Source of the DNA: a virus | Length of the DNA stretch: 64,000 nt | Direction: 5' to 3' (one strand) | Virus record (IMG/VR): IMGVR_UViG_3300009184_000001 | Coordinates: 1-64,000 of that record | Translations under genes and position numbers: made by a program | Shown here: piece after piece, positions 1 through 64,000 of the stretch | How positions within the stretch are numbered: position 1 is the stretch's first letter | Layout: every line of letters starts with the position of its first letter | The notes under the pieces: generated by a model | What the model was told of the DNA's origin: nothing | Database searches by the model: none | What the model saw: the letters and a program-made list of their open reading frames with translations, nothing else

Positions 1-1047
1 AGAATAACCAATAGAGTCAGCTGACACCTTGCCACCTTTCATCTTCCACAACAATGTTTGTGTTGTAACGATAACCGGAATGTTAAGCTTCTGAGCCACA
101 CGCTTCAACGCACGAGTAATATTAGTCAACGCCTGAGGTGTATTGGCATCGCCTGTCACCTGGTCCATCATCAAATAGACACCATCCACAAAAAGTACGT
201 CCGGCTTGAGTTGTTCTGCCTTAGCGACAAGAGAGTCTACTGTCAGGCCATTCACAGCGTCTACCAAGTGGAAAGGATGCTCAGTCTTCATATCATCATA
301 AAGCTTCAGAAGACGGTCCTCCTCAGTTGAGTTTAGTTTACCACGACGCATACGACCATTAGAAACGTGTGCACGCATTGAGTCATGACGTTGAGACTGC
401 TCATGGTTGTTCATCTCAAAAGACTGGAACATAGGCACCAGACCCGCTGCATGGACGTTTATAGCCATCTGTAGGGCAATCTGTGACTTACCAGTCTTTG
501 GTGGAGCAATAACAGTAATAAGTTGTCCGCCCTGCAAACCTGCAGTAGCCTCGTCAATCTTCATGAAGCCAGTAGGAACACCTAACATCTTGGCGTTCAC
601 TAGTTCCTCATACTCTGCCCAACGACGGTCAGGGTCTTTGCTGAGGTCCACGTGAGTAGTACCAATGACTCCCTGCTCGTTTACTAATGCAATCGCTTTG
701 GACATCTCTGTCAATGCTGACTCATGGTCATTGCTGTTCAGTGCAAGCACGACATCTTCAACACTATTACGAGTCAAAGTACGACGGCGAAACTCAACCA
801 TCTTGTCAATCAAATAGTCGAGGGTGTCCTCTACAACTAGAGTCTTGAAGTTTGGGAAGTTGTCGTTTACAGCTATGGCTGTAGGAACCTCACGATAATT
901 GGTGTAGTGTTCACGAACAAACTTCCACACACGGCGCAAGTCATCATCAACAATCCAATCGTCTTTGATTCCACGCTCCAGTACAGGGATGATATCCCTA
1001 TCAATAATAACTTTGCTAACTAAACGGTACTCGTTATCTGCTGCCAT
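1..1047 (-). CDS. dnaB: Replicative DNA helicase, DnaB family (3' end runs off the window)
   Basis: Translated by hand (not in the ORF track). ATG at 1047 follows GGAGG; the product has GVPTGFMKIDEATAGLQGGQLITVIAPPKTGKS (Walker A) and FQSFEM, typical DnaB motifs. Confidence 0.9.
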   Translation of the reverse strand, partial: MAADNEYRLVSKVIIDRDIIPVLERGIKDDWIVDDDLRRVWKFVREHYTNYREVPTAIAVNDNFPNFKTLVVEDTLDYLIDKMVEFRRRTLTRNSVEDVVLALNSNDHESALTEMSKAIALVNEQGVIGTTHVDLSKDPDRRWAEYEELVNAKMLGVPTGFMKIDEATAGLQGGQLITVIAPPKTGKSQIALQMAINVHAAGLVPMFQSFEMNNHEQSQRHDSMRAHVSNGRMRRGKLNSTEEDRLLKLYDDMKTEHPFHLVDAVNGLTVDSLVAKAEQLKPDVLFVDGVYLMMDQVTGDANTPQALTNITRALKRVAQKLNIPVIVTTQTLLWKMKGGKVSADSIGYS

Positions 1048-1056
1048 TTTATCCTC

Positions 1057-1473
1057 CTATAAGTTTTGTAATTCTATACCCCATGAACCGTATCTTGCAA
1101 CACGTCCTGGTAAATCTATAACGCCTTTTAAGTTACTGCGGTATGGTAACTCAGAAATAAAGTCATCAATATTGGCATATAACTCAGCATAATTAAACGG
1201 GTTTCCTCCCCGCCTGTCAAGTCTATCCATAATTGAATCAAGGTGCTCTTGGGTCCAGTCTTCTGTTTCAAAACCAGCTAGCTCCACTGAAAGCCCAAAT
1301 TTATTAGCCAGTATCCACAGCTGGGATAGTGACAGGTTATTTAGTTTAGAGACCTTGCGGCTAGTCGAAGACTTTAGAAACTTACGTGTTTCCTCTATCT
1401 CCGACTCAGCCACAACATCAATTAGTACTATGATACGTGGCGGAGTTTCATTAGAAATATCTCCGCCCTTCAT
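1057..1473 (-). CDS. Hypothetical protein in the replication module
   Basis: 138-aa ORF translationally coupled to the upstream ORF and 9 bp before dnaB. Confidence 0.75.
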   Translation of the reverse strand: MKGGDISNETPPRIIVLIDVVAESEIEETRKFLKSSTSRKVSKLNNLSLSQLWILANKFGLSVELAGFETEDWTQEHLDSIMDRLDRRGGNPFNYAELYANIDDFISELPYRSNLKGVIDLPGRVARYGSWGIELQNL

Positions 1474-1769
1474 TAGTAGATTACTTCAATCTTTGCATTG
1501 TTAATAATAAACTTGCGAAAAGACTCCGCATCATCCATTGCCTCTAGAACTTCGTTATCAGCAATCTCTTTTGAAATCTGGACTGCGTAATGCCCGCCAT
1601 TCTTTTTCATGTGGTTCTTAACAAACCTAGAGTGCTTACACCCATTGTTTGATGAAAAAGAGTTGCAATTACAACGGACATGGTCTGGTGAATCTTGACT
1701 AATTTCAACTTCATAAATCTTGAAAGTTGTTGGTTCTAGAAATATTTGAACTGTACGCCAGTTATTCAT
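1473..1769 (-). CDS. SWIM-type zinc-finger protein
   Basis: CNC-x8-CKH motif (VRCNCNSFSSNNGCKH); AAGGA RBS. Confidence 0.7.
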   Translation of the reverse strand: MNNWRTVQIFLEPTTFKIYEVEISQDSPDHVRCNCNSFSSNNGCKHSRFVKNHMKKNGGHYAVQISKEIADNEVLEAMDDAESFRKFIINNAKIEVIY

Positions 1770-1780
1770 TGTATCTTCCT

Positions 1781-2509
1781 TTACTTTTTGTTTTTACGTA
1801 GGTCTTGACCGTCAATACGAACACGAGTAAAAGCCTCGTGAGCAAAGCTACCCATTGCTGCCCCGTATTGTGCTGTCCAATCTTCACGTTTTACGTTTGT
1901 CGTGATAATTGTTGGTAGAGCTTTATCATAACGGGAACGAAGAATCTCGTCAAATGAACTGTCGTTATAAGTAGAGCCGTATTCTTTTCCTAAGTCATCT
2001 AGAACTAGGACACGAACGTTTAGCCAGTCTTCTTTAGCACGGCCATGGAAACCCTCCATCTCACGGTACAGCTCCTTACGAAGTTCACCCTCTGCATCCA
2101 TGATTGCTTTCTTACGAGATAGAAACTCTGGAAAAGTCATGTAATAAATTGGGCGAGACTGCATACCGAAAGTCTCTGGGCTCATGGCTAGAGTCTCCCT
2201 GGCTTCATCCTCGTTCTCTGAAAGGTTGCGAACTAGCTCCATCAGAGCAACAACAGCATGTGTTGTCTTTCCTAGTCCTGGGCCACCGTCAAACAGTAGA
2301 CCGACACCTGTCATGCCTAGCCCACCAATTTGCTTGATAACCTTGCCTTCAAGGACTTGCTCTAACCAGATATCCACCTCTTCAGGAAACTCCCCTGTAG
2401 TTGCAATGATATCTGCTGGTTCCATGCCAATAAAACGGCGAGGAATGTTAGCACTGCGAAGTAGCCAGTGACGTTTAATTGGTTCGATTTGTGATATGTC
2501 GTATGTCAT
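1781..2509 (-). CDS. DnaC/IstB-like AAA+ helicase loader
   Basis: GGPGLGKT Walker A, LVLDDLGKE Walker B, PTIITTN, IDGQDLR; close to dnaB. Confidence 0.85.
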   Translation of the reverse strand: MTYDISQIEPIKRHWLLRSANIPRRFIGMEPADIIATTGEFPEEVDIWLEQVLEGKVIKQIGGLGMTGVGLLFDGGPGLGKTTHAVVALMELVRNLSENEDEARETLAMSPETFGMQSRPIYYMTFPEFLSRKKAIMDAEGELRKELYREMEGFHGRAKEDWLNVRVLVLDDLGKEYGSTYNDSSFDEILRSRYDKALPTIITTNVKREDWTAQYGAAMGSFAHEAFTRVRIDGQDLRKNKK

Positions 2510-3036
2510 TATTGCCTTCCTAATTTTGCTTCGTGACGTTCTAATGCTGCCTTACCAATGATAGTGTTGTCAAATACTTTTCCATCATTAGCTATTAAAT
2601 TACTATTATCTTCTTCAATGACTACTTGACTAGTTTGATTTAGCTTATTGACATTATTAGTTATAAAGACTAAGAAGATATTAATAGTTTTACTTGGTTG
2701 TCTTTTAACTGCTATTAAGTTTCTTTCATCACCTATAAACTTGTCAAGTAAATCAAGTTCCATAGTTGCAGTTATTCCAAAATCCTTACGATTCTTAGCT
2801 AGTAAGATAGTAAGAGTTTTAGTGTTTATCATATTTGGTATGCCACGAATCTTATCGTAGATACGCCAACTAAACTCACTTGCAACATCTGCAGGAGTCC
2901 AGTCCTCTTTTTCCCTTTGATGACGGGTTTTAGAACTCTTTTTACTTACTGGTATCTTCTTTTGGCCAGAAGGAATATCACCATCAAGTAATCCAAATCC
3001 TTTTATATCATCATCATCATCATTCCACCTATTCAC
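2509..3036 (-). CDS. Hypothetical protein (possibly replication-initiation related)
   Basis: 175-aa ORF with AGGAG RBS, coupled to the DnaC-like gene; function inferred from position only. Confidence 0.65.
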   Translation of the reverse strand: MNRWNDDDDDIKGFGLLDGDIPSGQKKIPVSKKSSKTRHQREKEDWTPADVASEFSWRIYDKIRGIPNMINTKTLTILLAKNRKDFGITATMELDLLDKFIGDERNLIAVKRQPSKTINIFLVFITNNVNKLNQTSQVVIEEDNSNLIANDGKVFDNTIIGKAALERHEAKLGRQ

Positions 3037-3047
3037 CTATTCTCCTA

Positions 3048-3302
3048 TTAACGACGGGTTATAGGAGTAATAGTAACAGGCCTGTTTAATAAATGCAAGA
3101 CAGACAATGAAAAGAATGCAGAAGCTAACCCAATAACAATAAGTGGAAGCCCTGTAATACCCATAACCCAAGCTGCACCATAGGATAAAGGTAGTGTTAG
3201 AATCCGTTTCAACCAACGGTCAGTGCTCATAAATGAGCCAATAAATTCCAAGACATAGCCAGTAGCCATTCCTGAAATAATTACTAGAATTAAAGTGTTC
3301 AT
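3048..3302 (-). CDS. Small membrane protein
   Basis: 84 aa with three hydrophobic segments. Confidence 0.7.
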   Translation of the reverse strand: MNTLILVIISGMATGYVLEFIGSFMSTDRWLKRILTLPLSYGAAWVMGITGLPLIVIGLASAFFSLSVLHLLNRPVTITPITRR

Positions 3303-3315
3303 ATACTATATAGTA

Positions 3316-5445
3316 CTATGAAATATTAGACAACGCAACATCTGTAAAACTTGTGCTTCCATAGAATGTGACATAGTATGGTGTACTAATAGGAAGGTAG
3401 TCTTCAATTGAGTCCATAAGATGAGCAATACGTAATGACAAGTTTGGGTAGTAAGCAGAAGGAGATGCATTTGTATCCCCAGTCCATGCTCCTCCAGAAA
3501 AGTCTCTTTCTCCATCAAAATAGTCTGTAGCAACTGAGCCAGGTTCAAGTTGAGCTGAGTCTAACACAAAGTCTTCACCCAGGGTAGAGGTGGTAACTTT
3601 TACTGTTAAAGTACTTGGTGCGTTAGTGCAACTAATTGACACTGAAAACCTTTGCCAAGTGTCTGTTAAACTTACTGTTTTACTTGAGATTTTTGTGCCG
3701 TCAGTTAAAACTAAAATAACATCTTGATTTCCAGAAATGCTCTTGGCGTAAATAGAGTACGTGTAAAATTTAGAGGTTAATAATTCACCAGTGTAACTAG
3801 TCTGTATAGTACCTAGATATGTGCCAGAAAAAGTTGCTGGAGTAGATATAGAAACCATATAGTTAGAACCAGGAGCAAGGTCCATGGTAGTATCTACAGT
3901 AATTGGGGTTAAGTTGGTAAATGTCCAGTTATTTGGAACGCTACTAGTACCAAGTTCAAAAGAAGGGTTTAAAATGTAGTTATATTTAGTAGGAGCCAAA
4001 GAGACTGTTACCCCACGAGGTTCAATGTAATTGGTGGGAGAAGTTGATGTTGTATACCCCGGAGCAGAGAGAGGGATTAGTTCAAACTGAACCATATCAA
4101 AATAATAGGTAGAGGTTCCAGTAGAGTCAAAATCAATTCTTATTGCCGCGTAAACTGCGTTATTAGGAGCTTCAGACGAATACCACTGTCTAGACCAACT
4201 AGTGCTAGTAGTTGAAGAGTACCCAAGAGAACTACTTGAAATAAACTTTCCTTGGTAAGTATACCATAGGATATTTAAAGTGATATTTGATGAACCTTGA
4301 ACATAGGTTGACACAGTGTAAGTACTGCCTGCAGTAACTGGAATTCCATTATTTATAGGGTTATTTGTTCCGTAACTAAGTGACTGAGAAGTTCCAGTTG
4401 TGTCTACTTTTAGACAATAAATAGAATCTAATGAGTTTAACTCTGTTGCGGTTGTTTTATCAGACGTTATTGTTAAAGTGACGCCATCTCCCGGTAACCA
4501 ACCGCCAATAGCCGAACTAGCAGTCCAGTCTTTAATATCAAACGTGCTATCTTCATGTGACAACATAAGATTTGCAGTTTCTGTAACTGTTGTGTTGTAC
4601 CCTGTAAGGTCTTTTGTAAATAACTTTAAACTGTTTAGTGTGCCTTTACCGCCATAAATAGTTAAAGCATCTCTTACTAGTCTTTTTTGGGCTTTGGTAG
4701 CTAGTTTGTTGTAAGCTTTAATACCAAGCTCAAAAGATTTAAGCTGAAGAATTTCTGGAGAAGAACCTGAGTTATTATTATCAGGGATAATTAATTTAGC
4801 AAAACTTAAGAACTCGTCAATAGTGAATGAAAATCCTTCAAAGAACTTAGAAATTAGTGAGTTTTGAACTTTACCTGTGTCATCTACGTATGAATACGAT
4901 GAGTTGGTTTCGTCTAATGGGGATACTGATTGACTAGTTAATACTTGTGGTAGATAAGATAAAAAACGTTGATGAGTAGTAGAGAAATCTATTTCGGAAT
5001 CTATAGACTTATCCCCCATGATTCCTTTGCCAACAAACACGCTTTTTACAGCGTTTGTTCCACTAGTAAGAGTGTGCTTAAAAGGGACAAGAGTTAGAGT
5101 TTCACCAACAGGCTCCCAATAGGCATCAGGTGCTCGTCTTAACCACGCTCTATAGTAGGCAAACCTTCCCTCAACCAAAGGAGTGTCTAAAATTCTGTCT
5201 CCGGTAGGAAAGCTATTTACAGCAGTTTCATAAATTATCTTTCCATCTTCAGCAGTTTCTGGGTAACCATCTTGATTTCTAGTAATTCTAAACTGAATAT
5301 AAGAACCAGTTGGTGCAGCATACTCTAAGTAAACTTGGTTGTAGTTTATAGCAGTAGCTACCATAGGACGAGCAGAATAGTCTAGCGGGCTACCGTCTCC
5401 ATAAAGAGTGCCATCATTATACTTAAAACTGTTATACAAAGCCAT
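3316..5445 (-). CDS. Baseplate wedge / tail protein with carbohydrate-binding-like domains
   Basis: 709 aa; LSYLP...YGGKGTLNSL (tail protein I-like) followed by two CBM-like modules (NYILNPSFE; LTDTWQRFSV); last gene of the baseplate block. Confidence 0.65.
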   Translation of the reverse strand: MALYNSFKYNDGTLYGDGSPLDYSARPMVATAINYNQVYLEYAAPTGSYIQFRITRNQDGYPETAEDGKIIYETAVNSFPTGDRILDTPLVEGRFAYYRAWLRRAPDAYWEPVGETLTLVPFKHTLTSGTNAVKSVFVGKGIMGDKSIDSEIDFSTTHQRFLSYLPQVLTSQSVSPLDETNSSYSYVDDTGKVQNSLISKFFEGFSFTIDEFLSFAKLIIPDNNNSGSSPEILQLKSFELGIKAYNKLATKAQKRLVRDALTIYGGKGTLNSLKLFTKDLTGYNTTVTETANLMLSHEDSTFDIKDWTASSAIGGWLPGDGVTLTITSDKTTATELNSLDSIYCLKVDTTGTSQSLSYGTNNPINNGIPVTAGSTYTVSTYVQGSSNITLNILWYTYQGKFISSSSLGYSSTTSTSWSRQWYSSEAPNNAVYAAIRIDFDSTGTSTYYFDMVQFELIPLSAPGYTTSTSPTNYIEPRGVTVSLAPTKYNYILNPSFELGTSSVPNNWTFTNLTPITVDTTMDLAPGSNYMVSISTPATFSGTYLGTIQTSYTGELLTSKFYTYSIYAKSISGNQDVILVLTDGTKISSKTVSLTDTWQRFSVSISCTNAPSTLTVKVTTSTLGEDFVLDSAQLEPGSVATDYFDGERDFSGGAWTGDTNASPSAYYPNLSLRIAHLMDSIEDYLPISTPYYVTFYGSTSFTDVALSNIS

Positions 5446-5472
5446 GCTATCTCCTGTTTTTAATTTCTATTA

Positions 5473-6273
5473 TTATGCTATCTGCTGGACAGTTAGAATA
5501 AGGGCAGCAGTTGTTGGTCTAGCCGGGTTAGTGCCAGCAACGTAAGACTCTAAGCTAACCTTATTCGATTCTGCGCCCCATTGCAGTTCAAGATACTGTC
5601 CTGCTTTAAAACTCAGAAAGTAGTTCCATCCAATAATAGCGTGTCCATGAACCTGCCCGTGTGAAGCCGGAACAGCTGCAAAACCAGTGCTACCAACAAC
5701 ATGGCTACCGTCTATTGCTAACCAAACATAGATATCTTGATTTTGGTTATCAATATTTTGAAATTGTCCTGACCATTGAATATTATATATTCCGGAATTT
5801 TGAAAGTAAATTCTAGTTGTGTTTGTATTTGAGATGTAAATACCAGATGAATAGTCTGTGGTATCCCAAGGAAAAATTTGCTCTACATTTGGGTTAGTTA
5901 TTGCTTGCCTACCCATATATTGAAAAGCCCCATAATTTCCAGTAGAATTGCTAACAACAGGAGCTGTAACAACCTCATTAGTTGTAGTGGTTACTACTTC
6001 AGTACCAGTACTTTGTGCACCAAATGTACCTGCCCAAATAGGATAAGATGGGTCTCCACCTTCAAACATAACCCAAACACCTTGACCAACTTTTGGAATA
6101 TTAGTAGCTATTCCGGGCTTTTCAACAGGCCATGCCCACTCTGTGTGTTGGTCTGCTAGTATCTGTGGAACTTTAAGTTGTAAACGGTATAGGTTTAAAG
6201 GGTCGTCAGAATTGTGGACAACACCTCTGTAAACTCCATAAAACCTAGCATTACCGTAAACATCTTTAATCAT
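5473..6273 (-). CDS. Baseplate spike (gp5/VgrG OB-fold) with extra C-terminal domain
   Basis: FYGVYRGVV..DDPL..RLQLKVP..WAWP..IPKVGQGVWVMFEGGDPSYPIWAG is the gp5/Vgr OB-fold signature. Confidence 0.85.
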   Translation of the reverse strand: MIKDVYGNARFYGVYRGVVHNSDDPLNLYRLQLKVPQILADQHTEWAWPVEKPGIATNIPKVGQGVWVMFEGGDPSYPIWAGTFGAQSTGTEVVTTTTNEVVTAPVVSNSTGNYGAFQYMGRQAITNPNVEQIFPWDTTDYSSGIYISNTNTTRIYFQNSGIYNIQWSGQFQNIDNQNQDIYVWLAIDGSHVVGSTGFAAVPASHGQVHGHAIIGWNYFLSFKAGQYLELQWGAESNKVSLESYVAGTNPARPTTAALILTVQQIA

Positions 6274-9200
6274 TATGCGGCTACAATCACACTTACTGCG
6301 TAACTTGTAACTGTTACTCCATCGCTAGCTGTAACGTTAATTACAATTGGGTTAAATACGTTTAGGCTATTAGAGACGTAACCAAGCGCAGTAAACCCAC
6401 TACCGCTAGAGCCAGAAGTATTGTTTACAGTAATTGAGCTACCTGAGTCAATTGCAGTAGGAGTAACAACTAGAGAAGTAGACGCACTTGGTACAGTTAC
6501 TTGGTAGTTATATACTCCAGAGTTAAATGTTTTAGACCAAGTAACTGGAGTTACAGTAGACCCACCAGTATTCTTAGCAACTATTGTAACACCTGATAAA
6601 GTAGAGACTGTAGACGCTTGAGTTAAAGTTATACCTGATTCTTGGAAAACAAATATTTCATCAGGAGTTCCAATTAAACTGTTTTTACCAGCCCCACCAT
6701 ATCTATATAGACCAGTTACTTTAACATTTCTAACTCCATCAACTTGACGCAGTTTAAACTCAACTTCTTCAGGAGTAATAACATCTGCAAATTGTAGATT
6801 ACTAAATGAAAAGTCATTAGTAATAGCTGTTTTAATGTTTGACTCAACTACCGCCCCTGAATACTGAGGCAATGCAGAATAAGTTACATTCACAAAAATG
6901 TCCGTATAGGTAGGGGCACTGTATGTAACTGTTGTTCCAATTGATTTTTTATCATTTAAAAAATTGGGTACAGTAGTTTTTAGTAAGTAGTCTAATTGAG
7001 TGTTGTTTTCAGAACCTATAATTCCAGGGTTAATGTCAGATAAACCAGACTGAATAGGAGCAATATAAACTGTAACATTGCTTCTATTGCTAGCAGTAGC
7101 GTTTGCTTTAGATACACCAGGCACAGTCAACGCAAGGTTGGCAAAGTCTTCTAGTGTAACCGCTCTATTAAGGCTTCTTAACGCTCTTGGAGTGTTATAC
7201 CGAATACTATCGTTTGTTTCTGGGTCTCCACCACCTTGGGCAGCCTGTGGGTTAGTTACCTTAATTACACTTCTTAGCCTTGCCTCAGTTTCAGTGCTAA
7301 GGCCTGGAATTTTTCCAAGAGAAGTTATAGTTCCTGCACTAACATTTCCAATAACTCCACCACCAGCATTGTAGACTGCTTTAATAGTTGATTCTGAAGT
7401 TGGGATAGAACCAGAAATTCCGTCACCAAAATTGACTACAACTTGGTTTTTAGAATTAATCGTAACATTAAAAACTTTGTCTCCAGCAGAATAGTCTCTA
7501 ATACTTTGAACTTGAGTCCATTGCTCAAAAACAGTTCCATTATCTACATAAACATTTACGCTAGTTGGGTTTACTTTAGTTTCCTTAAGAAGGAAAGACT
7601 GGTCTGCACTTCCATCAGATATACCAATTTTTTCACCAGTAATATCATATGAAACCGCAGAAATGTTCGCAGCGTTTTCTGCTCTAAGAGAAACGTCTTC
7701 ACCTTGAATAGCTAATACAGGAGAACTGGTGCCTTTATAAGGCACTACGGTATCACTTTGAGTGGTAAATACTAAGCTTGATGTAACACCTGCATCCGTA
7801 ACAGACGCTGTTACTTGAGTACCAGCAGGAACAGTGTCACTTCCATTACTAAGAATTTGGCCAATAGTAGCACCGCCACCACCTAAAATTGCAGGAAGTT
7901 CTGAATAATAAACAGTTCCTCCAGAGGTATAAGTTCCACCAATTTGGGCAACTGCAGTACCAGTCTGAGAAGCAACTGTTGAGTTGTATGCATTAGTTAC
8001 TTTAAATTGTTTACATAATACTGCTCCACCATTAGGTAAGCTATCTGCACCTCTAGAAGAGGTTGGAGCAGAAATTCTAAACTTATAGAGAGCAGCAGTT
8101 CCACCATTTACATAAGTGTCTGTAAAGTAAGCGTTTATTGTAAAGCTTTTTGTAGTAGGAGTGTTAATAATCTTAGCTTCAGAAATATTATACACAGAGC
8201 TGCTAACTCCATCTTTTGTACTATTAACTCCAGTAATAGTAACATACTGTCCAGAAGTAAGCCCGTGGTCAGTAGAGGTATTGTATGTTACTGTACCCGT
8301 AGAACCGGTACCAACCACTCCATTAATAGTAACGTTTGTAGTAGTTACGCTAGCAACATCAGCATCAGTGAAATTAAACCCTTGGTTTCGTGCTCCTGTA
8401 GGGTTTCCAACACTTGTGATGTTTACTACGTTAACGATATCTTTTACCGCGTATAACTTACTAGCGGTAAACTCAACGTATTGACTAGAACTGCTTCCAC
8501 CATAAGCTGCGTTACTAATTACGGCAACGTCATCTCTAACAGAAGCAATAGTTGCTCCAGTAAAGTTATACCCAACTCCAGCAGCGGCACCATTAATACC
8601 CGTGATGTTAACAACTTGACCAGCAACAAAATCGCTCCAAGCTGAAAAAGTTACTGTACCAGCATTAGCATTAAGAGCCGTAATTGAAGCGTTATTATCA
8701 GTAGACTCAACAGTAAATGTTGCTGGAACTCCAGCCTTTGCAGTGGTAGTGGAGGCAATCACCCATTTGCCGTTATAGTTATTACTTGAACCAGATACAA
8801 CTACATCTTTAATAGTTACTTTTTGTCCTGATACAGGGTTTAAAGAACCAATAGAAGTTACTGTAAATTTAGTTCCAGAGTTAGTAGCTGCACTAATTGC
8901 AGCTGAAGGTTGGTACCATATAACATTCTTACCAATATCGTTATAACCAACATACTTAACAGTAAATTTGCCATTGTATACGCTTGCGTCATAAGTTACG
9001 CTAGTTCCGGCTATCGTAGCGTTTATTTTAGTTGGAATACCAACAATGTTTATTGTATCACCAATAACAAACGTGTTGTCATTAGGAACAATCACTTTAG
9101 CTAGATTAGTGTATAGTGTTCCACTAATAGTGCCATTCTCAATAATGGCAGCACCAATTCCACCAGAATACCCAGAACTGTTACTAAACTGCAAATCAAC

Positions 9201-9503
9201 AACTGAACTAATGTAGTTTGCTGGATTATACCCGTACATTTTAGCCAAATTTAAAAGGCTTTCGCGTTGGGTAGCAGTCATAATGTACGACTCATTGGCA
9301 ATGCGGTCAATATAGTAGTTAATTAAATCGCCCATATAAGCAAAAGACTCGATAAGTGCTAGACCAAAATCAGAAGGGTCATTTCCCTGCCAGTTATTAT
9401 CAGTGCGTTCTTTTACCCTACTAATTAACTGAGTTCGTAGAGCGTAATAGTCTCTTCCTGTATAGTCTACAGATAAAGGGGTTTTGTTTGCTGGGGCGGT
9501 CAT
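6273..9503 (-). CDS. Baseplate J-like wedge protein with a large repeat insertion
   Basis: VDYTGRDY, DFGLALIE, ANESYIMTATQRES, FGDGISG, GGGDPET, RAVTLEDF; the middle has Thr/Ser/Gly beta repeats; the C-terminus is cadherin-like. Confidence 0.9.
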   Translation of the reverse strand: MTAPANKTPLSVDYTGRDYYALRTQLISRVKERTDNNWQGNDPSDFGLALIESFAYMGDLINYYIDRIANESYIMTATQRESLLNLAKMYGYNPANYISSVVDLQFSNSSGYSGGIGAAIIENGTISGTLYTNLAKVIVPNDNTFVIGDTINIVGIPTKINATIAGTSVTYDASVYNGKFTVKYVGYNDIGKNVIWYQPSAAISAATNSGTKFTVTSIGSLNPVSGQKVTIKDVVVSGSSNNYNGKWVIASTTTAKAGVPATFTVESTDNNASITALNANAGTVTFSAWSDFVAGQVVNITGINGAAAGVGYNFTGATIASVRDDVAVISNAAYGGSSSSQYVEFTASKLYAVKDIVNVVNITSVGNPTGARNQGFNFTDADVASVTTTNVTINGVVGTGSTGTVTYNTSTDHGLTSGQYVTITGVNSTKDGVSSSVYNISEAKIINTPTTKSFTINAYFTDTYVNGGTAALYKFRISAPTSSRGADSLPNGGAVLCKQFKVTNAYNSTVASQTGTAVAQIGGTYTSGGTVYYSELPAILGGGGATIGQILSNGSDTVPAGTQVTASVTDAGVTSSLVFTTQSDTVVPYKGTSSPVLAIQGEDVSLRAENAANISAVSYDITGEKIGISDGSADQSFLLKETKVNPTSVNVYVDNGTVFEQWTQVQSIRDYSAGDKVFNVTINSKNQVVVNFGDGISGSIPTSESTIKAVYNAGGGVIGNVSAGTITSLGKIPGLSTETEARLRSVIKVTNPQAAQGGGDPETNDSIRYNTPRALRSLNRAVTLEDFANLALTVPGVSKANATASNRSNVTVYIAPIQSGLSDINPGIIGSENNTQLDYLLKTTVPNFLNDKKSIGTTVTYSAPTYTDIFVNVTYSALPQYSGAVVESNIKTAITNDFSFSNLQFADVITPEEVEFKLRQVDGVRNVKVTGLYRYGGAGKNSLIGTPDEIFVFQESGITLTQASTVSTLSGVTIVAKNTGGSTVTPVTWSKTFNSGVYNYQVTVPSASTSLVVTPTAIDSGSSITVNNTSGSSGSGFTALGYVSNSLNVFNPIVINVTASDGVTVTSYAVSVIVAA

Positions 9504-9913
9504 AGTATCTCCTCAAAAGGGGCGTTTGTATCTGAAACAGTAACAATGCCTACTTCAGTTGTGGCTTGTTCTTTATTAGGTAGCAAGTAAACAACAGTAA
9601 CAGTTAAGCTGTTTACATTTTCATCAAAAATAGGGTCAATTGAAGTTATTTCCAATAAAGGAAATTGTTCATGAAAAACTCTAGAAACTTCTTTTGTAAC
9701 AACATCAGTAGTAGAACTTATGGTGTCAAATAGAGAAGCGCCAATTTTTGTACCATAATTTGGGCGCATTACTCTTTCACTAATTCTAGTTCCAAGAGCA
9801 ATACGTACTCTATCTGCCCAAATTTCATTTTGAGTAGTAGCTAAAACCAGGTTTCCATTAGATAAAGACAAAGGTAATTTTAATGCCACTTCAGTTGTAC
9901 TTATTTGGGACAT
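9500..9913 (-). CDS. Baseplate wedge subunit, GPW/gp25 family
   Basis: LGTRISERVMRPNYGT motif. Confidence 0.88.
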   Translation of the reverse strand: MSQISTTEVALKLPLSLSNGNLVLATTQNEIWADRVRIALGTRISERVMRPNYGTKIGASLFDTISSTTDVVTKEVSRVFHEQFPLLEITSIDPIFDENVNSLTVTVVYLLPNKEQATTEVGIVTVSDTNAPFEEIL

Positions 9914-9914
9914 A

Positions 9915-11189
9915 TTATACTCCTACTGCTTTCCATTGTTGTGGAAGCTTTACAAATCCTTGACTTCCTTCTTTTATAATCATATCAGTAGATGATAGCT
10001 TTACGGTGTCCATGTTAAAGTATAGGCTTGAAATTCCACCATTTTGCAAAACATCCGCGTTAATTACCCCAACATTAGAGGCATCTCTAGTTCTAAATGA
10101 AGTCTGTACGGTGTCACCTAGGCCATCTGTTGCAATTTTTAACTCAATAACATAGTCTCCAATTTTGTGAAACATGTGCTTAGCCTCTTTAACCATCCAA
10201 AAACCATCAGTAAGGTTACCTGTTCCTGATATAAAAGTTGTTGAAAAAGGCCTGATTCGAGGGTCTCCTTGACCGTGTACCGTAGCAGGAAGATTAAATC
10301 TAGCAAGTTCAGCAGCACCTTTAGCTTCGACTAAAGCGGCTTCTGAGCTAGGAGCTACTCTGTCTGTTCTGTACTCAGAAAATAAAACATCAGTGTTTCT
10401 ATCACGTAAGTTAGTCCCAGTTATAGCCGGACTAGCTTGGGATAGGTACTGTTTGTTTGTTATTGGGTCAACACCACCAACATTTTTAATAGTTCTATAG
10501 TTGACACTATCTTCAATATTGTCTCCGCTAATTACAGTAAAACTGTCTAGAGTCCTATCCAATGCCTGAGTGTTAAAAGGTATTGTAGCGTCACCAATAC
10601 TAAGTATGGCTGCATTGCTAAACCCTAAGTCAATAAGTTTATCTAAGGGACGAAATATAAAGTTCATTCCATCAACAATTACCCCATAACCAATTCTTTT
10701 AGCCTGCTCAACAATCCACTCCCAGTAAGTTAAACCAGCTATTGTTAACTGTGGAAATTTTTGTGAAACATTATCCCCAATAAAATTAAACCCATACTCT
10801 TTAACAATTTCTTCTACAGCCTGGGGAATTGAGTAGTCTTTAAAAACTCTTGCAACTCTAGCCTTTAAAGGAAATGAGCTTCCAACACAAACAATAGTCA
10901 TAGAGTTCATTCTTTGAGGGGAGTTTCCTTTAGACACAGTTGATACGTAGCCTACCCAACTTTTAGACAAAGTGTCCTGGTTCCAAGAAAATTGAATAGG
11001 TAGACCAGTGTGCAGTGAGTCAAACCAAAGAGTGCTTTCTGCTGGGTACTCTAAAACCATGACGTCATGGGCGTATTGTTTTTGGTATAAATCGATTCTT
11101 CTAGGCTGAGCCGTTAAAGACGGCAAAGTAGGAAAGGTAATAGCTGTGTTTGTACCTCTCCTATACTTACCAACAAAAACATCAGACAC
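9915..11189 (-). CDS. Baseplate hub (gpD/gp27-like)
   Basis: 424 aa; GQGDPRIRP...GFWMVKEAKH; lies between the tail-X-like and gp25 genes. Confidence 0.75.
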   Translation of the reverse strand: MSDVFVGKYRRGTNTAITFPTLPSLTAQPRRIDLYQKQYAHDVMVLEYPAESTLWFDSLHTGLPIQFSWNQDTLSKSWVGYVSTVSKGNSPQRMNSMTIVCVGSSFPLKARVARVFKDYSIPQAVEEIVKEYGFNFIGDNVSQKFPQLTIAGLTYWEWIVEQAKRIGYGVIVDGMNFIFRPLDKLIDLGFSNAAILSIGDATIPFNTQALDRTLDSFTVISGDNIEDSVNYRTIKNVGGVDPITNKQYLSQASPAITGTNLRDRNTDVLFSEYRTDRVAPSSEAALVEAKGAAELARFNLPATVHGQGDPRIRPFSTTFISGTGNLTDGFWMVKEAKHMFHKIGDYVIELKIATDGLGDTVQTSFRTRDASNVGVINADVLQNGGISSLYFNMDTVKLSSTDMIIKEGSQGFVKLPQQWKAVGV

Positions 11190-11457
11190 TTGGAATCCTT
11201 ATTGTTGCTCCAATAGGAATAGAAAATGGGTCAATAATCTCTGGATTTGCATCCATTATTTTCCACCAAAACACAGGGCTACCTAAAAGTTGCTCAGAGA
11301 CAAGGTCAATCCTGTCTCCAGTAGTCCAAGTGTAATAGTAAAAAGTAAACTTGGCTTTTGGAAAAGTTCGGTATACACCTAATCGGTATGTTTGAGTTCT
11401 TGCATCCTGTGCTTTTATGATAGTGCCAGTGGCGTATCTACTATCGGTGTATATCAT
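11182..11457 (-). CDS. LysM/tail protein X-like baseplate protein
   Basis: GDRIDLVSEQLLGSPVFWWKIMDANP..IPIGATIRIP. Confidence 0.8.
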   Translation of the reverse strand: MIYTDSRYATGTIIKAQDARTQTYRLGVYRTFPKAKFTFYYYTWTTGDRIDLVSEQLLGSPVFWWKIMDANPEIIDPFSIPIGATIRIPSV

Positions 11458-12683
11458 TAAATTCCTCCTCCGCCGCCATTGCCGCCTGGGTACTGCCCTG
11501 AAACAGGGTAGTCGGGGAGACGAGCAAAGGCGATATCAACTGTGCTGAACAATGGCACCATACGCTCATTAAAAATCATATGGTTAATATTTAAACTGTT
11601 TACAACTCCAAGATACCGAAGTGATTTACCTAAGTGAAGTTCTACTGGGATTGCTGGTAACCAGCCCATATCAGCTGTGTTTTCTCCGCGAAGGTAACTG
11701 CTCATTGTTGTCCCCATAAGAACTCTCAATAAGTATTCAAGGTCATACATAGTGCCTTTATTATAGATATCTTTTTCTTCTTGTTGATTGGCAGGTGCTT
11801 TAGCATACCTATCTCTGTTTTGCAGGTTACCGTACTCATCATAATACTGCATATCAAAAATACGATTAATAATGATTTGGAAAGATACAGAACCTTGCGA
11901 ACCAGAAACTCCCGCTAAGTTAAACATTTCAGTTCCAGAGGTAATCATAGTTACGTCTACGTTAGGTGAGGTGAAGTAACTCATCGCAACAGTTCCAGGG
12001 TTATATTGGAACTGGAACCCGTAGTTGTGTTTATCAAAATAGTCTGATGACTGAGCTTTATTTGAACCAGAGTTCCAAGCTTTTAATACCTGCTCAGAAG
12101 TAACAATCATACCTTTACTTCCAAGAACTGAAGTCCACAAATCACCAGCAGAGTGAACAACTGTAGGCTGGTTATGGGAGAGCATTAGTTTGTTTACAAA
12201 GTCTGTTCTATTGCTAAAATATGCTTCTTTTACAGAACTGGCATTATAAGACAAAGGAGTAAAGGTGCTTTTATTAATTGATTTATAAGCTCCAACTCCA
12301 TTTCCAGTAATCTTTTTAGCATCTGTTAACGCTTGAATTGCTGAAGAGGTTTTAGAGATTTCTTTACTAACACCCAACGCTATGTTTAAGGAAGAAAGCT
12401 TTCCAGATACGATATCTCTTTGACTTTGTAAACTTATAATTGATTGTTCTAATATATCAATTGATGATTGGGTTGTGTTATTGTTTTGAGCAGGGTCAGA
12501 GTCGTTCAGTGTTTTAAGCTGTGTTTTTTTATCTGCAATTAAAATATCAAAATCTTTAACTTGCCTTGTAAGGTTTGATATTTTATCAGAATAAGAAGTC
12601 AAAGCCGCTAATTCATTTACAGCAATTTGTTGGTCAGCCGCTGCTGCAATAGCTTTATCACGTGATGATGTTGCTGCCGCCAT
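11457..12683 (-). CDS. Tail tube initiator-like protein with N-terminal coiled coil
   Basis: YGFQFQYNPGTV and RYLGVVNSLNINHMIFNERMVP; immediately after the tape measure gene. Confidence 0.65.
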   Translation of the reverse strand: MAAATSSRDKAIAAAADQQIAVNELAALTSYSDKISNLTRQVKDFDILIADKKTQLKTLNDSDPAQNNNTTQSSIDILEQSIISLQSQRDIVSGKLSSLNIALGVSKEISKTSSAIQALTDAKKITGNGVGAYKSINKSTFTPLSYNASSVKEAYFSNRTDFVNKLMLSHNQPTVVHSAGDLWTSVLGSKGMIVTSEQVLKAWNSGSNKAQSSDYFDKHNYGFQFQYNPGTVAMSYFTSPNVDVTMITSGTEMFNLAGVSGSQGSVSFQIIINRIFDMQYYDEYGNLQNRDRYAKAPANQQEEKDIYNKGTMYDLEYLLRVLMGTTMSSYLRGENTADMGWLPAIPVELHLGKSLRYLGVVNSLNINHMIFNERMVPLFSTVDIAFARLPDYPVSGQYPGGNGGGGGI

Positions 12684-15301
12684 TACATACCTCCTGTGTT
12701 AGATAGAAGTGAATTATCGTCTAGGTACTGTTTTACTAGTTGAGCAAATTTAACAGCATCAGCAGAAGTTACATCTGGAACTTGTACAACGATACTTACG
12801 TTATTGCTAATGTTATTTTTTGCACCCCCAGAATCAGAAGTAAGTACGTTTCCAGTAACTGGGGTGTACTTAGTAGGGTCACCGCTCATAGCTTGATTCC
12901 AAGCCCCTGCACTCATACCAAGGTTTGCCGCCATAGCTTGAACTGAACCAAGAATTTTACTTGTATCTCCAGAATATAGGCCAGATAAAGTGTTCATAGC
13001 ATTAGTAATGTTTGAGGGTGTCCCACTCATTGCTTTAGCTCTGTCTACTGGACCGGCCACCGCACCCGAGGAGGAGGAAATAGGGGCGCCTGTTGAGTCT
13101 GGCTTTAAAGTCATTCCTTGGCTAGTACCGTTTACCAGACCGCTTAGTCCCATTCCACTACTTTGAATACTTCCCGCACTATCTGGGTTTACAGAGGTAC
13201 CCATACCACCAGCTGTTTGACGTCCTTTGCGAATTTCAAAGTGCAAGTGAGCTCCAGCAGGTCCAAGTGGTTCAGTACGACCTGAGTTTCCTGCTTTACC
13301 AATAACCTGCCCTTTACTAACAGGGTCATTTGCTTTTACTAATACCTGAGATAAATGTCCATAAATAGAAGTGTATTCACCATCTCCACCACTATGAACA
13401 ATAGTAATATAATTTCCAAGACTTCCTCCAGTAGAGTCTTGATTAGGGTGGTTATCAATTGCTATTAAAACAATGCCGTCAGCAACTGCTCTTACATCAT
13501 CTCCAATATTATAGTTATAGTCTGTTCCACCATGGGTGTGTTTTAACCCTTTTTCGTCTGTCCTTGTTGTACCTAATGCCTCGTTTACTTTGTGGCCACT
13601 TGCAACATACGATATGTCAAACAACCCTCTTCCACCGCCACCCCCAGTACCACCAGTTCCTACAGAGCGACCAGTTCCAACTGAGTTGTTATTGGTTGGA
13701 CCACCAAAACCACCTAGTAAAGTAGCTCCAGCAGAGCTTCCTAGAGCAGCACCCATGCTTGCACCCATGCTACCAGCAATGATTCCCATTTCAGTAAGCG
13801 CAGGAGCAGGGTTAAGTGCATCCATACCCATAAAGGCTTGACCAATACCAGCTAATCCTTTACTTGTAAAGTCAATAGCGGTGTTTACTCCACCAATAAG
13901 GCCCTTAGTAGTATTAGCACCAAACAATGTCTGAATCATTGCACTAGCTCCACCAAGAGCCTTAGACAAAGCCCCAGCAGTAGCATTTAAAGCCATCAGA
14001 GCGTTGCTAGCCTGATTAATTCCGCTAATGTAACTTGCTTGCGCACTATCCATTGCAGCCGTTGCAGAGGTATCTACAGCCATTTGTGATGCAAGTGGGT
14101 TTTTAGAAGCTAGCCCATTAGTTACATCTGTAGAAGAAGAAAGGTCGACTTTATTTCCACCAGTGGCTCTGTCTATCATGTACTGTTTAAACATTTGAGC
14201 ACCCTGCTTATCGCCACTAAAGAACGAGTCAATAGTTACGCCAAGAGAACCTCTACGAATAGACGACATAGTTTGTTCTTGGTTAGCTTGTCCTCGTCCA
14301 GCAGTAAGACGTTGCGCTAGTTCTTCAAAAATTTGTCCCTGAGTCTTTTCTTTACCAGTAGACAAATCAGCGGTGTAAATACCAAAATTCTGCAGCGCAC
14401 TTGCTGCGCCTTTAGCAGAAGTCAAACCTTCGATAGAGGCTGCTGCATCTTCATTTGAAATGTTCATATAACGAGCAGCGTTACCAATTGTGTTCATGGT
14501 TTGACCATAAACGTCTTGATTTGAAGACATACCACGAGAAGCTAAGTATTGAGCAACTTTTGCATCTGAACCTGGGGAAGTGATTGCAGACATTGCACTA
14601 AGTCTGCCAAATGTTTTTTGAGAAAGAGTCCCAGCGTTAGTACCACTATAGATACCCGCATTGTAGTACCCAGTTGCCCTACCCATTACTCCTTCAACTC
14701 CAGGAAGGAAAGTGTTAATAGCACCTTGCATACCCTGCATAAGTTTTACAGTGTCGGAAAGACCATACATGCTACTGGTAATGTTTGCTTGTGATTCTGG
14801 AGATAGTGCTGCAAATCTAGACTGTTTCATAACGTTTCCATTACGGTCTGTCATGGCATCTCCATTGCCATCATACATTGTCTGTGTTTTGCGGTTACTA
14901 ATGCCCTTCATACCAAGGTAGGCTCCTTGAGCCCTATCCTTCATTTTCTCCATTTTTTCTTCATTGGAGCGCTTAATTTCCTGCATTCTTTGGAACTGAC
15001 CTCCAAATGTGCCGTATCCAAGAGAAGAGTCATAGCCTCCGTGCATATTGACCACATCGGGTCTCTGCATTCCAAGTCTGTTCATCGCAGCTTTTGCAAA
15101 ACGACCTTGGCTCATGTTAGCTCTGGTGTTCATTGCAGCAGACATGTCTTTAGCAGAAGGCATACCGCCTCCGCCAGATTTGCCTTTAGAGCCTTCTCCA
15201 CCCATGTTAGAGTCAAACTGAGATGACTTCTTAACTAAGTTGTCAACAATCTTCTCAGCTTGTTTAAGCCTGGATACAAGGCCTTCTAAACTATCAGCCA
15301 T
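12683..15301 (-). CDS. Tape measure protein with M23 peptidase domain
   Basis: 872 aa, Ala/Gly/Met-rich; HGGTD (HxxxD), SIYGHL and AHLHFEIR (HxH) M23 motifs; follows the tail chaperone. Confidence 0.85.
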   Translation of the reverse strand: MADSLEGLVSRLKQAEKIVDNLVKKSSQFDSNMGGEGSKGKSGGGGMPSAKDMSAAMNTRANMSQGRFAKAAMNRLGMQRPDVVNMHGGYDSSLGYGTFGGQFQRMQEIKRSNEEKMEKMKDRAQGAYLGMKGISNRKTQTMYDGNGDAMTDRNGNVMKQSRFAALSPESQANITSSMYGLSDTVKLMQGMQGAINTFLPGVEGVMGRATGYYNAGIYSGTNAGTLSQKTFGRLSAMSAITSPGSDAKVAQYLASRGMSSNQDVYGQTMNTIGNAARYMNISNEDAAASIEGLTSAKGAASALQNFGIYTADLSTGKEKTQGQIFEELAQRLTAGRGQANQEQTMSSIRRGSLGVTIDSFFSGDKQGAQMFKQYMIDRATGGNKVDLSSSTDVTNGLASKNPLASQMAVDTSATAAMDSAQASYISGINQASNALMALNATAGALSKALGGASAMIQTLFGANTTKGLIGGVNTAIDFTSKGLAGIGQAFMGMDALNPAPALTEMGIIAGSMGASMGAALGSSAGATLLGGFGGPTNNNSVGTGRSVGTGGTGGGGGRGLFDISYVASGHKVNEALGTTRTDEKGLKHTHGGTDYNYNIGDDVRAVADGIVLIAIDNHPNQDSTGGSLGNYITIVHSGGDGEYTSIYGHLSQVLVKANDPVSKGQVIGKAGNSGRTEPLGPAGAHLHFEIRKGRQTAGGMGTSVNPDSAGSIQSSGMGLSGLVNGTSQGMTLKPDSTGAPISSSSGAVAGPVDRAKAMSGTPSNITNAMNTLSGLYSGDTSKILGSVQAMAANLGMSAGAWNQAMSGDPTKYTPVTGNVLTSDSGGAKNNISNNVSIVVQVPDVTSADAVKFAQLVKQYLDDNSLLSNTGGM

Positions 15302-15302
15302 A

Positions 15303-15455
15303 TTAAGTCCTTACTAACTTTCCAGCAGCCTTGGCCATTTCTAGCCAATTAGCTCTTTCCTTAGGAGTTAACTCTTTAATTTCATTCAGAGTCCACCCTG
15401 TAAAACTTACGGTTAATGCCATCCAATCTGACATTAACTTGTAGTAGTGCGATAC
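15303..15455 (-). CDS. Second tail-assembly/baseplate chaperone segment (own ATG at 15434 or reached by +1 frameshift)
   Basis: Hand translation: VSHYYKLMSDWMALTVSFTGWTLNEIKELTPKERANWLEMAKAAGKLVRT*; fills the gap before the tape measure gene. Confidence 0.7.
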   Translation of the reverse strand, partial: VSHYYKLMSDWMALTVSFTGWTLNEIKELTPKERANWLEMAKAAGKLVRT

Positions 15456-15456
15456 T

Positions 15457-16272
15457 TTAGAAGCGAAACAAAGTTCCAAGATTAATTGGAACCACTACCT
15501 TTCCTTCACAGTCTGGACAATCAATAACAATGTCATCAAACTGTGGGCCAGGAATACGTTTTGCAATCTCATCACCAATTTTTTTACGGTCAACTAGTCC
15601 AATTGCTTGAACTTGAGCTTTACCCATAACAGGCTTGCCGTCAATTTCAAGAATAGTGTGCTGTAGCAGTGTTGTTGTTAATTCTGCGCCATTACGGTCA
15701 GTACTTGTTGCAAGTTCTTTTTGCACTACTCCCGTAGGAAGAGTAACTTCATACACACTTGATTTACCTTGAACAGTGAACACCCGGTCTACAATTGAAT
15801 CTACTAAAATCTTGACTTTAATATCACGGTCAACGTCTATTTCTACATCTTTAAAATCATCACAACCAACGCAATAGGTAGACACTTCAGTTACTTTACC
15901 AAAAGTAACTTTAAAAATTCCTAGCATAAGAGCATCACGGTCACCTGAAAGCAAAGAATCAAGAAGTGGTTCTGTTACTGGTAAATCACCAAGTTTAACT
16001 ACAGCACGATTTAGAATAGTATTAAAAGCTTTTCCAATGTTATTGGATTTGCCAATAACCTCTTCGTCTTTTCCATTTAGTTCACGAACTTCAGCGGTCC
16101 TGATGACCTCCCCAGCTGGAGTAATAAATCCAGCAGGGAGGTTCACCAAGGTGTCCGAAGGAGTGTTGATAATTAGTGGTGAAGTGTTTTGTGTTTCTGT
16201 GCTTTGCAGTACTTTGTTAATAAGGTCGTTATTAAGTTCAGCACCACTTGCAGTTTTCATATTGTTTTCCAT
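15457..16272 (-). CDS. Tail assembly chaperone / T4 gp26-like baseplate assembly protein
   Basis: AEVRELNGKDEE, LLSGDRDAL, two CxxC motifs; between tube and tape measure. Confidence 0.75.
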   Translation of the reverse strand: MENNMKTASGAELNNDLINKVLQSTETQNTSPLIINTPSDTLVNLPAGFITPAGEVIRTAEVRELNGKDEEVIGKSNNIGKAFNTILNRAVVKLGDLPVTEPLLDSLLSGDRDALMLGIFKVTFGKVTEVSTYCVGCDDFKDVEIDVDRDIKVKILVDSIVDRVFTVQGKSSVYEVTLPTGVVQKELATSTDRNGAELTTTLLQHTILEIDGKPVMGKAQVQAIGLVDRKKIGDEIAKRIPGPQFDDIVIDCPDCEGKVVVPINLGTLFRF

Positions 16273-16291
16273 ATAATTATCCTTTTTCTAT

Positions 16292-16924
16292 TTACTTAAA
16301 TTTTGCAGCAGAGCCACCGGCTGTTAGGTCAGTGCCCCAGTTCATGTCGAAACCTTCATGAACAAGAGTCATCTGCTCTACAAACAAAGCGTTGTCACCA
16401 GCGTTTAGGTCAGAGTAAGCAACAGCTGTTGGCCAGCAGTTGTACACCTGGAAACGTGCTGAAACGTGGTCCTTGTAGTTAGCAGTAGTTAGCTCTAGGT
16501 TGTTTCCACCAGAACCGGCAATTGGGTGGGTTAGCACTTCAATTTCCAAGTCACAGCGGAAGTTTTCACCCTGCTGAGAAGTGGTGCCGTTTTGAACGGT
16601 AGCAAACAACTTGCGCATCCAGTCCCAGTGCTGTGAGGTACCTAGTACGACACCACGCTGCAATGTGATTGGTGAGAAGGTTGTCTGACCAGGAATCTGG
16701 TGAACAGTGGTGTTGTAGCCACCCTCACGGTAAGGGATGCTGTCAGTAGTTACTGACAAACCCGATACAGAAGTGAAGCCGACAGTCACCTTTGGGGTTT
16801 TCAACCAAGAACCGCCACCTGCGTTGCCACCAGTAAGTGGCTTGAAGGTAACCAGGAACCTAAAGTTTCTGATTGGGTCGGTCTCAAGAGTTGAACGGTT
16901 GTTGATAATAGTTGGTCCAGCCAT
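16292..16924 (-). CDS. Tail tube protein (T4 gp19-like)
   Basis: DPIRNFRFLV, GFTSVSGL, YREGG, PITLQRG, YNCWP, EQMTLVHEG. Confidence 0.93.
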   Translation of the reverse strand: MAGPTIINNRSTLETDPIRNFRFLVTFKPLTGGNAGGGSWLKTPKVTVGFTSVSGLSVTTDSIPYREGGYNTTVHQIPGQTTFSPITLQRGVVLGTSQHWDWMRKLFATVQNGTTSQQGENFRCDLEIEVLTHPIAGSGGNNLELTTANYKDHVSARFQVYNCWPTAVAYSDLNAGDNALFVEQMTLVHEGFDMNWGTDLTAGGSAAKFK

Positions 16925-16942
16925 TTATTATTTCTCCTTTGG

Positions 16943-19432
16943 TTATTCTGCAGTCTTTTGACTGAGGTTAATGACAACAAATTCTGCAGGGTATTCAAGA
17001 GCCACACCAATTTCAATGTGAACCTCACCAGCCTGAATGCTTGCTGTGGTGTTATTTTCTGCATCACACTTGATGTAGAAAGATTGTTCTGGAGTAGTTC
17101 CACGTAGACCACCCTGATTGCGGTAATCATTTAGGAATACACCAAGAACAGTAATGAGACGTGCCCATAGGGTTTCAGTGTTGTTTTCAAATAGCGCAAA
17201 GATAGATAGGTCATTTAGACGCTTTTCAATGTACGACAATGAACGACGCATGTTAATGTAACGGTTTGCACTACCATCTTGTAGCAGAGTACGTCCACCC
17301 ATTACAACTACACCAGCACCTGGAATATTACGAATAGCGTTAACTACATTTTTTCCTGAGGTCAACCCTGCGGCACTCATTCCAGAGTTTAGTTGGTCAA
17401 GTTCTGACGGGCTAAATGCACGCTCAAGAGCAATTGCATCTTTAATAACGGCGTTAATACCAGCAGCTACCTTGAATGCACCAACACGACGGTCAGTAGC
17501 AAGGTATAGACCAGCTACAGCACCAGAAGGGCCCATCTTACGTACAGCGTTACCAGACTTACCTAGTGGGTCTTTAATATAGACCTGTGGGTAATATACT
17601 GCAGAACGGCTGCTTGCATTTAGGTCACCAGCTTGACCCAAAGCTGCATCAACAGTTAGGTCAGGTGCAGTTTCAATTACAACAAAGTGTCTCTTGCTAG
17701 AATTGTCAGTTTCGCTCCAAGACTGAAGAGCCTTGTAAACTTCCTTGGCAATACCCCAACCACTTCCAGTGTCAAATGATGCAGTTCCAGCATTCAAACC
17801 AAGAGCATTTGTAGCATTTCCAATATCTACAGTTCCACCAGAAACTCCACCAACAGTAAATGTAAATGGACTAGTAGTAGTAACTGCAGTGGTAGTTAGA
17901 TTAGCATTTAGGAAAGTCAAGCTTGGTACAGTAAACGCTAACACGGCTCCAGCCAATGGGGTAATTCCAGTAGAAGTCGTAGTACTTAATTCAAATGTTG
18001 TTGCATTTGGAATTTTAGCAATAGTTGTTCCAGTAGGTAATGCACCAGTACCACTTGAAACTGTAACACCCATACCTACACGCAGTACGTCAGTTGAGCT
18101 TACCGTTACTGTTGTAGTTACTACGCTTCCAACGGTTACGTTAGCTGATGTTCCGTTTCCAACACCACCACCATTAGTAAGACCGCTGAAAGTCAGAGTT
18201 GCAGCAGCTAGGTCAAGCGTTGGAGCCTTGTCCAAAACAAACGATGTAGCGTTTGTAATGCTAGCAATCTTTGTATTAATTGGAAGAGTACCAGTACCGC
18301 TAATAGTAACAGTCATACCAACACTAAGAGGGTAAGTTGAACCAGTAACAGTAACTGTAGTTCCTAAGTTAGTAGTTGTACCAGTTCCAACACCAGTAGT
18401 AACAACTGAAGTAGGAGCAGTCAAACCACTAATACTTAGTAGTTCTCCAGCTAGGAATGGATGTGCAGTTGCAGTTGTAAACTTAGCAGTTTTAGCTGTG
18501 TTATCGTAGAACACGCTAATTGGGGTAGCAATCTTACCAACAGTAGTATCAGCAACACGGCCAACAACGTCTGGAAGGAAGAATACCAAAGGCTGGTCAA
18601 TGTTTTCAAACTCCTTGAATACAGAACAGTCAGAAACTGCAAAAGTACCTGGTGTTAGAGATGCAGGGTTGTAAACAGTGTTACCAGTGTAATCTGCATA
18701 CACAAAGTCAACATCAGGGTTAGGAGCACCTGATAGAACAATAGTGTCTGTTTGCGGAATGTTTAGTACGTTTTTTGCAACAACATAGTTTACCTTAGGT
18801 GAAATTACAGCACCAGAAGTATCGTATTCAGTTTCAATTCCTTCAAGAATCTTAATGTAATCAGAACCAAATGCCAACACTGTAGGAGCGTAGTCTCCAG
18901 AAAGTGCATCATGGAAAATAACGCCGTTAAACTGCTCTACAATAACGTCATCAGTAATGCTGTTAGTAGTAGGGGTGTTTGCATCGTAATAAACACTAAT
19001 GTCATAGTATCCAGCAAGACGCACGGCTTTTGAAGCAACGATAGCTACACGGATGTTGTTTCCATCTAGACCACGGTGCTTAGCTGCGATAGTGCAGAGA
19101 GTACCTGAAGCAGGTGTTCCAGTACCCGTAAAGGTAACAGCACTTTTTGCCACTTTCTTTGAAGAAGAAGGGAAAATACGCTTTACATAAAGCTCAGTTC
19201 CACCATTCTTAAAGAATGAACCAACGCTAAAAGTCGCTGGGTATTTTGCATTGTAACCACCAAATATGTTAGTAAAGTCATACCATGACGTTACCTTTGT
19301 AATCTGGTCTGAGCCACGCTCAAATGCTGCAATTACAGCACCTGCGGCGTTAGCCGTTGCAGCTATGTTTGCTGGTGCTGCAGCCAGTGGAAGTTCATTG
19401 ATGAACACTCCAGGACGATTATATGTCGCCAT
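16943..19432 (-). CDS. Contractile tail sheath protein
   Basis: YNRPGVFINE, FFKNGG, VNAIRNIPGAG, GGRTL, RYINMRR, FENNTETLW, PAEFVVI. Confidence 0.95.
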   Translation of the reverse strand: MATYNRPGVFINELPLAAAPANIAATANAAGAVIAAFERGSDQITKVTSWYDFTNIFGGYNAKYPATFSVGSFFKNGGTELYVKRIFPSSSKKVAKSAVTFTGTGTPASGTLCTIAAKHRGLDGNNIRVAIVASKAVRLAGYYDISVYYDANTPTTNSITDDVIVEQFNGVIFHDALSGDYAPTVLAFGSDYIKILEGIETEYDTSGAVISPKVNYVVAKNVLNIPQTDTIVLSGAPNPDVDFVYADYTGNTVYNPASLTPGTFAVSDCSVFKEFENIDQPLVFFLPDVVGRVADTTVGKIATPISVFYDNTAKTAKFTTATAHPFLAGELLSISGLTAPTSVVTTGVGTGTTTNLGTTVTVTGSTYPLSVGMTVTISGTGTLPINTKIASITNATSFVLDKAPTLDLAAATLTFSGLTNGGGVGNGTSANVTVGSVVTTTVTVSSTDVLRVGMGVTVSSGTGALPTGTTIAKIPNATTFELSTTTSTGITPLAGAVLAFTVPSLTFLNANLTTTAVTTTSPFTFTVGGVSGGTVDIGNATNALGLNAGTASFDTGSGWGIAKEVYKALQSWSETDNSSKRHFVVIETAPDLTVDAALGQAGDLNASSRSAVYYPQVYIKDPLGKSGNAVRKMGPSGAVAGLYLATDRRVGAFKVAAGINAVIKDAIALERAFSPSELDQLNSGMSAAGLTSGKNVVNAIRNIPGAGVVVMGGRTLLQDGSANRYINMRRSLSYIEKRLNDLSIFALFENNTETLWARLITVLGVFLNDYRNQGGLRGTTPEQSFYIKCDAENNTTASIQAGEVHIEIGVALEYPAEFVVINLSQKTAE

Positions 19433-19458
19433 TGTTTCTCCTTAACTAGATGATTATT

Positions 19459-20142
19459 TCAGGGGGTTCCAGATTGTTTCGATATAGTAAACATGTCAAT
19501 ATTATCCCAGTCCACAGAAGTATTTGTGCCTGTAGGAGGATTGACAGTAACTGATTGCACCTTATAGAGTTGACGGAATAGCCCTTGTACAACCTCGGAG
19601 GAGACTCGTACAGAGACTGAATTAATGAACAAGCGTTTTGCTTGTTCAGTTACGTCACGTTTGGCGACGTTCATGACATCTAGGCGTCTCATAGTAATAG
19701 TGTTAGTGGTGACATCACCGACAGTAACACTCTTTTCTGGGATTTCTAGATAGCCAAATCTAAGTGGGAACTTCTGTGTTAGAAGTTGCGCCAGTATTGC
19801 TCGGTCATGGCGAGGATGACGAGCATATGTTGTAATTTGATAGTCAATATAAACTGGGATAGGAATATCCACCACGAAGTCTTGAGTTACTGGGTCAATT
19901 CCATCAGGAGTTAGATAGTTTGGGTTTACTAGTCCACGCATTTCGCGTTCAGCATCCCGCTGAATGTCAACCATATCAATGGTTACATAAGGAAAAGCTT
20001 GGTTACGAATTTCTTGGTCTGGTTGGCCAAACCAAACACCTACAGGACGAGGAACATCCTGGCCGTCTGACTTTTGGTCAGCTACAGTCATACCTTGAAG
20101 CTTTATACGAAGGGCTTCATCTTCAGCAAGGATAAAGGTCAT
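19459..20142 (-). CDS. Tail terminator / sheath stabiliser
   Basis: 227 aa directly upstream of the sheath gene; FPYVTID and PVYIDYQITTY. Confidence 0.65.
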   Translation of the reverse strand: MTFILAEDEALRIKLQGMTVADQKSDGQDVPRPVGVWFGQPDQEIRNQAFPYVTIDMVDIQRDAEREMRGLVNPNYLTPDGIDPVTQDFVVDIPIPVYIDYQITTYARHPRHDRAILAQLLTQKFPLRFGYLEIPEKSVTVGDVTTNTITMRRLDVMNVAKRDVTEQAKRLFINSVSVRVSSEVVQGLFRQLYKVQSVTVNPPTGTNTSVDWDNIDMFTISKQSGTP

Positions 20143-20444
20143 TTGTTGGCCTTTTCTATACGGTCGTTAAAAAGAATGGCAAACACTTTGCCAAATTCAG
20201 AATTCATATTACCGAATCTACGAAGAGTACCTTTATTATTGCCCTGGTATTCTAGGTCAAACACCTGGCTACGGTAGTAGGCGCTATCAATTTTATAAGA
20301 TTTATTACCAGGTTTTACAGTAAGAGAACTGGCAATATTAGCTGGCCAACCTTGATTTTGGGTGTAGACACGCACCTGCTTAGTTAATTCTTTAACTAAG
20401 TCCTTTTTGGCTGCTTCGAATGCGGGCTTTAAATAGTCTAACAC
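20139..20444 (-). CDS. Putative tail completion / neck protein
   Basis: 101 aa with FDLEYQG; coupled to the terminator gene. Confidence 0.55.
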   Translation of the reverse strand: MLDYLKPAFEAAKKDLVKELTKQVRVYTQNQGWPANIASSLTVKPGNKSYKIDSAYYRSQVFDLEYQGNNKGTLRRFGNMNSEFGKVFAILFNDRIEKANK

Positions 20445-20641
20445 TACTGCTTCTTACCTGTATGGGATTGCGGTCTTTCGAATTTATCGTTCATGTAGCC
20501 TGAGCTAAGCATACCCATGAGTACATCGTGGCGAAGGTTTGGGTTCAATCCGTTAGCTCCTTGAGTAAACTCTTGTATCTCTTGGAATGCTAAATATTGA
20601 TTTACCTTCGTCCACCAGGGTTTAAATTCTGGAGAAGACAT
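20444..20641 (-). CDS. Hypothetical protein
   Basis: 65 aa, AAGGA RBS, coupled to the next gene. Confidence 0.65.
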   Translation of the reverse strand: MSSPEFKPWWTKVNQYLAFQEIQEFTQGANGLNPNLRHDVLMGMLSSGYMNDKFERPQSHTGKKQ

Positions 20642-20710
20642 CGCAAAATCCTTTACAGGCGCAAACTACATAAGTAGATAGGTTCCGCACGGTTCCTATA
20701 GTATAAGGAT

Positions 20711-20738
20711 AAAGAAAAACCCTGACGTTGTCAGGGTT
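20711..20738 (-). terminator. Intrinsic terminator after the basic-protein cluster
   Basis: AACCCTGAC-AAC-GTCAGGGTT followed by TTTCTTT on the minus strand. Confidence 0.75.
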
Positions 20739-20760
20739 AATCTAAATGTTTGTGTTGGGA

Positions 20761-20931
20761 TTACATCTTCTTCTTTGCTTTACAAGCGGCACACTTGCCA
20801 CAAGAACAGTTTTTAGCAGAAGTTTTCTTACCCTTAGCGGCGGTAATAATATCGCCTCTAGTAATCTTTTTCTTATCTCCTGACATAGCAGCAAGGTTCA
20901 TCTGCTTTGGGGTCATTTTCTTATCAGCCAT
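20761..20931 (-). CDS. Small Lys-rich protein with CxCxxCxxC
   Basis: Hand translation: MADKKMTPKQ...KNCSCGKCAACKAKKKM (56 aa). Confidence 0.75.
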   Translation of the reverse strand: MADKKMTPKQMNLAAMSGDKKKITRGDIITAAKGKKTSAKNCSCGKCAACKAKKKM

Positions 20932-20933
20932 TG

Positions 20934-21149
20934 TTACTTCTTCTTTCCTTTAATACGGGCTGCTAGAGCCTTATCCTTTTTGATATCTTCCTTCTTGGAA
21001 GGCTTCTTAGCATCCATCTTTTTATCGGCTGCTTCAAACTTCTTCTTCTGAGCTGGAGTCATGCCCTTTTCGAGCTTCTTGTCCTGCTTTTCATCAGCCT
21101 TTGAGCCAATCCATGGTGGCATCTTTTTGCCAGATTTCTTCTTTTCCAT
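20934..21149 (-). CDS. Small Lys-rich protein
   Basis: 71 aa, very Lys-rich, tightly packed with its neighbours. Confidence 0.8.
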   Translation of the reverse strand: MEKKKSGKKMPPWIGSKADEKQDKKLEKGMTPAQKKKFEAADKKMDAKKPSKKEDIKKDKALAARIKGKKK

Positions 21150-21277
21150 TATTTCTTTCCTTTTGCTTTAGTCATTGAATGCTTCGTACGAGTTGTTAGG
21201 GTTTGTTTACGTTTCATAGCAGGATTTTTTGCAGTCTTGCACGCTGGGCAGACTCCACATGAACATGATTTAGCCAT
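21149..21277 (-). CDS. Small basic protein with CxCxxCxxC
   Basis: Hand translation: MAKSCSCGVCPACKTAKNPAMKRKQ...KGKK (42 aa). Confidence 0.7.
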   Translation of the reverse strand: MAKSCSCGVCPACKTAKNPAMKRKQTLTTRTKHSMTKAKGKK

Positions 21278-21428
21278 TTCTAACCCCATAGTTTGAAGGC
21301 ACGTTCTTAGCTTTCATAGGCTTATTAGTAGGTACTTTACCTTTGCTGTGCTCTTTAACAGCCTTTGGACCTTTTCCAATTTGCTTAGGTTTTTTACTTT
21401 CAACCTTTTTGACTGGTATCTTAGCCAT
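21270..21428 (-). CDS. Small Lys-rich protein
   Basis: Hand translation: MAKIPVKKVESKKPKQIGKGPK...GVRNG (52 aa); overlaps both neighbours. Confidence 0.7.
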   Translation of the reverse strand: MAKIPVKKVESKKPKQIGKGPKAVKEHSKGKVPTNKPMKAKNVPSNYGVRNG

Positions 21429-21736
21429 TACTTCTTCTTCTTTCCTTCATTAGCTTTACGGATAGAAGCAGCCTTCTTCCGTGCGTCAGCCTTAGATGAT
21501 GCTCCCCAGGCCTGTAAGGACAGTAGGAGGCGTGTAGGCTCTCCGTTGGGTTTGTGCTCAGGTCCAGGATTACCCGCCATACGGGCCAGGAAAGAGGCTC
21601 TACGAGGGTTGTTTCCAGCCTTCACTGGAGCTTTAAGATTATGTCCACCTGCCTTTGCAGATGCTCGTCCCTTGGCGTTTAGTCCACCTTTAGGGTTCTT
21701 GCCTTCTTTACGTGTCCATGCTGGAGTTTTAGCCAC
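21428..21736 (-). CDS. Conserved basic phage protein (DUF6321-like)
   Basis: AWTRKEGKNPKGGLNAKGRAS...RRASFLARM...RLLLSLQAWG, recognised from memory. Confidence 0.75.
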   Translation of the reverse strand: MAKTPAWTRKEGKNPKGGLNAKGRASAKAGGHNLKAPVKAGNNPRRASFLARMAGNPGPEHKPNGEPTRLLLSLQAWGASSKADARKKAASIRKANEGKKKK

Positions 21737-21947
21737 GGGTTACCTTCTTTGCTGTAGTCTTTGTAGTTCTAGGAGCTAGTCTTTCCTCAAGTTTTGCCTT
21801 TTCAACTTCATGCTTAGCCGCTAAGGCTGCTCTTGAAAGGTCAGGAATCTTGCTCTTATTTGCTTGTGCCATTTGTAAATACCCTGTCTTACCTGAAACA
21901 ATATCTGGGTGAATTGGTGCTGGTTCTATTTTAGTAGAATTTGCCAT
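21729..21947 (-). CDS. Hypothetical basic protein
   Basis: 72 aa, coupled on both sides. Confidence 0.7.
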   Translation of the reverse strand: MANSTKIEPAPIHPDIVSGKTGYLQMAQANKSKIPDLSRAALAAKHEVEKAKLEERLAPRTTKTTAKKVTRG

Positions 21948-22231
21948 TATTTACCCGCTCTACGTTTGTTTTCTTTAGCTACATTTTTCTTGTGGCTCAT
22001 AGCTTTTAGGTTAGACATGCGGTCATCGCCCTTGCGACCTTTGTTATTTTTATGGTCAACATCTGTGTCTTTACTAAGTTTACCATGCTTTTCTTCGTAA
22101 TCTGCACGAGCCTTATTCTTGCTTGTGGTGTGCCATTTACCGTCTTTGCCTTTAGTCTTGTAAACGTAAATAGGGCGGCCACCATTAGCCGCTGAGCCTT
22201 TGTATGGACCAAATCTCTTAGTCTCTGCCAT
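21947..22231 (-). CDS. Small HNH-like basic protein
   Basis: DVDHKNN...DDRMSNLKAMSHKKN. Confidence 0.75.
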   Translation of the reverse strand: MAETKRFGPYKGSAANGGRPIYVYKTKGKDGKWHTTSKNKARADYEEKHGKLSKDTDVDHKNNKGRKGDDRMSNLKAMSHKKNVAKENKRRAGK

Positions 22232-22467
22232 TATCTATACCTTGCTGCTTTTTCCGCAACCTTCTTAGGCTGAGCAACAAACTGCTTACCTTTTTTGTTG
22301 CCTTTAGCTTTGGCCCTGTTAGTAGCTTTTTTCTCAGCAGGAGTCAGGCTTTCCCACGCTTTCTTAGGAAGGTAGCGTTTTTTACCCTTAGACGGCTTAC
22401 CATCTGAGGTTCCCCATTCTTCCTTAGTCCACTTATCTAGGGACTGCTGGGACTTTGATTTAGCCAT
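22231..22467 (-). CDS. Basic protein, C-terminal half of a DUF5872-like family
   Basis: Start moved to ATG 22467; QQSLDKWTKEEWGTSDGKPSKGKKRYLPKKAW. Confidence 0.75.
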   Translation of the reverse strand: MAKSKSQQSLDKWTKEEWGTSDGKPSKGKKRYLPKKAWESLTPAEKKATNRAKAKGNKKGKQFVAQPKKVAEKAARYR

Positions 22468-22771
22468 TACGTTTATCCAAAATGTTATCTTTAACTCCCT
22501 TAATAACACCGGGGATTAAGCCTTTATAATAAGACATAAACATCTGTCCTGTAGTAGCTCCAGCTGTCTTTGCAAACTGAGTGGCGTTAAGAAGGGCCGC
22601 ATGTCTTGGCTTAAGGCCTTCGATTTCTTTATCAACAATCATCTGACGAAGAACAGACGGTTGACTGCTGTCTTTTGCTACTGTATTAATTCTTTTATTA
22701 GCACGGACAGTTTCATACCCAAGTGCCTTGGCAGCGCCTTTTACAGCATTTTGTGGTTTTGATTTAGCCAT
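22460..22771 (-). CDS. Hypothetical protein inserted between DUF5872-like halves
   Basis: 103 aa, flanked by a 16-bp direct repeat. Confidence 0.7.
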   Translation of the reverse strand: MAKSKPQNAVKGAAKALGYETVRANKRINTVAKDSSQPSVLRQMIVDKEIEGLKPRHAALLNATQFAKTAGATTGQMFMSYYKGLIPGVIKGVKDNILDKRNG

Positions 22772-22962
22772 TAGTTCTTGTAGCCTCCGCCAGCTTTCTT
22801 GTATTCAGCCGCTAGAAGTTGAGCCTTACGGGCAGACCACTCACCTGGGTCTCCGCCCTTAGAGCCAGCTTTAATTCTGTTAAATATTGTTTTACGCAAT
22901 CCAGGCTTAGTGTAGTTGCCAGCTTCATTTACTTTAGATTTAGTTTTTTTCTTTTCAGCCAT
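22771..22962 (-). CDS. Basic protein, N-terminal half of a DUF5872-like family
   Basis: NYTKPGLRK...AGSKGGDPGEWSARKAQLLAAEYKKAGGGY. Confidence 0.8.
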   Translation of the reverse strand: MAEKKKTKSKVNEAGNYTKPGLRKTIFNRIKAGSKGGDPGEWSARKAQLLAAEYKKAGGGYKN

Positions 22963-23177
22963 TACTTAACCTCCGGGTGTTCTTTGTGAAATTTCTTAGT
23001 GGCTTTTACGCCTTGTTTAACAGTTCTAGAGCCAGCAAGCTTAGTAAGATTCATACGTTGTTTTTTACCAGTTTTACTGTTTTGTTCGACAATAATGTCT
23101 CCCTTTTTACCAGCACCACGGTCTTCTTTTTTCTTAGTGACTTTGTGCTTTTTACCGCCAGCAATTACTTTAGTCAT
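22962..23177 (-). CDS. Small Lys-rich protein
   Basis: 71 aa, coupled on both sides. Confidence 0.75.
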   Translation of the reverse strand: MTKVIAGGKKHKVTKKKEDRGAGKKGDIIVEQNSKTGKKQRMNLTKLAGSRTVKQGVKATKKFHKEHPEVK

Positions 23178-23295
23178 TATTTTTTACCTTCCCTGGAAGT
23201 TTCTTTCCTTTAGGTGTTGCAGCTTCAAATTCCTTAGCCATCTTAGGTTTATTGGCGTACATCCATGCACGTTGGGCTTGAGATAGAAAAGGCAT
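23170..23295 (-). CDS. Small basic protein (MPFxSxAQR type)
   Basis: Start moved to ATG 23295: MPFLSQAQRAWMYANKPKMAKEFEAATPKGKKLP. Confidence 0.75.
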   Translation of the reverse strand: MPFLSQAQRAWMYANKPKMAKEFEAATPKGKKLPGKVKNND

Positions 23296-23296
23296 A

Positions 23297-23422
23297 CTAC
23301 CAGCTGCTAAGAGCAGTACGCTTCCAAGTATTGGTTGCAACACAAACGTATAGAAACCCAGATACACCTGCTCGAACTAGGCGTGGGTCTTTTTTACTTG
23401 CTGCTTTTTTCTTTTCAGTCAT
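23297..23422 (-). CDS. 41-aa apparent chimeric/deletion-remnant ORF
   Basis: MTEKKKAASKKDPRLVRAGVSGF-LYVCVATNTWKRTALSSW; fills the gap exactly. Confidence 0.6.
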   Translation of the reverse strand: MTEKKKAASKKDPRLVRAGVSGFLYVCVATNTWKRTALSSW

Positions 23423-24435
23423 TATGCGTTTCCTAACGTAGTTACTGTTCCTGATGAGCCTCGGTACTTGAGAGCACCAGCCTCAACGAAAAGGATTCCT
23501 CCACCTGTTAAGTTAGCAGAAGGTGCTGTTCCATTTTGCATAAGAAGTCTATCTGCGTTTACATATTGGAAGTAGTCAACAGACCCTGTAGAACCACCAG
23601 TTCCTGATAGTGCTACTAGAGTTGAGTTTGGCTTATCGAACACGCAGTTAAATATTGAGTAAAAACCATTTAGTACAACTGGGGCAACAGTAGTTAATGT
23701 TGAAGCCAAAAATTGAGAGTTGGCTAAGGTAATAACGCTTGAAGCAGCCGATGTAACGGCGTTGGTCACTGCGGCACTTACAACAGAATCTACAATACTC
23801 AGTGCTCCTGCAGTTAGAACAGGGGCAACGGTGACAGCACTTTTTACAATCACATTTGCACTAGCGTTATTGACGGTTATGAAGTTTGGATTACCACCAA
23901 AGATAGCGACTAAACCAGACCCAGTGATGCTTGCGGCAGCAAAGTCACATAGGCGAGCAACAACGTAAGCAGCATTGCTGGTTTTTGTAAAAGTTCCAGA
24001 GACCTCGCAGTTTAGGATGTTAACGTTTCCCGTACCAGTCGGCGTATTCACAGTTAAGTTTGTCATTTTTATGCCAGAAATAGTGCACCCAGTATTTGTG
24101 CTCAAAGTTCCATAAAGTACAATGTTTCCACCAATAAGACCAGGTCCAGTTATGGTTGTGAACTGAGTAGTTATTGATGGGTTTTCAGTGTAACCTCCTG
24201 GGTGAACAATAATTGTTTTACGGCTTGAAGTAACTAAAGTCAACGCTTTAGTAATAGAAGCGACTGGGGTTAGTAGGTCACCATTACCAGTGGTGTCATT
24301 TCCGTCTACTTGGCTAACATGGATTTCGGCGTCGTAGCCAGAAAAAGGGTTAGCACGAGCGTCTAGATAGTCTAAAGCGGTGTTTAGGGTTTCTCCCCAA
24401 GAGGTTTGCCCAATAGTAGGTTTAACTAGTGCCAT
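23422..24435 (-). CDS. Virion fibre/decoration protein with pectin-lyase-like beta-helix
   Basis: PTIGQTSWGETLN N-terminus; IHVS..GNDTTGNG...P.ASITKAL..IIVHPGGYTE; C-terminal GALKYRGSSGTVT. Confidence 0.7.
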   Translation of the reverse strand: MALVKPTIGQTSWGETLNTALDYLDARANPFSGYDAEIHVSQVDGNDTTGNGDLLTPVASITKALTLVTSSRKTIIVHPGGYTENPSITTQFTTITGPGLIGGNIVLYGTLSTNTGCTISGIKMTNLTVNTPTGTGNVNILNCEVSGTFTKTSNAAYVVARLCDFAAASITGSGLVAIFGGNPNFITVNNASANVIVKSAVTVAPVLTAGALSIVDSVVSAAVTNAVTSAASSVITLANSQFLASTLTTVAPVVLNGFYSIFNCVFDKPNSTLVALSGTGGSTGSVDYFQYVNADRLLMQNGTAPSANLTGGGILFVEAGALKYRGSSGTVTTLGNA

Positions 24436-24437
24436 CT

Positions 24438-25040
24438 TTACTTTCCGTAATTGTCAGAGCCATAGGTGGATACCCCATAGCCGTAGGTTCTAAAGTCAGG
24501 TACAGACACCGAAGCGTATGTCTGGAACTGTGGGTCATTAACAAGTTCATCTGGGTTTAACTGGTTGCAGTCAACTGTAAGAACTGCATAGTTGTATCCA
24601 AAAGAACCTCGAGGGAGTACTCGTGTAGGAACAAACACTTCTCCTCTAAATATAATTCTATCTTTAATATGTCCATTTGAATCGGTAATTAAAGAAGGTA
24701 GAAGACGCTGAGCATCACCGATGTTAATAACTAGGCGAAGAGTATCTGTAACATAGAAGCCTCGTTGGTTCATAATATTAGTACCACGAACAAACTGTGC
24801 CATAACTGCAGGCATTTTAAATGGAAGCATCCATCGTTTACCTTTACCAGGAGTAGATGAAGACACATCGTAAATAGGGTCTACAATGTCAGTGTAGTTG
24901 TCATCAAGATAGTAATCTTGCCATCTAAACCAGTCAACCTCAACACCAACAGTGCCACCAAGGTCTTCGGCAATGCCTTCATACATAGACTTACTTTCGT
25001 AGTCTAAGTTAAATCTTCCTTGGAGTTTAGCACCTCTCAT
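24438..25040 (-). CDS. Putative head-closure / neck protein
   Basis: Start moved to ATG 25040 (MRGAKLQGRF); QRGFYVTDTL and ELVNDPQF; function inferred. Confidence 0.55.
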   Translation of the reverse strand: MRGAKLQGRFNLDYESKSMYEGIAEDLGGTVGVEVDWFRWQDYYLDDNYTDIVDPIYDVSSSTPGKGKRWMLPFKMPAVMAQFVRGTNIMNQRGFYVTDTLRLVINIGDAQRLLPSLITDSNGHIKDRIIFRGEVFVPTRVLPRGSFGYNYAVLTVDCNQLNPDELVNDPQFQTYASVSVPDFRTYGYGVSTYGSDNYGK

Positions 25041-26158
25041 TAGGCCCACGCACCAATGCCAGTTACAGTTGAAGAACCAACTGGAGTTACTTTTATCCAA
25101 GAAGCCTGAAGAATTGACCAAGAAGTGGCGTTTACAGTGCTTAATTTAATTTGTGGGGTAAATGTTACAGCAGAACTTGTAACTATTAATGCTTTTACAG
25201 TGATAATAGCTGTCTGGCTTGTTGCTGATGTAGAAGTAACTGCGTTAGAGCTTCCTGATGTAAACACAGTGTTGCTGGTAGTTCCTCCGCTAGAACCAAT
25301 AGCACCAGAAGTAAACCCTGACATTGTTGCCCCTGTAGAAGTAATGCTTATTTGATTAGCCGCTGTGTTATTAGAAGCAAGATAAGCCGTGACATTCATT
25401 TCAACTTCATAAGTAGTACTAGCCGCTAAAGGAAGCCCCTTACCAAATATAGATTGTGCGGTGGTGTTTACAGTTAATGAATATGGGCTAGCGTTTCCTA
25501 CTAGAGTGTAAAAGTGGACCGCAGGTAAAATTCCTCTTCCACTTGTAGCGCTTACATCTGGAGTAAATAGTGCAGTAGTACCAATATAGTCAACAGAACC
25601 TCCAACAGCTGGGCTTAAAGCCGGTCCTTGGTTAAAAGTCAAAGGTGCAATAGAACTCGTTCCAGCAGTAAGTTTTACTCCAGATAATGTTGGTCCAGTA
25701 CTAAATACAAGAACACCAGTTGAGTTAAATCCAGTTTCATCTGAAATAACACCAGCAAGTTCTGAAGAGGTAGTAGCTGCATGAACGCTTAGCTTATCCG
25801 TTGTAACTACAAGAGTTTTGCTTGTAGGAATAGTAGTTCCATTAATAGTTCCAGTAGTCATATTACCTAGAGTATTACTGACTAGGACTCCGTATAGACC
25901 AGCTTCAATATTCTTAAGACGGGCACCCAAACCATCATTAGAGTACCAGTTACTGATAGAGGTGCTAAAAGTACCGTTACCCCAGTCACTCTTAACTACA
26001 CCTACATTAGCAACGCCATTAGAAGTGGTTGTAATTCCACCTAATTGGCGTTCTATTTCGGTAATCTCTGTGTATGCTGTGTTAATATCGTCAGCAATAA
26101 CTTTGTCTATGTTATTTCGTTTAAATGTAAACGACTTAATACTTGATGGATAACCCAT
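25040..26158 (-). CDS. Virion fibre protein
   Basis: YPSSIKSF...ADDIN...EIERQLG N-terminus; TTSSELAGVISDETG; Ser/Thr-rich. Confidence 0.7.
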   Translation of the reverse strand: MGYPSSIKSFTFKRNNIDKVIADDINTAYTEITEIERQLGGITTTSNGVANVGVVKSDWGNGTFSTSISNWYSNDGLGARLKNIEAGLYGVLVSNTLGNMTTGTINGTTIPTSKTLVVTTDKLSVHAATTSSELAGVISDETGFNSTGVLVFSTGPTLSGVKLTAGTSSIAPLTFNQGPALSPAVGGSVDYIGTTALFTPDVSATSGRGILPAVHFYTLVGNASPYSLTVNTTAQSIFGKGLPLAASTTYEVEMNVTAYLASNNTAANQISITSTGATMSGFTSGAIGSSGGTTSNTVFTSGSSNAVTSTSATSQTAIITVKALIVTSSAVTFTPQIKLSTVNATSWSILQASWIKVTPVGSSTVTGIGAWA

Positions 26159-26256
26159 TATAATCTCCTAAAGTCTTCTCTTCAATTGTAGGGCTTTACT
26201 TACTTAGATAGAGCCTGAACTAAGTTAAATCCTATCCGCTAATCATCCGTGCAGGG

Positions 26257-26742
26257 TTACGGTGTTGCTGTCGCACCTAGAACTACTGAAACATCATCAA
26301 TATTGAACTGACCGATAAAGATGTCTGTTGGATAAATTGCGACTACTATCTGTGTTGAAGTTGCTAAAACATTCTCAAATTTAAAATACTGCCAATCAGT
26401 AGATGTACCTAAAAGACTTGTTGTCGTTGAACTGCCTAAAAAGTCAATTTGATATGTTCTTGGTAAATCTGCATTTCTTAGCCAAAAGGATAAAGAATAC
26501 CTTTGTCCAATAGTCAAACTTGTATCTTGAAAATAGTACGCATATGGGCTGTTTTCTCCATCAAAAGAAGTATTTAAACTTGCGGGGCTTGACCTAAAAA
26601 CACTTGTATCTCTAACAGGATTAGTTGAATTTATCCAACCATTAAGGTTTACAGAAAAACTTGGATTAGTAACAAGGTTTGTCGGGGCAGGTGTAGACCC
26701 AGCCTTCACACTGCCAATCAATCCTGCGACAACGCCACTCAT
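26257..26742 (-). CDS. Carbohydrate-binding (CBM4-like) fibre partner protein
   Basis: MSGVVAGLIGS leader; NLVTNPSF..NGW, YSLSFW, IDDVSV. Confidence 0.7.
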   Translation of the reverse strand: MSGVVAGLIGSVKAGSTPAPTNLVTNPSFSVNLNGWINSTNPVRDTSVFRSSPASLNTSFDGENSPYAYYFQDTSLTIGQRYSLSFWLRNADLPRTYQIDFLGSSTTTSLLGTSTDWQYFKFENVLATSTQIVVAIYPTDIFIGQFNIDDVSVVLGATATP

Positions 26743-28367
26743 TAAGTTAATCCATTTCCGCTAATTATCCAGGACGTTGAAGTAATCTTTACAGCAGTAG
26801 CCATACCAAAAGGTGCAAGAGTTCTCGAACCTGTAGTTCCTGGTCCTGCTAAATACATTGTATCAGATGTAATAGCAATAGTCATTGTTGCACCAGAACC
26901 AGCAATAAATGTAAGTGTTGTACCAATTGGTAGAGCAAGGTTAACGTTTGAGTCAATAGTAACTGTACGGGTAGCAGAAGCATAGATATGCTTACCTGCA
27001 TCAGCAGCAACAATTGTATATGCACTAGTAGTTGTAGCATTTTGTGGAAGTCCCATATAACCAAGGCCAGTGGCTGCTGATGTAGTTGTTCCAGGCGGAG
27101 TAGTTCCATCTGAGTTTACTATAGATGCGGCTGACCCAGTCGGTCCACGATACTTTAAAATACCTGCATCAACGTGAAGAACTCCACCACCAACAGTATT
27201 GTTTGGTTGTGTTGCTACGCTTTGCATAACTAAATGCCCCATAGTGGCGTTTGGGAGGATTGTAGTTGTCGGAGTTGAACCTAAAGTCCAAGCATTTGAA
27301 CATCGCCAAATACCTGTGCCAACCATAATTCCGCTAGGGTCTACATATAGTAAACTTGTTCCAGTACTAGTTTGCCACTGTTGGAGGTAATTTCCTCCAG
27401 AACCAAAAGATGACGAGTTACGAATTATAAGGCCAGTAGTTAAGTTGGAGCTTGCAGTAATACTTAATTGGGCGTGCAAAGAAATAGAAGGCGTACCTGC
27501 TGCTGTTCCTGAAGCGGCTGAGGCGTAAGATATGCTGTATGGAAGAGAATTGCTAACTGCCGTTACTGGAACAAAAACACCGGTACCAGTGTTATAGGTA
27601 GTTACTCCTGTAAAACCGTTAACAGAAACTAAATCACCGACAGCCATATTTGAGCTATTTACTAAATTTATTGTCGCTGTTCCGGCAGTTCCTGATGGGC
27701 TAATTACATAGTTTCCACCGCTACCAGATGCGCTTGCAAATGTATTTGCACCTGTTGCAGTTGCCGTAAATGAATACTGCGAACCTGCTACAACTTGTAG
27801 AGGGTTTGTAACAGTTACAGCACCATTATAAGTTCCGCCTGTAATGCTTGCTAATGTAACTGTTTGACCAGCAGCAAATGGCTGAACAGAGTTAGAGACA
27901 GTAATTGTTGCTGTTGTTGAGGATAGTTGAACAGCCGTTAAAACTACACCAACTGTTAGGTTAGTCGATGATGTAGTCAAAGGTGCGGTTGAGCCGCTAT
28001 ATATTTTACCTGTAGCGTTACGACCACCCAGAATAGTCGAAGAAGAGTTCTGGTATTGTACAAGGTCAGCAGTTTGGTTAGCAAATCCACCAATGACAGC
28101 GGATATATTTCCCACTTTTGTAGAGGCAACTTGAAATTGATTGGCATTAGTGATAGCAACATTGCCTACTGCAAGGTTACCTGCAGTGGAGATTGAACCA
28201 TTTTGAGAAATACGGGCGACGTTGGAGTTATTGACTTTAAACTCTATAATATTTGAAGTTGAACTTGTAGGAACATTTAATGTCAAAGGGATTATGCTTG
28301 TAGATTCAGCACTTATTGTGTTTCCACCAACAGTAAACGCGTATGAAGTTAATATAGTTTTTGCCAT
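26742..28367 (-). CDS. Tail/virion fibre protein
   Basis: 541 aa, Thr/Ser/Gly-rich; QTADLVQYQ repeat; ends AVKITSTSWIISGNGLT. Confidence 0.75.
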   Translation of the reverse strand: MAKTILTSYAFTVGGNTISAESTSIIPLTLNVPTSSTSNIIEFKVNNSNVARISQNGSISTAGNLAVGNVAITNANQFQVASTKVGNISAVIGGFANQTADLVQYQNSSSTILGGRNATGKIYSGSTAPLTTSSTNLTVGVVLTAVQLSSTTATITVSNSVQPFAAGQTVTLASITGGTYNGAVTVTNPLQVVAGSQYSFTATATGANTFASASGSGGNYVISPSGTAGTATINLVNSSNMAVGDLVSVNGFTGVTTYNTGTGVFVPVTAVSNSLPYSISYASAASGTAAGTPSISLHAQLSITASSNLTTGLIIRNSSSFGSGGNYLQQWQTSTGTSLLYVDPSGIMVGTGIWRCSNAWTLGSTPTTTILPNATMGHLVMQSVATQPNNTVGGGVLHVDAGILKYRGPTGSAASIVNSDGTTPPGTTTSAATGLGYMGLPQNATTTSAYTIVAADAGKHIYASATRTVTIDSNVNLALPIGTTLTFIAGSGATMTIAITSDTMYLAGPGTTGSRTLAPFGMATAVKITSTSWIISGNGLT

Positions 28368-28376
28368 GAGTTAATC

Positions 28377-29789
28377 TTAACCTATAATTACATATTGATA
28401 GCCATTTAAAGAAACTCCCGATGGAGTAAAAGTAGTAATACCGTTGGCGGTAGCAACATCTACCTCTACCTGTATACCGCTAGAGTCAAACACTTGAGCA
28501 ACTACTAGTCCCCAACCATGGTTCACAGTTACAGCAGCACCAACAGCAGGAGTTCCGCTAAAAGTACCAGTTGCTTTACGTCCTGAAGTAGTAGTGATAG
28601 AAGCTGCGTAAGGAGTAGTAGTAGTAGTTCCTGTAGCAAGAGCAGTAAATGGTACGGATGCGTAAGTTGTTGAAGTTACACGCCCATAAGTGTCAACAGT
28701 CTGAGATTGGATAACTGTTCCAGAACCAGCGTTACCAGTTGTTGTTGGGTTAACAAGAGCAAGGTCAATGTCATGTGCGTTTATAACAATACGAGAAGTG
28801 CTTGCAGTTCCAACGTCCAACTGGTTAGGGTTATTTCCGTTGGTAACAAGACCTAGACCAGCAAGAGTAGAAGACGCTCCAGAAAATTGTGACCAAGTAA
28901 CAGGTGAAGTGCCAACAGTTGTTACAACTGATGTTTGAATAAACCCATTTCCACCGTTATTAGTACCAGAGATAACGTATGTCAAATCACCTTGCCCTAG
29001 TTCTGGAGGTGAGTTGTTGTCGTTTGCACGAGTAAACACAAAAGAGGTAGTAGTTCCAACTGTACCTACAGAAGTGACTGTGTAGATACCATTTGCAACG
29101 TTAGCACCTGCTCCAGTAATTGCGCTTGTTTCATCTTTAATAAGAACACGGTCACCAGCATTAAGAGACTGTCCATCAATAGTAATAGCAGTCCAGTTAG
29201 TGGAAGTAGCAACCGTAAGGGTTGCACCCACTCCAGATGTTTCATTGCTATAGGTTTTGGTAATGGTGCCACCAACAAGGTTTCCGGTAGTCCCTAGCGC
29301 ACCTGTAGTTGCGTACTTAACAGCATCATGAGAGTTAACTCCAGAAGCAATACCATCGACATAAGCTTTAGTAGCAGCATCTTGTGCGTTAGATGGGTTT
29401 TTAAGACCAGTAATCTTGTTTCCAGTAATACCATCGGTGCTTCCTAGGTCGATAGCACCAGTCATGTTTCCGCCAGACAGTGGCAAAGCTGCGTTTGCTA
29501 GGTCATACGCAACTTTAACAGCAGTGGCAGATGCCCCAATAGTAGAGCTCGTAGTAGTAGCACTATCGGTAAGCGTTTTGCCTACCTGAGCCCAAGTATT
29601 TGCAGGACTTCCAGAAGAACCAGTAAATATATAAAGAACACCATTGTAAGAGGAAAGTTGGCCAATAACAGCCGTTCCCGAACCATTAGGGTTAGTAGTA
29701 CCAGTAGGTACTGAGCCCCATGCCTGAATCTTAGCATTAAGTAGGACGTTATTATTTAGATTAATGTCCGTTAAATACGATTTTGCCAT
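28377..29789 (-). CDS. Virion fibre protein
   Basis: ATAVKVAYDLA, QDAATKAYVD, GDRVLIKDE..NGIY..FTRAND, WSQFSG motifs typical of phage fibres. Confidence 0.75.
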   Translation of the reverse strand: MAKSYLTDINLNNNVLLNAKIQAWGSVPTGTTNPNGSGTAVIGQLSSYNGVLYIFTGSSGSPANTWAQVGKTLTDSATTTSSTIGASATAVKVAYDLANAALPLSGGNMTGAIDLGSTDGITGNKITGLKNPSNAQDAATKAYVDGIASGVNSHDAVKYATTGALGTTGNLVGGTITKTYSNETSGVGATLTVATSTNWTAITIDGQSLNAGDRVLIKDETSAITGAGANVANGIYTVTSVGTVGTTTSFVFTRANDNNSPPELGQGDLTYVISGTNNGGNGFIQTSVVTTVGTSPVTWSQFSGASSTLAGLGLVTNGNNPNQLDVGTASTSRIVINAHDIDLALVNPTTTGNAGSGTVIQSQTVDTYGRVTSTTYASVPFTALATGTTTTTPYAASITTTSGRKATGTFSGTPAVGAAVTVNHGWGLVVAQVFDSSGIQVEVDVATANGITTFTPSGVSLNGYQYVIIG

Positions 29790-29798
29790 TGTTTTTCC

Positions 29799-30146
29799 TT
29801 AGGATAGATAAGCAGTTCCATACACTGCTTCGGAGAAAGTTAGAGTTAAGGAGTTGTTATCATTGTACAAAATTTGCCCATAACATTCATTGCCAACAGA
29901 ATCTAAGATAGTTATATTAGGGTTGAAGCCTAAGTTATGGTTAATAATCCAAATAGTTCTAGCGTCTTGTGGGGTGTAAGTGAATGATTGACCAGAAGGC
30001 CCCTGAGGTCCTTGAGGTCCAGTAGGACCTACTATTTGTGTAGTGACTACAACGTCCCAAGTGGTACCTGTCCACTTCCAAACACGACTTCCTAAAGTAA
30101 ATGTTTGATTTACTGTAGGAGAATTAGGAAAGTCTATTGCTGTCAT
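29799..30146 (-). CDS. Small collagen-containing virion protein
   Basis: IDFPNSPTVNQTF..W.W.GTTW; GPTGPQGPQGPSG; WIINHNLGFNP. Confidence 0.75.
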   Translation of the reverse strand: MTAIDFPNSPTVNQTFTLGSRVWKWTGTTWDVVVTTQIVGPTGPQGPQGPSGQSFTYTPQDARTIWIINHNLGFNPNITILDSVGNECYGQILYNDNNSLTLTFSEAVYGTAYLS

Positions 30147-31786
30147 TATGCTGGTCCTAATATAGTTACGGTTCCTGATGAACCTCGATACTTTAAAGCT
30201 CCACCCTCAACATACAGAATACCACCATCAGTAGGGTTTGATGTTGGGGCTGTTGTTACATTTCCCATAAATGTAACTCCTTGACCGCCACCATATGAAC
30301 CTACAGCAGAGTTAAGAAACACATTTCGAGAAGTACTAACACCCATCGAGGTTTGACCACCAGAACCAATAATCCCACCTGCAGCCAAAGTTAGTTGCTG
30401 AACTAACATTGCTCCAGCAGAACTTATATTTACTAATACTGTTCCAGCAGAGTTCTGCCATTCCTGTAAGTTAGCAGATTGTGATGAAGCACCACGAACT
30501 ACTACTCCAGTATTTGCAGCAGAAGTTGTTAAAAAATAGGCTTGAGTGTTTGCTATAGCAGTCGCAGTGCCATTAGAAAAAACTCCTCCAGAAGTAATTT
30601 GAAAGTTGCTACCTACAATGCTTGGCGCACGAAGTTGACCAGTATAAGCTACGCTTGATAGCACAGTTCCAGCAGAATCCTGCCATTGTTGTAAATCGGC
30701 AGATTGACCATTTACGCCCCTAGCAACTATGGCTTTTTCAGTTGGATATGCACTGGCCGCAGCAAACGCCGTATCGCTTATAGATAAGCCATATGTTCTT
30801 ACGCGCATTTGACCAAAATTATTTACAGCAGTAGGTATACCACCAGTAGACTCTTGCCATTCTTGTAAGTTTGCAGTCTGAGAAGCAACTCCTTGAATTA
30901 CAAGCCCTTTGTTAGTAGCAGTTCCTGAGCCAATAGAAACAGCAGTAGATGAAAAACCTGAATTTAGGCCACCAAGTGCTGCACCATTTTTGCTTACAAA
31001 AAATCCATTTCCACCAATAAAAGTTTGAACTGTTCCGTCCGACTGCTGCCATTCTTGCAAGTTTGCAGACTGCGAAACAGCACCTCTAATAATTGTTTTA
31101 GAAGTTGCCAAAGGAAGAACAATATTTAAAGGTATTGACGATGAACCCGATGCCCCAACGCCAAGATAAGCAATGTTTGTAATGCCGCTTGTAAAAGTAA
31201 ACCCTGAGCCTGGTGCTTTAGAAATTGTGGCATCACCAAGGTTTAATGTGCCGGTACCAGAAATATTTACACTTAATGTTCCAGTCATAGACTGGTTTCC
31301 TGTGAATGAGTTATTACTATCAAGATTTGCTTTACCATTCAAAGCTGTAACTAAACCTGTAATTTGTGTTTGTGCCAGCGTTAGACCTGTTTGGTCTATT
31401 CCAATATTTGCTGCTGTACTAGTACCTGTGTTGGTTATAGGAGAAGTTACAGAAACAACCCCGGTAGCTCCAGTATCTCCCTTGTCACCTGTGTCACCTT
31501 TGCCAGCAAAAGTACCCGGTATTCCTTGAGGACCTTGAGGCCCCTGTGGCCCTGTAGGGCCAGTAGGACCTAAATAACTAGTAGATGTCTCAATCCAGTA
31601 AGAATCATAGTAAAAGTAAAGTTGTGCGGTCGATGACTTAAACCAAAGTTCACCATTTACCAAATTTCCTGTTGGGGCAGTTTCAGAAATTGTGTATCTG
31701 CCAGTTTCACCTTGAGGTCCTTGCTTACCAACAACAGCGTACTCCCATTGCGCTGTGGTAGGATTATAAAATTTTAAGGTACTCAT
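30146..31786 (-). CDS. Collagen-containing fibre protein with QSANLQEWQ repeats
   Basis: G-X-Y run, four Q(S/T)A(N/D)LQ(E/Q)WQ repeats, C-terminal GALKYRGSSGTVT. Confidence 0.8.
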   Translation of the reverse strand: MSTLKFYNPTTAQWEYAVVGKQGPQGETGRYTISETAPTGNLVNGELWFKSSTAQLYFYYDSYWIETSTSYLGPTGPTGPQGPQGPQGIPGTFAGKGDTGDKGDTGATGVVSVTSPITNTGTSTAANIGIDQTGLTLAQTQITGLVTALNGKANLDSNNSFTGNQSMTGTLSVNISGTGTLNLGDATISKAPGSGFTFTSGITNIAYLGVGASGSSSIPLNIVLPLATSKTIIRGAVSQSANLQEWQQSDGTVQTFIGGNGFFVSKNGAALGGLNSGFSSTAVSIGSGTATNKGLVIQGVASQTANLQEWQESTGGIPTAVNNFGQMRVRTYGLSISDTAFAAASAYPTEKAIVARGVNGQSADLQQWQDSAGTVLSSVAYTGQLRAPSIVGSNFQITSGGVFSNGTATAIANTQAYFLTTSAANTGVVVRGASSQSANLQEWQNSAGTVLVNISSAGAMLVQQLTLAAGGIIGSGGQTSMGVSTSRNVFLNSAVGSYGGGQGVTFMGNVTTAPTSNPTDGGILYVEGGALKYRGSSGTVTILGPA

Positions 31787-31811
31787 TTAAGACTCCTATA
31801 TAAAATACTCA

Positions 31812-33413
31812 TTAAGACAACCTAAAGAACCAAGGAGAAGCTATACCTAAAGCGCTTGAAGATGCTACGATATCAGTTGTTGCTACTTGTTGAGTTATTT
31901 GTGGGAGGTATGTTGCACTAGATAAGTTTCCATTGGCATTTGGCCATATAGCAAGAGATGGGACTGTTGGAGTACCTCCCCAGTTTACAACCATGCCTAC
32001 TGCGTATGTTGTTCCTGCGGTCAGCGTAGTTGATGGAATAGTGAAATCATATAATAGAGTTGTTCCACCTACAAATGGATAATTCTGCCATGCTGAAGTA
32101 GCAATTGGTGTAGTAGTCGAACCGCTAACGCTAAACAATGCTGCTTTAGCAGCTGCAATTTGGCTTAGTGTGATGACACCAGATACTGTACCAGTATTAG
32201 GAAGGTCTAAAGTTATTGTTAAATTGTTAGAGCTAACTGAAACAATTTTTGCACCCGATGCAATTCCAGCACCTGAAACTCCATTGTTAGGAAATGGTAG
32301 TCCTGCACTCCAAATAGTGTTTGTCATGGTAATAGTGTAAGCTCCCTGTACACCCGATGAAAGGTTGGAGCTAATTGTTAGCACTCCAGATACTGTACCA
32401 GTGTTAGGAGTGTCCAAAGTAAGCACTAAACCATTAACATTTGTAATTTTTGCACCTGTTGCAATTCCAGTACCAGAAATTGTAGCTCCAACTGTAGGTG
32501 TAGTTCCGTTAGACCATTGAGTGTTTAGCATAGTAACAGTGCTTGCACCTTGCGCACCTGATGAACCATTAGAGCTAATTGTAATAGTTCCAGAGACTCT
32601 TCCAGTATGAGGAGTGTCTACAGTAATTATTAAACCAACAGATGCAATAATTTTTGCACCTGCTGCAATTCCAGTACCAGAAATTGTAGCACCGACTAGA
32701 GGGGTTCCTGAGCCCCATGAAGTAGTGTTGTTTACCATAGTAATAGTATCTCCACCAATTGAACCTGATGAACCACCACTGTTAGTGCTTGTACTTACTG
32801 AAATACCGGTCTCTCTTGAAAGACTTGTAGTAGGTGCAGACCAGTTGCCTACGGATGCATTGCTAACATAATTTGAAATTTTTGTAACTGTGATGTCTTG
32901 TTCGGGAGTAAAAAAGAATGTTCTTAGAGAGCCACTAACAACGGCTAAGGTAGAGGTAGCAAATAGTCTTGGAGGGACGTCTAATGTAGTAGTGCCTTGG
33001 TAAAACTTTGCACGTTGTTGAGTTAAAGTTGAAGCAATACCGGAAATTTTTGATGGGGCAATGGCTGCAGTAGAAGAAATATCAGCATCAACAATAGTTG
33101 TAGCGGATAGAACATCAGAACCATTTGATTTAACTACACCAGCAGTAGAACCAAATGTAGTCTTACCAGTTCCACCATTAGCAACAGCAACAGTCCCAGT
33201 AACATTAGTAGCGGTTGCTGCGGAAATAGTGCCAGTAAGTTTTGAGCCATCAGTTGCATAAGTCAAACTAGTCCAAGTACTGGAGCCAGTACCGATTTTA
33301 AACTTTCCTGTGTTACTTTCAAACCCAACCTCACCAGCAGCTAGGGTAGGGTTAATTGTGGTCCAATTTGCGTCTGTATCCCTTCGGACCTGAATTTGTG
33401 TAATTTGTGCCAT
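31812..33413 (-). CDS. Fibre protein with Mtd N-terminal-like domain and three tandem beta repeats
   Basis: QIQVRRDT.ANW..NPTLAAGEVGFESNTGKFKIG.G..W..L.Y; three SG.GIA.GAKI..T.D.P.TG.VSG repeats. Confidence 0.8.
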   Translation of the reverse strand: MAQITQIQVRRDTDANWTTINPTLAAGEVGFESNTGKFKIGTGSSTWTSLTYATDGSKLTGTISAATATNVTGTVAVANGGTGKTTFGSTAGVVKSNGSDVLSATTIVDADISSTAAIAPSKISGIASTLTQQRAKFYQGTTTLDVPPRLFATSTLAVVSGSLRTFFFTPEQDITVTKISNYVSNASVGNWSAPTTSLSRETGISVSTSTNSGGSSGSIGGDTITMVNNTTSWGSGTPLVGATISGTGIAAGAKIIASVGLIITVDTPHTGRVSGTITISSNGSSGAQGASTVTMLNTQWSNGTTPTVGATISGTGIATGAKITNVNGLVLTLDTPNTGTVSGVLTISSNLSSGVQGAYTITMTNTIWSAGLPFPNNGVSGAGIASGAKIVSVSSNNLTITLDLPNTGTVSGVITLSQIAAAKAALFSVSGSTTTPIATSAWQNYPFVGGTTLLYDFTIPSTTLTAGTTYAVGMVVNWGGTPTVPSLAIWPNANGNLSSATYLPQITQQVATTDIVASSSALGIASPWFFRLS

Positions 33414-34879
33414 TATTGACTCCTTGTATAATTCTTGATAATATCGAAAACTCTATTAAACATTCTAGCAGCATAATACTTATTGCCGGCAGCATTTAGG
33501 TGGTAATCAGCACCAGAAACATAAATTTGACCATTGCCTAAAGTTCCTGTTGAAGTTGAATCTGTGTATGTTCCAGTAACCCATCCTTCACCATAAATAT
33601 TTACTGCGCCAATAACGTTAGGTGCAGCCAGTGCAGCTGAATATACAGTTGAAGCATTAAGTGAGTAGTTTGAGCCAGATAGCGCGTTTGAGCCACGTGT
33701 AAAAACAATTACTTTAGTATTAGGTAAGTTAGTTGCAATATAATTGTAAACATAAGTTGCATGTGCGCTCAGCTGATAGGTAGACCCGGTATACCCGTCA
33801 TCATTGGTAGTTCCAAGGAATATGACAAGGTCAGGGTTAATAGTCGTCAATATAGATAGACGTGTAGGGGCACACCAGTTGCCTCCACCAGCAGTAGCGT
33901 CTGTTACATAACCAAGAATTGGGTCCACGTTTGTTCCACGTACATACCCAGTTCCACCGATGGAAACATTGTGATAGTCCGCGTTTATCATCTCACCAAA
34001 CTGTATAGACAACTGGTCAGATGTGTTAGTCGCCCCTCCTTGGTAGCCGTCTAACCAAGACCCATCAAATAGAGCAACTTTTAAAAGGTTTTGCTCGACT
34101 GGGTAGATAGTCTCAGTGGCATCTTTCAAACCAATTCCACCGAAATCTGCTTGAGTCAACATAATTCGTATACGACGTTGGTCAGTAGATGGTAGCTCTA
34201 CATTGTAGTAATTATTCACATTATAACTAGTAGTCGGTCTTACTGCTGAATCAGTAGTAGGAACGCCATTTATCCATACCCAAATTTGAACAGCGTTGGT
34301 TCCAAGAGAGTTATAAAGGACATCAAAATTACTACCGTAGTAATCAAACTCAACCCAAAAGGTTTTAGCTCCACCATAATTAGTATTGCGATAGCAGGGT
34401 GTACCGTTAGCGTTTATAATAACGCTTGAAGTTAACCCCCGGAAATAAAATTTGCCGCTATCGTAAGCATAGCGGGTAGCTCCAGAGATTGCGGTATTGC
34501 TAGTACTGGAAATTAGTGAAGGGTCAGCAGTAGGAAAAGCTTTAAGTGGGCCAGTAGCTCTAGCAAGAAAACCATCAAACTTAGACTTTATAGCAGAACT
34601 GCCTTTAGCATCGTAGTTACTAGTTAAAGACACTGCACCAGTAAGGCCGTCAACAGATGACACACCTGTTGTAATAGCTTGCCATTGGGTGTCATAATCT
34701 GTGTTAGACCTTTTAACTAGTGCTTGTCCTGTAGTTCCACCTGCGACAACTCCTACACCAACTGCGCCTGTTGGGCCTGTAAGGCCAATATCGCCTTTTT
34801 CTCCCTTGTCGCCCTTAACACCTTGAGCAAGATATTTCCAAGTTCCTGAAGTAGTGTCATAATATTTTATTGCGCTCAT
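33413..34879 (-). CDS. Virion-associated SGNH/GDSL esterase with collagen stalk
   Basis: G-X-Y run; blocks FDGSW, GGTGY, GTTNDD, DYHLNAAG. Confidence 0.75.
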   Translation of the reverse strand: MSAIKYYDTTSGTWKYLAQGVKGDKGEKGDIGLTGPTGAVGVGVVAGGTTGQALVKRSNTDYDTQWQAITTGVSSVDGLTGAVSLTSNYDAKGSSAIKSKFDGFLARATGPLKAFPTADPSLISSTSNTAISGATRYAYDSGKFYFRGLTSSVIINANGTPCYRNTNYGGAKTFWVEFDYYGSNFDVLYNSLGTNAVQIWVWINGVPTTDSAVRPTTSYNVNNYYNVELPSTDQRRIRIMLTQADFGGIGLKDATETIYPVEQNLLKVALFDGSWLDGYQGGATNTSDQLSIQFGEMINADYHNVSIGGTGYVRGTNVDPILGYVTDATAGGGNWCAPTRLSILTTINPDLVIFLGTTNDDGYTGSTYQLSAHATYVYNYIATNLPNTKVIVFTRGSNALSGSNYSLNASTVYSAALAAPNVIGAVNIYGEGWVTGTYTDSTSTGTLGNGQIYVSGADYHLNAAGNKYYAARMFNRVFDIIKNYTRSQ

Positions 34880-35046
34880 GCAGAACCCCCGTCAATAGCA
34901 TTTATATACGTTACATCGTTTGGGTCTACCCAAAGTTGTGAAATGTCTGTTGGAGCTGACGTAGAAATTTTTACATTGTTTTGTTGGGTTAATGTCAGTG
35001 AAACCCATTGTTGAGTAGGTACATCCCAAATTTTTAAGGCTGTCAT
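34876..35046 (-). CDS. Small virion protein
   Basis: Hand translation: MTALKIWDVPTQQWVSL...APTDISQLWVDP...IDGGSA (56 aa); ATGA overlaps on both sides. Confidence 0.75.
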   Translation of the reverse strand: MTALKIWDVPTQQWVSLTLTQQNNVKISTSAPTDISQLWVDPNDVTYINAIDGGSA

Positions 35047-35618
35047 GCTGAACCCCCCGATATTGTGCCGCCGTAAACAGTCGCACCAGTTATATTGATA
35101 GTTCCACTTAAAGTTGGGTTATTAAGGTCAGCAAGAGCTACTGCGTATCCTAGAGAAGTCCATGGTGTAGAGCCGTTACCAATCTTAAATTTGCGAGTAT
35201 CTAACTCAAACCCAAATTCACCAGCATCTAAGATTGGGTTAACAGATGTCCATACTGAAGAATTTCCACGTCTAGTTCTCATAGAACTTAATTGCCCTGC
35301 AGGTGTTCCGCCATCAAAAACTGCAACTTGCGCTAAAGTAGTTGAGGTATCAGCCCACAACTGTGCGTGACTTGGAGGTGTATCCGAAATTATAATACCA
35401 GCAGGAGAAGAAGATATTTCAGTACCAATATCGTCTGTATCTACCCACAGAACTTTAGTGTCTGAAGGAGCGTTTGGCTGAGCTAGGATTCCAGGCAATC
35501 CATTAGGGCCTCGTTGTCCTGGGACACCTGGCAGCAAAGTAATATCAATTACTTGATTAGCTTCCTCGTTTGGTTGAAGAAGCGTTATATCTTTTTCTGG
35601 TAAAGGTAAAGGGGCCAT
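35043..35618 (-). CDS. Virion protein with Mtd N-terminal-like domain
   Basis: RRGNSSVWTSVNPILDAGEFGFELDTRKFKIGNG..W..L.Y; short collagen run. Confidence 0.75.
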   Translation of the reverse strand: MAPLPLPEKDITLLQPNEEANQVIDITLLPGVPGQRGPNGLPGILAQPNAPSDTKVLWVDTDDIGTEISSSPAGIIISDTPPSHAQLWADTSTTLAQVAVFDGGTPAGQLSSMRTRRGNSSVWTSVNPILDAGEFGFELDTRKFKIGNGSTPWTSLGYAVALADLNNPTLSGTINITGATVYGGTISGGSA

Positions 35619-36916
35619 TATATAATCACCGTACTAGAACGAGCAGTAAAGAAATTCCCGCCTTTGATTTCGGTAACATCACCGGTAAAGTCATCTACTG
35701 TAGAAAGAGACCAGTAAGCACGTTCTGCCAGTCTAAGTGTCTGGTCCTTAGTAAACGACATTGTAAAGGTGTAATCTTTAGAAACGTTTGTTTCTACTTG
35801 CGCAGCTAAACCAGTTAATGACAAGACAGTTGTAGAAGTACCAGTAACAGTAAAAGTTGTGCCAGTAGGAGTGGCGTTACCAATAGTGTACACACCGTCT
35901 ACTGTGCTGTCTACACCAGTAATAACTACTGAGTTTCCTGTGGTCAAACCATGAGCAGCACTGGTAGTAATTGTGATAGTTCTATTTCCTGAAACTCTAG
36001 CTGCATTAGTGATTGTATCAATACCAGGAGCGTTTACAGAAAGAGTAAAGTCTTGAATTGCAAGTGCTGAGCCACGTTGGTTTAATAGTTTTGCTGTGAA
36101 TGACTTACCAGCAAAGTTGTCTATAATATCTAGTGAGGTACTGAACGAACGTCCTTGGTAGGCAGTAAACTCTCCACCATCAGTAGGCCAAGCAGTTGGC
36201 TTATCTCCATAGGTAGAGTGCTGGTCTGCAACTCTTTGTGGGAATGAACGGTCATCGACTTCTTGAGGCTTGTAAACAGGAATTAAACGTCCGGTAGCCT
36301 TAGAGATTCTGCGAAGACTAAATACGTCAATTTTATATAAGCCAACGCCTAATTGAACACAGAGTTCACGGTATTGGGTTTGACGAGTTTGAACCATCTC
36401 CATAAGCTGACGGAAACGTTCTGAACGAGGGATAGTAACCCCATCTGGAGCTTGGATGTCAATATCAAACGAGGCATCAGTGGCTAAAGTATAAAGAGCA
36501 ATAGTGGTAGCGTAAATAGCTACAGGGTATTCTTCAATAAAAGGAAGAGTAGAAATATCCATTTTACGGCCCAAGGAGTCTGTGTGTCCCGCAGAATGTT
36601 GGGTAATGGCGTCATTAACAATAGTAGTTAGTTCTGCTCCAGTAAAATAACGGTAATAGTTTCCGCTAACAGTAACTTCAGTCATGTCAGCCAGCACATC
36701 TGCTGTAACTAAAATACCAGTAGATTCTTCAACATAACTAGTAGAACTAATGTCGGTAGTTCCTGCATATACTATAACAGTAGTTGCATCTAAAGGAGCA
36801 TAGTGTAGTTTAAAACGGTTGGTTGTACCATCTGCAACGAACTTGGTTACGAAAGTTTTTCCAGCGTCGCCAAGTTCAAGGCGAACTCTGTCAATAAGGC
36901 TAGAAGTAGTAGCCAT
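35618..36916 (-). CDS. Putative head-tail adaptor/neck protein with beta-sandwich extension
   Basis: LIDRVRLELGD N-terminus; GGAGG RBS before ATG 36916; ITITTSAAHGLTTGNSVVITGV module. Confidence 0.65.
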   Translation of the reverse strand: MATTSSLIDRVRLELGDAGKTFVTKFVADGTTNRFKLHYAPLDATTVIVYAGTTDISSTSYVEESTGILVTADVLADMTEVTVSGNYYRYFTGAELTTIVNDAITQHSAGHTDSLGRKMDISTLPFIEEYPVAIYATTIALYTLATDASFDIDIQAPDGVTIPRSERFRQLMEMVQTRQTQYRELCVQLGVGLYKIDVFSLRRISKATGRLIPVYKPQEVDDRSFPQRVADQHSTYGDKPTAWPTDGGEFTAYQGRSFSTSLDIIDNFAGKSFTAKLLNQRGSALAIQDFTLSVNAPGIDTITNAARVSGNRTITITTSAAHGLTTGNSVVITGVDSTVDGVYTIGNATPTGTTFTVTGTSTTVLSLTGLAAQVETNVSKDYTFTMSFTKDQTLRLAERAYWSLSTVDDFTGDVTEIKGGNFFTARSSTVII

Positions 36917-36973
36917 CAATCCTCCAAAGTCTTATATAACTATGTTCTCTTAAAAGTGTATAAAATTCATGGT

Positions 36974-37019
36974 AAAAGTCCGCCCTGCTGGTGAGGAGGG
37001 CGGGACCAGCAGGACGGAC
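36974..37019 (-). terminator. Intrinsic terminator after the capsid operon
   Basis: GTCCGTCCTGCTGGT / ACCAGCAGGGCGGAC 15-bp stem followed by TTTT. Confidence 0.7.
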
Positions 37020-37035
37020 AGATTGGGGAGGCGTA

Positions 37036-37404
37036 CTACTGACGCCAGACGTAACCAAGTTCTTCTAGATACTGTGCAAGAGCACGTGGTACCGAGTAGC
37101 GAACTCCAGCTTTAAAAGTATAGGAGTTTCCAACACCATAAGTCATATCTTCGATATCGTGGTGTGTACGGATAACAACCTTGTCGTTATTTACTGAGAC
37201 TCCAACTTCTTCAATTTCATCAATTAAAAGAGGTTGACTTGGATTCAATGGGTCAAACACATCATTCTCAAGGCTGATAGCCTCTGCCTGACGTGAAATG
37301 GAAATTTCATCTTTACGAGCAGCTAGTTCAGCTGCATTACGCTTTGCAGCATCTTCTGCTGCGCGTCCTGTTGTGTCCTGTGGACTAGTGGGTTTATTTG
37401 CCAC
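37036..37404 (-). CDS. Conserved protein after the major capsid gene
   Basis: 122 aa, AAGGAG RBS; YTFKAGVRYSVP..LAQYLEELGYVW. Confidence 0.75.
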   Translation of the reverse strand: MANKPTSPQDTTGRAAEDAAKRNAAELAARKDEISISRQAEAISLENDVFDPLNPSQPLLIDEIEEVGVSVNNDKVVIRTHHDIEDMTYGVGNSYTFKAGVRYSVPRALAQYLEELGYVWRQ

Positions 37405-37484
37405 GATATTATTCTCCTTGTTATTTGTTTATTTGTTTGTGTTGGGGGGCCCCGAAAGGCCCCCCTCGACGAAGGGTTTGGCTA

Positions 37485-38642
37485 TTAGTTGGTGTAAACC
37501 TTGTTGATAGCCTGGTCTGTGATGATACCTAGACCCCAGATGGCGTACCATGCTAGTGCGTGCTCACGACCAAAGTCTAGAACACCACCATCACGAAGCT
37601 CAACTGGAAGAGCGATTGCGTGACCAAATGCGTTGTCACCAATCATGATTGACTCGTATACATCCTTTGCAGGAGTAGTACCAGTCGAACCACCAGCAGG
37701 GTTAGGTGAAGCTGACCCAGTAGGGTTACCACCTGAACCAGGAGCAGTGTTAGCCTTAACAGCACCATTAGCGTATTCATACTGGTTGCTTGGAGCACCA
37801 GTTACAGAGGTGTAGTCAACAGCAGTAGACTGAGCAAGTAGCTTAACCTGAGTAGTCTCGATGAAGACTACGTCGTATAGACGACCAATCTCACCTAGCA
37901 TGAAGTTACCTGGAGCAGCGTACTTGGTTACTTCGATGAACTCTGGGTTCGAGCGAAGGTCACGAGACTGCTTAGGGTGGATGAACATAACGTAAGTCTC
38001 ACCAATTCTAGGAATGTTCTTAGAAGCAAGGGTAAGAGCTGAGTCCTTGATAGCACCAGTTGTCAACTTAAAACCACCAGTTAGTTCAGACAGGTTAGCT
38101 GCCAACTTACCTTCGTTGTAGTTAGCAAATCCGCTAGAAGTATCTGCGGAACCGTCAGCTTTCAATGTACGGTCATAACCAAAGGTCGCTGAAGTAGCAG
38201 CCGATAGTGTGTTGCGAGCCTGTACGTCAAGGTACTGTGCCATGTGGCGACCTAGCAAACGAGATGCAGAAGCCATGATGTCGTCGAACGAAGCGTTCAG
38301 TAGCAGTTCTGAAACTGCAACTGCGTAGCCGTGCTCTGCAACGGTGATAGCAATCTGCTCTGCGGTTAGAGCGTTGGTTGACATACGGACACCTTCAGTT
38401 AGTGGAGTTGGGTCCACGCTGAAGTTTTTGTAACGAAGGAAGTTAACACGCAGACCTGGTGAAACACCAAGCTCTGTCTTCTTAACTGCAAACTGCTCAA
38501 AACGAAGAATAGGCATCGCCTGGAACAGAATTTCCTTCGACCAGATGGTTTGAATAGCCTGTGAAAGCTGGCTATTTGAACCTGAATATGCGGTAGGCGC
38601 AGTAGCTAATGCCTGCGTACCTGTAACAGCAGAACCTGCCAT
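37485..38642 (-). CDS. Major capsid protein (N4-gp56-like, HK97 fold)
   Basis: IWSKEILFQAMPILRFEQFA, PLTEGV, GEIGRLYDVVFIET, LDFGREHALAWY; GAAAGGAG RBS; follows portal and scaffold. Confidence 0.92.
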   Translation of the reverse strand: MAGSAVTGTQALATAPTAYSGSNSQLSQAIQTIWSKEILFQAMPILRFEQFAVKKTELGVSPGLRVNFLRYKNFSVDPTPLTEGVRMSTNALTAEQIAITVAEHGYAVAVSELLLNASFDDIMASASRLLGRHMAQYLDVQARNTLSAATSATFGYDRTLKADGSADTSSGFANYNEGKLAANLSELTGGFKLTTGAIKDSALTLASKNIPRIGETYVMFIHPKQSRDLRSNPEFIEVTKYAAPGNFMLGEIGRLYDVVFIETTQVKLLAQSTAVDYTSVTGAPSNQYEYANGAVKANTAPGSGGNPTGSASPNPAGGSTGTTPAKDVYESIMIGDNAFGHAIALPVELRDGGVLDFGREHALAWYAIWGLGIITDQAINKVYTN

Positions 38643-38743
38643 TTTTTGCTCCTTTCAGAAGCGGTCGTTAGATTATTGTTTTAGGGGTGTTGCGGATTAT
38701 ATGGCTGTTATGAAACTTTTATAACAACGCATAACTTCCATAT

Positions 38744-39499
38744 TTATCCAAAGAGCCCTTGTCCACTGTTTTTACCTGAGCCAAGTAACTTAGCTCTATT
38801 CTTCGCATAGTCTGCCATTGACATGTTATTAATGTCATTAGGTGAATACGTACGTGAGTCCGAGTCGTTGTCGAGGGGTCCGGAAGCCGGGCTCGTAATA
38901 CGAGTTCCAGCCATTTCCTTGCGGCTCTGCTGTGCAACTTGCGCAACAGAATCGAAGATTTTCGCAGAGCGTTCTTTAAGACCAAGGATGCTCTGCTCAA
39001 TTTCATCCTTAGAATTACCAGAAATTAGGTCAACTAGTTCTGGAATAATATTATCGCGTTCTGTTTCCATACGCTGTTGGCGGTATGCCGATAGTTCCTG
39101 AAACTCACGCTCACGTTCAAGAAGAGCAAATGCCTTCTCACGTTCTTGGCGTTCAGAGTTAAGCTTTTCAGCCCACTCCTGCTCTTTAACCGCAAGTAGG
39201 TCACGAACTTCAAGTTCAGCCTCTTCTTGCTTCTTACGTTCTGCTACGGCCTGTGCTTCACGTGCTGCACGTTGTGCCTTACGTTCTGCGTCCTTAGCGT
39301 CACGCTCTTGCTTTTCATTACGAAGACTAGCAAGTTCTTCTTGTAGCTTCTCTACCTGAGGGTATAGCTTAGCCTTCTCCTGAGCACGCGCCTTTGCAAT
39401 ATCATCGGCACTGAACTGGTTCTGCACTGCTACCTCCTCAGCAAAAGCTGCATTAGTAATTGATTCAGTAGATTCTACTACTTCTAGGTTTTCATCCAT
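38744..39499 (-). CDS. Capsid scaffolding protein
   Basis: Glu/Arg/Lys coiled coil; C-terminal INNMSMADYAKNRAKLL; between portal and capsid. Confidence 0.85.
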   Translation of the reverse strand: MDENLEVVESTESITNAAFAEEVAVQNQFSADDIAKARAQEKAKLYPQVEKLQEELASLRNEKQERDAKDAERKAQRAAREAQAVAERKKQEEAELEVRDLLAVKEQEWAEKLNSERQEREKAFALLEREREFQELSAYRQQRMETERDNIIPELVDLISGNSKDEIEQSILGLKERSAKIFDSVAQVAQQSRKEMAGTRITSPASGPLDNDSDSRTYSPNDINNMSMADYAKNRAKLLGSGKNSGQGLFG

Positions 39500-39627
39500 T
39501 ATTATTCTCTTTTCATTCTCTTGGTCGTTTTCCGTATTAATGCCACATGACCTTGTCAGTCGTACTTATTAAGTAACATCATAATTATATTTTGTTACCT
39601 AATTAAATAATGCCTTAAACTAAAGCA

Positions 39628-41358
39628 TTAATCTTTGTCAACTTGTCTGCGTGCTGGAATTTGTGTTCCATACGCTCCAGCTACCAAAGAATTCCTTATT
39701 TCATCTTCACCCTGCAACTGCTCTTGAGCTACTGCTTGGTCTTCCTCTGCGGCTACTCCTGAGCCTTGAGGGCCTAGTTGACCGTCACCTAGTAAGTCTC
39801 CATTGCCCATCATCATTGGGTCCATAGGAGTAGCAGTGCCGTCAGGGCCTACCATCATTCCAGTTAAGTCCATAAGCTGCTTAGTAATTTGAGCCTTAAC
39901 AAGGTTAAGTGCACCTTCAGACTTAGCGTCCTCAATAAGTTCAGAACGAATCTCCTGCAGCTTTTCTTCAGGGAATTCTTCACCCAGAGCACGCAAAGCG
40001 CCTTCTTTAGACTCAAGACCCATAGACATTTTTTGCTGAAGTTCGTTCAACATAACAATCTTGTCTAGTGGTAGAGGCGGTTCAAAGTGAACATAGTTGC
40101 TGTATGTAATTGGGTCGTTAGGGTCAAGCTGAGGAAGTTGACCCTCTTTAATTGGCCCATCCTCTTCAGGATTATAAACCATAGTTTCTGGTTCTTTAAT
40201 AGCAAGGTTAAGAATAACAAGCTGGTTAATCTTTTCAATACCTTTACCGTATTGTGTGCTCTTCTGTGACCAACGGTTCATCAAAGGCTGGAACTGGATA
40301 GAAAGCGCAACACCGGAGGTATTCGAAATAGGCTGTGCTTGACCCAATGCAGACTCTGGAATGTTCATCATTTCGTGCATGGAGCGCTTTAATGTTTCAA
40401 GGTATTGTAGAGCACCCTGAATACCTGCACCGCCGCCTTCAAGGTTAAACACCTGGGCGTCTTTAGGTAGACCACCCCAAACCTTCTTAGCACCCTTTTC
40501 AAGGTTAGAAGCCTTAGCACCAACGATTACTGTAACAGGTGCAGCATGGTAGTTAATGATATCCGCGATGTCTGTAGAAATTTCGTTATATGCACGGTTG
40601 ATAGTAATGATATCGTGGGCATCAGCAAGGCCCCATGGAGAACCAGATACAGGGATGTTTGGGATATGTACTACAGGAATCATTCCCAGTGGGTTTGGGC
40701 GAGAGTCAATCAACTCATCATTAACGTATTCTTCAATGATGTCATCAGTAAGAATTTCAGTGTAAGTAAAGACCTGACGAGTTCCTTCTAGAGATGTGCC
40801 CCAGAAACGGTACTTCTGCTTAAATCTAAGCAATCTTTCGCGGTCGTGAGGATGGAACTCAGGGAAACAGAAAGCAGGGTTTAATGGAAGAATGCGTACG
40901 CGGCCAGGGTGGAAACGGCCAATGGTATCTTCCCAGGCTTCTTCGTAAGCTACTTTAACAAAGCAGTCACCAGTGATTCCACCAGTCTGTGCCATTTCAA
41001 ATAGGATACGTTGCTTATTGTTATCAAGTTCCCAAACACGTTCTAGACGGTCAGGAATAATAGCTTCAGTTGCTTTAGGGGAGCGAAAGTGCACTCCATT
41101 ACCAAAAGTAAATCTTGCTAGGTAATCAATGAAAGCACGGTAGTAATTTACCGAAATCTGCATTTCGCCTTGCTCACGGCGGTAACCCCAGTGATGCCCG
41201 AGGTACATCGCCCAGTTGAGCGAGTAACGGTTTAGACGAGGACCGTGAACCTCAAACTCTTCATCAGCAAGTTCTACAAGACCCAGAGGGGAGATGCTGA
41301 TTGTAAGGTCAGAAGAGGAAGCTCTATAGCTTGGTGGTGAAAAGTCTAAGAATGACAC
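39628..41358 (-). CDS. Portal protein (SPP1 gp6-like)
   Basis: 576 aa; GGITGDCFVKV, NPLGMIPVVHIPN, SNTSGVAL. Confidence 0.9.
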   Translation of the reverse strand: MSFLDFSPPSYRASSSDLTISISPLGLVELADEEFEVHGPRLNRYSLNWAMYLGHHWGYRREQGEMQISVNYYRAFIDYLARFTFGNGVHFRSPKATEAIIPDRLERVWELDNNKQRILFEMAQTGGITGDCFVKVAYEEAWEDTIGRFHPGRVRILPLNPAFCFPEFHPHDRERLLRFKQKYRFWGTSLEGTRQVFTYTEILTDDIIEEYVNDELIDSRPNPLGMIPVVHIPNIPVSGSPWGLADAHDIITINRAYNEISTDIADIINYHAAPVTVIVGAKASNLEKGAKKVWGGLPKDAQVFNLEGGGAGIQGALQYLETLKRSMHEMMNIPESALGQAQPISNTSGVALSIQFQPLMNRWSQKSTQYGKGIEKINQLVILNLAIKEPETMVYNPEEDGPIKEGQLPQLDPNDPITYSNYVHFEPPLPLDKIVMLNELQQKMSMGLESKEGALRALGEEFPEEKLQEIRSELIEDAKSEGALNLVKAQITKQLMDLTGMMVGPDGTATPMDPMMMGNGDLLGDGQLGPQGSGVAAEEDQAVAQEQLQGEDEIRNSLVAGAYGTQIPARRQVDKD

Positions 41359-41600
41359 TACTTATCGTCCTTATCTTTACCCCGGTTGCGTGCCAGGACT
41401 TCTCTGCGGTGCTCTATAACCCTCTTCATTAGAGACTTACGTTCTGCAAGTTTTGCACTATCTTCAAACCTTCCGCCAAGTTCTAGGTAACGTTGGTGTA
41501 CCCAGTGGCTTGCTCCTGGAGAAGGATAGATTCTGTACTTAGCTTTAGCTTGGCCTACCACCATAGCGTAAAGCTTTTCATTCAAAGGTACCTCTGCCAT
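41358..41600 (-). CDS. Hypothetical protein
   Basis: 80 aa; LY..V..QAKAKY..YPS...S.W...Y..LGG; GAGGAG RBS. Confidence 0.75.
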   Translation of the reverse strand: MAEVPLNEKLYAMVVGQAKAKYRIYPSPGASHWVHQRYLELGGRFEDSAKLAERKSLMKRVIEHRREVLARNRGKDKDDK

Positions 41601-41659
41601 AATTCTCCTCTAATCGAAGACACCCCGCCCTTGCGGGCAGGGGTCCATCGAAGCCCTAA

Positions 41660-42055
41660 TTAGTCCTGAACAACTGTTGCGTTAAGACGCATCATGCGTC
41701 CGCCCGAAACAACCTTGGTCTCTACAACCTGTTCAGCATTGTTTGAGAATGAGCCATGAGCAAATTCTCCTAGGAATGTTGGTGCCTCTGCCCAAGAAGC
41801 TGAACCTACGTGAGCACGCTCACCCATAGTTTCTTCAGCAGTCTTAGTGTGTACTGGTGCATTACGGTTTGGACGACCAGGAGCAGCAGCAAAGCCGCTC
41901 ATGATTCCAGTCTGAAACTCAGTTGGGACGTCAGTATCTGTAGCAAGACCTTCTTCAAAACGAAGAGGGCCACGACGCTCAGGGTTACCTGACATCTTCA
42001 TTTCATAGCCTTGAGGTGCGCGTTCAGGGAACTGTGGTTGTGGGGCGATACCCAT
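41660..42055 (-). CDS. Conserved hypothetical (probable virion) protein
   Basis: Start moved to ATG 42055 after AAGGAG; RRGPLRFEEGLATDTDVP. Confidence 0.75.
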   Translation of the reverse strand: MGIAPQPQFPERAPQGYEMKMSGNPERRGPLRFEEGLATDTDVPTEFQTGIMSGFAAAPGRPNRNAPVHTKTAEETMGERAHVGSASWAEAPTFLGEFAHGSFSNNAEQVVETKVVSGGRMMRLNATVVQD

Positions 42056-42149
42056 GGGAACTCCTTTAAAGTTAAATTGGAAAGGAACTAGTATTTCCAA
42101 TATCTAGTTTGTCTGTTTTATCGAAATATTTCATAGTCAACTCAGATTT

Positions 42150-43811
42150 TTAGAAAAAAGCTGAATTTGATACTTCAATCTCTGGCATTACTAGTGACTG
42201 GGTTAGAGAACAAGCAATAGCTAAAGAGTCTACAAAGTCATCGTGGGCGTAGGATTCATCCGGAGCTTCGACTACAAAGTTTGGTCCTTTATATTTTATT
42301 TCAACATCTGTCATTTGTTGTATAAAACGTTTATGTACTCTTAGTCTACGTGTTTTTGCGTGGTTTGGGTAGCTAAGCGAACGTCTTTGTATTAAAGCTT
42401 GTAAATGTTTAAATCTTTTAGATTGTTCGCTCTGGCTAGAGGTTAAAGGGAATACATCTGAACGGCCTAATAATAGTTTAAGACGTTGGGCTACTGCGTC
42501 ACCAACACCATTGGCGTCTACTCCAACTGCAAGTACATCATAGTTAGAAAGGAAGTTTACTATTTGGAAGTATTGTTCTTCCCAGTCATCGCCTTGTATT
42601 TCAAGCCAGTTAAGGATTCGGTGGTCAAAATAGCCAAACTCATCGGGCCTGTCCCAGTCCACCCAGACAACTGTGACAACAGTGGAGTCCATTTTTCGAG
42701 CAGGGTCGATTCCGACCACAACAGGGGTTTTATGCCATGTCTTGACGAGCTCTTGAGATGTGTCACCAAGCTCATCCAATAAGGTAGTCGTAACAAACAT
42801 GCCTCGTTCAAGTAGCCATTTGCAGTTGTACGACATCTGGAACTCATCAGAATCTTCTCCAATTCTTAACATCTCTTGTTTAATAAACGTTTTATAGTTT
42901 GTGTTGACTTTAGATACATCTCTCCAGTCCCATTGGAAATGGTTCTGTCTTCTGCCTCGTTCAGTCTGTAATCTTTTATTTAGTTGAATCGCTTTATAGA
43001 AGTTGTTCTTAGAAGTTGTTGGGGTACCAGTCTTAACCATGATACCTGCGTAATACGCTAGCATAGGGGCAATAGACTTAGAAACAACAAAGTCATCAGC
43101 TTCTTGGCACTCATCAATAACGATAAGATGGAACGACTTAGATTCAATCTTAGCTCTAGGGTTAGCAGTCATCATTGTTATGCTACTGCCTGAGTTCTTT
43201 AGGCGTACCATTCTTGTTACACCACCAATTTTAGCAGCCTGGTCGTCAATCTCTGGGTCACCCAAAAGCTCTTGGGCACGTTCAGAAGTTAACCTACTAA
43301 CAGTTCTACCAAATAATGTTTCTGCCTGGCCTTCAGTAGGAGCAAACAATCCAACCCAAATACCATTTTTATATTTGTCTAACAACTCTGGGTAAAGTAT
43401 AGATAGCTTTGGAAGAAGCACCATAAGTGTGGATACTGTGTTAGCAATAGTTTCTGACTTACCAGACTGACGAGATGCTAGAGCGGTAATCTCATCACCC
43501 TTACCAATTAAGACAGACTCAATAATTCTTCTAGCTAATGGTTGCTGGTAATCATGAAGAGCATATCCTACTAGGCCTTCCATAAAGAGCATGATTTTAT
43601 CTACTAATCGGTCGATAAAGTCTTGAGAAAAGACATCTTCTTCTTTTTCGTCTTCTTCTTCATCTTCTTCAAGAGCCTCTAGATTACGATAAAACTCTGG
43701 GTCAATTTCTTCAAACTGAACTTCTTCATTGTCGTAGTCAATTTCTGGGTCTAAGTCCCATGCCGAGGAGTCAAACTCTTGTTCTTCTTCGTACTCTTCT
43801 TCGGAGTTCAT
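42150..43811 (-). CDS. terL: Terminase large subunit
   Basis: ASRQSGKSE Walker A, LIVIDECQ Walker B, TGTP, VVGIDPA, HDDFVDSLA nuclease motifs. Confidence 0.95.
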   Translation of the reverse strand: MNSEEEYEEEQEFDSSAWDLDPEIDYDNEEVQFEEIDPEFYRNLEALEEDEEEDEKEEDVFSQDFIDRLVDKIMLFMEGLVGYALHDYQQPLARRIIESVLIGKGDEITALASRQSGKSETIANTVSTLMVLLPKLSILYPELLDKYKNGIWVGLFAPTEGQAETLFGRTVSRLTSERAQELLGDPEIDDQAAKIGGVTRMVRLKNSGSSITMMTANPRAKIESKSFHLIVIDECQEADDFVVSKSIAPMLAYYAGIMVKTGTPTTSKNNFYKAIQLNKRLQTERGRRQNHFQWDWRDVSKVNTNYKTFIKQEMLRIGEDSDEFQMSYNCKWLLERGMFVTTTLLDELGDTSQELVKTWHKTPVVVGIDPARKMDSTVVTVVWVDWDRPDEFGYFDHRILNWLEIQGDDWEEQYFQIVNFLSNYDVLAVGVDANGVGDAVAQRLKLLLGRSDVFPLTSSQSEQSKRFKHLQALIQRRSLSYPNHAKTRRLRVHKRFIQQMTDVEIKYKGPNFVVEAPDESYAHDDFVDSLAIACSLTQSLVMPEIEVSNSAFF

Positions 43812-44045
43812 CTATGCCCTTGTTTGTAGTTCTTTAATAATTGCAATAAGTGCCTCTGCACCTAACAGAGCTTCATCAAGAGAGTCTTGGCTTTTATTGC
43901 GCTGGTAGTGGGTTATTTCTTTTCCAATAACAAATAGTGCGTTCTCAACCCACATAACTAAATCAAGCGTCCCAATCCCAGATACCCTTTTCTGCAGTTT
44001 GCTGCTTGGCTGGTGTCCAGCCTTTTTCCTCTTGAAAATCTTCAT
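43812..44045 (-). CDS. Hypothetical protein upstream of terL
   Basis: 77 aa abutting the terL start. Confidence 0.65.
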   Translation of the reverse strand: MKIFKRKKAGHQPSSKLQKRVSGIGTLDLVMWVENALFVIGKEITHYQRNKSQDSLDEALLGAEALIAIIKELQTRA

Positions 44046-44289
44046 CAGTTAGTACCCGTCCTTGTATAGCGTTATTTAGTGCCGACTCTTCGTCTATTTG
44101 TTTTCCAGTCCACATACCAAAGACTACTGCCTTATGAAAGGGTAGTCTAAAGATTAATGGAGTTGCTGTACGGAATGGCTCTTTAATTTCTTGAGTCCAT
44201 CCACGTACTACTAGTTTATACCCCCATTTTACAGGAAAGTCTATAAACTGTATAAATCTTTTAGTTCCGATGTCGTGTGTCCGAGGCAT
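43963..44289 (-). CDS. Hypothetical protein
   Basis: Start moved to ATG 44289 (MPRTHDIG) after AAGGA. Confidence 0.65.
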   Translation of the reverse strand: MPRTHDIGTKRFIQFIDFPVKWGYKLVVRGWTQEIKEPFRTATPLIFRLPFHKAVVFGMWTGKQIDEESALNNAIQGRVLTDEDFQEEKGWTPAKQQTAEKGIWDWDA

Positions 44290-44296
44290 GTATTCC

Positions 44297-45268
44297 TTAT
44301 GGTCGTCTAGCTCTTCCTGCGTTTTTGTTTGGGTTATACCCCGCTTTTTTAGCAAGTTTATTTAAATCTCGTTTACGTTTAGCCCTAGTGTTTTGACCAG
44401 AACCTATTGATGGTTTACCAGTAGCTTGGTTAACTGTAGCAGTTTTATTTCTGTAATAAATCTGTGATGTTCTAGCAATTTTATATAAGAACTCTTGAGC
44501 AGTTGGGCTTAAGTTACTCATATCAGCAGGGCCGTGTTTGTAAGATAGAAGTTTACCGTCTATAGCTTGCCCACCGTTTTTAGTTTTACGGTTAAGCATT
44601 GGGCCTTTTGAAAAAGAGTCATGAAACTCAATCCAAACAGAAGGTGGTACATCATAATAATTATAGAAGGTTCCGTCACGAAACACAACTGTTAGTACAC
44701 CTGTATCTGTATCTTGGTTATAATCGTAACCAGCGGCTACTGTTCTAGGGCGTCTCCAGTTTGTTGTTGAGGTAGGAATGTCAGCTAAAGCTGAGGCTGC
44801 AGCCGGGGTTCCCTTGTATGTCCAACCTGACCTTTTACCCTGTGTTCTTTCTGGGGTTTCATACCCCGAACCTAGATAGGAATCTGCTGTAATACCTCGT
44901 TTATACAAAAGATTTTCAGTACTATTTTCTCCAAATTTAAAGAACTCATCTCCAAGACCGGAAAGCTCTGCAACTTGTGCTCTATTTTTAAATTGATTAT
45001 TATTTATATTAAAAATAGCTCGTTGAATTTCAGCTTGTCTAGAAGCTGTTGTTGAAGAAGCTAGACCCCCAAGAAAACCACGTTCATCATACTCTTCCCC
45101 AGCTAAACCTAAAGCTTCTCTTCGAGTATCAACATCCATAAACTCAGACACTTGACGCATGACTGTTTCACTAGCACCAAGCTGTTTACCTACCGGGTCA
45201 AATGCTTGAACGCCTGAACTCCGCAAGGCAAATTGGCCTAGGTTACTAGAGTTCAGGCGTTCAGCCAT
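44297..45268 (-). CDS. KTSC-domain protein
   Basis: AAGYD....VLTVVFRDGTFYNYYDVPPSVWIEFHDSFSKG matches the KTSC pattern. Confidence 0.75.
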   Translation of the reverse strand: MAERLNSSNLGQFALRSSGVQAFDPVGKQLGASETVMRQVSEFMDVDTRREALGLAGEEYDERGFLGGLASSTTASRQAEIQRAIFNINNNQFKNRAQVAELSGLGDEFFKFGENSTENLLYKRGITADSYLGSGYETPERTQGKRSGWTYKGTPAAASALADIPTSTTNWRRPRTVAAGYDYNQDTDTGVLTVVFRDGTFYNYYDVPPSVWIEFHDSFSKGPMLNRKTKNGGQAIDGKLLSYKHGPADMSNLSPTAQEFLYKIARTSQIYYRNKTATVNQATGKPSIGSGQNTRAKRKRDLNKLAKKAGYNPNKNAGRARRP

Positions 45269-45286
45269 TTTAAATTCCTTTAACTA

Positions 45287-46321
45287 TTAAGCCCAAGGAG
45301 TGATAGTGATTGCGGCTCCAGGAGCGGTACTTGCAGTCTCTGCAGCAATGCTCTGAGTCTTTACAGTTCCAGTAGCACCAGTTAGCTGGTTAGTTGCAGT
45401 TAGGCTTGCTGTGTTAGTAGCTGTACCAAATGCTGCGGAGCTAGTAATGGTTACGTAACCAGTACCAGAACCAGTTACAGTCCAAGTACCTACTACAGCA
45501 GCTGGAACAGAGTTACCAGAAGCAATAGTAATCTTAGTGTTTAGTAGGTAAGCAGTGTCTGCGCTAGCCGCGTAAATGTTGGCCGAGCTAGGCGTGGTTA
45601 CATCAACACGGGTAATTGTCTTAGCGGTGTTTGTTGCAGCAGTCGCAGTGGTAATAGTGTTAACTTCACCCTTTAGGCCACTTCTGATAGTTCCGGTAGA
45701 GTTAATATTTGCTGTGTCAGCAACAGTAAATGCTGCAGAGCTAGTAATAGTTACATAACCAGTTCCGTTACCAGCCACAGTCCACTCACCAAGAACGTAA
45801 GAAGGAACCTTAGTTGAACCTAGGGTACCAGCTACGATTGTAATCTTACTGTTAATTGGGTAAGTAGTATCTGCGTTTAGTGCGTAAATGTTAGCGCTAC
45901 TAGTGGTTGTTACGTTAACACGGGTAATGTCAGCAAATAGCTTGACGAAACCAGCATCTTCAAGTGCATCAATAGCAAGAGCAGTTGTCTTACCAAGAAC
46001 TAGTGGGACCTTGATGTAGTCAATTGTAGTGCTAGTGTCGGCACCACGGGTTCCCTGGTAGAATCCGTAGCTGTCTTTTGCTCCGATTTCATACAAAGGG
46101 TAACCATTGTAAGCTCCAACAACAGTATTGTGAACGCTTACAGTTGGGTCAAGTAGGGTGGACGGGAAAATGTTTCCGCTGTTTGTTGGGTTATCCTGAC
46201 GGTCATCGTTAGGCTGCATAGGGAAATTACCCCATACAAAGTCAACTTGAACGTTTGATTTGTCATCCAATGAATGACCATTATTATTTGTTGTGGCTCC
46301 AAGGCCGTTAACAATTGGCAT
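45287..46321 (-). CDS. Probable virion protein with split PASTA-like domain
   Basis: Start ATG 46321; VDFVWGNFPMQPNDDR; VPLVLGKTTALAIDALEDAGF ... GTVKTQS..A....GAAITIT. Confidence 0.65.
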   Translation of the reverse strand: MPIVNGLGATTNNNGHSLDDKSNVQVDFVWGNFPMQPNDDRQDNPTNSGNIFPSTLLDPTVSVHNTVVGAYNGYPLYEIGAKDSYGFYQGTRGADTSTTIDYIKVPLVLGKTTALAIDALEDAGFVKLFADITRVNVTTTSSANIYALNADTTYPINSKITIVAGTLGSTKVPSYVLGEWTVAGNGTGYVTITSSAAFTVADTANINSTGTIRSGLKGEVNTITTATAATNTAKTITRVDVTTPSSANIYAASADTAYLLNTKITIASGNSVPAAVVGTWTVTGSGTGYVTITSSAAFGTATNTASLTATNQLTGATGTVKTQSIAAETASTAPGAAITITPWA

Positions 46322-46323
46322 TT

Positions 46324-46566
46324 TTATTCTTCTTCCTGATTGCAATCATGAGTGTATAGTTCATCCTCGTAGAGAATGTCGCCACAGTATTTACAACGAA
46401 ACATGCGGACATCATCTAGTGCTTCGTGTAAGGAGTCGGAGTTTGGGAGCTCATCTTCTGCCCTGGGATTCTGCGCGAAAATCTCAGGAGGAAATGGTCC
46501 CCGAGGACTTGAGTAGCCACTAGGGACGGGGTGTCCCTGAACAGCGAACTTACGAATGAGAGGCAT
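46324..46566 (-). CDS. Small zinc-finger protein
   Basis: FRCKYCG...HDC; GAAGG RBS. Confidence 0.7.
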   Translation of the reverse strand: MPLIRKFAVQGHPVPSGYSSPRGPFPPEIFAQNPRAEDELPNSDSLHEALDDVRMFRCKYCGDILYEDELYTHDCNQEEE

Positions 46567-46630
46567 TTACCCAACCTTCTTTAAGTCTAATACTAGAGTG
46601 CACCATTTTAGCATATTTTTCAGTCTAAAT

Positions 46631-47140
46631 TTAAACGGCTTGAATAAACGGTTTTGAAGTGTCTGGCAAATCATTTTGGAATGTAGTACCAAGTTGTCCG
46701 CCTCTAGGAACATAGTACTTAGTTATTGGTGCTGGATATTTTTTAGTAGGGGATTGGTTTGTTGGCTCAATAGCTTGAATAGCACGATTACCCGGTTGAA
46801 GCAATTGTTGGCGGGATAACGCTGAGTTATACGCTAAGTGCCTTGCTTTCCAAGCACTATAATTACTTTTTTGACTATTGGTTGGCCTATTAGAAAGAAT
46901 GCTCATATCAGCATTGTGTCTAGAAAAAACGTTGTTAGTTTCTAAAGTTGCTAGTGGACGGGCTTTACGAGTAGCGTCCATTTTTTCTTGCATTACTTGA
47001 GACATTGGCTTAGTAGGTCTACTGCTTACCCAGTTTTTAAACTGTTTAGAATTTTTAATACTAGAAAGAGAGTTTTTTCCTTTTAATTTCCCTGTAGCAG
47101 TTGCAAGATGGTAACCTACTGTTTTAGGTGAACTAGCCAT
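46631..47140 (-). CDS. Hypothetical basic protein
   Basis: 169 aa, overlaps the upstream gene. Confidence 0.65.
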   Translation of the reverse strand: MASSPKTVGYHLATATGKLKGKNSLSSIKNSKQFKNWVSSRPTKPMSQVMQEKMDATRKARPLATLETNNVFSRHNADMSILSNRPTNSQKSNYSAWKARHLAYNSALSRQQLLQPGNRAIQAIEPTNQSPTKKYPAPITKYYVPRGGQLGTTFQNDLPDTSKPFIQAV

Positions 47141-47480
47141 TTATTTTACCCTCAATATTATCAAAGCGGTTGTTTCCCTCATCAAGTCTAGCATCAATTT
47201 GTTCTAGCTTCTTTTCAACTCGAGTGATAGCGTCTTTCATGGAAGAGCCGCCGTTACGCTTCAACTCACCGTCAATACGGTTTAAGCGCTCCATTACACC
47301 TGGCACGGCGGAACGACCAGGTGTTGCCGGTTCTCCAGCCCAATCTCTGTGGAAATCATCCCAGGCATCCATAGCAGCGTGTACACGGTCGCATACCGGC
47401 TTTAGAAGCCTCCAAAGCAATCCGAGTGCAGTTCCGACTGTTATGACGCCTGCGGCCCAATAAAAGACAATTTGGTCCAT
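47133..47480 (-). CDS. Single-TM coiled-coil membrane protein (lysis cassette)
   Basis: N-terminal TM; DWAGEP..PG..PGVMERL..NGGSSMKDA, common in actinophage lysis cassettes. Confidence 0.75.
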   Translation of the reverse strand: MDQIVFYWAAGVITVGTALGLLWRLLKPVCDRVHAAMDAWDDFHRDWAGEPATPGRSAVPGVMERLNRIDGELKRNGGSSMKDAITRVEKKLEQIDARLDEGNNRFDNIEGKING

Positions 47481-47599
47481 ATTACTTTATCCCCTTTTTT
47501 ACTCGATAGCCCCCGCCAAATCCTTCTCCAATAGGACGCCCAGGACCAGCCCACGAAATTTGTGAGCTAAGTGCTGGATGTCCTATGGAGCCTTGCATT

Positions 47600-48058
47600 T
47601 TACTTAAATAGCTTTAGTGGGTCTACTAGACGCTCAAATGGAAGTAAGTGTGCTTCTACACCTGAAAAGTCTTTACCCATAGTAGCGACAGTCATATGTA
47701 GATGAGCGCCTGTTGAGGCTGAGCCTGATGGGGTGTTCTTGCCACCACCAACTAGTCCTAGAACAGTTTGTCCACCAACAACCTTGTCACCCTTTTTTAG
47801 GGTTGGCTTTTCAGCTAGGTGAGCGTAAAGAACCCAGTGCTTAGCATCTTTTGATGAGTGGACAATAATCCAACCTAGAACGTCAGTCCATTCAACAAGA
47901 CCGACAGTTCCATCACAGATAGCTTTGATTGGGCTCTTTTCTTTTGGTGCCCAGTCCTGCCCGCGGTGTGGTCTACCATTGCGGTATGGAGCTAAGTTAC
48001 CGAGCTCATCTCCTCTAAGTTTTTTATCAAATGGTTCATGGTATACAAGTTCAGACAT
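47600..48058 (-). CDS. M23 peptidase, probable endolysin
   Basis: HRGQD, YAHL, STGAHLH; next to a holin-like gene. Confidence 0.85.
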   Translation of the reverse strand: MSELVYHEPFDKKLRGDELGNLAPYRNGRPHRGQDWAPKEKSPIKAICDGTVGLVEWTDVLGWIIVHSSKDAKHWVLYAHLAEKPTLKKGDKVVGGQTVLGLVGGGKNTPSGSASTGAHLHMTVATMGKDFSGVEAHLLPFERLVDPLKLFK

Positions 48059-48089
48059 GTTTGTCCTTTCGGGGTTATGTATCTATTGT

Positions 48090-48263
48090 CTATGATTTTT
48101 GTTTTAGTTTCCGCTTATACGTAGAAATAAAGCCTCTTTGGTATGCTATACACTCATTTGCGGTGTACTTACGAGTACTATTCGCGGTGTGTTCACGCCA
48201 ACTTATTAGTGCCAATTCTACCAACTCTTTATGTTTTGGCATATTTGGGTTACGTTTAAACAC
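48090..48263 (-). CDS. Hypothetical protein (57 aa)
   Basis: GTG overlaps the holin stop, GAGG RBS; MFKRNPNMPKHKELVEL... Confidence 0.5.
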   Translation of the reverse strand: MFKRNPNMPKHKELVELALISWREHTANSTRKYTANECIAYQRGFISTYKRKLKQKS

Positions 48264-48517
48264 TAGTCCTCTTTTTTAACATTTTTTAGCTGAACAGACT
48301 GCTGGAAAGCAGCGTTGATTTCAGCGTTAGATAATTTACCATCTTCTAGGAAAGCAATAGACAAGCGTTCAATAACCTTGGCTACAGCAAGAATACCGCC
48401 AACAAGAGCGGCAGTAGCAGGAGCAACGCCCCCAAGGGAACCAGCACCGATAACACCAAGAGCGGACGCAACAAATGTTGCCAAAATTCTGAGAAGAACA
48501 TTTCCAGTAAGTTTCAT
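48263..48517 (-). CDS. Putative holin
   Basis: 84 aa with two TM segments and a charged C-terminus (DGKLSNAEINAAF). Confidence 0.7.
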   Translation of the reverse strand: MKLTGNVLLRILATFVASALGVIGAGSLGGVAPATAALVGGILAVAKVIERLSIAFLEDGKLSNAEINAAFQQSVQLKNVKKED

Positions 48518-48610
48518 TTAGTACCTCTAACTAATATAAAGATGTTACAGATTGTAAGTGTATTAGTAAAGGAATTGTATTTTCTATATTAAGAATACAA
48601 AAAAAGTTTG

Positions 48611-48952
48611 TTAATTACTTGGCATACCATTCAAACCAGACGGATTTCCAGTTTCTACGTCACTAACACCAGCATCTCTAGCTAATCCTTGAGCTCCCTG
48701 CTGTACTGCACTTAGATTAGAGCCAGGCAACAATGTAGAAGGGTCATAGTTAGTTTGCCCCGACACCATGTAAGGCCACTGATTAAAAGCATAGTTACTT
48801 GGAGTTTGTTCTCCACGAGTTTGCTGTTGAAGTTCATACGGCTGTGTGCCACTAGTCATTTTAAGATTATCATCAAGATACTGACCAATGTCTGTTGCTT
48901 GGCCAGCATACATTCCTTTAGTTCTTTTAGAAAGTTTTGATTGAGATGGCAT
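48611..48952 (-). CDS. Hypothetical protein
   Basis: 113 aa, coupled to the upstream ORF. Confidence 0.65.
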   Translation of the reverse strand: MPSQSKLSKRTKGMYAGQATDIGQYLDDNLKMTSGTQPYELQQQTRGEQTPSNYAFNQWPYMVSGQTNYDPSTLLPGSNLSAVQQGAQGLARDAGVSDVETGNPSGLNGMPSN

Positions 48953-49161
48953 TATTGCCTTCCAGTATATTGGGCTTCTGTTGCTCCAGTGGATTTACCT
49001 GGAGCCATTCCCTCAAACTTTTTACCTTGACCACTGTCTCCATCATATTTGGTGTCATCCTTCATTGCTACACCATCATCCCCCATTGAGCCGTTTTTAG
49101 TACTGGTAAATGGTTTGTCATCAAAGTCTTTACTTTGTACACTTCTGCAACCAGAACACAT
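48952..49161 (-). CDS. Hypothetical protein (N-terminal CxxC)
   Basis: 69 aa, AAGGG RBS. Confidence 0.65.
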   Translation of the reverse strand: MCSGCRSVQSKDFDDKPFTSTKNGSMGDDGVAMKDDTKYDGDSGQGKKFEGMAPGKSTGATEAQYTGRQ

Positions 49162-49200
49162 GCCTAATTCCCTTACTATTCAATATAAACAGTATGACAG

Positions 49201-49236
49201 AAACAGAAAGCCCCGCCAGTCTAAACCAGCGGGGCT
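49201..49236 (-). terminator. Intrinsic terminator after the NlpC/P60 gene
   Basis: AGCCCCGCTGGT-TTAG-ACTGGCGGGGCT followed by TTCTGTTT. Confidence 0.75.
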
Positions 49237-49241
49237 ACTGC

Positions 49242-49781
49242 TTATAGAGTTTTGATTACTCTCACAAACCTTATCTGACTCTTTTTATAGTCTGATAAAG
49301 GTTGAACTATCGTAGACTGTGTTCCACGATGTGCATTAATCATTTTTCCATTTCCGATGTAAATGGCGGCATGATAGAAGTTAGTGCTGCCATTGTAAGC
49401 AAACACTACAATGTCTCCAACTTTAGGGTTAGAAACTCTAGCTCCAATATGTGCTTGGGCATCTGCCGAGTGTGGTAATACTATACCAAATTGTTTATAA
49501 GTCCAGCGTACTAGACCTGAACAGTCCCATCCACGGGGACTGGCACCTGAGAATACATAGGATGTACGTCCTACGCGAGTCTTCAGATACTTTACTACAT
49601 GAGCCATTTGAACAGAATTACGTTTAATCTTTTGTATTTGGATTAAACCCGTTTTTAATGACTGCTCTTTTACTTGGTGTTGCTGTACTGCCTTTGTGTT
49701 TTCAATCTGAGCTATTGCCGCAGAAGCGGAGCAACCAGCGAGAGTTAAAAGAACGCTGGCTATTATTACGTACTTTTTCAT
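49242..49781 (-). CDS. NlpC/P60 peptidoglycan endopeptidase with signal peptide/lipobox
   Basis: MKK-hydrophobic-LAGC; YVFSG...WDCSGL, GDIVVF, HAAIYIG. Confidence 0.9.
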   Translation of the reverse strand: MKKYVIIASVLLTLAGCSASAAIAQIENTKAVQQHQVKEQSLKTGLIQIQKIKRNSVQMAHVVKYLKTRVGRTSYVFSGASPRGWDCSGLVRWTYKQFGIVLPHSADAQAHIGARVSNPKVGDIVVFAYNGSTNFYHAAIYIGNGKMINAHRGTQSTIVQPLSDYKKSQIRFVRVIKTL

Positions 49782-49864
49782 TTAGCGACCTTACCTTTCA
49801 TTGCTTTAGTACTGGGGTCGTTTATTGTCGAAGTGACATTCTCTATTAAGTTATAAAAACACCC

Positions 49865-49889
49865 TAGCACAGATGTTTGTGTTGGGCAA
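49865..49889 (-). promoter_or_regulatory. Probable sigma70-type promoter (-35 and spacer shown) containing the repeated motif
   Basis: TTGCCC-17 nt-TAGGGT with TGn just before the -10; the spacer holds AACACAAACA. Confidence 0.45.
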
Positions 49890-49892
49890 CTA

Positions 49893-50228
49893 TTAACTAG
49901 TTAGGTAGTCTAAAAGCTCGGGGTTGTCTTTTAGTACCATTAAAAGGGTTTCTTCGTACATTCCAATGAAGTAATGCTCTGTTTCTTCAAAGGTTAGCTT
50001 AGGATTCATTTTACTTCCTGTAAAAAAAGTAAATCTAATAGCATGTAGAATCTCGTGCATTAGCACTTGCTTCTTACGGGTTGTGGCTGCATCTATATCA
50101 ATAATAATCATGTTACGACGTTCTAGTGTATACCCGTAGTTATCCTCATACAACATGCCATCTTCTTTAGAACTGTGTTCTACTATGTCCCATATCTGAG
50201 TACCAATAAGTAACGTTTCTGGAATCAC
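49893..50228 (-). CDS. HExxH-containing phage protein (zincin-like)
   Basis: QVLMHEILHAI. Confidence 0.75.
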   Translation of the reverse strand: MIPETLLIGTQIWDIVEHSSKEDGMLYEDNYGYTLERRNMIIIDIDAATTRKKQVLMHEILHAIRFTFFTGSKMNPKLTFEETEHYFIGMYEETLLMVLKDNPELLDYLTS

Positions 50229-50398
50229 CTGTCAGACCCCCATCCTGAGCCTTTAAAGGTGAGTGACGGTGCTGAGAAGACACGAGTCATCTCTTTCTTG
50301 CACTCTAAACATTCTGGAACTATACGTTGCTCTGATATGGTTACAACGTGACTAACAGTAGTCTCACAAGTTTCACATTTGTACTGATAAGTAGGCAT
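50225..50398 (-). CDS. FmdB-family zinc-ribbon protein
   Basis: Hand translation: MPTYQYKCETCE...PECLECKKEMTRVFSAPSLTFKGSGWGSDR. Confidence 0.85.
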   Translation of the reverse strand: MPTYQYKCETCETTVSHVVTISEQRIVPECLECKKEMTRVFSAPSLTFKGSGWGSDR

Positions 50399-50400
50399 TG

Positions 50401-50502
50401 TTAAGCCTTAACTAATTTACGTTTGATTGGGTCAAATACTTTTGGAGACTTCTTAAAAGCCTTCCCACTATTTCTTTTATCGTTACGGGCACCTTTTGCC
50501 AT
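50401..50502 (-). CDS. 33-aa basic peptide
   Basis: AGGAG RBS; MAKGARNDKRNSGKAFKKSPKVFDPIKRKLVKA. Confidence 0.65.
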   Translation of the reverse strand: MAKGARNDKRNSGKAFKKSPKVFDPIKRKLVKA

Positions 50503-50528
50503 TTTATTCTCCTATCTGTTATTGTTCG

Positions 50529-50599
50529 CTGATTCTGTAGGAGTCGAACCTACGCTAACGGTGTTGGAGACCGCTGTGCTACCGTAACACTTAGAACCA
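50529..50599 (-). tRNA. trnW: tRNA-Trp (CCA)
   Basis: Acceptor TGGTTCT/AGAATCA, D arm GTG..CAC, anticodon arm GCGGT-CTCCAAC-ACCGT, T arm GTAGG-TTCGACT-CCTAC, discriminator G; CCA end not encoded. Confidence 0.92.
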
Positions 50600-50669
50600 T
50601 TAGTGCAACTACTCCCAAGGACGAAACAATGGGCGGAGTTATCCACGGCTAGTTGCCATACCGTGGCAG

Positions 50670-50749
50670 TGGACCAGCACAGAATTGAACTGTGGTCTTA
50701 CAGAGTCCTACTGGAGGCTTTGTTCTGCAATCGACACCATTTCTAGCCC
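50670..50749 (-). ncRNA. tmRNA tRNA-like-domain-only RNA (mini-ssrA)
   Basis: GGGCTAG/CTGGTCC-A acceptor with G3:U70; stemless D loop AAATGGTGTCGA; helix TTGCAGA/TCTGTAA; GAC linker; T arm CACAG-TTCAATT-CTGTG; no tag ORF. Confidence 0.8.
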
Positions 50750-50823
50750 TTGTGCCAGGATGATTGCCACTAGGCTCACGCGAGAACATACGGTGCTCCT
50801 GGCGAACACACGCTCTTGTAATT

Positions 50824-50851
50824 AGTATACACCAAAATTACTTGATGTCAA
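50824..50851 (-). promoter_or_regulatory. Sigma70-type promoter for the small-RNA operon
   Basis: TTGACA-16 nt-TATACT overlapping the end of the Hsp20 gene. Confidence 0.65.
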
Positions 50852-51371
50852 TTACCTTAGGTTTCTTTTCTTCAGGAAGCTCTTTCTTAAAAGTAATTAC
50901 TAGTAGTCCATTATCTAGTTCAGCACTTGTTACTACCCAGTACTCAGCAATAGCAAGAGATAGAGTAAAGTCTCTAGTAGCTATACCTTGATATAGTACT
51001 TCTCCTTTAGCCTTACTCTCCTTGTTACCTTGAATAGTAATAGTAGAGTCTTTAACAGTAACAGTAATTTCTTTTTTACTAAAACCAGCAACAGCTACAT
51101 TGAGTAGGTTAGTTTCATCATCCAATTGAACAATGTCGTATGGGGGATAGGTTGGTTTATTTGAGGTAATTTCCTTGAGTTGGTCAAGGATAGGTGACCA
51201 GCCAATAGATAGACGGTCTAGACGAGGGAATAGGTCAGCAATGGTAATAACCTTAGGCTTCTCTGATTGCCACTTCTTATAACTATCTTCGTGGATATTT
51301 GGACCCCAGGGAGTATAAGGTGGTTTTTTGTTTTTATCCCATGGGTCATTTGAATATGGTTGTATATGCAT
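50838..51371 (-). CDS. Small heat-shock protein Hsp20 (IbpA-like)
   Basis: YPPYDIV, VAVAGF, YQGIATRDF, AELDNGLLVI, PEEKKPKVIDI. Confidence 0.93.
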   Translation of the reverse strand: MHIQPYSNDPWDKNKKPPYTPWGPNIHEDSYKKWQSEKPKVITIADLFPRLDRLSIGWSPILDQLKEITSNKPTYPPYDIVQLDDETNLLNVAVAGFSKKEITVTVKDSTITIQGNKESKAKGEVLYQGIATRDFTLSLAIAEYWVVTSAELDNGLLVITFKKELPEEKKPKVIDIK

Positions 51372-51507
51372 TTTGTCTCCTTAGACGACAACTGTGCTAC
51401 GATACCATTTTCACAAACTGTCCGAAGCACAGTATTAATTTACGACACCCAATTGGCGTGTCTATATTTATATTATATATTTAATGACTATTTGTCAAGT
51501 TTAACTA

Positions 51508-51705
51508 TTATCTAAATCCTGGATTAGCTTTATGCCATGCTTCAACTACTTTAGACACATGGTCTTCTTGTTCTATCTTAGGCGCTTCTGACAGCTGCTG
51601 AGACACGACAGGGTGAGCTTCTTCCCTCTTCTTAGGAGTTTCTGGCCATGAACCTGTACGTTCATAGTGCTCTTTACGAGCCCAGTAGGCTGCATCTCTA
51701 GCCAT
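51508..51705 (-). CDS. Hypothetical protein
   Basis: 65 aa, AAGGA RBS; first gene of the minus-strand block. Confidence 0.65.
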   Translation of the reverse strand: MARDAAYWARKEHYERTGSWPETPKKREEAHPVVSQQLSEAPKIEQEDHVSKVVEAWHKANPGFR

Positions 51706-51824
51706 AGCTATCCTTGTTCAACAACGAGAGGCTTTTTTACGGCCCCGCCACTTTTTTAAGTCTTAATTAGTTTATACCTTAATGTCTATGATAGTATGTC
51801 AAAATAAAGATATAAGATAAAGGA

Positions 51825-52181
51825 TTGAATATGTCTAAGAAAAACCCAAAAGCTACTATGCAGAGCTTAAAGAGTCGTCTAGTATCCCACCCATTAGCTT
51901 TAGGTGTTGCTGGAGCTATGGCTGCTGGTGGAGGAAACCGTGTTGGTGAACCTGCAAACAACTTTGTTGGAGATTTTGCTCAGCCTTATTTTGATATGAT
52001 TAGTGCTCACCCTAATGGTGCTCCTGCAGCTGGTGCTGCTATTGGTGCCGGAGTTGGTGTAATTAGTGCTTTGGTAGCACAGCGTCGTGATGCTAAAGCT
52101 TATCACCAACAGCAGAATGTTGCTGCTAGAACTGCCAGCTTAAATCCTCATATCACTAGAAACTACAAAAACCCTAAGTAA
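51825..52181 (+). CDS. Hypothetical Gly/Ala-rich membrane-associated protein
   Basis: AAGGA RBS (likely ATG 51831); two hydrophobic Gly-zipper-like stretches. Confidence 0.65.
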   Translation: MNMSKKNPKATMQSLKSRLVSHPLALGVAGAMAAGGGNRVGEPANNFVGDFAQPYFDMISAHPNGAPAAGAAIGAGVGVISALVAQRRDAKAYHQQQNVAARTASLNPHITRNYKNPK

Positions 52182-52203
52182 TCCTTAAAACGCCCCTGCC
52201 ATT

Positions 52204-52491
52204 ATGAATCCTTATACACAGGACATGTCTTGCCCCGGGGGATGTGGGCAATCTATAACCTATAATAAAAGCAAAGACACCTGGTCTCATGCAGGTCTAC
52301 ACGATAGTTCTTGTCCATTTCATCAATATGAACCTATGGACCACAGACATGTATTAAATATTAGGTGGGGTAGACTTAAATTCAATGACCAGGGTGAAAT
52401 TGAAGAGGTAAAAAGGGAACCTAAGCCTGTTCCTGAGCCCAAATTAGCTGATGTAATCAGTCTGGCTCAATATCGTAAGAAAAAATCTTAA
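52204..52491 (+). CDS. Hypothetical Cys/His protein
   Basis: CPGGC..WSH...C; ends ADVISLAQYRKKK. Confidence 0.6.
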   Translation: MNPYTQDMSCPGGCGQSITYNKSKDTWSHAGLHDSSCPFHQYEPMDHRHVLNIRWGRLKFNDQGEIEEVKREPKPVPEPKLADVISLAQYRKKKS

Positions 52492-52498
52492 AAAACAC

Positions 52499-52527
52499 TT
52501 GACAAGCTCTTAACTAGGCTATAGATT
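52499..52527 (+). promoter_or_regulatory. Sigma70-type promoter
   Basis: TTGACA-17 nt-TAGATT. Confidence 0.6.
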
Positions 52528-52612
52528 AGCCGTATGAAGTTAATTGAGCAGTTTTATCTCCCATCAATGAAACACTCTCTACGGGCCTCACAAGGGCTTA
52601 CAGGGGCATTCT

Positions 52613-53119
52613 ATGCCTAGACCGACACCGCCATGTGGAACTAGGGCCGGATATCGTCTTCATGTTAGGGTGCAGGGGCGTCCTAAGGATGAATGTGAGC
52701 TATGTTACAACGCTGAACTACAGTACTGGCGTGACAAAAGAAACCCAAACCATCCAGATTACCGTGGAAAAGAAATAAACAAAATAAGAAGGCGGGCTAC
52801 GTTCCTCAAAAAACATGGCCTACCTAAGATTAACTACCGGATACGCAATGAAACCCTAGAAAAACGTAATCCACGTAAATGGGGCTGGGAGCACTACACT
52901 ACAGAGATGATAATAGAGCGTTGGGGCATCATTTGCTATCTTTGCAGTGAAGAGATAGACTTAGAGCTATCAAGGACAAGTCTAGAAGGTCTCCACCTAG
53001 ACCATGTCATACCAATATCAAAGAAAGGCTGCGATATCATCGATAATATAAAACCCACACATGCACGCTGCAACCTCGCCAAATCAGACAAAATGTGGCT
53101 AAATGGCGAACTCGTTTAG
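52613..53119 (+). CDS. HNH endonuclease with N-terminal zinc finger
   Basis: CGT.AGY..H..C..C; ICYLC...HLDHVIPISKKG..NIKPTHARCN. Confidence 0.88.
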   Translation: MPRPTPPCGTRAGYRLHVRVQGRPKDECELCYNAELQYWRDKRNPNHPDYRGKEINKIRRRATFLKKHGLPKINYRIRNETLEKRNPRKWGWEHYTTEMIIERWGIICYLCSEEIDLELSRTSLEGLHLDHVIPISKKGCDIIDNIKPTHARCNLAKSDKMWLNGELV

Positions 53120-53488
53120 GCTACTGCTTAATATTAAAAGAGCTCAACCGTGTTTTTCACCTGGCGATAATATATCCTGCTTGCGTTAGGGTTGTCCCAA
53201 AATTACCGTTATCCTAACACCATCATAAATAGTGATGGCACACTACTTATGTGAATAAGGTTTCGTGCTACCTATGGCGTGTAATTCCTATTTATAGGCA
53301 TAACCCTTAGTAATACGGCTAAGGGTTATGCTCATAAAGTAATCGCTGACTATCTCCCCTTATTGCTACGGCACGGCTTATTCATTAGGGTTATCTCCCC
53401 TAATGTGTGAACTGTGCCGTAGTTAGGTGCAGTAAACGCTATAACAACCGTTATAGTGAAACCCTTTACGCTTAGGAGCGTGATAGCG

Positions 53489-54100
53489 ATGAACACTACA
53501 ACATCGCAAACAGTATTAGTTGCTGACTCAACTGACGTAACTGGCAACGATGTGCCAGTATCCCTGTTTGAACGTGCCCTTGGTACGTTCACTGGTGACG
53601 GTGTTGGCTCTATCTTCAGGACTATTCCTGAATTAGAGCGACTAGTCCTTACTGAAATGGTGGCTCGACTAGAGTCCACTATGGAAGTAAACGGCGTAAC
53701 ATTCACCGTATCAGAAGCGCGTAGTTCCTTTAAGGCACTACACGTTCAGGGTGTCAAGACAGGCAAGCGAACCTGTGAGCAACTCCCAACTTGGGCAAAG
53801 AAGTCTGATGCCCCAGAGACAGAGTACGCAGAGACCATCATAGATAAAGAAATCTATGACATCTTCACAGTTGAGCGTGGCTTCATTGACGTAAAGTCAA
53901 ACGAAGAGGGTGTCCGTGACTATGTAGGTGTTCCTTGCCTGCTTAGAGGAGCAGATGCTCGCCTGTACAACGCCATTGACGAGTTCATTGGTGAACTTGG
54001 TATGGGCAGAAGCCGTCGTGGCAACAAGGGGTACTGGTCAGAGTATGACTTGGACGAGTTGGTCGCCGAGATGAAAGCCAGAATAGCTGAAATTAGCTAA
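53489..54100 (+). CDS. Hypothetical early protein
   Basis: Start moved to ATG 53489 after AGGAG; 203 aa. Confidence 0.75.
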   Translation: MNTTTSQTVLVADSTDVTGNDVPVSLFERALGTFTGDGVGSIFRTIPELERLVLTEMVARLESTMEVNGVTFTVSEARSSFKALHVQGVKTGKRTCEQLPTWAKKSDAPETEYAETIIDKEIYDIFTVERGFIDVKSNEEGVRDYVGVPCLLRGADARLYNAIDEFIGELGMGRSRRGNKGYWSEYDLDELVAEMKARIAEIS

Positions 54101-54291
54101 TCTGGCTACTGCTCAACACACGGGCAGGCTAAGTGAGTCTATCACCAGACTTACGAAGCCTGCCCGTTGCTGTTATCAAGTAAGACGTCGAGCAACGTCT
54201 ATAAATAATGCAGAAGTTACGCACGCTCTATGCTCCTAACTGCTAGGGAAAGTTAGGCGGGAAAGCCAGTGTTATTCCGATAAGGCAGTCA

Positions 54292-54338
54292 GCCCTAGAG
54301 ACACTTTAGGTGTAGGTGTGCAAAGCCCCTCTAGGGCA
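54292..54338 (+). ncRNA. Candidate 47-nt tRNA-like RNA with no anticodon arm
   Basis: GCCCTAG/CTAGGGC-A acceptor, ACAC-TTTAG-GTGT arm, AGGTG-TGCAAAG-CCCCT T-like arm (4 of 5 pairs). Confidence 0.45.
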
Positions 54339-54364
54339 CGCTCATTATAGAAAGGAGCCAAACT

Positions 54365-54586
54365 ATGGCTAAGAGCAAGTATGTCTTTGGAAATGCTTAC
54401 TATAGCAAAGCCCTAGCTATGAAAGATTACTATTATCATAGGGCAAAAGCAGTGAAGTGGTGGTGCGAGACATTTAACTCAGCACCAACTGTAAGGTCTG
54501 ATAGAAGAACCTTACGTAAAGCAAAACAAGTCACTAACTGGGACTTGTCAACAATGAATCTCTGGGAAGGAGAGCAGTATGTGTAA
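54365..54586 (+). CDS. Hypothetical protein
   Basis: GAAAGGAG RBS, 73 aa. Confidence 0.7.
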   Translation: MAKSKYVFGNAYYSKALAMKDYYYHRAKAVKWWCETFNSAPTVRSDRRTLRKAKQVTNWDLSTMNLWEGEQYV

Positions 54587-54872
54587 ACACACAGAGATAA
54601 TAACAGCAAGCCGTAATGCTGTTGTAGCCCTAAGGGCTAAAGTCCAAAGAAAACTACTTGTATTAGAGAACCCTTTTACAAGCGGCTCTGTAATAGGAGA
54701 GTTCTCTAGGCAAGAGAATGCCTATGACTTTCTCCTTATGGAAATAGAAGAGGTTGGCTGTAAGTCCTGTAAATATGATGCTCTAGACCCTGGTAGAAAG
54801 AGTAACTACCTTAGGTTTCTAGATGATTATGTTACACACTTTGCTAATGGTAAGTGTGAAGACTGTGAGTAA
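54579..54872 (+). CDS. Hypothetical Cys-rich protein
   Basis: CKH, CKSC, CEDC; AGGAG RBS. Confidence 0.7.
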   Translation: MCKHTEIITASRNAVVALRAKVQRKLLVLENPFTSGSVIGEFSRQENAYDFLLMEIEEVGCKSCKYDALDPGRKSNYLRFLDDYVTHFANGKCEDCE

Positions 54873-54931
54873 GTCTTTCTCATAGAAGCAAGGATAGTAT
54901 TTGGGTTATCTATCCTCTAAGTCTTCTCTAT

Positions 54932-55105
54932 ATCTCTACAAATAAGACCCCCGTAGAGATGAATAAAGGGGGCAAGTCGTCCTAGTAGCGCACTCCAAGT
55001 GGCATTCCCCTAGAAATACGCAGGGTGAGTAAGGTTCGAATCCTTACAGTGTGTGAAAGGCTCTCTCTATATAATAAGTCCCCCATAGAGAGCAGTAAAA
55101 GGGGG
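54932..55105 (+). repeat. Two imperfect direct repeats, each an H-type pseudoknot (54932-54972, 55063-55105)
   Basis: Shared pattern TCTCTA-x-AATAAG-x-CCCCC-x-TAGAGA-x-TAAA-GGGGG-CAA with compensatory changes. Confidence 0.65.
54988..55055 (+). ncRNA. Degenerate tRNA-like element
   Basis: Perfect T arm GTAAGG-TTCGAAT-CCTTAC stacked on GCGCACT/AGTGTGT; no canonical anticodon loop. Confidence 0.5.
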
Positions 55106-55251
55106 CAAAGCCCCCTTAGACCCCCGTACAAGGGCGTTCTAAGGGTAACCAAAGGGGCTTGGCTACGACCAAGGCAAGCACAACCGCTGGCGGTAGCTGT
55201 CTTCTCTAGAAGTAGTCAAGCCCCTCAACCTATATGAAAGGTAGGTAAGCA

Positions 55252-55437
55252 ATGACTAAATCAGTCAAGCAAGCAACACCTGTTACACCTGTTACACCAG
55301 CTAACACTAGCAAGCGAGCAATCGCTAGGCTCAAAGTTAGAGAAGCAAAGCACGGTGCAGAATGTCTTTACTGTGATGGTAGTGACCACAACCGTAAGCA
55401 AGTGTGGGATGCTGAAACACACAGTTGGGTAAAATAA
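55252..55437 (+). CDS. Hypothetical protein
   Basis: GAAAGG RBS; TPV repeat; CLYC..H. Confidence 0.7.
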   Translation: MTKSVKQATPVTPVTPANTSKRAIARLKVREAKHGAECLYCDGSDHNRKQVWDAETHSWVK

Positions 55438-55580
55438 TGACTGAGCACAATCAATATTATGTAAAGTTCAAGCCATTTGATATAGCCGTAGCCCTAAAAG
55501 GTAACGCTGTGCCTAATGGTTGGGTAAGGATAAGCCATAGTATGTGGCTTATGTTAGTAGCACTAAAGACAAGGAGATAA
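55437..55580 (+). CDS. Hypothetical 47-aa protein
   Basis: TAATG coupling; MTEHNQYYVKFKPF... Confidence 0.55.
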   Translation: MTEHNQYYVKFKPFDIAVALKGNAVPNGWVRISHSMWLMLVALKTRR

Positions 55581-55582
55581 CA

Positions 55583-55738
55583 GTGCAACTTATATGTAAT
55601 GAGTGCGACTTCAATAGAGTCGCTAAATATAGACAGAGTGCTAAGCGTTTCTTGCGAATGTTTCACGTGGAACATTGGCACTACGCACAGTTGATTAGCT
55701 GTTCACAAGCATTCCGTAACAAGCCAAGGGGTATGTAA
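55583..55738 (+). CDS. Small C2H2-like protein
   Basis: GTG after AAGGAG; ICNEC...FHVEHWH. Confidence 0.6.
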   Translation: MQLICNECDFNRVAKYRQSAKRFLRMFHVEHWHYAQLISCSQAFRNKPRGM

Positions 55739-55956
55739 TGGCTATGTGTAGGAAGTGTGACTCCGAGGGTCACAAGACTAAGGCAGAGTTCGCAATAATT
55801 GTGAAACGAGCCCTGCATACATACAAAGATAACAACCAAGTAGATAGGTCATTTTTTGTAGATGTAAGTCCACGTATCAAGGCGTATCTATGCCAACCCT
55901 GCCTGAAATACACAAAAGAAACCGAAGTAGTTCAGTTTGATACTGAAGTGCTCTAA
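55738..55956 (+). CDS. Small zinc-binding protein
   Basis: CRKC ... CQPC. Confidence 0.65.
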   Translation: MAMCRKCDSEGHKTKAEFAIIVKRALHTYKDNNQVDRSFFVDVSPRIKAYLCQPCLKYTKETEVVQFDTEVL

Positions 55957-55970
55957 CAAAGGAGATAACA

Positions 55971-56153
55971 ATGGCTAGTTCGCTAACCGAATTACAGTAT
56001 AGGCAAGGCACACTCACTAATAGATTAGAGAGATTGCTAAGCTTACAATCTATGATGGCTAACCCTGACAAGCGTTTAGAGAATGATATAAGACTGACAC
56101 GCTTGTCCCTAGATGATGTGAGGAAACAAATTGCCAACAGAAACAATCGCTAG
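55971..56153 (+). CDS. Small coiled-coil protein
   Basis: AAGGAG RBS, 60 aa. Confidence 0.7.
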   Translation: MASSLTELQYRQGTLTNRLERLLSLQSMMANPDKRLENDIRLTRLSLDDVRKQIANRNNR

Positions 56154-56454
56154 TATTGCCAGCCAGCCTAGCCAACACAAACAAACTAAGTGGGTCACAA
56201 CCACTAAAGATTACCCAACATATAGTCTTACAGCACAGATGGGTAGAACCATCAGACGACTTCGTACAAACCAAGATAAAACATTACGACAACTTGCTGA
56301 CACAAGTTATATAGCATTGTCTTTCTTGGCTGAAGTAGAAACAGGTAAAAAGAACGCTAGTCCACATACTGTTGAAAGCATATGCATAGGGCTAGGAATA
56401 ACAACGCTAGAGTTCATGCAAGAACTCTGCGTAACAATAGAAAAAGGATGGTAA
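56131..56454 (+). CDS. XRE-family helix-turn-helix regulator (true start probably further downstream)
   Basis: GRTIRRLRTNQDKTLRQLA...LSFLAEVETGKKNAS...ICIGLG. Confidence 0.85.
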   Translation: MPTETIASIASQPSQHKQTKWVTTTKDYPTYSLTAQMGRTIRRLRTNQDKTLRQLADTSYIALSFLAEVETGKKNASPHTVESICIGLGITTLEFMQELCVTIEKGW

Positions 56455-56456
56455 CA

Positions 56457-56756
56457 ATGGCTTATATAAATAGGTCCCCGCATCATTTGCACTATGACCC
56501 ATCAAATGATGAGTCAAAAAAATATGCTATGGAAAAAGCAAAACAATCATTCCTACAAGCATTAATAGATGGGCTTGAAACTAGGCAGTACACTTGGGAA
56601 GTTATAGGCGACCCAGACCTTGACCGTGTTCATCTAATCTCTTGTAAAAATGAGCAAGGAGCAAAAGAGTTTGCTAGCAAAGGGCTAGTAAATGGTGCAT
56701 CACTTGGTGCACTAATTGAATCACGAGTGTTGAAGTTGGAGGATTTCAATGAGTAA
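56457..56756 (+). CDS. Hypothetical protein
   Basis: Start moved to ATG 56457 after AAGGA. Confidence 0.65.
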   Translation: MAYINRSPHHLHYDPSNDESKKYAMEKAKQSFLQALIDGLETRQYTWEVIGDPDLDRVHLISCKNEQGAKEFASKGLVNGASLGALIESRVLKLEDFNE

Positions 56757-56919
56757 AAATATAGATATACCTAGAAAGCTATACTATCGCCTGATGTTCT
56801 GGCACCAGTTAGCCAAGTTTATATATATGCTACACCGTAAGGCTAAGTGGAGAGAAGACTTAGTTGGCATCAAAATCCATAACAACAATAACAAACAACT
56901 GAAAGAAGCAAGCAAATGA
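56749..56919 (+). CDS. Hypothetical 56-aa protein
   Basis: GGAGG RBS; MSKNIDIPRKLYYRLMFW...; overlaps both neighbours. Confidence 0.6.
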   Translation: MSKNIDIPRKLYYRLMFWHQLAKFIYMLHRKAKWREDLVGIKIHNNNNKQLKEASK

Positions 56920-57182
56920 CACTAGCAGAACAATACCGTAATGTAATCGCTGACCTAGAACAGGACATTGGTTATGAAGAGAGTGCACAAGAGACAGCAC
57001 TTAGTGTGCTCAAAGGCAGACTACACGAGATAGAGAACGTGTTGCCTGACCTGTTCAACGAAGACATTGACAAGATGTTTAGTTGGATACCTGAAGTGTT
57101 TGAAGAGACACCTACCACTCAAATTGTCGATGAGTTGAATGCTAGATTTAGTAAGTTCTCTCAAGAAGACGACAACAAATAA
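56916..57182 (+). CDS. Small acidic protein
   Basis: 88 aa, Asp/Glu-rich, ATGA coupling. Confidence 0.7.
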   Translation: MTLAEQYRNVIADLEQDIGYEESAQETALSVLKGRLHEIENVLPDLFNEDIDKMFSWIPEVFEETPTTQIVDELNARFSKFSQEDDNK

Positions 57183-57237
57183 GATTCTTTTAGCAATTCC
57201 GCTAACAGATAGCTATAACAAATAGAAAGGCACCACA

Positions 57238-57645
57238 ATGGCAGTAACAACAAGTATCCGAGTAGATACACAAGCAGCAAAGGCTAAACTTCAGGCTCGT
57301 CTTGACGACCACAAGAAAGCATTTGCTGCATACAATAAGGCAGTTGAAAAGTATGAAACTGACCTTGATAAATGGGCACTAAAGGTAATTAAGCACAAGG
57401 ATGCTATTAAAGTATCTGTAGGTCACGGTAACTCAGTAGGTGTAGAAGTTCCTCAGTCTATGCGAGACAGTAAGCCAGTTCATCCAAGGGAGATTGACTT
57501 TGCTGGTATGTTGAACTACCGTAGTTCATACAACTCACCAAGTGATGTAGAGGCCATTGAGAATGCCTTAGGTATTCTTGGGATTGCTATTGATGCAACA
57601 ATTAACGTCAATGCAATCAAAGGTGTTGGCTCATTCCTTAAGTAG
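57238..57645 (+). CDS. Hypothetical protein
   Basis: GAAAGG RBS, 135 aa. Confidence 0.75.
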   Translation: MAVTTSIRVDTQAAKAKLQARLDDHKKAFAAYNKAVEKYETDLDKWALKVIKHKDAIKVSVGHGNSVGVEVPQSMRDSKPVHPREIDFAGMLNYRSSYNSPSDVEAIENALGILGIAIDATINVNAIKGVGSFLK

Positions 57646-57646
57646 T

Positions 57647-58240
57647 ATGTAAGGAAATGGCACTAGGAGCAGAGATGTTCCTAGTGTCTAACCTTTACAT
57701 AAAGTAAAGGACGTAGTGCCTGTCTAGAACCAAGAGCTAAGATGCAATAGGACAAAAAGCATCCACTAGCCCCATCAAAGTAAGGGAAATTCCCCCAAAC
57801 GTGGACAGAGTCGATTAGGTTGTATGAGCATTTGTAACTCTAGAACTAGACAGGCACTACAAATTAAGAATTCTATGTAGCAATACATAGCATCTGGAGT
57901 GGGCGGCCAGTAAAAAGAAAACCCTATGTCGGTGCAAGACCGAACTTCTATGCTGTGGCGAACATAGTCGGAGTTGCTGTGGTTTTAATAGTAGTTGAGT
58001 TAGCGATTGCTGAGTGCGTTACTACTGGTCATTGTCCACTTAGTTTGACTAAGAATAATACGTAAGACGAACTCACATCAAGCCCCCTGTTACACTGTCA
58101 CACAATGAGTTTATATAACTAGTGCTGATGTAGCAGGGGGCTTGCTTATAACACAGAGCGGCTAGCCCGACACAAACACCTAGCCCATAAGTTTCCGTAG
58201 CAATACGGTTTGCTATTAGCAACCCCGCTAATAGCCAAAT
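57647..58240 (+). ncRNA. Candidate large structured non-coding RNA region
   Basis: About 600 nt with no ORF; many long stems, including a perfect 15-bp inverted repeat (57713-27/57846-60), two GTA-GCAA-TAC hairpins and a T-loop-like hairpin. Confidence 0.55.
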
Positions 58241-58263
58241 ATATATAGAAAGGTTGATGTCCT

Positions 58264-58638
58264 ATGGATAACAACGTGCCTAAGATTACTCAAGATAATC
58301 TACCTAATGATAGCTATTTCATTGTAAGAATGTGTGTTCATTGTCAGGATATTACAGACACTATAGCAGTACCATTTCATATGCCATTCCCTAGTGTACG
58401 AATTGCTAAAGCAATGATGCTAGGAATGATTGAAGATGCTATAGATGACGACAAGTCAGTGAACTTTACTGATGGAGTTGTACACATGACAGATGATGAG
58501 GGTGAGCAACACAAGTACATTCAGGCTATCATCCACATCACCAACAAGATTGTTTGGCGTCCAGGTGACGACGAGCAGATAGACTCTAAGTTCAACGACA
58601 TCATTGGTGCTCTTGACTTAGATACCCCAACCGAATAG
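58264..58638 (+). CDS. Hypothetical acidic protein
   Basis: GAAAGG RBS; CVHC. Confidence 0.7.
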   Translation: MDNNVPKITQDNLPNDSYFIVRMCVHCQDITDTIAVPFHMPFPSVRIAKAMMLGMIEDAIDDDKSVNFTDGVVHMTDDEGEQHKYIQAIIHITNKIVWRPGDDEQIDSKFNDIIGALDLDTPTE

Positions 58639-58649
58639 AAAGGCAACAA

Positions 58650-59984
58650 ATGTACGCAGCTATGATGAAGTGCCAAACTTCTACAGGAGATGTACGCACA
58701 GTCGCAGTAGTTCCTACTACTGATGATGTACGTATCTTCTCACGATTAGGAGAGGGGCGTGGTCGTGCTGGTGCTTGGCTAGAAGGAGATGTACTCATTG
58801 AACAAAATGAGTTACTTATTGGAAGCCCAGTATCACTCAAGACTACTCCGTCAGAAGACAGAGTAATCAACTCTACTATCACACCGTCAATGTTCTTGGT
58901 GAAGTTAGGCAAGAAATTGCCTGAAAGCAGCACACCTAGTTCAACGTCAGCACTAGAAGAGTTTCAATCTCTACTAGAGCAGGCATTGAATGACCCAAGT
59001 TCATTGTCTGTATATGAGCAAGCAATTGTTCATACACAAGCCACACCACAGCCAGTGGTGCAACAGCAGGTAGCAAGCCCGTTGCCTGTTCAACCCGAGA
59101 TGTCTAAGGAGACACCTATGGAATACTCACAACCCCTACCAGCATCAAGCAACAGCCACAGTGTATTGCTTGTGCCAGAAATCAAGCCACACTTCACTAG
59201 GACATTCGATGAACTAGACGAAGTAACTATCCTTGATTCAGCACGAGCAAGAAAAAAGACTGTGCTTATCACAGGTCCCGCTGGTACAGGCAAGACTAGT
59301 TGTGCTTACAACTATGCCGCAGTCAATCATCTACCATTCGTAGTTATTGAAGGCACACGACAGATTGACGAGACCAAGGTTCATGGTCGCTTCATTCCTA
59401 CTGGTGTTGGTAACAGCACTGCTTGGAAGTACAGTCAGTTCGTTACTGCTATCCAGCAACCGTCAGTAATCCTTATCAACGAGTTGAGTCGTATGCCTGC
59501 CAAAGCAGCCGACTTGTTCCTTCGTGTACTCAATGAGCGAGAACTAATCATTGACCAACTCAATGAGGTTATCAAGGTGCACCCTGAGTGTCTGTTCATT
59601 GTAGACCAGAACACAGGTACTGGCTATGCTGTTACAGCACAAGACAAGGCATTGCTTGACAGAATGCAACCTAAGATGGAGTTTGATTACGACATCAAGC
59701 TTGAGTCTAAGTTCATCAAGTCCGAGTCATTGCTGTTGTTTGCACAGTCTATTCGTGAAGCAGCGACTATGACTGACCAGTTCACAACACCTATGTCGCC
59801 TCGTATCCTGCTTGACTTCGTAGACAATGCTAAGCACCTCAACTTAGCATTCGCTGTGCGTTCATTGCTCAACAACTTCCCTAAGGATGATGGTGAGCGT
59901 GAAGCAGTCAAGATGACTCTAGACTCCAACATTGACGCTATTGCGTCAGAGTTGGGTGTAGAACTAGGCAGTTACTCAGCCTAG
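58650..59984 (+). CDS. MoxR/CbbQ/CobS-like AAA+ ATPase
   Basis: GPAGTGKT, VILINELSR, QNTGTGY, QDKALLDRM, MSPRIL. Confidence 0.88.
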   Translation: MYAAMMKCQTSTGDVRTVAVVPTTDDVRIFSRLGEGRGRAGAWLEGDVLIEQNELLIGSPVSLKTTPSEDRVINSTITPSMFLVKLGKKLPESSTPSSTSALEEFQSLLEQALNDPSSLSVYEQAIVHTQATPQPVVQQQVASPLPVQPEMSKETPMEYSQPLPASSNSHSVLLVPEIKPHFTRTFDELDEVTILDSARARKKTVLITGPAGTGKTSCAYNYAAVNHLPFVVIEGTRQIDETKVHGRFIPTGVGNSTAWKYSQFVTAIQQPSVILINELSRMPAKAADLFLRVLNERELIIDQLNEVIKVHPECLFIVDQNTGTGYAVTAQDKALLDRMQPKMEFDYDIKLESKFIKSESLLLFAQSIREAATMTDQFTTPMSPRILLDFVDNAKHLNLAFAVRSLLNNFPKDDGEREAVKMTLDSNIDAIASELGVELGSYSA

Positions 59985-60091
59985 TCCCTCAAGTCTTATG
60001 TAGCACAGTCGCGTTGGCTAGTCGGCTAGCCGACACAAACATCTAGCGTGACTGTGCTACCTAAGCACCAATACAATACAAGGAGAAATAT

Positions 60092-62029
60092 ATGCAAATA
60101 ATACCTAACGGTTACAATCCCCTTGAACTTGACAGTGATAAATATATTGCTGTCAATACCGACGTTGAAGACCTGAATGCTGAGCGTGCTGAGCGTATGA
60201 CGAGAGTCATATCTAAGTTCTCTAGTGCGATTACATCCCGGGTTGTCAATGTGTCTGTAGTAAATGACAAGCAGGTCAACCTGCCTAGTGCAGACGCTAC
60301 AGCGTGGTCAGATGCTGAGAACATCTGGTTCAATATAGACAAGTTAGGTGACCTCAATGACCCCGACACTGCGTTAGCAATCAAGGGTGTCAGTCTTCAC
60401 GAATTAGGTCACATACAACTAACACCTCGTGCTGGTAGCAATCTAGTCAAGTGGGTTCGCGGTAACAACTTTGAGCGTGCATTCAATATACTCGAAGACC
60501 AACGCACCGAGTTGTTCTTGTCTACTAAGTACAGTAACGTAAAGCACTGGTTCACAGCAGCAGTTACTAAGTATCTTATAGACAATCCACAAGCAATACC
60601 TAATGCGTTCCCACTCATACACGGTAGGTCATTCTTACCAGCAGAGTTGCGTCAAGCAATTCGTAGTGCGTATGCCAATCAATCTATAGCCAATCAGTTG
60701 GCTAGTATTATTGACAGGTACACAGTACTCAATCTATCTGACAGTGTTAGTATCCCTATAGCACAGCAGTTGATTAGAGAGTTCCACGAGTTGATTGCTT
60801 CAACTGGTCAAGGTTGGTCAGATGTACCTAACCCAGACAAGAATGGCAGTGGCGCAATTATGAAGTCATCAGAGAAGTCTAAGCCTATGAACAAAGCAGG
60901 TCAAGACCGTATCATTGACAAGATAAACAAAGAGCGTGGCAATCAGCAGTCTAATCCTAGTGGTGACGAAGAGGGTGAAGAGTATGAGCCTAGTGACGAG
61001 CCTAGTGATGAGCCCGGTGAAGATGGTGAGGGTGAGTCTAGTGACGGTGATGCACCTAAGCAACATCAACTTCCACAGTCTGACGGTAACCCCGGCAAGC
61101 AAGCAGGCGAAGGTGTTGAAGGTGCTACTAACAACGTTACACAGGTAGCACAGAAACATCTCAACAATGCTAAGCAGATATTGCGTGAAGACCTACAAGA
61201 TATGGTAGCCCAGTTCAATGGTGAGTCTTCACTTACTAGCAAGCATCAGAAAACACCAGAGCGTAGTTATTATGAGCGTGAGGTAGCTGTGCCTGTAGAC
61301 GTTGTTACTCAAGTCAAGTCATTCGTTAATCAACTAGAACTGATACGTGCTGAGCATGACCCAGGTTGGAAGCGTAGAGTTAGTGCTGGTAAGTTAAATG
61401 TTTATCGTTATATGACTGGTGCTGAGCCTGACGAAGTGTTTGACCTATGGGATGAGGGTCGTGAAGATGTTGTAGACATTGAGACCGTTGTCCTGCTAGA
61501 TAACTCAGGCTCTATGGGTTGGACTATTGACTCAGCACACGATTCTATGTGGGCTATCAAGCGTGCTATGGATAAGATAGGTGCTTCTACTACAGTAGTT
61601 ACTTTTGCTGATGATGCTCGTATATTGTACGGTGCCAATCAAAAAGCCAAGGTTACTAAAGCGTATGTAGGCGTAGCAGGTGGTACTAATCCTAAGCAAG
61701 CCGTTGACTATGCTAAGTACATTCTTGCTAACAGTGAGCGTGCTATCAAGATACTTATCGTCATCACTGATGGTGAATGGTGGAACTCAGAAGAGCAAGA
61801 TAGAATCATAAGTCAGATGCGTAAGGCTGGTGTTATTACAGCCCTAGGTTATATTGACCCTCGTGGTGCTTGGTCTGAAGAAAACAGGCAGAGGTTTGCT
61901 GATGATAGAAAACAGCAGGTCAATGGTCACGGTGCTGAGATTGTTGTAGCGTTAGACAACGGCAACTCACTGCTAAATCTTGCCAAAGCATTGGTCAAGG
62001 CTGGCATCAAACGTAACTTATCTAAGTAA
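60092..62029 (+). CDS. vWA-domain protein (CobT/NorD-like) with N-terminal HExxH and acidic linker
   Basis: HELGH, FNILEDQR; acidic EPSD linker; LLDNSGSM MIDAS, GGTNP, IVITDG. Confidence 0.88.
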   Translation: MQIIPNGYNPLELDSDKYIAVNTDVEDLNAERAERMTRVISKFSSAITSRVVNVSVVNDKQVNLPSADATAWSDAENIWFNIDKLGDLNDPDTALAIKGVSLHELGHIQLTPRAGSNLVKWVRGNNFERAFNILEDQRTELFLSTKYSNVKHWFTAAVTKYLIDNPQAIPNAFPLIHGRSFLPAELRQAIRSAYANQSIANQLASIIDRYTVLNLSDSVSIPIAQQLIREFHELIASTGQGWSDVPNPDKNGSGAIMKSSEKSKPMNKAGQDRIIDKINKERGNQQSNPSGDEEGEEYEPSDEPSDEPGEDGEGESSDGDAPKQHQLPQSDGNPGKQAGEGVEGATNNVTQVAQKHLNNAKQILREDLQDMVAQFNGESSLTSKHQKTPERSYYEREVAVPVDVVTQVKSFVNQLELIRAEHDPGWKRRVSAGKLNVYRYMTGAEPDEVFDLWDEGREDVVDIETVVLLDNSGSMGWTIDSAHDSMWAIKRAMDKIGASTTVVTFADDARILYGANQKAKVTKAYVGVAGGTNPKQAVDYAKYILANSERAIKILIVITDGEWWNSEEQDRIISQMRKAGVITALGYIDPRGAWSEENRQRFADDRKQQVNGHGAEIVVALDNGNSLLNLAKALVKAGIKRNLSK

Positions 62030-62041
62030 GGAGATAATAGA

Positions 62042-62806
62042 ATGGGTTACTGGATTAATCATAATATAAGGGCTGAAGGTAGTAAGGAAGATATAGAAGC
62101 GTTAGCATCTAAACTTACTCAACGTCGCCCTAAGTCATTGAATGATGAAGGAGATATAGTATGGAGTGAAGAAGAGTTTTCATTTTATAATATAATCTCT
62201 CCACCGGAAGAGATGATAAAGTCTGGAGAATGGTGGGAAGAAGAGGGCAATCAATGGAAACAACAACACTGGCAATGTTATGATGCACCTGCTGAAGAGT
62301 TTGATGTGTTTACGCCTTTTGGAAGTAATAACAGTAATACACGTATGCTTACCATACGTATTGATACTAAATACGATTGGCCAGTAGATATATTCCATGA
62401 GTTAATACGTCAATATCCTTCCATAAAATTTAGTATATGGTCTGAAGGTGAAGAGTCTGAAGCAATTCATATTACAGGTGTTCAAGGCTCATATAGTCAA
62501 GTAGACTATCCATCACCTAACTCTCACGCTGACTGGGAAAGCCGTGGTGATATAGATAGTTGTTGGTGTGGTAGTTATGATAACCCTGATGACTGGTATG
62601 AAGACTGCCCTAGAGATGACCCTAAAACATACAAGGTAGTAGTAACACATACCCATTATGTCAAAGCACTTTCTATGAAGGATGCTGCACTTGCAGTAGA
62701 AGCATACGATAATAACTTTAATATGCCAGAGGATACAGAGATGGTTAAATATAGTATCATACCTAATGTACTTGCTGAACTAGTAGATAAAGAGGAGGTG
62801 AAATAA
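62042..62806 (+). CDS. YubB/DUF1281 ferredoxin-like phage protein
   Basis: WINHNIRAEGS.EDI; FSFYNIISPPE; W...W...W; ELIRQYPSIKF. Confidence 0.6.
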   Translation: MGYWINHNIRAEGSKEDIEALASKLTQRRPKSLNDEGDIVWSEEEFSFYNIISPPEEMIKSGEWWEEEGNQWKQQHWQCYDAPAEEFDVFTPFGSNNSNTRMLTIRIDTKYDWPVDIFHELIRQYPSIKFSIWSEGEESEAIHITGVQGSYSQVDYPSPNSHADWESRGDIDSCWCGSYDNPDDWYEDCPRDDPKTYKVVVTHTHYVKALSMKDAALAVEAYDNNFNMPEDTEMVKYSIIPNVLAELVDKEEVK

Positions 62807-62998
62807 ATGATAGAAGATGAAAAAGAAGCAATGGCTGTTGTCCGTGCGTTACTTACAGCACGAACAATATATAGCAAAATGGTTTCTGATGCTTCAGAGG
62901 TGCTTGATAAAGAAGACATCGATAGAGCAACAGAAGACACAGAAATACTTACTAAAGTAATTGTCAAATTATTAGGTAAAGACCCAGACGTACAGTAG
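62807..62998 (+). CDS. Hypothetical protein
   Basis: GGAGGTG RBS, 63 aa. Confidence 0.7.
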   Translation: MIEDEKEAMAVVRALLTARTIYSKMVSDASEVLDKEDIDRATEDTEILTKVIVKLLGKDPDVQ

Positions 62999-63068
62999 TA
63001 TATACACAGGCTGACCTAGTCGGTAGTGGGCTAGGTCAGCCCAACACAAACAAACTAAGGAGCAACAA

Positions 63069-63434
63069 ATGGAAAAAGTACTAAGCATTACAACTGACAA
63101 CTCAGTTGAGATAAAAGAAGTAGACAGCATTGAATACGAAACATTATATGAAGCAGTCAATGGTTTAGTTGAGTTAGTTAGTATCAACGAAGACATTGAT
63201 ATGTGGTTAAACGAAGAAGGTAAACTGATTGGTCTTGAACCTAATGTTCTAGCAACCCTATTGTTTAACAAGGCGTTTAGTCAAAAGGATGTTATTATGG
63301 GCAACATCATTATTACAGGTGGAGCAGATGACGAAGGTAACACAGTAGGGCTATCAGATGCATCAATTATAGATATCTTTGCTATGCTACAAGACGCCAT
63401 CGACGAAGCAGTTAACTACACAGACAATGACTGA
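63069..63434 (+). CDS. DUF3846-like protein
   Basis: LYEAVNGLVE, MWLNEEGKLIGLEPNVLAT, DVIMGNIIITGGADDEG. Confidence 0.8.
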   Translation: MEKVLSITTDNSVEIKEVDSIEYETLYEAVNGLVELVSINEDIDMWLNEEGKLIGLEPNVLATLLFNKAFSQKDVIMGNIIITGGADDEGNTVGLSDASIIDIFAMLQDAIDEAVNYTDND

Positions 63435-63591
63435 TGTAGATACAACAAGGGTGTGCGGTTATTGCTATACCAAAAACCACGATAGATGTCGTCCAGTAAT
63501 TAAATGGTATGACAAAGAGTGGTATTGCTATTGTAAATGCCAAACTAAAGAAGGAGAAACAAATGAACACGATATACTGCCCGAGCTGTGA
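63427..63591 (+). CDS. Cys-rich micro-protein
   Basis: Start ATG 63427; CGYC...HDRC...CYCKC. Confidence 0.65.
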   Translation: MTDVDTTRVCGYCYTKNHDRCRPVIKWYDKEWYCYCKCQTKEGETNEHDILPEL

Positions 63592-63697
63592 TGAGCCTAC
63601 AACTCAATCAGCACTAGACAAATGGGAAATGTGTTACAACTGCGAAAAGCAAATGTGTCCAGAGTGTAGTCAACCATTCTGTGACCACGACCAGTAA
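63563..63697 (+). CDS. Cys-rich micro-protein
   Basis: ATG 63563 after AAGGAG; CPSC, CYNC, CPEC, CDH. Confidence 0.65.
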   Translation: MNTIYCPSCDEPTTQSALDKWEMCYNCEKQMCPECSQPFCDHDQ

Positions 63698-63707
63698 AGG
63701 GAAACAA

Positions 63708-63845
63708 ATGAGTAATGATTATATGGAGCCAACCACTTGTGATTGGTGTAGCAAAGTATATGAACTATCGGAAGGTGGGTATACAATGGGGGATAAGTTA
63801 TGCCCTGAATGTGTAAACACAATGGAAGAAACGAGATACGAATGA
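63708..63845 (+). CDS. Cys-rich micro-protein
   Basis: Hand translation: CDWC ... CPEC (45 aa). Confidence 0.6.
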   Translation: MSNDYMEPTTCDWCSKVYELSEGGYTMGDKLCPECVNTMEETRYE

Positions 63846-63931
63846 AGTGTGAACATAACCTAGTACATATTTACAAAAGACATGAGTGTGATGGGTGTTG
63901 TGCTCAAGTTATATTAAAGGAGGGAAAATGA
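63842..63931 (+). CDS. Cys-rich micro-protein (29 aa)
   Basis: MKCEH...CDGCC; ATGA overlaps on both sides. Confidence 0.5.
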   Translation: MKCEHNLVHIYKRHECDGCCAQVILKEGK

Positions 63932-64000
63932 GTGTAATAGAACGTAGTAAACGATTGGTAGTAAGGCGTCACTGGTACCACAAAGGACAACAAGCTGAGC
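63928..64000 (+). CDS. Partial ORF running off the window
   Basis: AAGGAGG RBS, ATG 63928, open to the window end. Confidence 0.5.
   Translation, partial: MSVIERSKRLVVRRHWYHKGQQAE

Follow-up and report, generated by a model that had tools for sequence, protein, structure and literature searches.

The minus strand of a freshwater phage genome (94 kb, 42% G+C) carries a short RNA operon in which an 80-nt element, assigned here from its sequence and covariation to the TLD-only tmRNAs, is followed by a conserved pseudoknot and a tRNA-Trp. This mini-tmRNA appears to be the tRNA-like domain (TLD) of tmRNA alone, without the mRNA-like domain, and the operon probably tampers with the ribosome-rescue system of the host. 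The reading that we favour, and regard as fairly likely, is that of one real RNA operon plus several unrelated folded mRNA leaders, with the mini-tmRNA blunting host tagging and trans-translation. The analysis covered a window of 64,000 nucleotides, positions 1 to 64,000 of the viral record, and coordinates refer to this window. A sequence-only reading had described tRNA-shaped elements alternating with pseudoknots at two loci, together with strongly folded non-coding DNA, and had taken them for a single set of decoy or effector RNAs released by host tRNA processing. The minus-strand RNAs, twin pseudoknots and structured gaps of that description are borne out; a contiguous 1.6 kb of non-coding DNA is not, and the tRNA-like items of the plus strand are weaker than described. 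Its interpretation is supported for ribosome rescue at the minus-strand locus, where homology places one RNA in the TLD-only tmRNA family, and does not extend to a single system, to type III toxin-antitoxin mimicry or to nuclease decoys.

The minus-strand RNA operon

The operon (50503–50851, minus strand) lies directly after hsp20 and consists of a promoter, a leader hairpin, the 80-nt mini-tmRNA, a 62-nt pseudoknot module and tRNA-Trp(CCA), followed by small protein genes. The four RNA elements of the sequence-only reading (stem, TLD, pseudoknot, tRNA-Trp) are all real by covariance models, folding and ARAGORN. The putative sigma-70-type promoter (TTGACA-16-TATACT; 50824–50851, minus strand), from which the RNAs would be transcribed, overlaps the end of hsp20, matches the consensus at 11 of 12 positions, is the top site within 50300–52000 and is kept in related contigs (L002/L058 and L088). 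The 5' leader hairpin (50754–50803, minus strand) has a 7-bp closing stem and two small inner hairpins and stops 4 nt short of the mini-tmRNA. Relatives have a hairpin in the same position, with a different sequence in each, and over 55 family members the 60 nt upstream of the mini-tmRNA fold with a mean z of −2.0 versus −0.5 for the 60 nt downstream.

The mini-tmRNA (50670–50749, minus strand) has a 7-bp acceptor stem, a T arm of 5 bp and 7 nt and no anticodon arm. Its hallmarks are G3:U70, A73, a stemless GG..UCGA D-loop and GAC before the T arm, and its helix 2 is capped by 19 nt where tmRNA normally has pseudoknots and the tag reading frame. It is present as a single copy in the genome, scores 92.1 bits (E = 1e-25) with our covariance model (Model R1) and is nearly invariant across five related contigs despite their differing flanks. 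A degenerate pattern search matched more than 117 viral stretches, and 121 matches were examined in their loci; 64 of these have at least 6 of 7 acceptor pairs (7 of 7 in 63) and the full 5-bp T arm, and represent 56 distinct sequences. In bacterial genomes the same pattern gave 120 matches, none of them genuine. The family thus counts 56 or more distinct members from phages and covaries strongly: in an alignment of 36 sequences 95.8% of the cells are paired, and the unfiltered helix 2 reaches 95% pairing, each of its seven pairs having compensatory changes. G1:C72, G2:C71 and A73 are invariant and G3:U70 is found in 35 of the 36. Members often stand inside tRNA arrays with tRNA-like spacing; in relatives of this phage the TLD is 1–5 nt away from a tRNA.

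The element was not detected by the Rfam models of the tmRNA clan (including RF00023), the Rfam tRNA model or ARAGORN. Because the tmRNA-clan models and ARAGORN miss it, its kinship with tmRNA rests on Model R1, on the link to the TLD-only tmRNA of phage DS6A and on a comparison by eye with E. coli ssrA. Model R1 matches the published DS6A molecule, which was outside the training set, over its full length at 70.4 bits (E = 5.5e-19), and gives about 14 bits on real tRNAs. The DS6A match argues that the mini-tmRNA belongs to a kind already known and rarely annotated.

What is new here is that the spacer pseudoknot is a conserved module tied to mini-tmRNA or full-length tmRNA. It measures 62 nt (50605–50666, minus strand) and folds into two hairpins (1 and 2), with a further helix formed by pairing of the loop sequence GCAACU with the tail AGUUGC. 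Copies were found in four further distinct contigs (L165, L329, L405/L421 and L422) and score 98–107 bits with Model R2; 98.9% of the cells are paired, with compensatory changes at five pairs, and the GCAACU/AGUUGC helix never varies, so that covariation speaks neither for nor against it. In related phages the gene directly before the module is a mini-tmRNA or, in L329 and L422, a full-length tmRNA; these two contigs have neighbouring genes in common with this phage. The module is missing at about 50 other mini-tmRNA loci, so that the family as a whole does not depend on it as a partner; within this phage group it is a conserved companion RNA that goes with either form.

The tRNA-Trp (50529–50599, minus strand; anticodon CCA, discriminator G, CCA end not encoded) was found by ARAGORN and by Rfam RF00005 (53.7 bits), and is 94–96% identical in L002, L003 and L004. 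It is the sole decoding tRNA of the whole 94-kb genome. The first protein gene past the RNAs (50401–50502, minus strand) has its own ribosome-binding site and encodes a basic peptide of 33 aa, with no Pfam match and with 69–81% amino-acid identity in L088, L058, L059, L057 and L091; in L329 and L422 this gene lies immediately upstream of the full-length tmRNA. It is followed by a gene for a 57-aa FmdB-type zinc-ribbon protein (50225–50398, minus strand; Pfam Zn_ribbon_8, E = 9.7e-10), also kept in relatives.

Folded leaders and gaps on the plus strand

The plus-strand structures are probably cis-acting leader elements of early genes, either translational operators or processing or stability sites, and nothing ties them to the minus-strand operon. 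The about 1.6 kb of strongly paired non-coding sequence claimed for the start of this region corresponds to four intergenic gaps of 1,597 nt in total, strongly folded relative to shuffles (z = −6.2, −4.9, −3.7 and −10.5) but not contiguous; the start of the region is coding, with three conserved protein genes at 51825–53119 (a 118-aa ORF, a 95-aa ORF and an HNH endonuclease, Pfam E = 5.5e-8). The 336-nt gap at 53120–53455 (plus strand, z = −6.2) contains inverted repeats that form two long near-perfect hairpins; its sequence is unconserved, but the equivalent gap in L058 is also highly structured (z = −11.3). The 618-nt gap at 57646–58263 (plus strand, z = −10.5), likewise with inverted repeats, holds a hairpin (57646–57702), a 148-nt rod with a 15-bp closing stem (57713–57860) and another hairpin (58079–58144); it is partly conserved in L059, where its equivalent folds at z = −5.4. 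Immediately past the stop codon of a 214-aa gene there is a conserved long hairpin (54120–54167, plus strand; an inverted repeat), and the segment 54098–54182 is 96%, 92% and 87% identical in L058, L057 and L088, which exceeds the identity of the flanking genes.

The supposed anticodon-less mini-tRNA (54292–54338, plus strand) proved to be a 47-nt compound hairpin and lies some 10 nt before the ribosome-binding site of a 73-aa gene. Its 9-bp outer stem, which encloses small hairpins, shows one compensatory change in L058 (A:U to G:C); the element folds at z = −2.2 and matches no tRNA model. Its supposed T arm is a copy of a recurring G-run/CAAAG/C-run hairpin, and its 3' half repeats a GCAAAGCCCC..TAG motif that occurs also at 55105.

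Of the pseudoknot–tRNA-like–pseudoknot arrangement described farther along the plus strand, the two H-type pseudoknots are confirmed. Copy 1 (PK1; 54932–54972) has an 8-bp stem 1 and a stem 2 of CCCCC with GGGGG, and is identical in L180. The region of copy 2 (55063–55115, the pseudoknot itself 55063–55105) includes a competing GGGGG-CAAAG-CCCCC hairpin, and the pairing of the GGGGG strand with this downstream CCCCC run suggests a possible switch. Across five copies, compensatory changes are seen at four pairs of stem 1. Copy 2 opens a leader of about 190 nt that reaches the ribosome-binding site of the gene at 55252, contains a long-range stem (inverted repeat, 55153–55166 with 55212–55225) and is conserved in L059, L088, L091 and L180.

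The tRNA-shaped element between the two copies (67 nt; 54988–55054, plus strand) was recognized by a structure scan and folding. Positions 1:72 and 3:70 of its 7-bp acceptor stem are G:U pairs, its T arm is perfect (GGTTCGAATCC, 6 bp, loop UUCGAAU) and it has neither D nor anticodon arm; it was matched by none of ARAGORN, the Rfam tRNA model and Model R1. This insert is known, letter for letter, from one other contig (L180, 94% identical) and nowhere else; L059, L088 and L091 have the twin-pseudoknot leader without it. It may be a recent tRNA-derived insertion into the leader.

Proposed action of the operon and alternatives

In the mechanism that we propose, host RNase P would cleave the 5' ends of the mini-tmRNA and tRNA-Trp, and host 3'-end enzymes and the CCA-adding enzyme would complete both RNAs, thereby setting free the leader hairpin and the pseudoknot. 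Since the two flank a non-tRNA pseudoknot behind a single strong putative promoter, such end processing would yield three or four discrete RNAs. Alanyl-tRNA synthetase (AlaRS) would charge the mini-tmRNA with alanine, as proposed because G1:C72, G2:C71, G3:U70 and A73 are present. The product would then bind EF-Tu and SmpB of the host, the complete phage genome having neither a detectable SmpB gene nor a full-length tmRNA, and would compete with host tmRNA for SmpB and stalled ribosomes. The mini-tmRNA has no resume codon, so that no degradation tag could be added, and the most likely net effect would be that tagging and trans-translation are blunted during infection. A molecule similar to the DS6A TLD-only tmRNA strongly inhibits tmRNA, perhaps by titrating SmpB (PMC4131195, repeated in PMC11915505), this being an engineered molecule in E. 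coli and not the RNA described here or its host.

The direction of the effect could be the reverse. A full, tag-encoding tmRNA stands beside the same module at the equivalent place in related phages, the two forms seem to take each other's place, and the locus could supply rescue capacity instead of blocking it: with SmpB, the mini-tmRNA would enter stalled ribosomes and accept the nascent chain, the ribosome would be recycled and the product would stay unmarked for proteolysis. Infection would then gain extra rescue capacity, and phage proteins would be spared. Peptidyl transfer to a TLD-only tmRNA has been seen in vitro (PMC3895274), jakobid mitochondria and some plastids have kept message-less tmRNAs, which are considered functional (PMC11915505), and the strict alanine identity set would be needless for a pure SmpB sponge. 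However, a peptidyl-mini-tmRNA without a resume codon has no obvious release route and would require a further factor, and the sole functional test in the literature, as related in the passage of PMC4131195 that cites Mao et al. 2009, reports tmRNA to be inhibited irrespective of whether the molecule can be charged. The L329 record is 71% complete, which makes its lack of a mini-tmRNA tentative. We consider such a helper role doubtful, though the most serious competitor of the inhibitory role.

A single system, in which both loci would release decoys directed at ribosome rescue, at tRNA-cutting nucleases and at type III toxin-antitoxin systems, seems to us distinctly unlikely. It would account for the alternation of pseudoknots and tRNA-shaped elements at two loci, for a stretch of about 150 nt with PK1 and the tRNA-like insert that is unchanged in L180 between flanks diverging by about 6%, and for the additional, unclassified tRNA-like RNAs that surround the minus-strand module in other phages of the group; small RNAs of unknown role in the T4 tRNA region (PMC3014915) provide a precedent. 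Yet the two types of pseudoknot share neither sequence nor topology, the plus-strand one persists in a conserved leader of phages that have no tRNA-like element there, the plus-strand tRNA-like RNA fails all tRNA and TLD models, and the 47-nt element is a hairpin beside a ribosome-binding site. An antitoxin of the ToxI type needs tandem arrays and a toxin partner; neither was found, nor was there an Rfam match, and nothing in the analysis points to tRNA-targeting nucleases. Decay is still harder to reconcile with the data, and we give very little credence to a degenerate tRNA-Ala or to an attachment-site tmRNA fragment of a temperate phage, even if phages that integrate into ssrA carry such fragments (mentioned in PMC9004378) and the element escapes the standard finders of tRNA and tmRNA. 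Its two TLD halves are joined as a complete mini-gene, compensatory change maintains every helix across at least 36 diverse phages, its sequence holds while the flanks diverge, and it is often found inside tRNA arrays, spaced as a tRNA would be; lacking a 7-nt anticodon loop, it is not a D-armless tRNA-Ala.

Comparison with known systems

The closest known relative of the mini-tmRNA is the CDS-less tmRNA of DS6A, listed as "TLD only" in PMC4131195 (tmRNA Website; PMC11915505; JN698994, 28478–28557). Both are 80 nt long and have the same architecture: a 7-bp acceptor stem, G3:U70, A73, a stemless GG..UCGA D-loop, a short helix 2 with a small hairpin cap, a linker and the T arm, and no tag reading frame. 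The linker before the T arm is GAC in the mini-tmRNA family and CAC in DS6A. DS6A is a Mycobacterium phage (an actinophage) whose element has 70% G+C, in contrast to the 42% of the freshwater phage, and the element lies between two protein genes, unannotated in the record. Unlike it, the mini-tmRNA described here is in an operon with a pseudoknot module and tRNA-Trp and has its own putative promoter and leader hairpin.

Full-length tmRNAs (ssrA, RF00023, and the phage tmRNAs of L329 and L422) share with the mini-tmRNA a GGG... acceptor with G3:U70, a UGG(N)(N)UCGA(Y) D-loop, (G/A)GAC before the T arm and a ...UCCA end. The ends of E. coli ssrA follow the same layout (GGG..., UGGAUUCGAC, ...GGAC, T arm, ...UCCA). 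With 80 nt as against about 344–363 nt, the mini-tmRNA lacks the mRNA-like domain, the resume codon, the tag reading frame and the pseudoknots PK1–PK4 of tmRNA. In L329 and L422 the module follows the full-length tmRNA at the same junction, A|CUGC.

The known non-tRNA small RNAs among phage tRNA genes have the same placement and presumably the same release by end processing, with no relation in sequence or structure; here, by comparison, the mini-tmRNA can be assigned by homology, and the other RNA is a pseudoknot tied to tmRNA-type genes. For the plus-strand leader (54932–55251) the best analogue is the pseudoknot in the leader of T4 gene 32 mRNA, a translational operator (PMC3014915). In both cases an H-type pseudoknot lies in the 5' leader of an early or middle phage gene, some way upstream of the ribosome-binding site; the sequences are unrelated, and in the present phage the pseudoknot is duplicated and its GGGGG strand has an alternative partner downstream.

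The 80-nt element of the minus strand

The virus record is complete at 94,440 bp with direct terminal repeats, and the window holds its first 64 kb. It derives from freshwater metagenomes. The minus strand carries the genes up to about 51.7 kb, and from 51.8 kb onward they lie on the plus strand. The region studied here comprises the end of the minus block and 6.5 kb at the start of the plus block, which carries small early-type genes. None of the GenBank phages was similar to this region, to its 80-nt element described below, or to the full-length tmRNA plus pseudoknot of a related phage contig, L329, beyond the T arm. ARAGORN and Rfam call one RNA gene, tRNA-Trp(CCA) at 50529-50599 (-) (RF00005, 53.7 bits). 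The sequence-only reading had stated that only one of the tRNA-shaped RNAs is able to decode, and this is right because tRNA-Trp(CCA) is the sole tRNA of the whole 94,440-bp genome. Between 49.5 and 59 kb, a permissive search with Rfam returned nothing believable beyond this gene; matches to Ocean-VII (17.9 bits against a cut-off of 53.5) and to mascRNA (15.7 bits against a cut-off of 42.5) were rejected as chance or partial likenesses.

Fold stability does not single out the minus-strand RNAs (z = -0.18 against shuffles for the 335 nt, and z = -0.9 to -1.5 for the single elements), and comparative evidence was therefore used. Relatives were retrieved via the neighbouring hsp20 gene and then aligned. 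An 80-nt block at 50670-50749 (-) proved near-invariant across five contigs, with flanks that are divergent or missing. The acceptor stem of this block has 7 bp (GGGCUAG with CUGGUCC), with G:U at 3:70 and a discriminator A, and the alanine identity set is complete (G1:C72, G2:C71, G3:U70, A73). Unpaired AAAUGGUGUCGA follows the 5' acceptor strand, and a stemless D-loop analogue (GG plus UCGA) reads AAUGGUGUCGA; its counterpart is UGGAUUCGAC in E. coli ssrA and UGGUUUCGAC in the L329 phage tmRNA. Helix 2, with 7 bp closing 19 nt, is found where a tmRNA has its mRNA-like domain and pseudoknots, and the free-energy fold agrees. The 3' part consists of AGAC and a 5-bp T arm, CACAG-UUCAAUU-CUGUG. 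The element has only 80 nt, and the mRNA-like domain with its resume codon and tag frame is absent from it. We refer to it as a mini-tmRNA, that is, the tRNA-like domain (TLD) of a tmRNA without the message.

ARAGORN and Rfam miss the mini-tmRNA because it has neither an anticodon arm nor a message domain. No match at E <= 10 was obtained with RF00005 for it or for the plus-strand elements at 54988-55054 and 54292-54338, and ARAGORN also called none of the three; the tmRNA-clan Rfam models did not match the mini-tmRNA at E <= 10. The phage genome contains one copy of the element. RF00023 had no match at E <= 1 in the whole genome, ARAGORN found no tmRNA, and the phage has no SmpB gene. Two other identities were considered and set aside: a D-armless tRNA-Ala, as there is no 7-nt anticodon loop, and an attachment-site fragment, as both halves are present and covary.

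A phage-borne family and its known relatives

The family was collected with a degenerate pattern of the D-loop analogue and T arm, which matched more than 117 IMG/VR stretches. The loci examined contained 121 pattern matches, 64 of which combined a full T arm with at least six of the seven acceptor pairs; all seven pairs were formed except in one match. These 64 represent 56 distinct sequences. GGG at the start and UCCA at the end were present in all but two of the 64 filtered matches, with CCA next in many. The same pattern applied to one genome per bacterial species returned 120 matches, none of them real; therefore, the viral matches are not due to chance and the element is phage-borne. In an alignment of 36 sequences, 95.8% of cells were paired. 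Helix 2, which played no role in the family filter, was 95% paired, with compensatory changes at all seven pairs. G1:C72 and G2:C71 occur in all 36 sequences and G3:U70 in 35 of them, and A73 is invariant. The motif AAUGG..UCGA is also invariant across the family, partly by construction because it was part of the search pattern, into which the GAC linker and a T arm with the loop UUCRAYU were built as well. The covariance model of the family, R1, gives 92.1 bits for the window element; ordinary tRNAs reach about 14 bits with it. A same-strand tRNA lies within 500 nt of the mini-tmRNA in 21 of the 56 family members.

Mycobacteriophage DS6A was listed with a "TLD only" tmRNA, and a molecule similar to TLD-only tmRNA, whether chargeable or not, was described as strongly inhibiting tmRNA, perhaps via titration of SmpB (PMC4131195). 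The DS6A and inhibition statement is repeated in PMC11915505, where message-less forms in some plastids are also reported, and peptidyl transfer to TLD-only tmRNA was observed in vitro (PMC3895274). R1, which was built without DS6A, matches the DS6A sequence (JN698994, 28478-28557) over its full length with 70.4 bits and E = 5.5e-19. Like the mini-tmRNA, E. coli ssrA and the L329 phage tmRNA have at their ends the D-loop motif, a GGAC preceding the T arm, and a terminal UCCA. From the DS6A match and the tmRNA-like ends, the window element is thus, as judged by sequence, a further member of the known DS6A-type TLD-only family. Message-less tmRNAs are almost unannotated, and they occur in many uncultivated phages (0/120 for the bacterial pattern matches). 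Phages may thus commonly target the pathway of ribosome rescue and tagging during infection.

Leader structures of the plus strand

The start of the plus-strand region had been described as about 1.6 kb of strongly paired non-coding sequence. The strong folding and the length stand, but the 1,597 nt are distributed over four plus-strand gaps (53120-53455, 54101-54364, 54873-55251, and 57646-58263) and are not contiguous, and the start of the region is coding. It contains, on the plus strand, a 118-aa ORF (55% identical in the related contig L058) and a 95-aa ORF (identities of 97%, 74%, and 59% across three relatives). An HNH endonuclease gene at 52613-53119 (+) is among the first plus-strand genes (Pfam E = 5.5e-8; 80-83% identical in three relatives), and a 214-aa ORF (+) of the region shows weaker conservation. 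Each of the four gaps folds far better than shuffles, as do the equivalent gaps in two relatives, and long near-perfect hairpins are found within them. A scan of these gaps for consensus promoters and terminators gave nothing above background.

Several features of these gaps can be recorded beside the main results. The gap after the HNH gene in L058 (813-1187, -) has z = -11.3 and is more structured than that of the window, without sequence similarity to it; its building blocks are CCUAACG and GCCCUAG palindromes, which are repeated. A hairpin at 54098-54182 (+), directly behind the 214-aa gene, is conserved at 96% in L058, 92% in L057, and 87% in L088, the neighbouring genes being less conserved, and it may be a conserved terminator, processing site or small RNA. 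The oriented 12-mer picked out elsewhere by the sequence-only reading, CCCGACACAAACA, lies at 58167-58178 and also in the equivalent intergenic region of contig L059, and may be a phage-specific promoter or signal.

The twin H-type pseudoknots at 54932-54972 (PK1) and 55063-55105 (PK2) on the plus strand are real, as had been claimed: stem 1 has 8-9 bp in five copies from four phages, with compensatory changes at four pairs, and a CCCCC/GGGGG stem 2 is kept in all five copies. They open a leader of about 190 nt, whose conservation extends to the ribosome-binding site in front of the gene at 55252, and the GGGGG run is able to pair alternatively with a CCCCC run further downstream. The closest known parallel is the leader pseudoknot of T4 gene 32 (PMC3014915). 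Three related contigs (L059, L088, and L091) have a single pseudoknot and no tRNA-like element. In the window, the duplicated pseudoknot flanks a 67-nt tRNA-shaped insert at 54988-55054. The same layout is present in L180, a 94%-identical contig, in which the insert and PK1 are unchanged over about 150 nt and the flanks differ by about 6%; this sequence comparison hints at constraint. Exact searches for the tRNA-like insert in IMG/VR found nothing, and one near-identical metagenome contig was found. The insert does have a perfect T arm, GGTTCGAATCC, but it fails all tRNA and TLD models. The 47-nt "mini-tRNA" at 54292-54338 turned out to be a stem of 9 bp, in which L058 shows one compensatory change, and what was taken for its T arm copies the G-run/CAAAG/C-run hairpin found at 55105. 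Searching for the GGGGGCAAAGCCCCC hairpin returned hairpins of other phages that are unrelated to it.

The elements on the plus strand are separate structures that act in cis within leaders, and the duplicated pseudoknot among them is uncatalogued. The proposal of a unified decoy system across both loci is not supported by these results. The suggested link to type III toxin-antitoxin systems likewise found no support, as no tandem array was found. A ToxI-like antitoxin, that is, an array of repeats of about 34-36 nt by an endoribonuclease toxin gene, was set aside on this ground: Tandem Repeats Finder returned only trivial 15-24 nt repeats in 50000-58500, the twin pseudoknots are 131 nt apart and not in tandem, and Rfam had no match.

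The putative minus-strand RNA operon and its pseudoknot module

The description of the minus strand as small RNAs punctuated by tRNA-shaped folds was a fair one, and the locus is real and probably an RNA operon. A putative promoter (TTGACA-16-TATACT, 50851-50824, -) agrees with the consensus at 11 of 12 positions and overlaps the end of hsp20, and a leader hairpin at 50754-50803 (-) has its end 4 nt upstream of the mini-tmRNA. Relatives carry hairpins at this position as well, and their sequences are unrelated. Across the family, the 60 nt upstream fold better than shuffles with a mean z of -2.0, and the 60 nt downstream, with a mean z of -0.5, do not. In relatives, tRNA-Trp or tRNA-Asn follows 1-5 nt after the mini-tmRNA. 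Past tRNA-Trp lie genes for a conserved basic peptide of 33 aa, a zinc ribbon of the FmdB type and an M78-like protein. The highly basic peptide (50401-50502, -) accompanies the mini-tmRNA or a tmRNA in near and distant relatives and belongs to no Pfam family; it may be a partner that binds RNA or the ribosome.

The 70-nt spacer between the mini-tmRNA and tRNA-Trp of the window is missing from the closest relatives and contains a 62-nt pseudoknot module (50605-50666, -), for which Rfam has no match. A loose pseudoknot pattern gave 115 chance matches, and a strict pattern was used instead; it recovers the module in the related contigs L165, L329, L405/L421, and L422. Contigs from four other metagenome runs include relatives, some of them ordered TLD, pseudoknot, tRNA-Trp. 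Over the two hairpins, pairing reaches 98.9% in the five distinct copies, with compensatory changes at five pairs, and the loop-to-tail helix, GCAACU with AGUUGC, is invariant in all five. A tRNA-shaped RNA precedes each copy, which begins one base past the discriminator A of that RNA. This upstream RNA is a mini-tmRNA in the window and in L165, a full-length phage tmRNA with the tag ANTSAYALAA in L329 (6236-6579, -) and L422 (6622-6964, -), and another unclassified tRNA-like RNA in L405. In L329 and L422 the module is directly after the tmRNA and the gene of the 33-aa basic peptide just upstream; the basic peptide, zinc ribbon and M78-like protein are common to both contigs and the window phage. 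The mini-tmRNA was not found in the L329 record, which is 71% complete. R2, the covariance model of the module, finds it at none of about 50 other mini-tmRNA loci, and therefore the module is no general partner of the mini-tmRNA family. The tmRNA-linked pseudoknot module is uncatalogued, and both R1 and R2, applied here to pattern-seeded subsets of the sequences, could be used to annotate RNAs that standard tRNA/tmRNA finders and Rfam miss.

Other RNAs were seen around the module. The one before it in L405 (2419-2489, +; the same in L421) is a tRNA-shaped RNA of about 71 nt with a 5-bp acceptor stem (GCCCC/GGGGC), a long central stem and a T arm CTAGG-TTCGATT-CCTAG, without G3:U70, and neither ARAGORN nor R1 calls it. 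After the module, L165 (1880-1950), L405 (2558-2650), L422, and L329 have, instead of tRNA-Trp, a GGACUG...CAGUCCA sequence that looks like yet another anticodon-less tRNA-shaped RNA. All five module copies contain a six-codon frame, AUG GCA ACU ... UAA (about 50651-50671, -, in the window). Its middle codons vary with the compensatory stem changes, and the frame probably arises merely as a consequence of the helices. The reading of this frame as a trans-supplied message was rejected, as the module also follows tmRNAs with their own tag frame and the codons are base-paired.

We propose that a single precursor would be driven by the promoter at the end of hsp20 and that RNase P, together with 3'-end enzymes, would cut it at both the mini-tmRNA and tRNA-Trp. 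The CCA end must be added because neither of these RNAs encodes it. The leader hairpin and the pseudoknot would be freed, as by-products or as functional RNAs. AlaRS should charge the mini-tmRNA because it carries the full alanine identity set, and the charged molecule, with host SmpB and EF-Tu, would enter stalled ribosomes. It could not add a tag because it has no resume codon. Competition with host tmRNA, by which tagging and rescue would be blunted, is the favoured reading because of the published inhibition result. A role of the mini-tmRNA in rescue without a tag is nevertheless well in play: the alanine identity is strictly conserved in the family, and full tmRNAs are swapped in at the locus in relatives.

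The module, which has an identical junction with full-length and mini-tmRNAs, might itself be a dedicated partner of phage tmRNA-type genes, either as a 3'-end-shaping signal for RNAs without CCA or as a released companion RNA acting jointly with them on SmpB or the ribosome, an idea that we consider rather unlikely. If it were true, the phage would have here a modular "rescue-hijack" cassette from which at least three functional RNAs are freed by tRNA-type processing, and full and message-less tmRNAs would be swappable alternative payloads. One module behind either a full or a mini-tmRNA provides a natural comparison of whether a phage tmRNA serves to supply rescue, to block rescue, or to avoid the degradation tag. 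For small RNAs among phage tRNA genes there is a precedent in RNAC and RNAD of T4 (PMC3014915), and a location of this type fits the pseudoknot module, which lies 1 base past the upstream discriminator and 5 nt before tRNA-Trp under one putative promoter.

Follow-up and report, generated by a model that had tools for sequence, protein, structure and literature searches.

Bacteria rescue stalled ribosomes and exert quality control mainly by trans-translation, and the region of tmRNA beyond helix 2a is normally occupied by pseudoknots and the tag ORF. The tmRNA of mycobacteriophage DS6A is listed as 'TLD only', that is, as a tRNA-like domain, and Hudson, Lau and Williams found strong inhibition of tmRNA by a DS6A-like molecule whether or not this could be charged, with titration of SmpB as a possible cause (PMC4131195). 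According to the 2025 tmRNA database paper, the endogenous tmRNA of E. coli is inhibited by the DS6A form; the paper also describes CDS-less tmRNAs from jakobid mitochondria and some Ochrophyta plastids (PMC11915505). By their description, the organellar RNAs are like the one reported here in having little beyond the TLD and a length of about 65-80 nt; however, they are encoded in organelles and inherited together with the SmpB system of the host, whereas the mini-tmRNA is a phage gene. The RNA type is thus already published through DS6A, the copy analysed here is a further member of it, and the original prediction was right that TLD-only genes had been observed in phages (PMC4131195, PMC11915505). 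The literature search, which covered openly readable papers, gave no account of the family beyond DS6A, and within the literature searched DS6A is the sole reported case of a phage RNA disabling or rewiring trans-translation.

The window, a stretch of 64,000 nt, belongs to a 94,440-bp phage genome in IMG/VR that is complete and carries direct terminal repeats. All the TLD hallmarks predicted for positions 50670-50749 are present; they are read on the minus strand, which the original prediction omitted, with the 5' end at 50749. The parts of the RNA gene are as follows.

50670..50749 (-): mini-tmRNA (TLD-only) gene, 80 nt, identified by sequence, fold, covariation and the covariance model R1 (89.3 bits)
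50749-50743 (-): acceptor stem, 5' strand, GGGCUAG
50742-50731 (-): D loop, AAAUGGUGUCGA, 12 nt, stemless
50730-50724 (-): helix 2a, 5' strand, UUGCAGA
50723-50705 (-): distal 19 nt with a 3-bp hairpin inside, CCU/AGG, loop CCAGU
50704-50698 (-): helix 2a, 3' strand, UCUGUAA
50697-50695 (-): GAC linker
50694-50678 (-): T arm, CACAG-UUCAAUU-CUGUG, 5-bp stem including G53-C61, and 7-nt loop
50677-50671 (-): acceptor stem, 3' strand, CUGGUCC
50670 (-): discriminator A (A73)

The acceptor strands form 7 bp with a G3:U70 wobble pair, and helix 2a, also of 7 bp, stands where an anticodon arm would be and is joined by GAC to the T arm. The RNA has neither an anticodon loop nor a tag ORF, and no mRNA-like domain (resume codon, tag ORF, stop codon or pseudoknots) was found within the 19 nt between the helix 2a strands. 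ARAGORN called no tmRNA in the window. As read from its sequence, the predicted RNA is the TLD of tmRNA only, with a short conserved hairpin capping helix 2a. Lacking a resume codon and an ORF, it cannot carry trans-translation to its end, and without the mRNA-like part it cannot act as a message. The bases after A73 are CUG, so that CCA is not encoded; the neighbouring tRNA-Trp likewise has no encoded CCA, and the host would therefore have to add CCA to both. RNAfold gave the same fold, with an energy that is unremarkable on its own (z = -0.92, single sequence).

The closest described relative, the DS6A RNA (JN698994.1 28478-28557), has the same length of 80 nt and the same order of parts, with a 7-bp acceptor stem carrying G3:U70, A73 and helix 2a. 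Its D loop AAUGGUG(G)UCGA, distal hairpin AAAACC...GGU and T loop UUCGAUU have corresponding parts in the window copy; both RNAs are phage-borne, and the DS6A RNA is not called by ARAGORN. On the other hand, every stem differs in sequence between the two, and the linker is CAC in DS6A but GAC in the window copy. The DS6A RNA is GC-rich and scores 43.2 bits on the Rfam tmRNA model RF00023, which does not match the window copy. DS6A is temperate and has an integrase, whereas the window phage is without a tyrosine integrase and carries the gene after hsp20 and next to tRNA-Trp. The score of the DS6A RNA on R1 was 71.5 bits, a value reached partly by construction since DS6A was in the R1 seed alignment.

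Next, the RNA was compared with standard tmRNA. The actinobacterial tmRNAs L279-L281 have the 5' layout GGGG..G-AACGGU(C/U)UCGAC-helix and the 3' layout helix-GAC-CCGGG-UUCGAUU-CCCGG-acceptor-A, and both ends of the mini-tmRNA line up with them part by part; its D loop AAAUGGUGUCGA aligns with AACGGUCUCGAC of real actinobacterial tmRNA. RF00023 tmRNA and the mini-tmRNA share G3:U70, A73, a D loop that has no stem and carries GG and UCGA(C), helix 2a, and a GAC that precedes a T arm with a stem of 5 bp and the loop UUCRAUU, whereas about 290 nt of standard tmRNA, comprising the pseudoknots, the resume codon, the tag ORF and the stop codon, are absent from the mini-tmRNA. A search with the tmRNA model in local mode, which had been suggested as a check, misses the window copy: RF00023 gave no match in the whole phage genome, and the permuted and cyanobacterial tmRNA models gave only partial matches of 9-11 bits. 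At the gathering score and at E <= 10, Rfam reported only tRNA-Trp in the 801 nt searched. Five relatives scored 65.4, 53.6, 51.2, 47.1 and 44.1 bits in RF00023 local mode, four of them passing the gathering threshold of 47 bits, and each match was about 80 nt long while spanning model positions 1-374. The ordinary tRNA-Ala genes L283 127-202 (-) and L284 1501-1576 (-) reached 33-40 bits in the same mode, also over model positions 1-374. These scores alone are accordingly no proof of TLD ancestry, and the TLD assignment of the window copy, which RF00023 does not match, rests on anatomy and family membership. For sub-threshold RF00023 matches of about 76 nt, the anticodon arm should be checked before a TLD-only tmRNA is called.

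Three other readings of the element are highly improbable: an unusual alanine tRNA lacking the D stem, a tRNA or tmRNA pseudogene in decay, and an attP site that copies the 3' end of host ssrA. The acceptor is of the alanine type, tRNA-Ala shares G3:U70, A73 and the T arm with the mini-tmRNA, the best identifiable R1 matches outside the family are tRNA-Ala genes (28 and 24 bits), and ARAGORN and Rfam give the element no name. However, the D stem, the anticodon stem-loop and the anticodon of tRNA-Ala are all missing from the mini-tmRNA. A D-stem-less tRNA-Ala was rejected because the element lacks an anticodon loop of 7 nt and an NGC anticodon is not conserved. A canonical tRNA, which the original prediction had named as the competing explanation, was called neither by ARAGORN nor by the Rfam tRNA model (RF00005), while the adjacent tRNA-Trp was called at 53.7 bits. 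The presence of both acceptor halves, the terminal repeats and the lack of a tyrosine integrase, for which the phage genome was searched, argue against attP; a pseudogene is excluded by the compensatory changes in every helix described below.

Homologues were collected from IMG/VR with a degenerate pattern consisting of the D-loop motif, the T-loop motif and the UCCA end, with 30-60 nt between. The scan returned 92 stretches, about 70 of which had 7/7 acceptor pairs and 5/5 T-stem pairs, as against at most 5 for chance matches. The survey of related phages that had been proposed thus led to 54 distinct homologues with strong covariation (alignment A2, DS6A included), and TLD-only RNA is common in uncultivated phages. 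Among the 54, 95.5% of the pair cells were paired, and 18 of the 22 pairs had changed on both sides, i.e., in a compensatory manner. The covariation score was 0.629, whereas shuffles gave 0.171 and slid partners 0.06-0.11; strong covariation was found in all four helices, and all five pairs of the T stem covary. Helix 2a was not used for sequence selection and was registered solely from the flanking conserved motifs; nevertheless, it pairs 7/7 in 44 of the homologues and 6/7 in the remaining 10, and single positions show as many as six pair types.

The wobble pair is conserved, with G3 (G:U) in 52/54 members and A3:U70 in 2/54, and G1-G3 were never constrained by the searches. The GAC linker is kept in 51/54 members, and CCA is encoded in 11/54. 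A second pattern that was free of the acceptor returned 57 stretches, all with the UCCA end and all already in the UCCA-ending set, with A73 invariant (57/57). Since this pattern returns only UCCA ends, U70, C71, C72 and A73 are conserved and not imposed by the search. In the distal part, an internal loop with the conserved motif AARRCC...GGA precedes, across the family, a variable stem of 3 bp; its loop usually has 5 nt but is shorter or longer in some members. In L091 424-502 (-) and L120 1039-1117 (+), A3:U70 stands in place of G3:U70 and the distal hairpin is divergent; these RNAs would be uncharged variants if AlaRS needs the wobble pair.

The covariance model R1, which was built from the 54 homologues, found the window copy with E = 6e-24 as a single copy in the whole 94-kb phage genome. 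It returned 79 family matches at 65.8-94.2 bits, and everything else, ordinary tRNAs included, scored at most 29 bits. The window element is therefore more than a chance match, the evidence being the family and not the fold of a single sequence, and 50670-50749 is very probably a genuine TLD-only RNA gene. The original reading as a TLD-only mini-tmRNA agrees with the anatomy and the family evidence: relatives pass the RF00023 gathering score, and the DS6A RNA belongs to the same family. ARAGORN, Rfam thresholds and GenBank annotation all miss TLD-only RNAs, which amounts to an annotation gap. An exact 25-mer of the T arm and acceptor had no match in IMG/VR, and blastn and megablast searches of cultured phages gave tRNA-Trp similarity only, or nothing. 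Among the first 80 of more than 120 pattern matches in bacterial genomes, there was no prophage copy above 65 bits by R1, and only a weaker element in a cyanobacterial tRNA array was found.

The mini-tmRNA gene lies between an hsp20 gene and a tRNA gene, in the following setting.

50838..51371 (-): gene for an Hsp20-family small heat-shock protein (PHROG 432, E = 1.1e-32), directly upstream
50824..50851 (-): putative sigma-70/sigma-A-like promoter, TTGACA-16 nt-TATACT, from a consensus scan (11/12 matches)
50750..50817 (-): 5' leader, about 67 nt long and containing a hairpin, differing in sequence among relatives
50600..50669 (-): spacer from mini-tmRNA to tRNA-Trp with a 6-bp hairpin, CCACGG/CCGUGG, read from the sequence
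50529..50599 (-): tRNA-Trp with anticodon CCA, downstream of the mini-tmRNA in the same orientation (ARAGORN; Rfam tRNA 53.7 bits)
50401..50502 (-): small, very basic ORF of 33 aa, start MAKGARNDKRNSGK, after tRNA-Trp and behind a good ribosome-binding site

The window copy is a clean family member with its own putative promoter. The -35 element reaches into the end of hsp20 (codons I-D-I-K-stop), and the -10 form TAnnnT, which lies outside the ORF, is kept in most of the 16 hsp20-linked relatives; the promoter at the hsp20 end would thus drive the mini-tmRNA. A leader hairpin is found in all 16 hsp20-linked loci with unrelated sequences, and its long stem always ends 4-6 nt before G1. RNase P presumably cuts the leader off at G1. 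By neighbour clustering, 16 of the 54 loci have hsp20, promoter, leader hairpin and mini-tmRNA in this order, and no protein neighbour is consistent across the whole family, hsp20 being common only to the clade of the window copy. In the close relative L100 the spacer hairpin is absent, and tRNA-Trp follows 4 nt after the mini-tmRNA. Elsewhere in the family, the mini-tmRNA is often arranged head to tail with tRNA genes at distances of 1-5 nt, in arrays of up to 24 tRNAs, which implies excision by tRNA-processing enzymes. In the lake metatranscriptome X3, contigs covered some phage protein genes and none covered 50529-50851; given the use of contigs and the loss of small RNAs, this result is uninformative.

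The mini-tmRNA is nearly identical in L002 and L005, contigs related via hsp20. In the close relatives L003 and L004, hsp20 is followed directly by tRNA-Trp without a mini-tmRNA. The absence of the mini-tmRNA from L003, L004 and a variant in the DNA run X1 shows that the gene is dispensable. In this co-occurring variant, position 50515 is joined to 50823 and a 36-nt hairpin replaces 50516-50822, so that mini-tmRNA and tRNA-Trp are both missing; the RNA cluster behaves as a gain-and-loss cassette. A homologue of the 33-aa basic ORF stands directly after the mini-tmRNA in L005.

We estimate the probability at about 0.6 that the mini-tmRNA competes with host tmRNA for SmpB and thereby lowers ssrA tagging, by analogy with the DS6A-like RNA in E. 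coli. The SmpB decoy put forward first in the original prediction, one that blocks trans-translation, matches the published account of such an RNA expressed in E. coli (PMC4131195, PMC11915505). A search of the phage genome for SmpB found none, so any SmpB partner must come from the host, and an RNA unable to finish trans-translation would compete with host tmRNA for it. The RNA would be transcribed from the promoter at the hsp20 end together with tRNA-Trp, excised like a tRNA by RNase P at G1 with subsequent 3' trimming after A73, and completed with CCA by the host enzyme. AlaRS might then recognise it via G3:U70 and A73, while the D loop, the GAC elbow and helix 2a would serve for binding by host SmpB. 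Rescue and ssrA tagging would fall during infection as the RNA competes with host tmRNA for SmpB and perhaps also for EF-Tu and stalled ribosomes. Against this role, inhibition was reported in E. coli and for another member of the family, not for the window phage or its host.

The tight conservation of the alanine identity set favours a second explanation, in which the Ala-charged mini-tmRNA enters stalled ribosomes with SmpB and accepts the nascent chain, which is then freed without the ssrA degron. The peptidyl-RNA would be released or hydrolysed (by Pth, ArfB or an RF-like factor), or several rounds would add alanines, and the RNA would be part of a mobile translational-stress toolkit together with tRNA arrays. 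G3:U70, A73 and the UCCA end are near-invariant even though the search did not force them, which argues that charging matters, since a pure SmpB sponge would not need it. Family members are embedded in phage tRNA arrays, and a related element occurs in the cyanobacterial trn array, for which induction by translational stress is reported (PMC10272220). In some organelles, CDS-less tmRNAs persist alongside SmpB (PMC11915505). However, the published inhibition is independent of the ability to be charged (PMC4131195). The two members with A3:U70 speak against such a rescue as well and suggest that charging may not be essential. To our knowledge, there is no release mechanism for a peptidyl-TLD without a stop codon, which further counts against it. 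In view of this evidence, tag-free rescue is possible but rather unlikely. Its more specific form, in which the mini-tmRNA is a chargeable tag-free or alanine-adding rescue factor in mobile tRNA arrays and a proteostasis module with hsp20 at this locus, is unlikely; if a rescue factor were indeed involved, the stress toolkit would span phages of several host groups and the trn operon of filamentous cyanobacteria.

Phage tRNA arrays are linked to the evasion of tRNA-targeting defences, which counts for a third explanation: the RNA would serve as a decoy or shield where a toxin or defence of the host (nucleases or modifying enzymes) recognises tRNA-Ala-like or tmRNA-like RNAs, or else it would have an extra-translational role. 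The distal motif AARRCC...GGA, conserved without an assigned partner, could be accommodated in this way. However, no defence or anti-defence gene is consistently linked, as the neighbours vary across the family, and the conserved positions are of the SmpB, AlaRS and T-loop type and do not form a nuclease target loop; such a function is therefore improbable, and competition for host SmpB is retained as the preferred role.

The cyanobacterial element, of about 80 nt and TLD-like, lies between tRNA-Glu(ttc) and tRNA-Tyr in a large tRNA array of Nostoc, Mojavia and Chroococcales. It was located at these positions.

L198 6134-6214 (+): cyanobacterial TLD-like element
L197 6981-7060 (-): cyanobacterial TLD-like element
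L200 3806-3885 (+): cyanobacterial TLD-like element
L214 4016-4095 (-): cyanobacterial TLD-like element
L169 2081-2160 (+): cyanobacterial TLD-like element

Its acceptor GGGGUGA/UCACUCC carries G3:U70 and is followed by A73, its D loop contains AAUGGUGAUCGAC, and a T arm is present. R1 scores it at 38-43 bits, ARAGORN leaves the gap uncalled, and no mention of it was found in the literature searched. The array resembles the trn operon of Anabaena.

The host of the window phage is probably a freshwater actinobacterium. Two WhiB-family genes were found outside the window, at G000 67702-67893 (+) and 85337-85567 (-), with 77.6 and 58.4 bits; the phage was found in freshwater metagenomes and has a GC content of about 42%. 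Its terminase is 51% identical to those of the Streptomyces phages BRock and LuckySocke, which are the closest cultured relatives of this terminase. Both phages carry candidate mini-tmRNAs in gaps of their tRNA arrays, unannotated in GenBank: KX925554.1 97143-97220 (-) in BRock (L278; 54.3 bits by R1) and OR725497.1 17977-18054 (+) in LuckySocke (L277; 60 bits). Because these phages are cultivable, the effect of the RNA on ssrA tagging and phage fitness is directly testable there. The D loops of the two candidates are nearer to that of real tmRNA, the one of LuckySocke being GGUUUCGAC.

What the first reader, a model, noticed from the sequence alone, without database searches (positions are those of the whole stretch)
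54932..55105. Twin H-type pseudoknots with compensatory changes
Seen: copy 1 has S1 ATCTCTAC/GTAGAGAT, L1 AAATAAGA, S2 CCCCC/GGGGG, L3 GAATAAA. Copy 2 has S1 CTCTCTAT/ATAGAGAG, L1 ATAATAAGT, the same S2, L3 CAGTAAAA. Both are followed by CAA. Two S1 pairs covary (A-T to C-G and C-G to T-A) and AATAAG is kept in L1, which is internal evidence of selection on structure. Established: ToxI antitoxins are repeated pseudoknots of roughly this size with A-rich flanks. Inference: antitoxin mimics, exonuclease blocks or protein-binding aptamers.
Basis: partly seen in the sequence, partly recalled or inferred. Interest (0 to 1): 0.75.

Follow-up and report, generated by a model that had tools for sequence, protein, structure and literature searches.

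The report
Pseudoknot module in phage mRNA leader
The two look-alike motifs are real copies of a small hairpin-plus-pseudoknot RNA module inside a conserved, heavily folded non-coding leader of a freshwater phage's early operon, but the doubling is a recent insertion found in only some relatives and nothing supports an antitoxin-mimic role.

Summary
Each has an 8-bp hairpin whose loop ends in CCCCC, then a 7-8 nt linker and GGGGG. They lie on the + strand in a 379-nt non-coding leader (54873-55251) between two small orphan early genes. The phage is a 94-kb freshwater myophage, probably of an actinobacterium.

Four relatives carry the same leader with only one module. The window has an extra 132-nt block (54931-55062), made of a divergent module plus a tRNA-like element. 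One lake-metagenome contig shares that stretch letter for letter over 54909-55071, although its flanks have diverged.

The leader is a real + strand RNA structure: helices P0 and P4 show compensatory changes and G-U pairs. It is 86-96% identical between phages whose neighbouring gene is only 56-69% identical. S1 is weakly supported by covariation. S2 never varies.

GGGGG has two other conserved partners at nearly the same energy. One is a downstream GCCCCC hairpin and one is an upstream GUCUUCU tract. Only the loop CCCCC is available in all nine instances, so I rate the pseudoknot about 60% likely.

My best reading is a cis-acting structural or regulatory module of an early-mRNA leader. The ToxI-like reading fails its membership tests. 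The scan noted this stretch twice on this DNA and never on other DNA.

The parts
54579..54872 (+). Gene X, a 97-aa orphan. The leader follows this gene in every relative.
   Evidence: ORF list; no Pfam or PHROG hit; 15 homologues, some with a Cys/His-rich N-terminal extension; AF2 model is low confidence, pLDDT 62.
54873..54889 (+). Pa, a small hairpin (CUUUC/AGAAG in the window, CUUCU/AGAAG in relatives) starting right after the stop codon.
   Evidence: RNAalifold consensus on 5 leaders.
54891..54916 (+). P0 hairpin (AGGAUAG / CUAUCCU).
   Evidence: Two pairs with compensatory changes among 5 leaders.
54921..54927 (+). GUCUUCU tract, the upstream alternative partner ('Pext') of the G5 run through a G.U-rich helix.
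   Evidence: ViennaRNA nested MFE and alifold pair it with AGGGGGC; invariant in all 5 leaders.
54931..55062 (+). 132-nt block absent from single-copy relatives. It holds module copy 1 and the tRNA-like element.
   Evidence: Alignment with L003, L005 and L008. The X4 contig skips 54906-55062. The X3 contig carries the block and is identical over 54909-55071, while its flanks are diverged and L019-like.
54932..54972 (+). Module copy 1: S1 54932-39/54953-60, L1 54940-47, C5 54948-52, L3 54961-67, G5 54968-72.
   Evidence: CM R1 scores it 67.4 bits. It has no intact downstream GCCCCC partner.
54988..55054 (+). tRNA-like element: a 7-bp acceptor-like stem with 2 G.U pairs and a perfect T arm (UAAGG-UUCGAAU-CCUUA), but degenerate D and anticodon arms.
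   Evidence: MFE fold. Not called by ARAGORN or the Rfam tRNA model. Only a weak mascRNA-like match, 15.7 bits, E 1.9.
55063..55105 (+). Module copy 2, the orthologue of the relatives' single copy: S1 55063-70/55085-92, L1 55071-79, C5 55080-84, L3 55093-55100, G5 55101-05.
   Evidence: CM R1 scores it 72.7 bits.
55099..55117 (+). 'Halt' hairpin AAGGGGGC-AAA-GCCCCCUU. It competes with S2 for G5 and is not followed by a U tract.
   Evidence: Invariant in relatives except the loop (CAAAG/CACAG). A weak Ocean-VII match lies here.
55113..55145 (+). P3 hairpin (CCCUUAGA/UCUAAGGG plus inner CCCC/GGGG). Its three basal C-G pairs overlap the Halt hairpin.
   Evidence: (I6). The apical part varies in length (L005).
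55153..55225 (+). P4, a long irregular stem (14-bp base).
   Evidence: Five pairs with compensatory changes and several G.U/U.G pairs, which indicates + strand RNA.
55228..55246 (+). Hairpin covering the Shine-Dalgarno-like AGGUAGGU, 5 nt before the ATG.
   Evidence: Conserved in all 5 leaders, although three different ORFs follow it.
55252..55437 (+). Downstream 61-aa orphan ORF.

Best explanation
The two motifs are copies of one autonomous RNA module of about 45 nt. It has a 7-9 bp hairpin (core UCUCUAY/RUAGAGA) with a 13-15 nt loop ending in C5, then a 7-10 nt linker and G5.

The module forms the 5' part of a conserved, multi-helix, + strand leader RNA: Pa, P0, module, P3, a variable insert site, P4, and a hairpin over the ribosome-binding site. 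This leader lies inside the early operon of a freshwater, probably actinobacterial, myophage. It always follows gene X and feeds different small ORFs.

I think the module most likely folds as a classical H-type pseudoknot. G5 pairs with the loop C5, S2 stacks directly on S1, and no base separates the two helices. That fold also frees the next C5 to complete P3, so every G/C run in the leader ends up paired.

I think it works in cis as a compact structural cap on the early mRNA. It would set the stability, processing or expression of the RNA downstream of it, as the 5' pseudoknot of the T4 gene 32 leader is understood to do.

The second copy in this phage came in with a tRNA-like element as a 132-nt block exchanged between related phages. 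It is not a conserved 'twin' design.

Shown: the sequence anatomy, the conservation, the RNA-level structure of the leader, the + strand, and the single versus double arrangement. Inferred: S2 pairing and the cis-acting stability or expression role.
For: Anatomy and more than chance.

One module in L003, L005, L008 and L019, in the same place in a colinear leader. No further copies in four related virus records.

RNA level and + strand:
- P4 has 5 compensatory pairs and many G.U pairs.
- P0 has 2 compensatory pairs.
- The whole leader folds with z = -4.05.

Constraint: the leader's 5' domain is 86-96% identical where the upstream CDS is 56-69% identical.

S1:
- All 4 differences between the copies are compensatory, and the register is unique (97% of cells paired against 27-60% when slid).
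- Spacing between the S1 arms varies from 13 to 15 nt. A hairpin loop tolerates that; a dimer operator would not.

S2:
- C5 and G5 are invariant in all 9 instances, 6 in hand and 3 seen in lake contigs.
- L1 (7-10 nt) and L3 (7-10 nt; GAAUAAA, CAGUAAA(A), UAAGUCCGAA, UAAGUCCAAA, CUUCAGAA) change in sequence and length.
- The loop C5 is the only partner of G5 present in every instance. Copy 1 lacks the GCCCCC arm, and copy 2 and the third type lack the adjacent GUCUUCU.
- Energetically, scaffold plus S2 stacking lies 5.7-6.3 kcal/mol below the best nested fold before any extra pseudoknot penalty.

Modularity: the same module precedes two different cargoes, P3-P4-ORF and a tRNA-like element.

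Context: it lies 2.3 kb into a + strand early gene cluster that starts at a strong sigma-70-like promoter at 52499-52527. No promoter or canonical terminator was detected inside the leader.
Against: - S2 never varies, so it has no covariation support.
- S1 covariation rests on one sequence (copy 1), and 42 of 500 shuffles reach it.
- G5 has two other conserved partners within about 3 kcal/mol. These are the Halt hairpin (8 bp, invariant) and the upstream GUCUUCU tract.
- The AA kept before G5 pairs with the UU after the downstream C5, which speaks for Halt.
- High identity may partly reflect recent recombination rather than selection. L005 and L008 are 100% identical in the 3' domain, and a 163-nt block is identical between diverged phages.
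- There is no expression data. No RNA run holds the stretch.
- The pseudoknot has no obvious link to the ribosome-binding site about 140 nt downstream.
Confidence: 0.4

Rival explanations
1. Conformational switch or attenuator. G5 is a hub that toggles between the pseudoknot (with loop C5) and the Halt hairpin AAGGGGGC/GCCCCCUU. Halt would act as a U-tract-less terminator or processing hairpin after gene X. A protein, ligand or the transcription rate would choose the state and so set read-through into the downstream ORF.
For: Three mutually exclusive, invariant partners of G5 lie within about 3 kcal/mol of each other. Halt also steals three base pairs from P3, so the two states differ globally. 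The host is probably an actinobacterium (TerL 51% identical to Streptomyces phage BRock). From my own knowledge, hairpin terminators without U tracts have been proposed for that group.
Against: There is no U tract, and the terminator scan found nothing on the + strand here. No known riboswitch model matches. The downstream genes vary and are orphans, so no ligand logic is apparent. Copy 1 lacks the Halt arm yet keeps C5 and G5.
Confidence: 0.2
2. No pseudoknot. The module is simply a hairpin with a C-rich loop followed by an ordinary G/C hairpin. The loop C5 is conserved for another reason, or through recent common descent.
For: The nested MFE never needs S2. S2 has no covariation. The whole 5' domain is about 90% identical, so 10 invariant bases are not remarkable among the orthologues.
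Against: Between the two diverged copies, S2 shows 0 changes in 10 positions against about 27% elsewhere (roughly p = 0.04 by my own count). C5 and G5 survive in copy 1, where the Halt arm is not intact, and in the third type, whose L3 is unalignable. No shuffle produced an all-G/C S2 in this geometry.
Confidence: 0.3
3. Trans-acting small RNA. The S1 hairpin presents a C5 loop that pairs with G-rich sequences (for example ribosome-binding sites) of host or phage mRNAs, as the C-rich loops of actinobacterial 6C sRNA do.
For: The C5 lies in an exposed 13-15 nt loop and is invariant. The host is probably actinobacterial. 6C acts through C-rich loops (PMC6486639).
Against: No Rfam 6C match. No promoter or terminator delimits a small RNA. 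The element is embedded in a colinear mRNA leader. A perfectly matching G5 sits 15-18 nt away in cis.
Confidence: 0.08
4. DNA-level element. Either the inverted repeat is an operator around a -10-like box (TATAAT lies in L1 of copy 2 and of L005), or the conserved block is a recombination boundary that shuffles early-gene cassettes.
For: TATAAT at 55070-55075. Different ORFs follow the same leader, unrelated inserts sit at a fixed site, and there are 100%-identical blocks between otherwise diverged phages.
Against: Half-site spacing varies from 13 to 15 bp, and copy 1 has no TANNNT box. Compensatory changes and G.U pairs in the neighbouring helices show RNA-level selection. The motif is not repeated elsewhere in the genome.
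Confidence: 0.1
5. Type III (ToxI-like) antitoxin mimic that neutralises a host ToxN/AbiQ-type endoribonuclease.
For: The unit is about 45 nt and able to form a pseudoknot. It is doubled in one phage and single in relatives, which recalls the expansion of pseudo-ToxI in phage PhiTE (PMC3475682).
Against: The copies are not tandem, are only about 80% identical, and have 90 nt of unrelated sequence between them. No Rfam match. No toxin gene is nearby. The pattern is absent from 185,579 prokaryote species genomes. The module is part of a larger conserved leader.
Confidence: 0.03

Closest known systems
5' pseudoknot of the bacteriophage T4/T2 gene 32 mRNA leader (from my own knowledge; not tested by sequence here)
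   Same: An H-type pseudoknot at the 5' edge of an intercistronic leader inside a phage polycistronic transcript. It is thought to act in cis on mRNA stability and translation control.
   Different: No sequence relation. Here the pseudoknot is followed by further helices rather than an unstructured A/U-rich operator. The downstream gene is a variable orphan ORF, not a single-strand-binding protein. G5 has competing partners.
ToxI and other type III antitoxin RNAs, and pseudo-ToxI of phage PhiTE (PMC3475682, PMC5086642)
   Same: A small pseudoknot-forming RNA unit whose copy number differs between related phages.
   Different: Not a tandem array, no toxin partner, no Rfam match, no host counterpart found, and embedded in an mRNA leader.
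Small H-type pseudoknot riboswitch aptamers (preQ1-I, SAM-II, guanidine-III)
   Same: Size (about 35-50 nt), H-type topology, and a 3' arm that overlaps an alternative hairpin.
   Different: No covariance-model match. No junction or L2 pocket, because S2 abuts S1. L3 is variable, and there is no gene association that suggests a ligand.
Exoribonuclease-resistant RNAs of plant viruses (dianthovirus/polerovirus class; from memory, a lead only)
   Same: A stem-loop of about 45 nt whose apical loop pairs with a short G/C-rich sequence a few bases downstream. It is an autonomous module placed in front of different RNAs.
   Different: Those have a conserved internal loop and a ring that encloses the 5' end. 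Here S1 is a continuous 8-bp helix. Nuclease resistance is untested, and no phage example is known to me.
Ocean-VII RNA (Rfam RF03092)
   Same: A G5/C5 hairpin with CAG..A before it and AGAC after it. This was the best Rfam match.
   Different: 17.9-18 bits against a gathering score of 53.5. The match covers the Halt hairpin, not the pseudoknot, and the Ocean-VII consensus has no C5 loop run.
6C sRNA of Actinobacteria (PMC6486639)
   Same: A hairpin displaying a C-rich loop in a probably actinobacterial setting.
   Different: No homology. One loop rather than two. It lies within an mRNA leader, and a cis G5 partner is present.

Membership tests
Type III antitoxin RNA (ToxI/CptI/TenpI) | Head-to-tail tandem array of one short repeat unit | tested here: not met
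   Two copies 132 nt apart with unrelated sequence between them, and about 80% identity. Relatives have a single copy.
Type III antitoxin RNA (ToxI/CptI/TenpI) | Adjacent gene for a ToxN/AbiQ-family endoribonuclease (a mimic would instead need a matching host locus) | tested here: not met
   The neighbours have no Pfam hit. PF13958 was not found in the phage, but the control genomes did not ring either, so that search is weak. The motif pattern has 0 hits in 185,579 species genomes.
Type III antitoxin RNA (ToxI/CptI/TenpI) | Match to a curated RNA model of the family | tested here: not met
   No such hit at gathering threshold or at E up to 10.
Classical H-type pseudoknot (structural class) | Hairpin loop bases complementary to a downstream segment, with loop lengths that can span the helices | tested here: met
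   S1 7-9 bp, S2 5 G-C pairs abutting S1, L1 7-10 nt and L3 7-10 nt in all nine instances.
Classical H-type pseudoknot (structural class) | Comparative (covariation) support for both helices | tested here: inconclusive
   S1 has 2 covarying pairs from one sequence, reached by 42 of 500 shuffles. S2 is invariant.
Classical H-type pseudoknot (structural class) | Physical evidence that S2 forms (probing, mutational rescue) | not testable with these tools
   ViennaRNA cannot score pseudoknots. A rough energy balance puts the pseudoknot level with two nested alternatives.
Pseudoknot riboswitches (preQ1-I/II/III, SAM-II/V, fluoride, guanidine-III) | Match to the family covariance model | tested here: not met
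   None among matches up to E = 10 in 54850-55260.
Pseudoknot riboswitches (preQ1-I/II/III, SAM-II/V, fluoride, guanidine-III) | Expression platform (terminator or ribosome-binding site) overlapped by the aptamer | tested here: inconclusive
   G5 overlaps the Halt hairpin, but Halt has no U tract and the real ribosome-binding site is about 140 nt away.
Ocean-VII RNA (RF03092) | Score at or above the Rfam gathering threshold (53.5 bits) | tested here: not met
   17.9 bits in the window and 18 bits in L019 and L025.
tRNA (for the element between the copies) | Cloverleaf recognised by ARAGORN or the Rfam tRNA model | tested here: not met
   Only tRNA-Trp at 50528-50599 is called. The element keeps a T arm and an acceptor-like stem only.
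T4 gene 32-type leader pseudoknot | Pseudoknot at the 5' edge of an intercistronic leader of a phage operon | tested here: met
   Its position in the leader, 60 nt after the stop of gene X and within a + strand operon.
T4 gene 32-type leader pseudoknot | Followed by an unstructured A/U-rich operator of an autoregulated single-strand-binding protein gene | tested here: not met
   It is followed by helices P3 and P4. The downstream ORFs are variable orphans.

The most novel reading that the evidence does not exclude
The module is a self-contained, transferable RNA 'end-cap'. In the doubled arrangement the tRNA-like element would be cut out by RNase P and RNase Z (tRNA punctuation). That leaves one pseudoknot at the new 3' end of the upstream mRNA and one at the new 5' end of the downstream mRNA. 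There they would block exonucleases such as RNase J or PNPase. This would be a bacteriophage counterpart of viral exonuclease-resistant RNAs, carried on a cassette of about 130-160 nt that moves between phage genomes by recombination.
Probability: 0.1. Interest if true: 0.75.

Novelty: new variant of a known kind. Interest (0 to 1): 0.4.

Why it matters
If the pseudoknot forms and acts as proposed, this would be an uncatalogued structured-RNA family from uncultivated freshwater, probably actinobacterial, phages. It would be a small autonomous module placed in front of different RNAs and exchanged between phages. It would give a testable case of how phages of these hosts stabilise or gate early transcripts, and a compact part for RNA engineering.

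As it stands, the family is small: five leaders in hand plus a few lake contigs. The function is inferred, and the striking 'twin' feature is a lineage-specific insertion. The interest is therefore moderate.

Tried and rejected
- Rfam at gathering threshold found only tRNA-Trp. In E-value mode it found only sub-threshold chance-level hits (Ocean-VII, mascRNA, mir-9033, anti-hemB).
- blastn of the locus against 50,697 phage records: no match.
- Pattern scans:
  - Exact copy-type patterns found nothing new or only the known relatives.
  - A looser pattern added 6 loci (L010-L015). All lack an S1 arm and are chance matches.
  - The metagenome flank pattern gave one new relative (L019) and two chance hits (L016, L017).
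  - Genome collection: the gene X profile and the motif pattern both gave nothing.
- The search for related loci with gene X alone and with its alignment gave only known contigs plus a truncated one (L023).
- The genome search 'relatives' is not available for a virus record.
- No RNA holder is listed among the sequencing runs. Expression is therefore untested.
- The AF2 model of gene X is low confidence (pLDDT 62) and was not used for a fold search. Relaxed Pfam searches on longer homologues found nothing.
- The ToxN Pfam search of the phage found nothing, but its control did not ring, so it carries little weight.
- Translational bypass or read-through at the repeated UAAGUCUUCUC: rejected, because the take-off and landing codons do not match and a stop follows the second repeat (reading).
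- Repeated phage promoter: rejected, because the flank motif is not repeated genome-wide.
- A small conserved ORF in the leader: rejected. The 8-codon ATG frame occurs in copy 1 only, and the inserts of 113 and 117 nt are unrelated in sequence.
- A paper search for 'Ocean-VII' returned nothing, and one search failed on syntax.

Full report
**Observation.** There are two units, each with an 8-bp inverted repeat (S1), a 13-14 nt loop whose last five bases are CCCCC, a 7-8 nt linker, and GGGGG followed by CAA. The repeat finder reports them as a direct repeat with 132-nt spacing and 81% identity over 32 nt.

Between the two copies, the four differences inside S1 form two compensatory pairs. The ten S2 bases do not differ. 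The loops carry about five substitutions or indels.

I scanned the 94,440-bp genome for this geometry: a perfect S1 of at least 8 bp, an abutting perfect 5-bp S2, and loops of 5-12 nt. The scan found four hits, and two of them are these units. Thirty dinucleotide shuffles gave a mean of 0.9 hits, and none had an all-G/C S2.

**Setting.** The window belongs to a 94.4-kb virus record with terminal repeats.
- Structural genes (terminase, portal, sheath, baseplate) lie on the minus strand up to about 51 kb.
- A + strand cluster of small genes starts after a strong sigma-70-like promoter at 52499-52527.
- The large terminase is closest to that of Streptomyces phage BRock, at 51% amino-acid identity.
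- The DNA occurs in freshwater and lake metagenomes.

The host is therefore probably a freshwater actinobacterium. That is an inference.

The motifs lie in a 379-nt gap (54873-55251) between a 97-aa ORF, which I call gene X, and a 61-aa ORF. Neither has a Pfam or PHROG match. This gap folds much better than shuffled sequence (z = -4.05).

**Relatives.** The neighbouring proteins and DNA patterns recovered four distinct related leaders: L003 (identical in several records), L005 (from a complete 90-kb sister phage), L008 and L019.

All four share one colinear architecture:
- The stop codon of gene X sits inside a conserved UAAGUCUUCUC.
- A small hairpin Pa follows, then hairpin P0.
- A second UAAGUCUUCUCU comes next.
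- ONE module follows.
- GGGGG is followed immediately by CACAGCCCCC, which forms a hairpin I call Halt.
- Then comes P3 (CCCUUAGA...UCUAAGGG).
- Next is a site where unrelated inserts of 113-138 nt occur in some members.
- A long stem, P4, follows.
- A hairpin over the ribosome-binding site follows P4, and the ATG comes 5-6 nt after it.

Three different ORFs follow the leader in different phages. Gene X always precedes it.

A covariance model of the module found no further copies in four related virus records. The module pattern is absent from 185,579 prokaryote species genomes.

**The doubling.** Compared with the relatives, the window has an extra 132 nt (54931-55062). This block holds a divergent module (copy 1) and a tRNA-like element. 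Copy 2 is the orthologue of the relatives' single copy.

Laying contigs from four lake runs on the region showed three things:
- One contig has the single-copy form. It skips 54906-55062.
- One 3.3-kb contig has the doubled form. It is identical to the window over 54909-55071, yet L019-like and diverged on both sides. The stretch holding the extra copy has therefore been exchanged recently between different phages.
- Three contigs carry a third type of single module. It has copy 1's 5' half (UCUCUACAAAUAAGACCCCC), S1 as CUCUCUAC/GUAGAGAG or a 9-bp version, quite different linkers (UAAGUCCGAA, UAAGUCCAAA, CUUCAGAA), and the usual GGGGGCAAAGCCCCCUUAGACCCCCG. Its upstream context is different.

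'Twin' is therefore a lineage-specific arrangement, and copy 1 probably came from a third-type relative.

**Is it RNA, and on which strand?**
- P4 has five pairs with changes on both sides and several G-U and U-G pairs.
- P0 has two compensatory pairs.
- The hairpin over the ribosome-binding site uses U-G pairs.

G-U pairs would be C-A mismatches on the other strand, so the structure belongs to the + strand RNA, the strand of the genes.

The 5' domain of the leader, which includes the module, is 86-96% identical between phages whose adjacent gene X sequence is only 56-69% identical at the DNA level. Part of that may come from recent exchange. L005 and L008 are 100% identical in the 3' domain.

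**Does the pseudoknot form?**
S1 is solid as a hairpin. 97% of cells pair in register, against 27-60% when slid. Its covariation rests on copy 1 only, and 42 of 500 shuffles reach it. The outermost pair is A.G in L003 and L019.

S2 is invariant, so covariation says nothing about it.

G5 also has two other conserved partners:
- The downstream GCCCCC, which forms Halt. Halt is 8 bp with the flanking A-U pairs and is invariant.
- The upstream GUCUUCU, through a G.U-rich helix that ViennaRNA prefers.

The energies are close. The Halt state lies 0-3.3 kcal/mol above the nested optimum. The scaffold plus S2 stacking (-13.2 kcal/mol) lies 5.7-6.3 kcal/mol below that optimum before any additional pseudoknot penalty. 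With the usual penalties, which I take from memory, the three states are roughly level.

Three arguments favour S2:
- It is the only pairing open to G5 in all nine instances. Copy 1 has no intact GCCCCC arm, and copy 2 and the third type lack the adjacent GUCUUCU.
- C5 and G5 stay fixed while both loops change in length and sequence.
- With S2 formed, the next C5 completes P3, so every G/C run of the leader is paired.

One argument favours Halt: the AA kept before G5 pairs with the UU after the downstream C5.

I put the pseudoknot at about 60%, and I consider a real two-state equilibrium plausible.

**Function.** Nothing links the module to type III toxin-antitoxin systems. There is no tandem array, no toxin gene, no Rfam hit and no host counterpart. 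No riboswitch model matches. The best Rfam hit, Ocean-VII, reaches 18 bits against a threshold of 53.5 and covers Halt, not the pseudoknot.

The leader contains no detectable promoter or canonical terminator on the + strand, so it is probably part of the early polycistronic mRNA.

The same module heads two different cargoes, P3-P4-ORF and a tRNA-like element, which suggests an autonomous cis-acting unit. My best reading (0.4) is a compact structural cap of an early-mRNA leader that sets the stability, processing or expression of the RNA behind it. In outline this resembles the 5' pseudoknot of the T4 gene 32 leader.

The alternatives are:
- a G5-centred switch or attenuator (0.2);
- no pseudoknot at all (0.3, a structural rival);
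- a trans-acting C-loop sRNA like 6C (0.08; PMC6486639);
- a DNA-level operator, promoter or recombination boundary (0.1). The variable 13-15 bp arm spacing and the RNA-level covariation next door argue against this;
- a ToxI-like mimic (0.03; PMC3475682).

**Limits.**
- The family in hand is small and closely related.
- No RNA data exist for this stretch.
- Earlier notes of this scan on the same genome flagged the same stretch and the tRNA-like element. They also reported a mini-tmRNA gene at 50670-50749, which fits an actinophage setting. Nothing similar was noted on other DNA.

Noticed in passing
window 54988-55054 (+): A tRNA-like element with a perfect T arm (UAAGG-UUCGAAU-CCUUA) and a 7-bp acceptor-like stem, but no proper D or anticodon arm and no CCA. 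ARAGORN and the Rfam tRNA model do not call it. The only match is weak and mascRNA-like (15.7 bits).
   Followed up: partly
window 54909-55071: A 163-nt block (P0 3' arm, copy 1, tRNA-like element, start of copy 2) is letter-for-letter identical in a 3.3-kb lake-metagenome contig (run X3). That contig's flanks are L019-like and carry 14 substitutions and 6 indels after 55072. This points to recent exchange between diverged phages, or a small mobile cassette.
   Followed up: partly
window 55149-55152; L003:2752-2864; L008:7393-7509: A fixed site between P3 and P4 holds unrelated inserts of 113, 117 and 138 nt in L003, L008 and an X4 contig. The window, L005 and L019 have none. This looks like a hot spot for small structured inserts.
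   Followed up: no
window 54104-54182: Another non-coding block just after ORF 53456-54100 is 88-99% identical in four related loci, well above the surrounding sequence. It contains a GGGCAGGCU...AGCCUGCCC hairpin.
   Followed up: no
window 54579-54872 and homologues P0002-P0009: Gene X exists in two forms. The short form (83-103 aa, as here) contrasts with a long form carrying a Cys/His-rich N-terminal extension of about 30-58 aa (CxC...CxCxCH). No Pfam family matches, and the AF2 model is a low-confidence three-helix bundle.
   Followed up: partly
genome 77916-77956 (+), outside the window: This is the only other place in the genome with the same pseudoknot geometry (S1 of 8 bp or more, plus an abutting 5-bp S2, TGCAG).
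   Followed up: no
window 55101-55125: G5 could also pair with the C5 inside P3 (55121-55125). The scan found this as a mirror-image pseudoknot on the minus strand. It gives G5 a fourth potential partner.
   Followed up: no
window 52499-52527 (+): A strong sigma-70-like promoter (TTGACA-17-TAGATT) lies ahead of an HNH endonuclease gene (52613-53119). It is the likely start of the + strand early operon that contains the leader.
   Followed up: no
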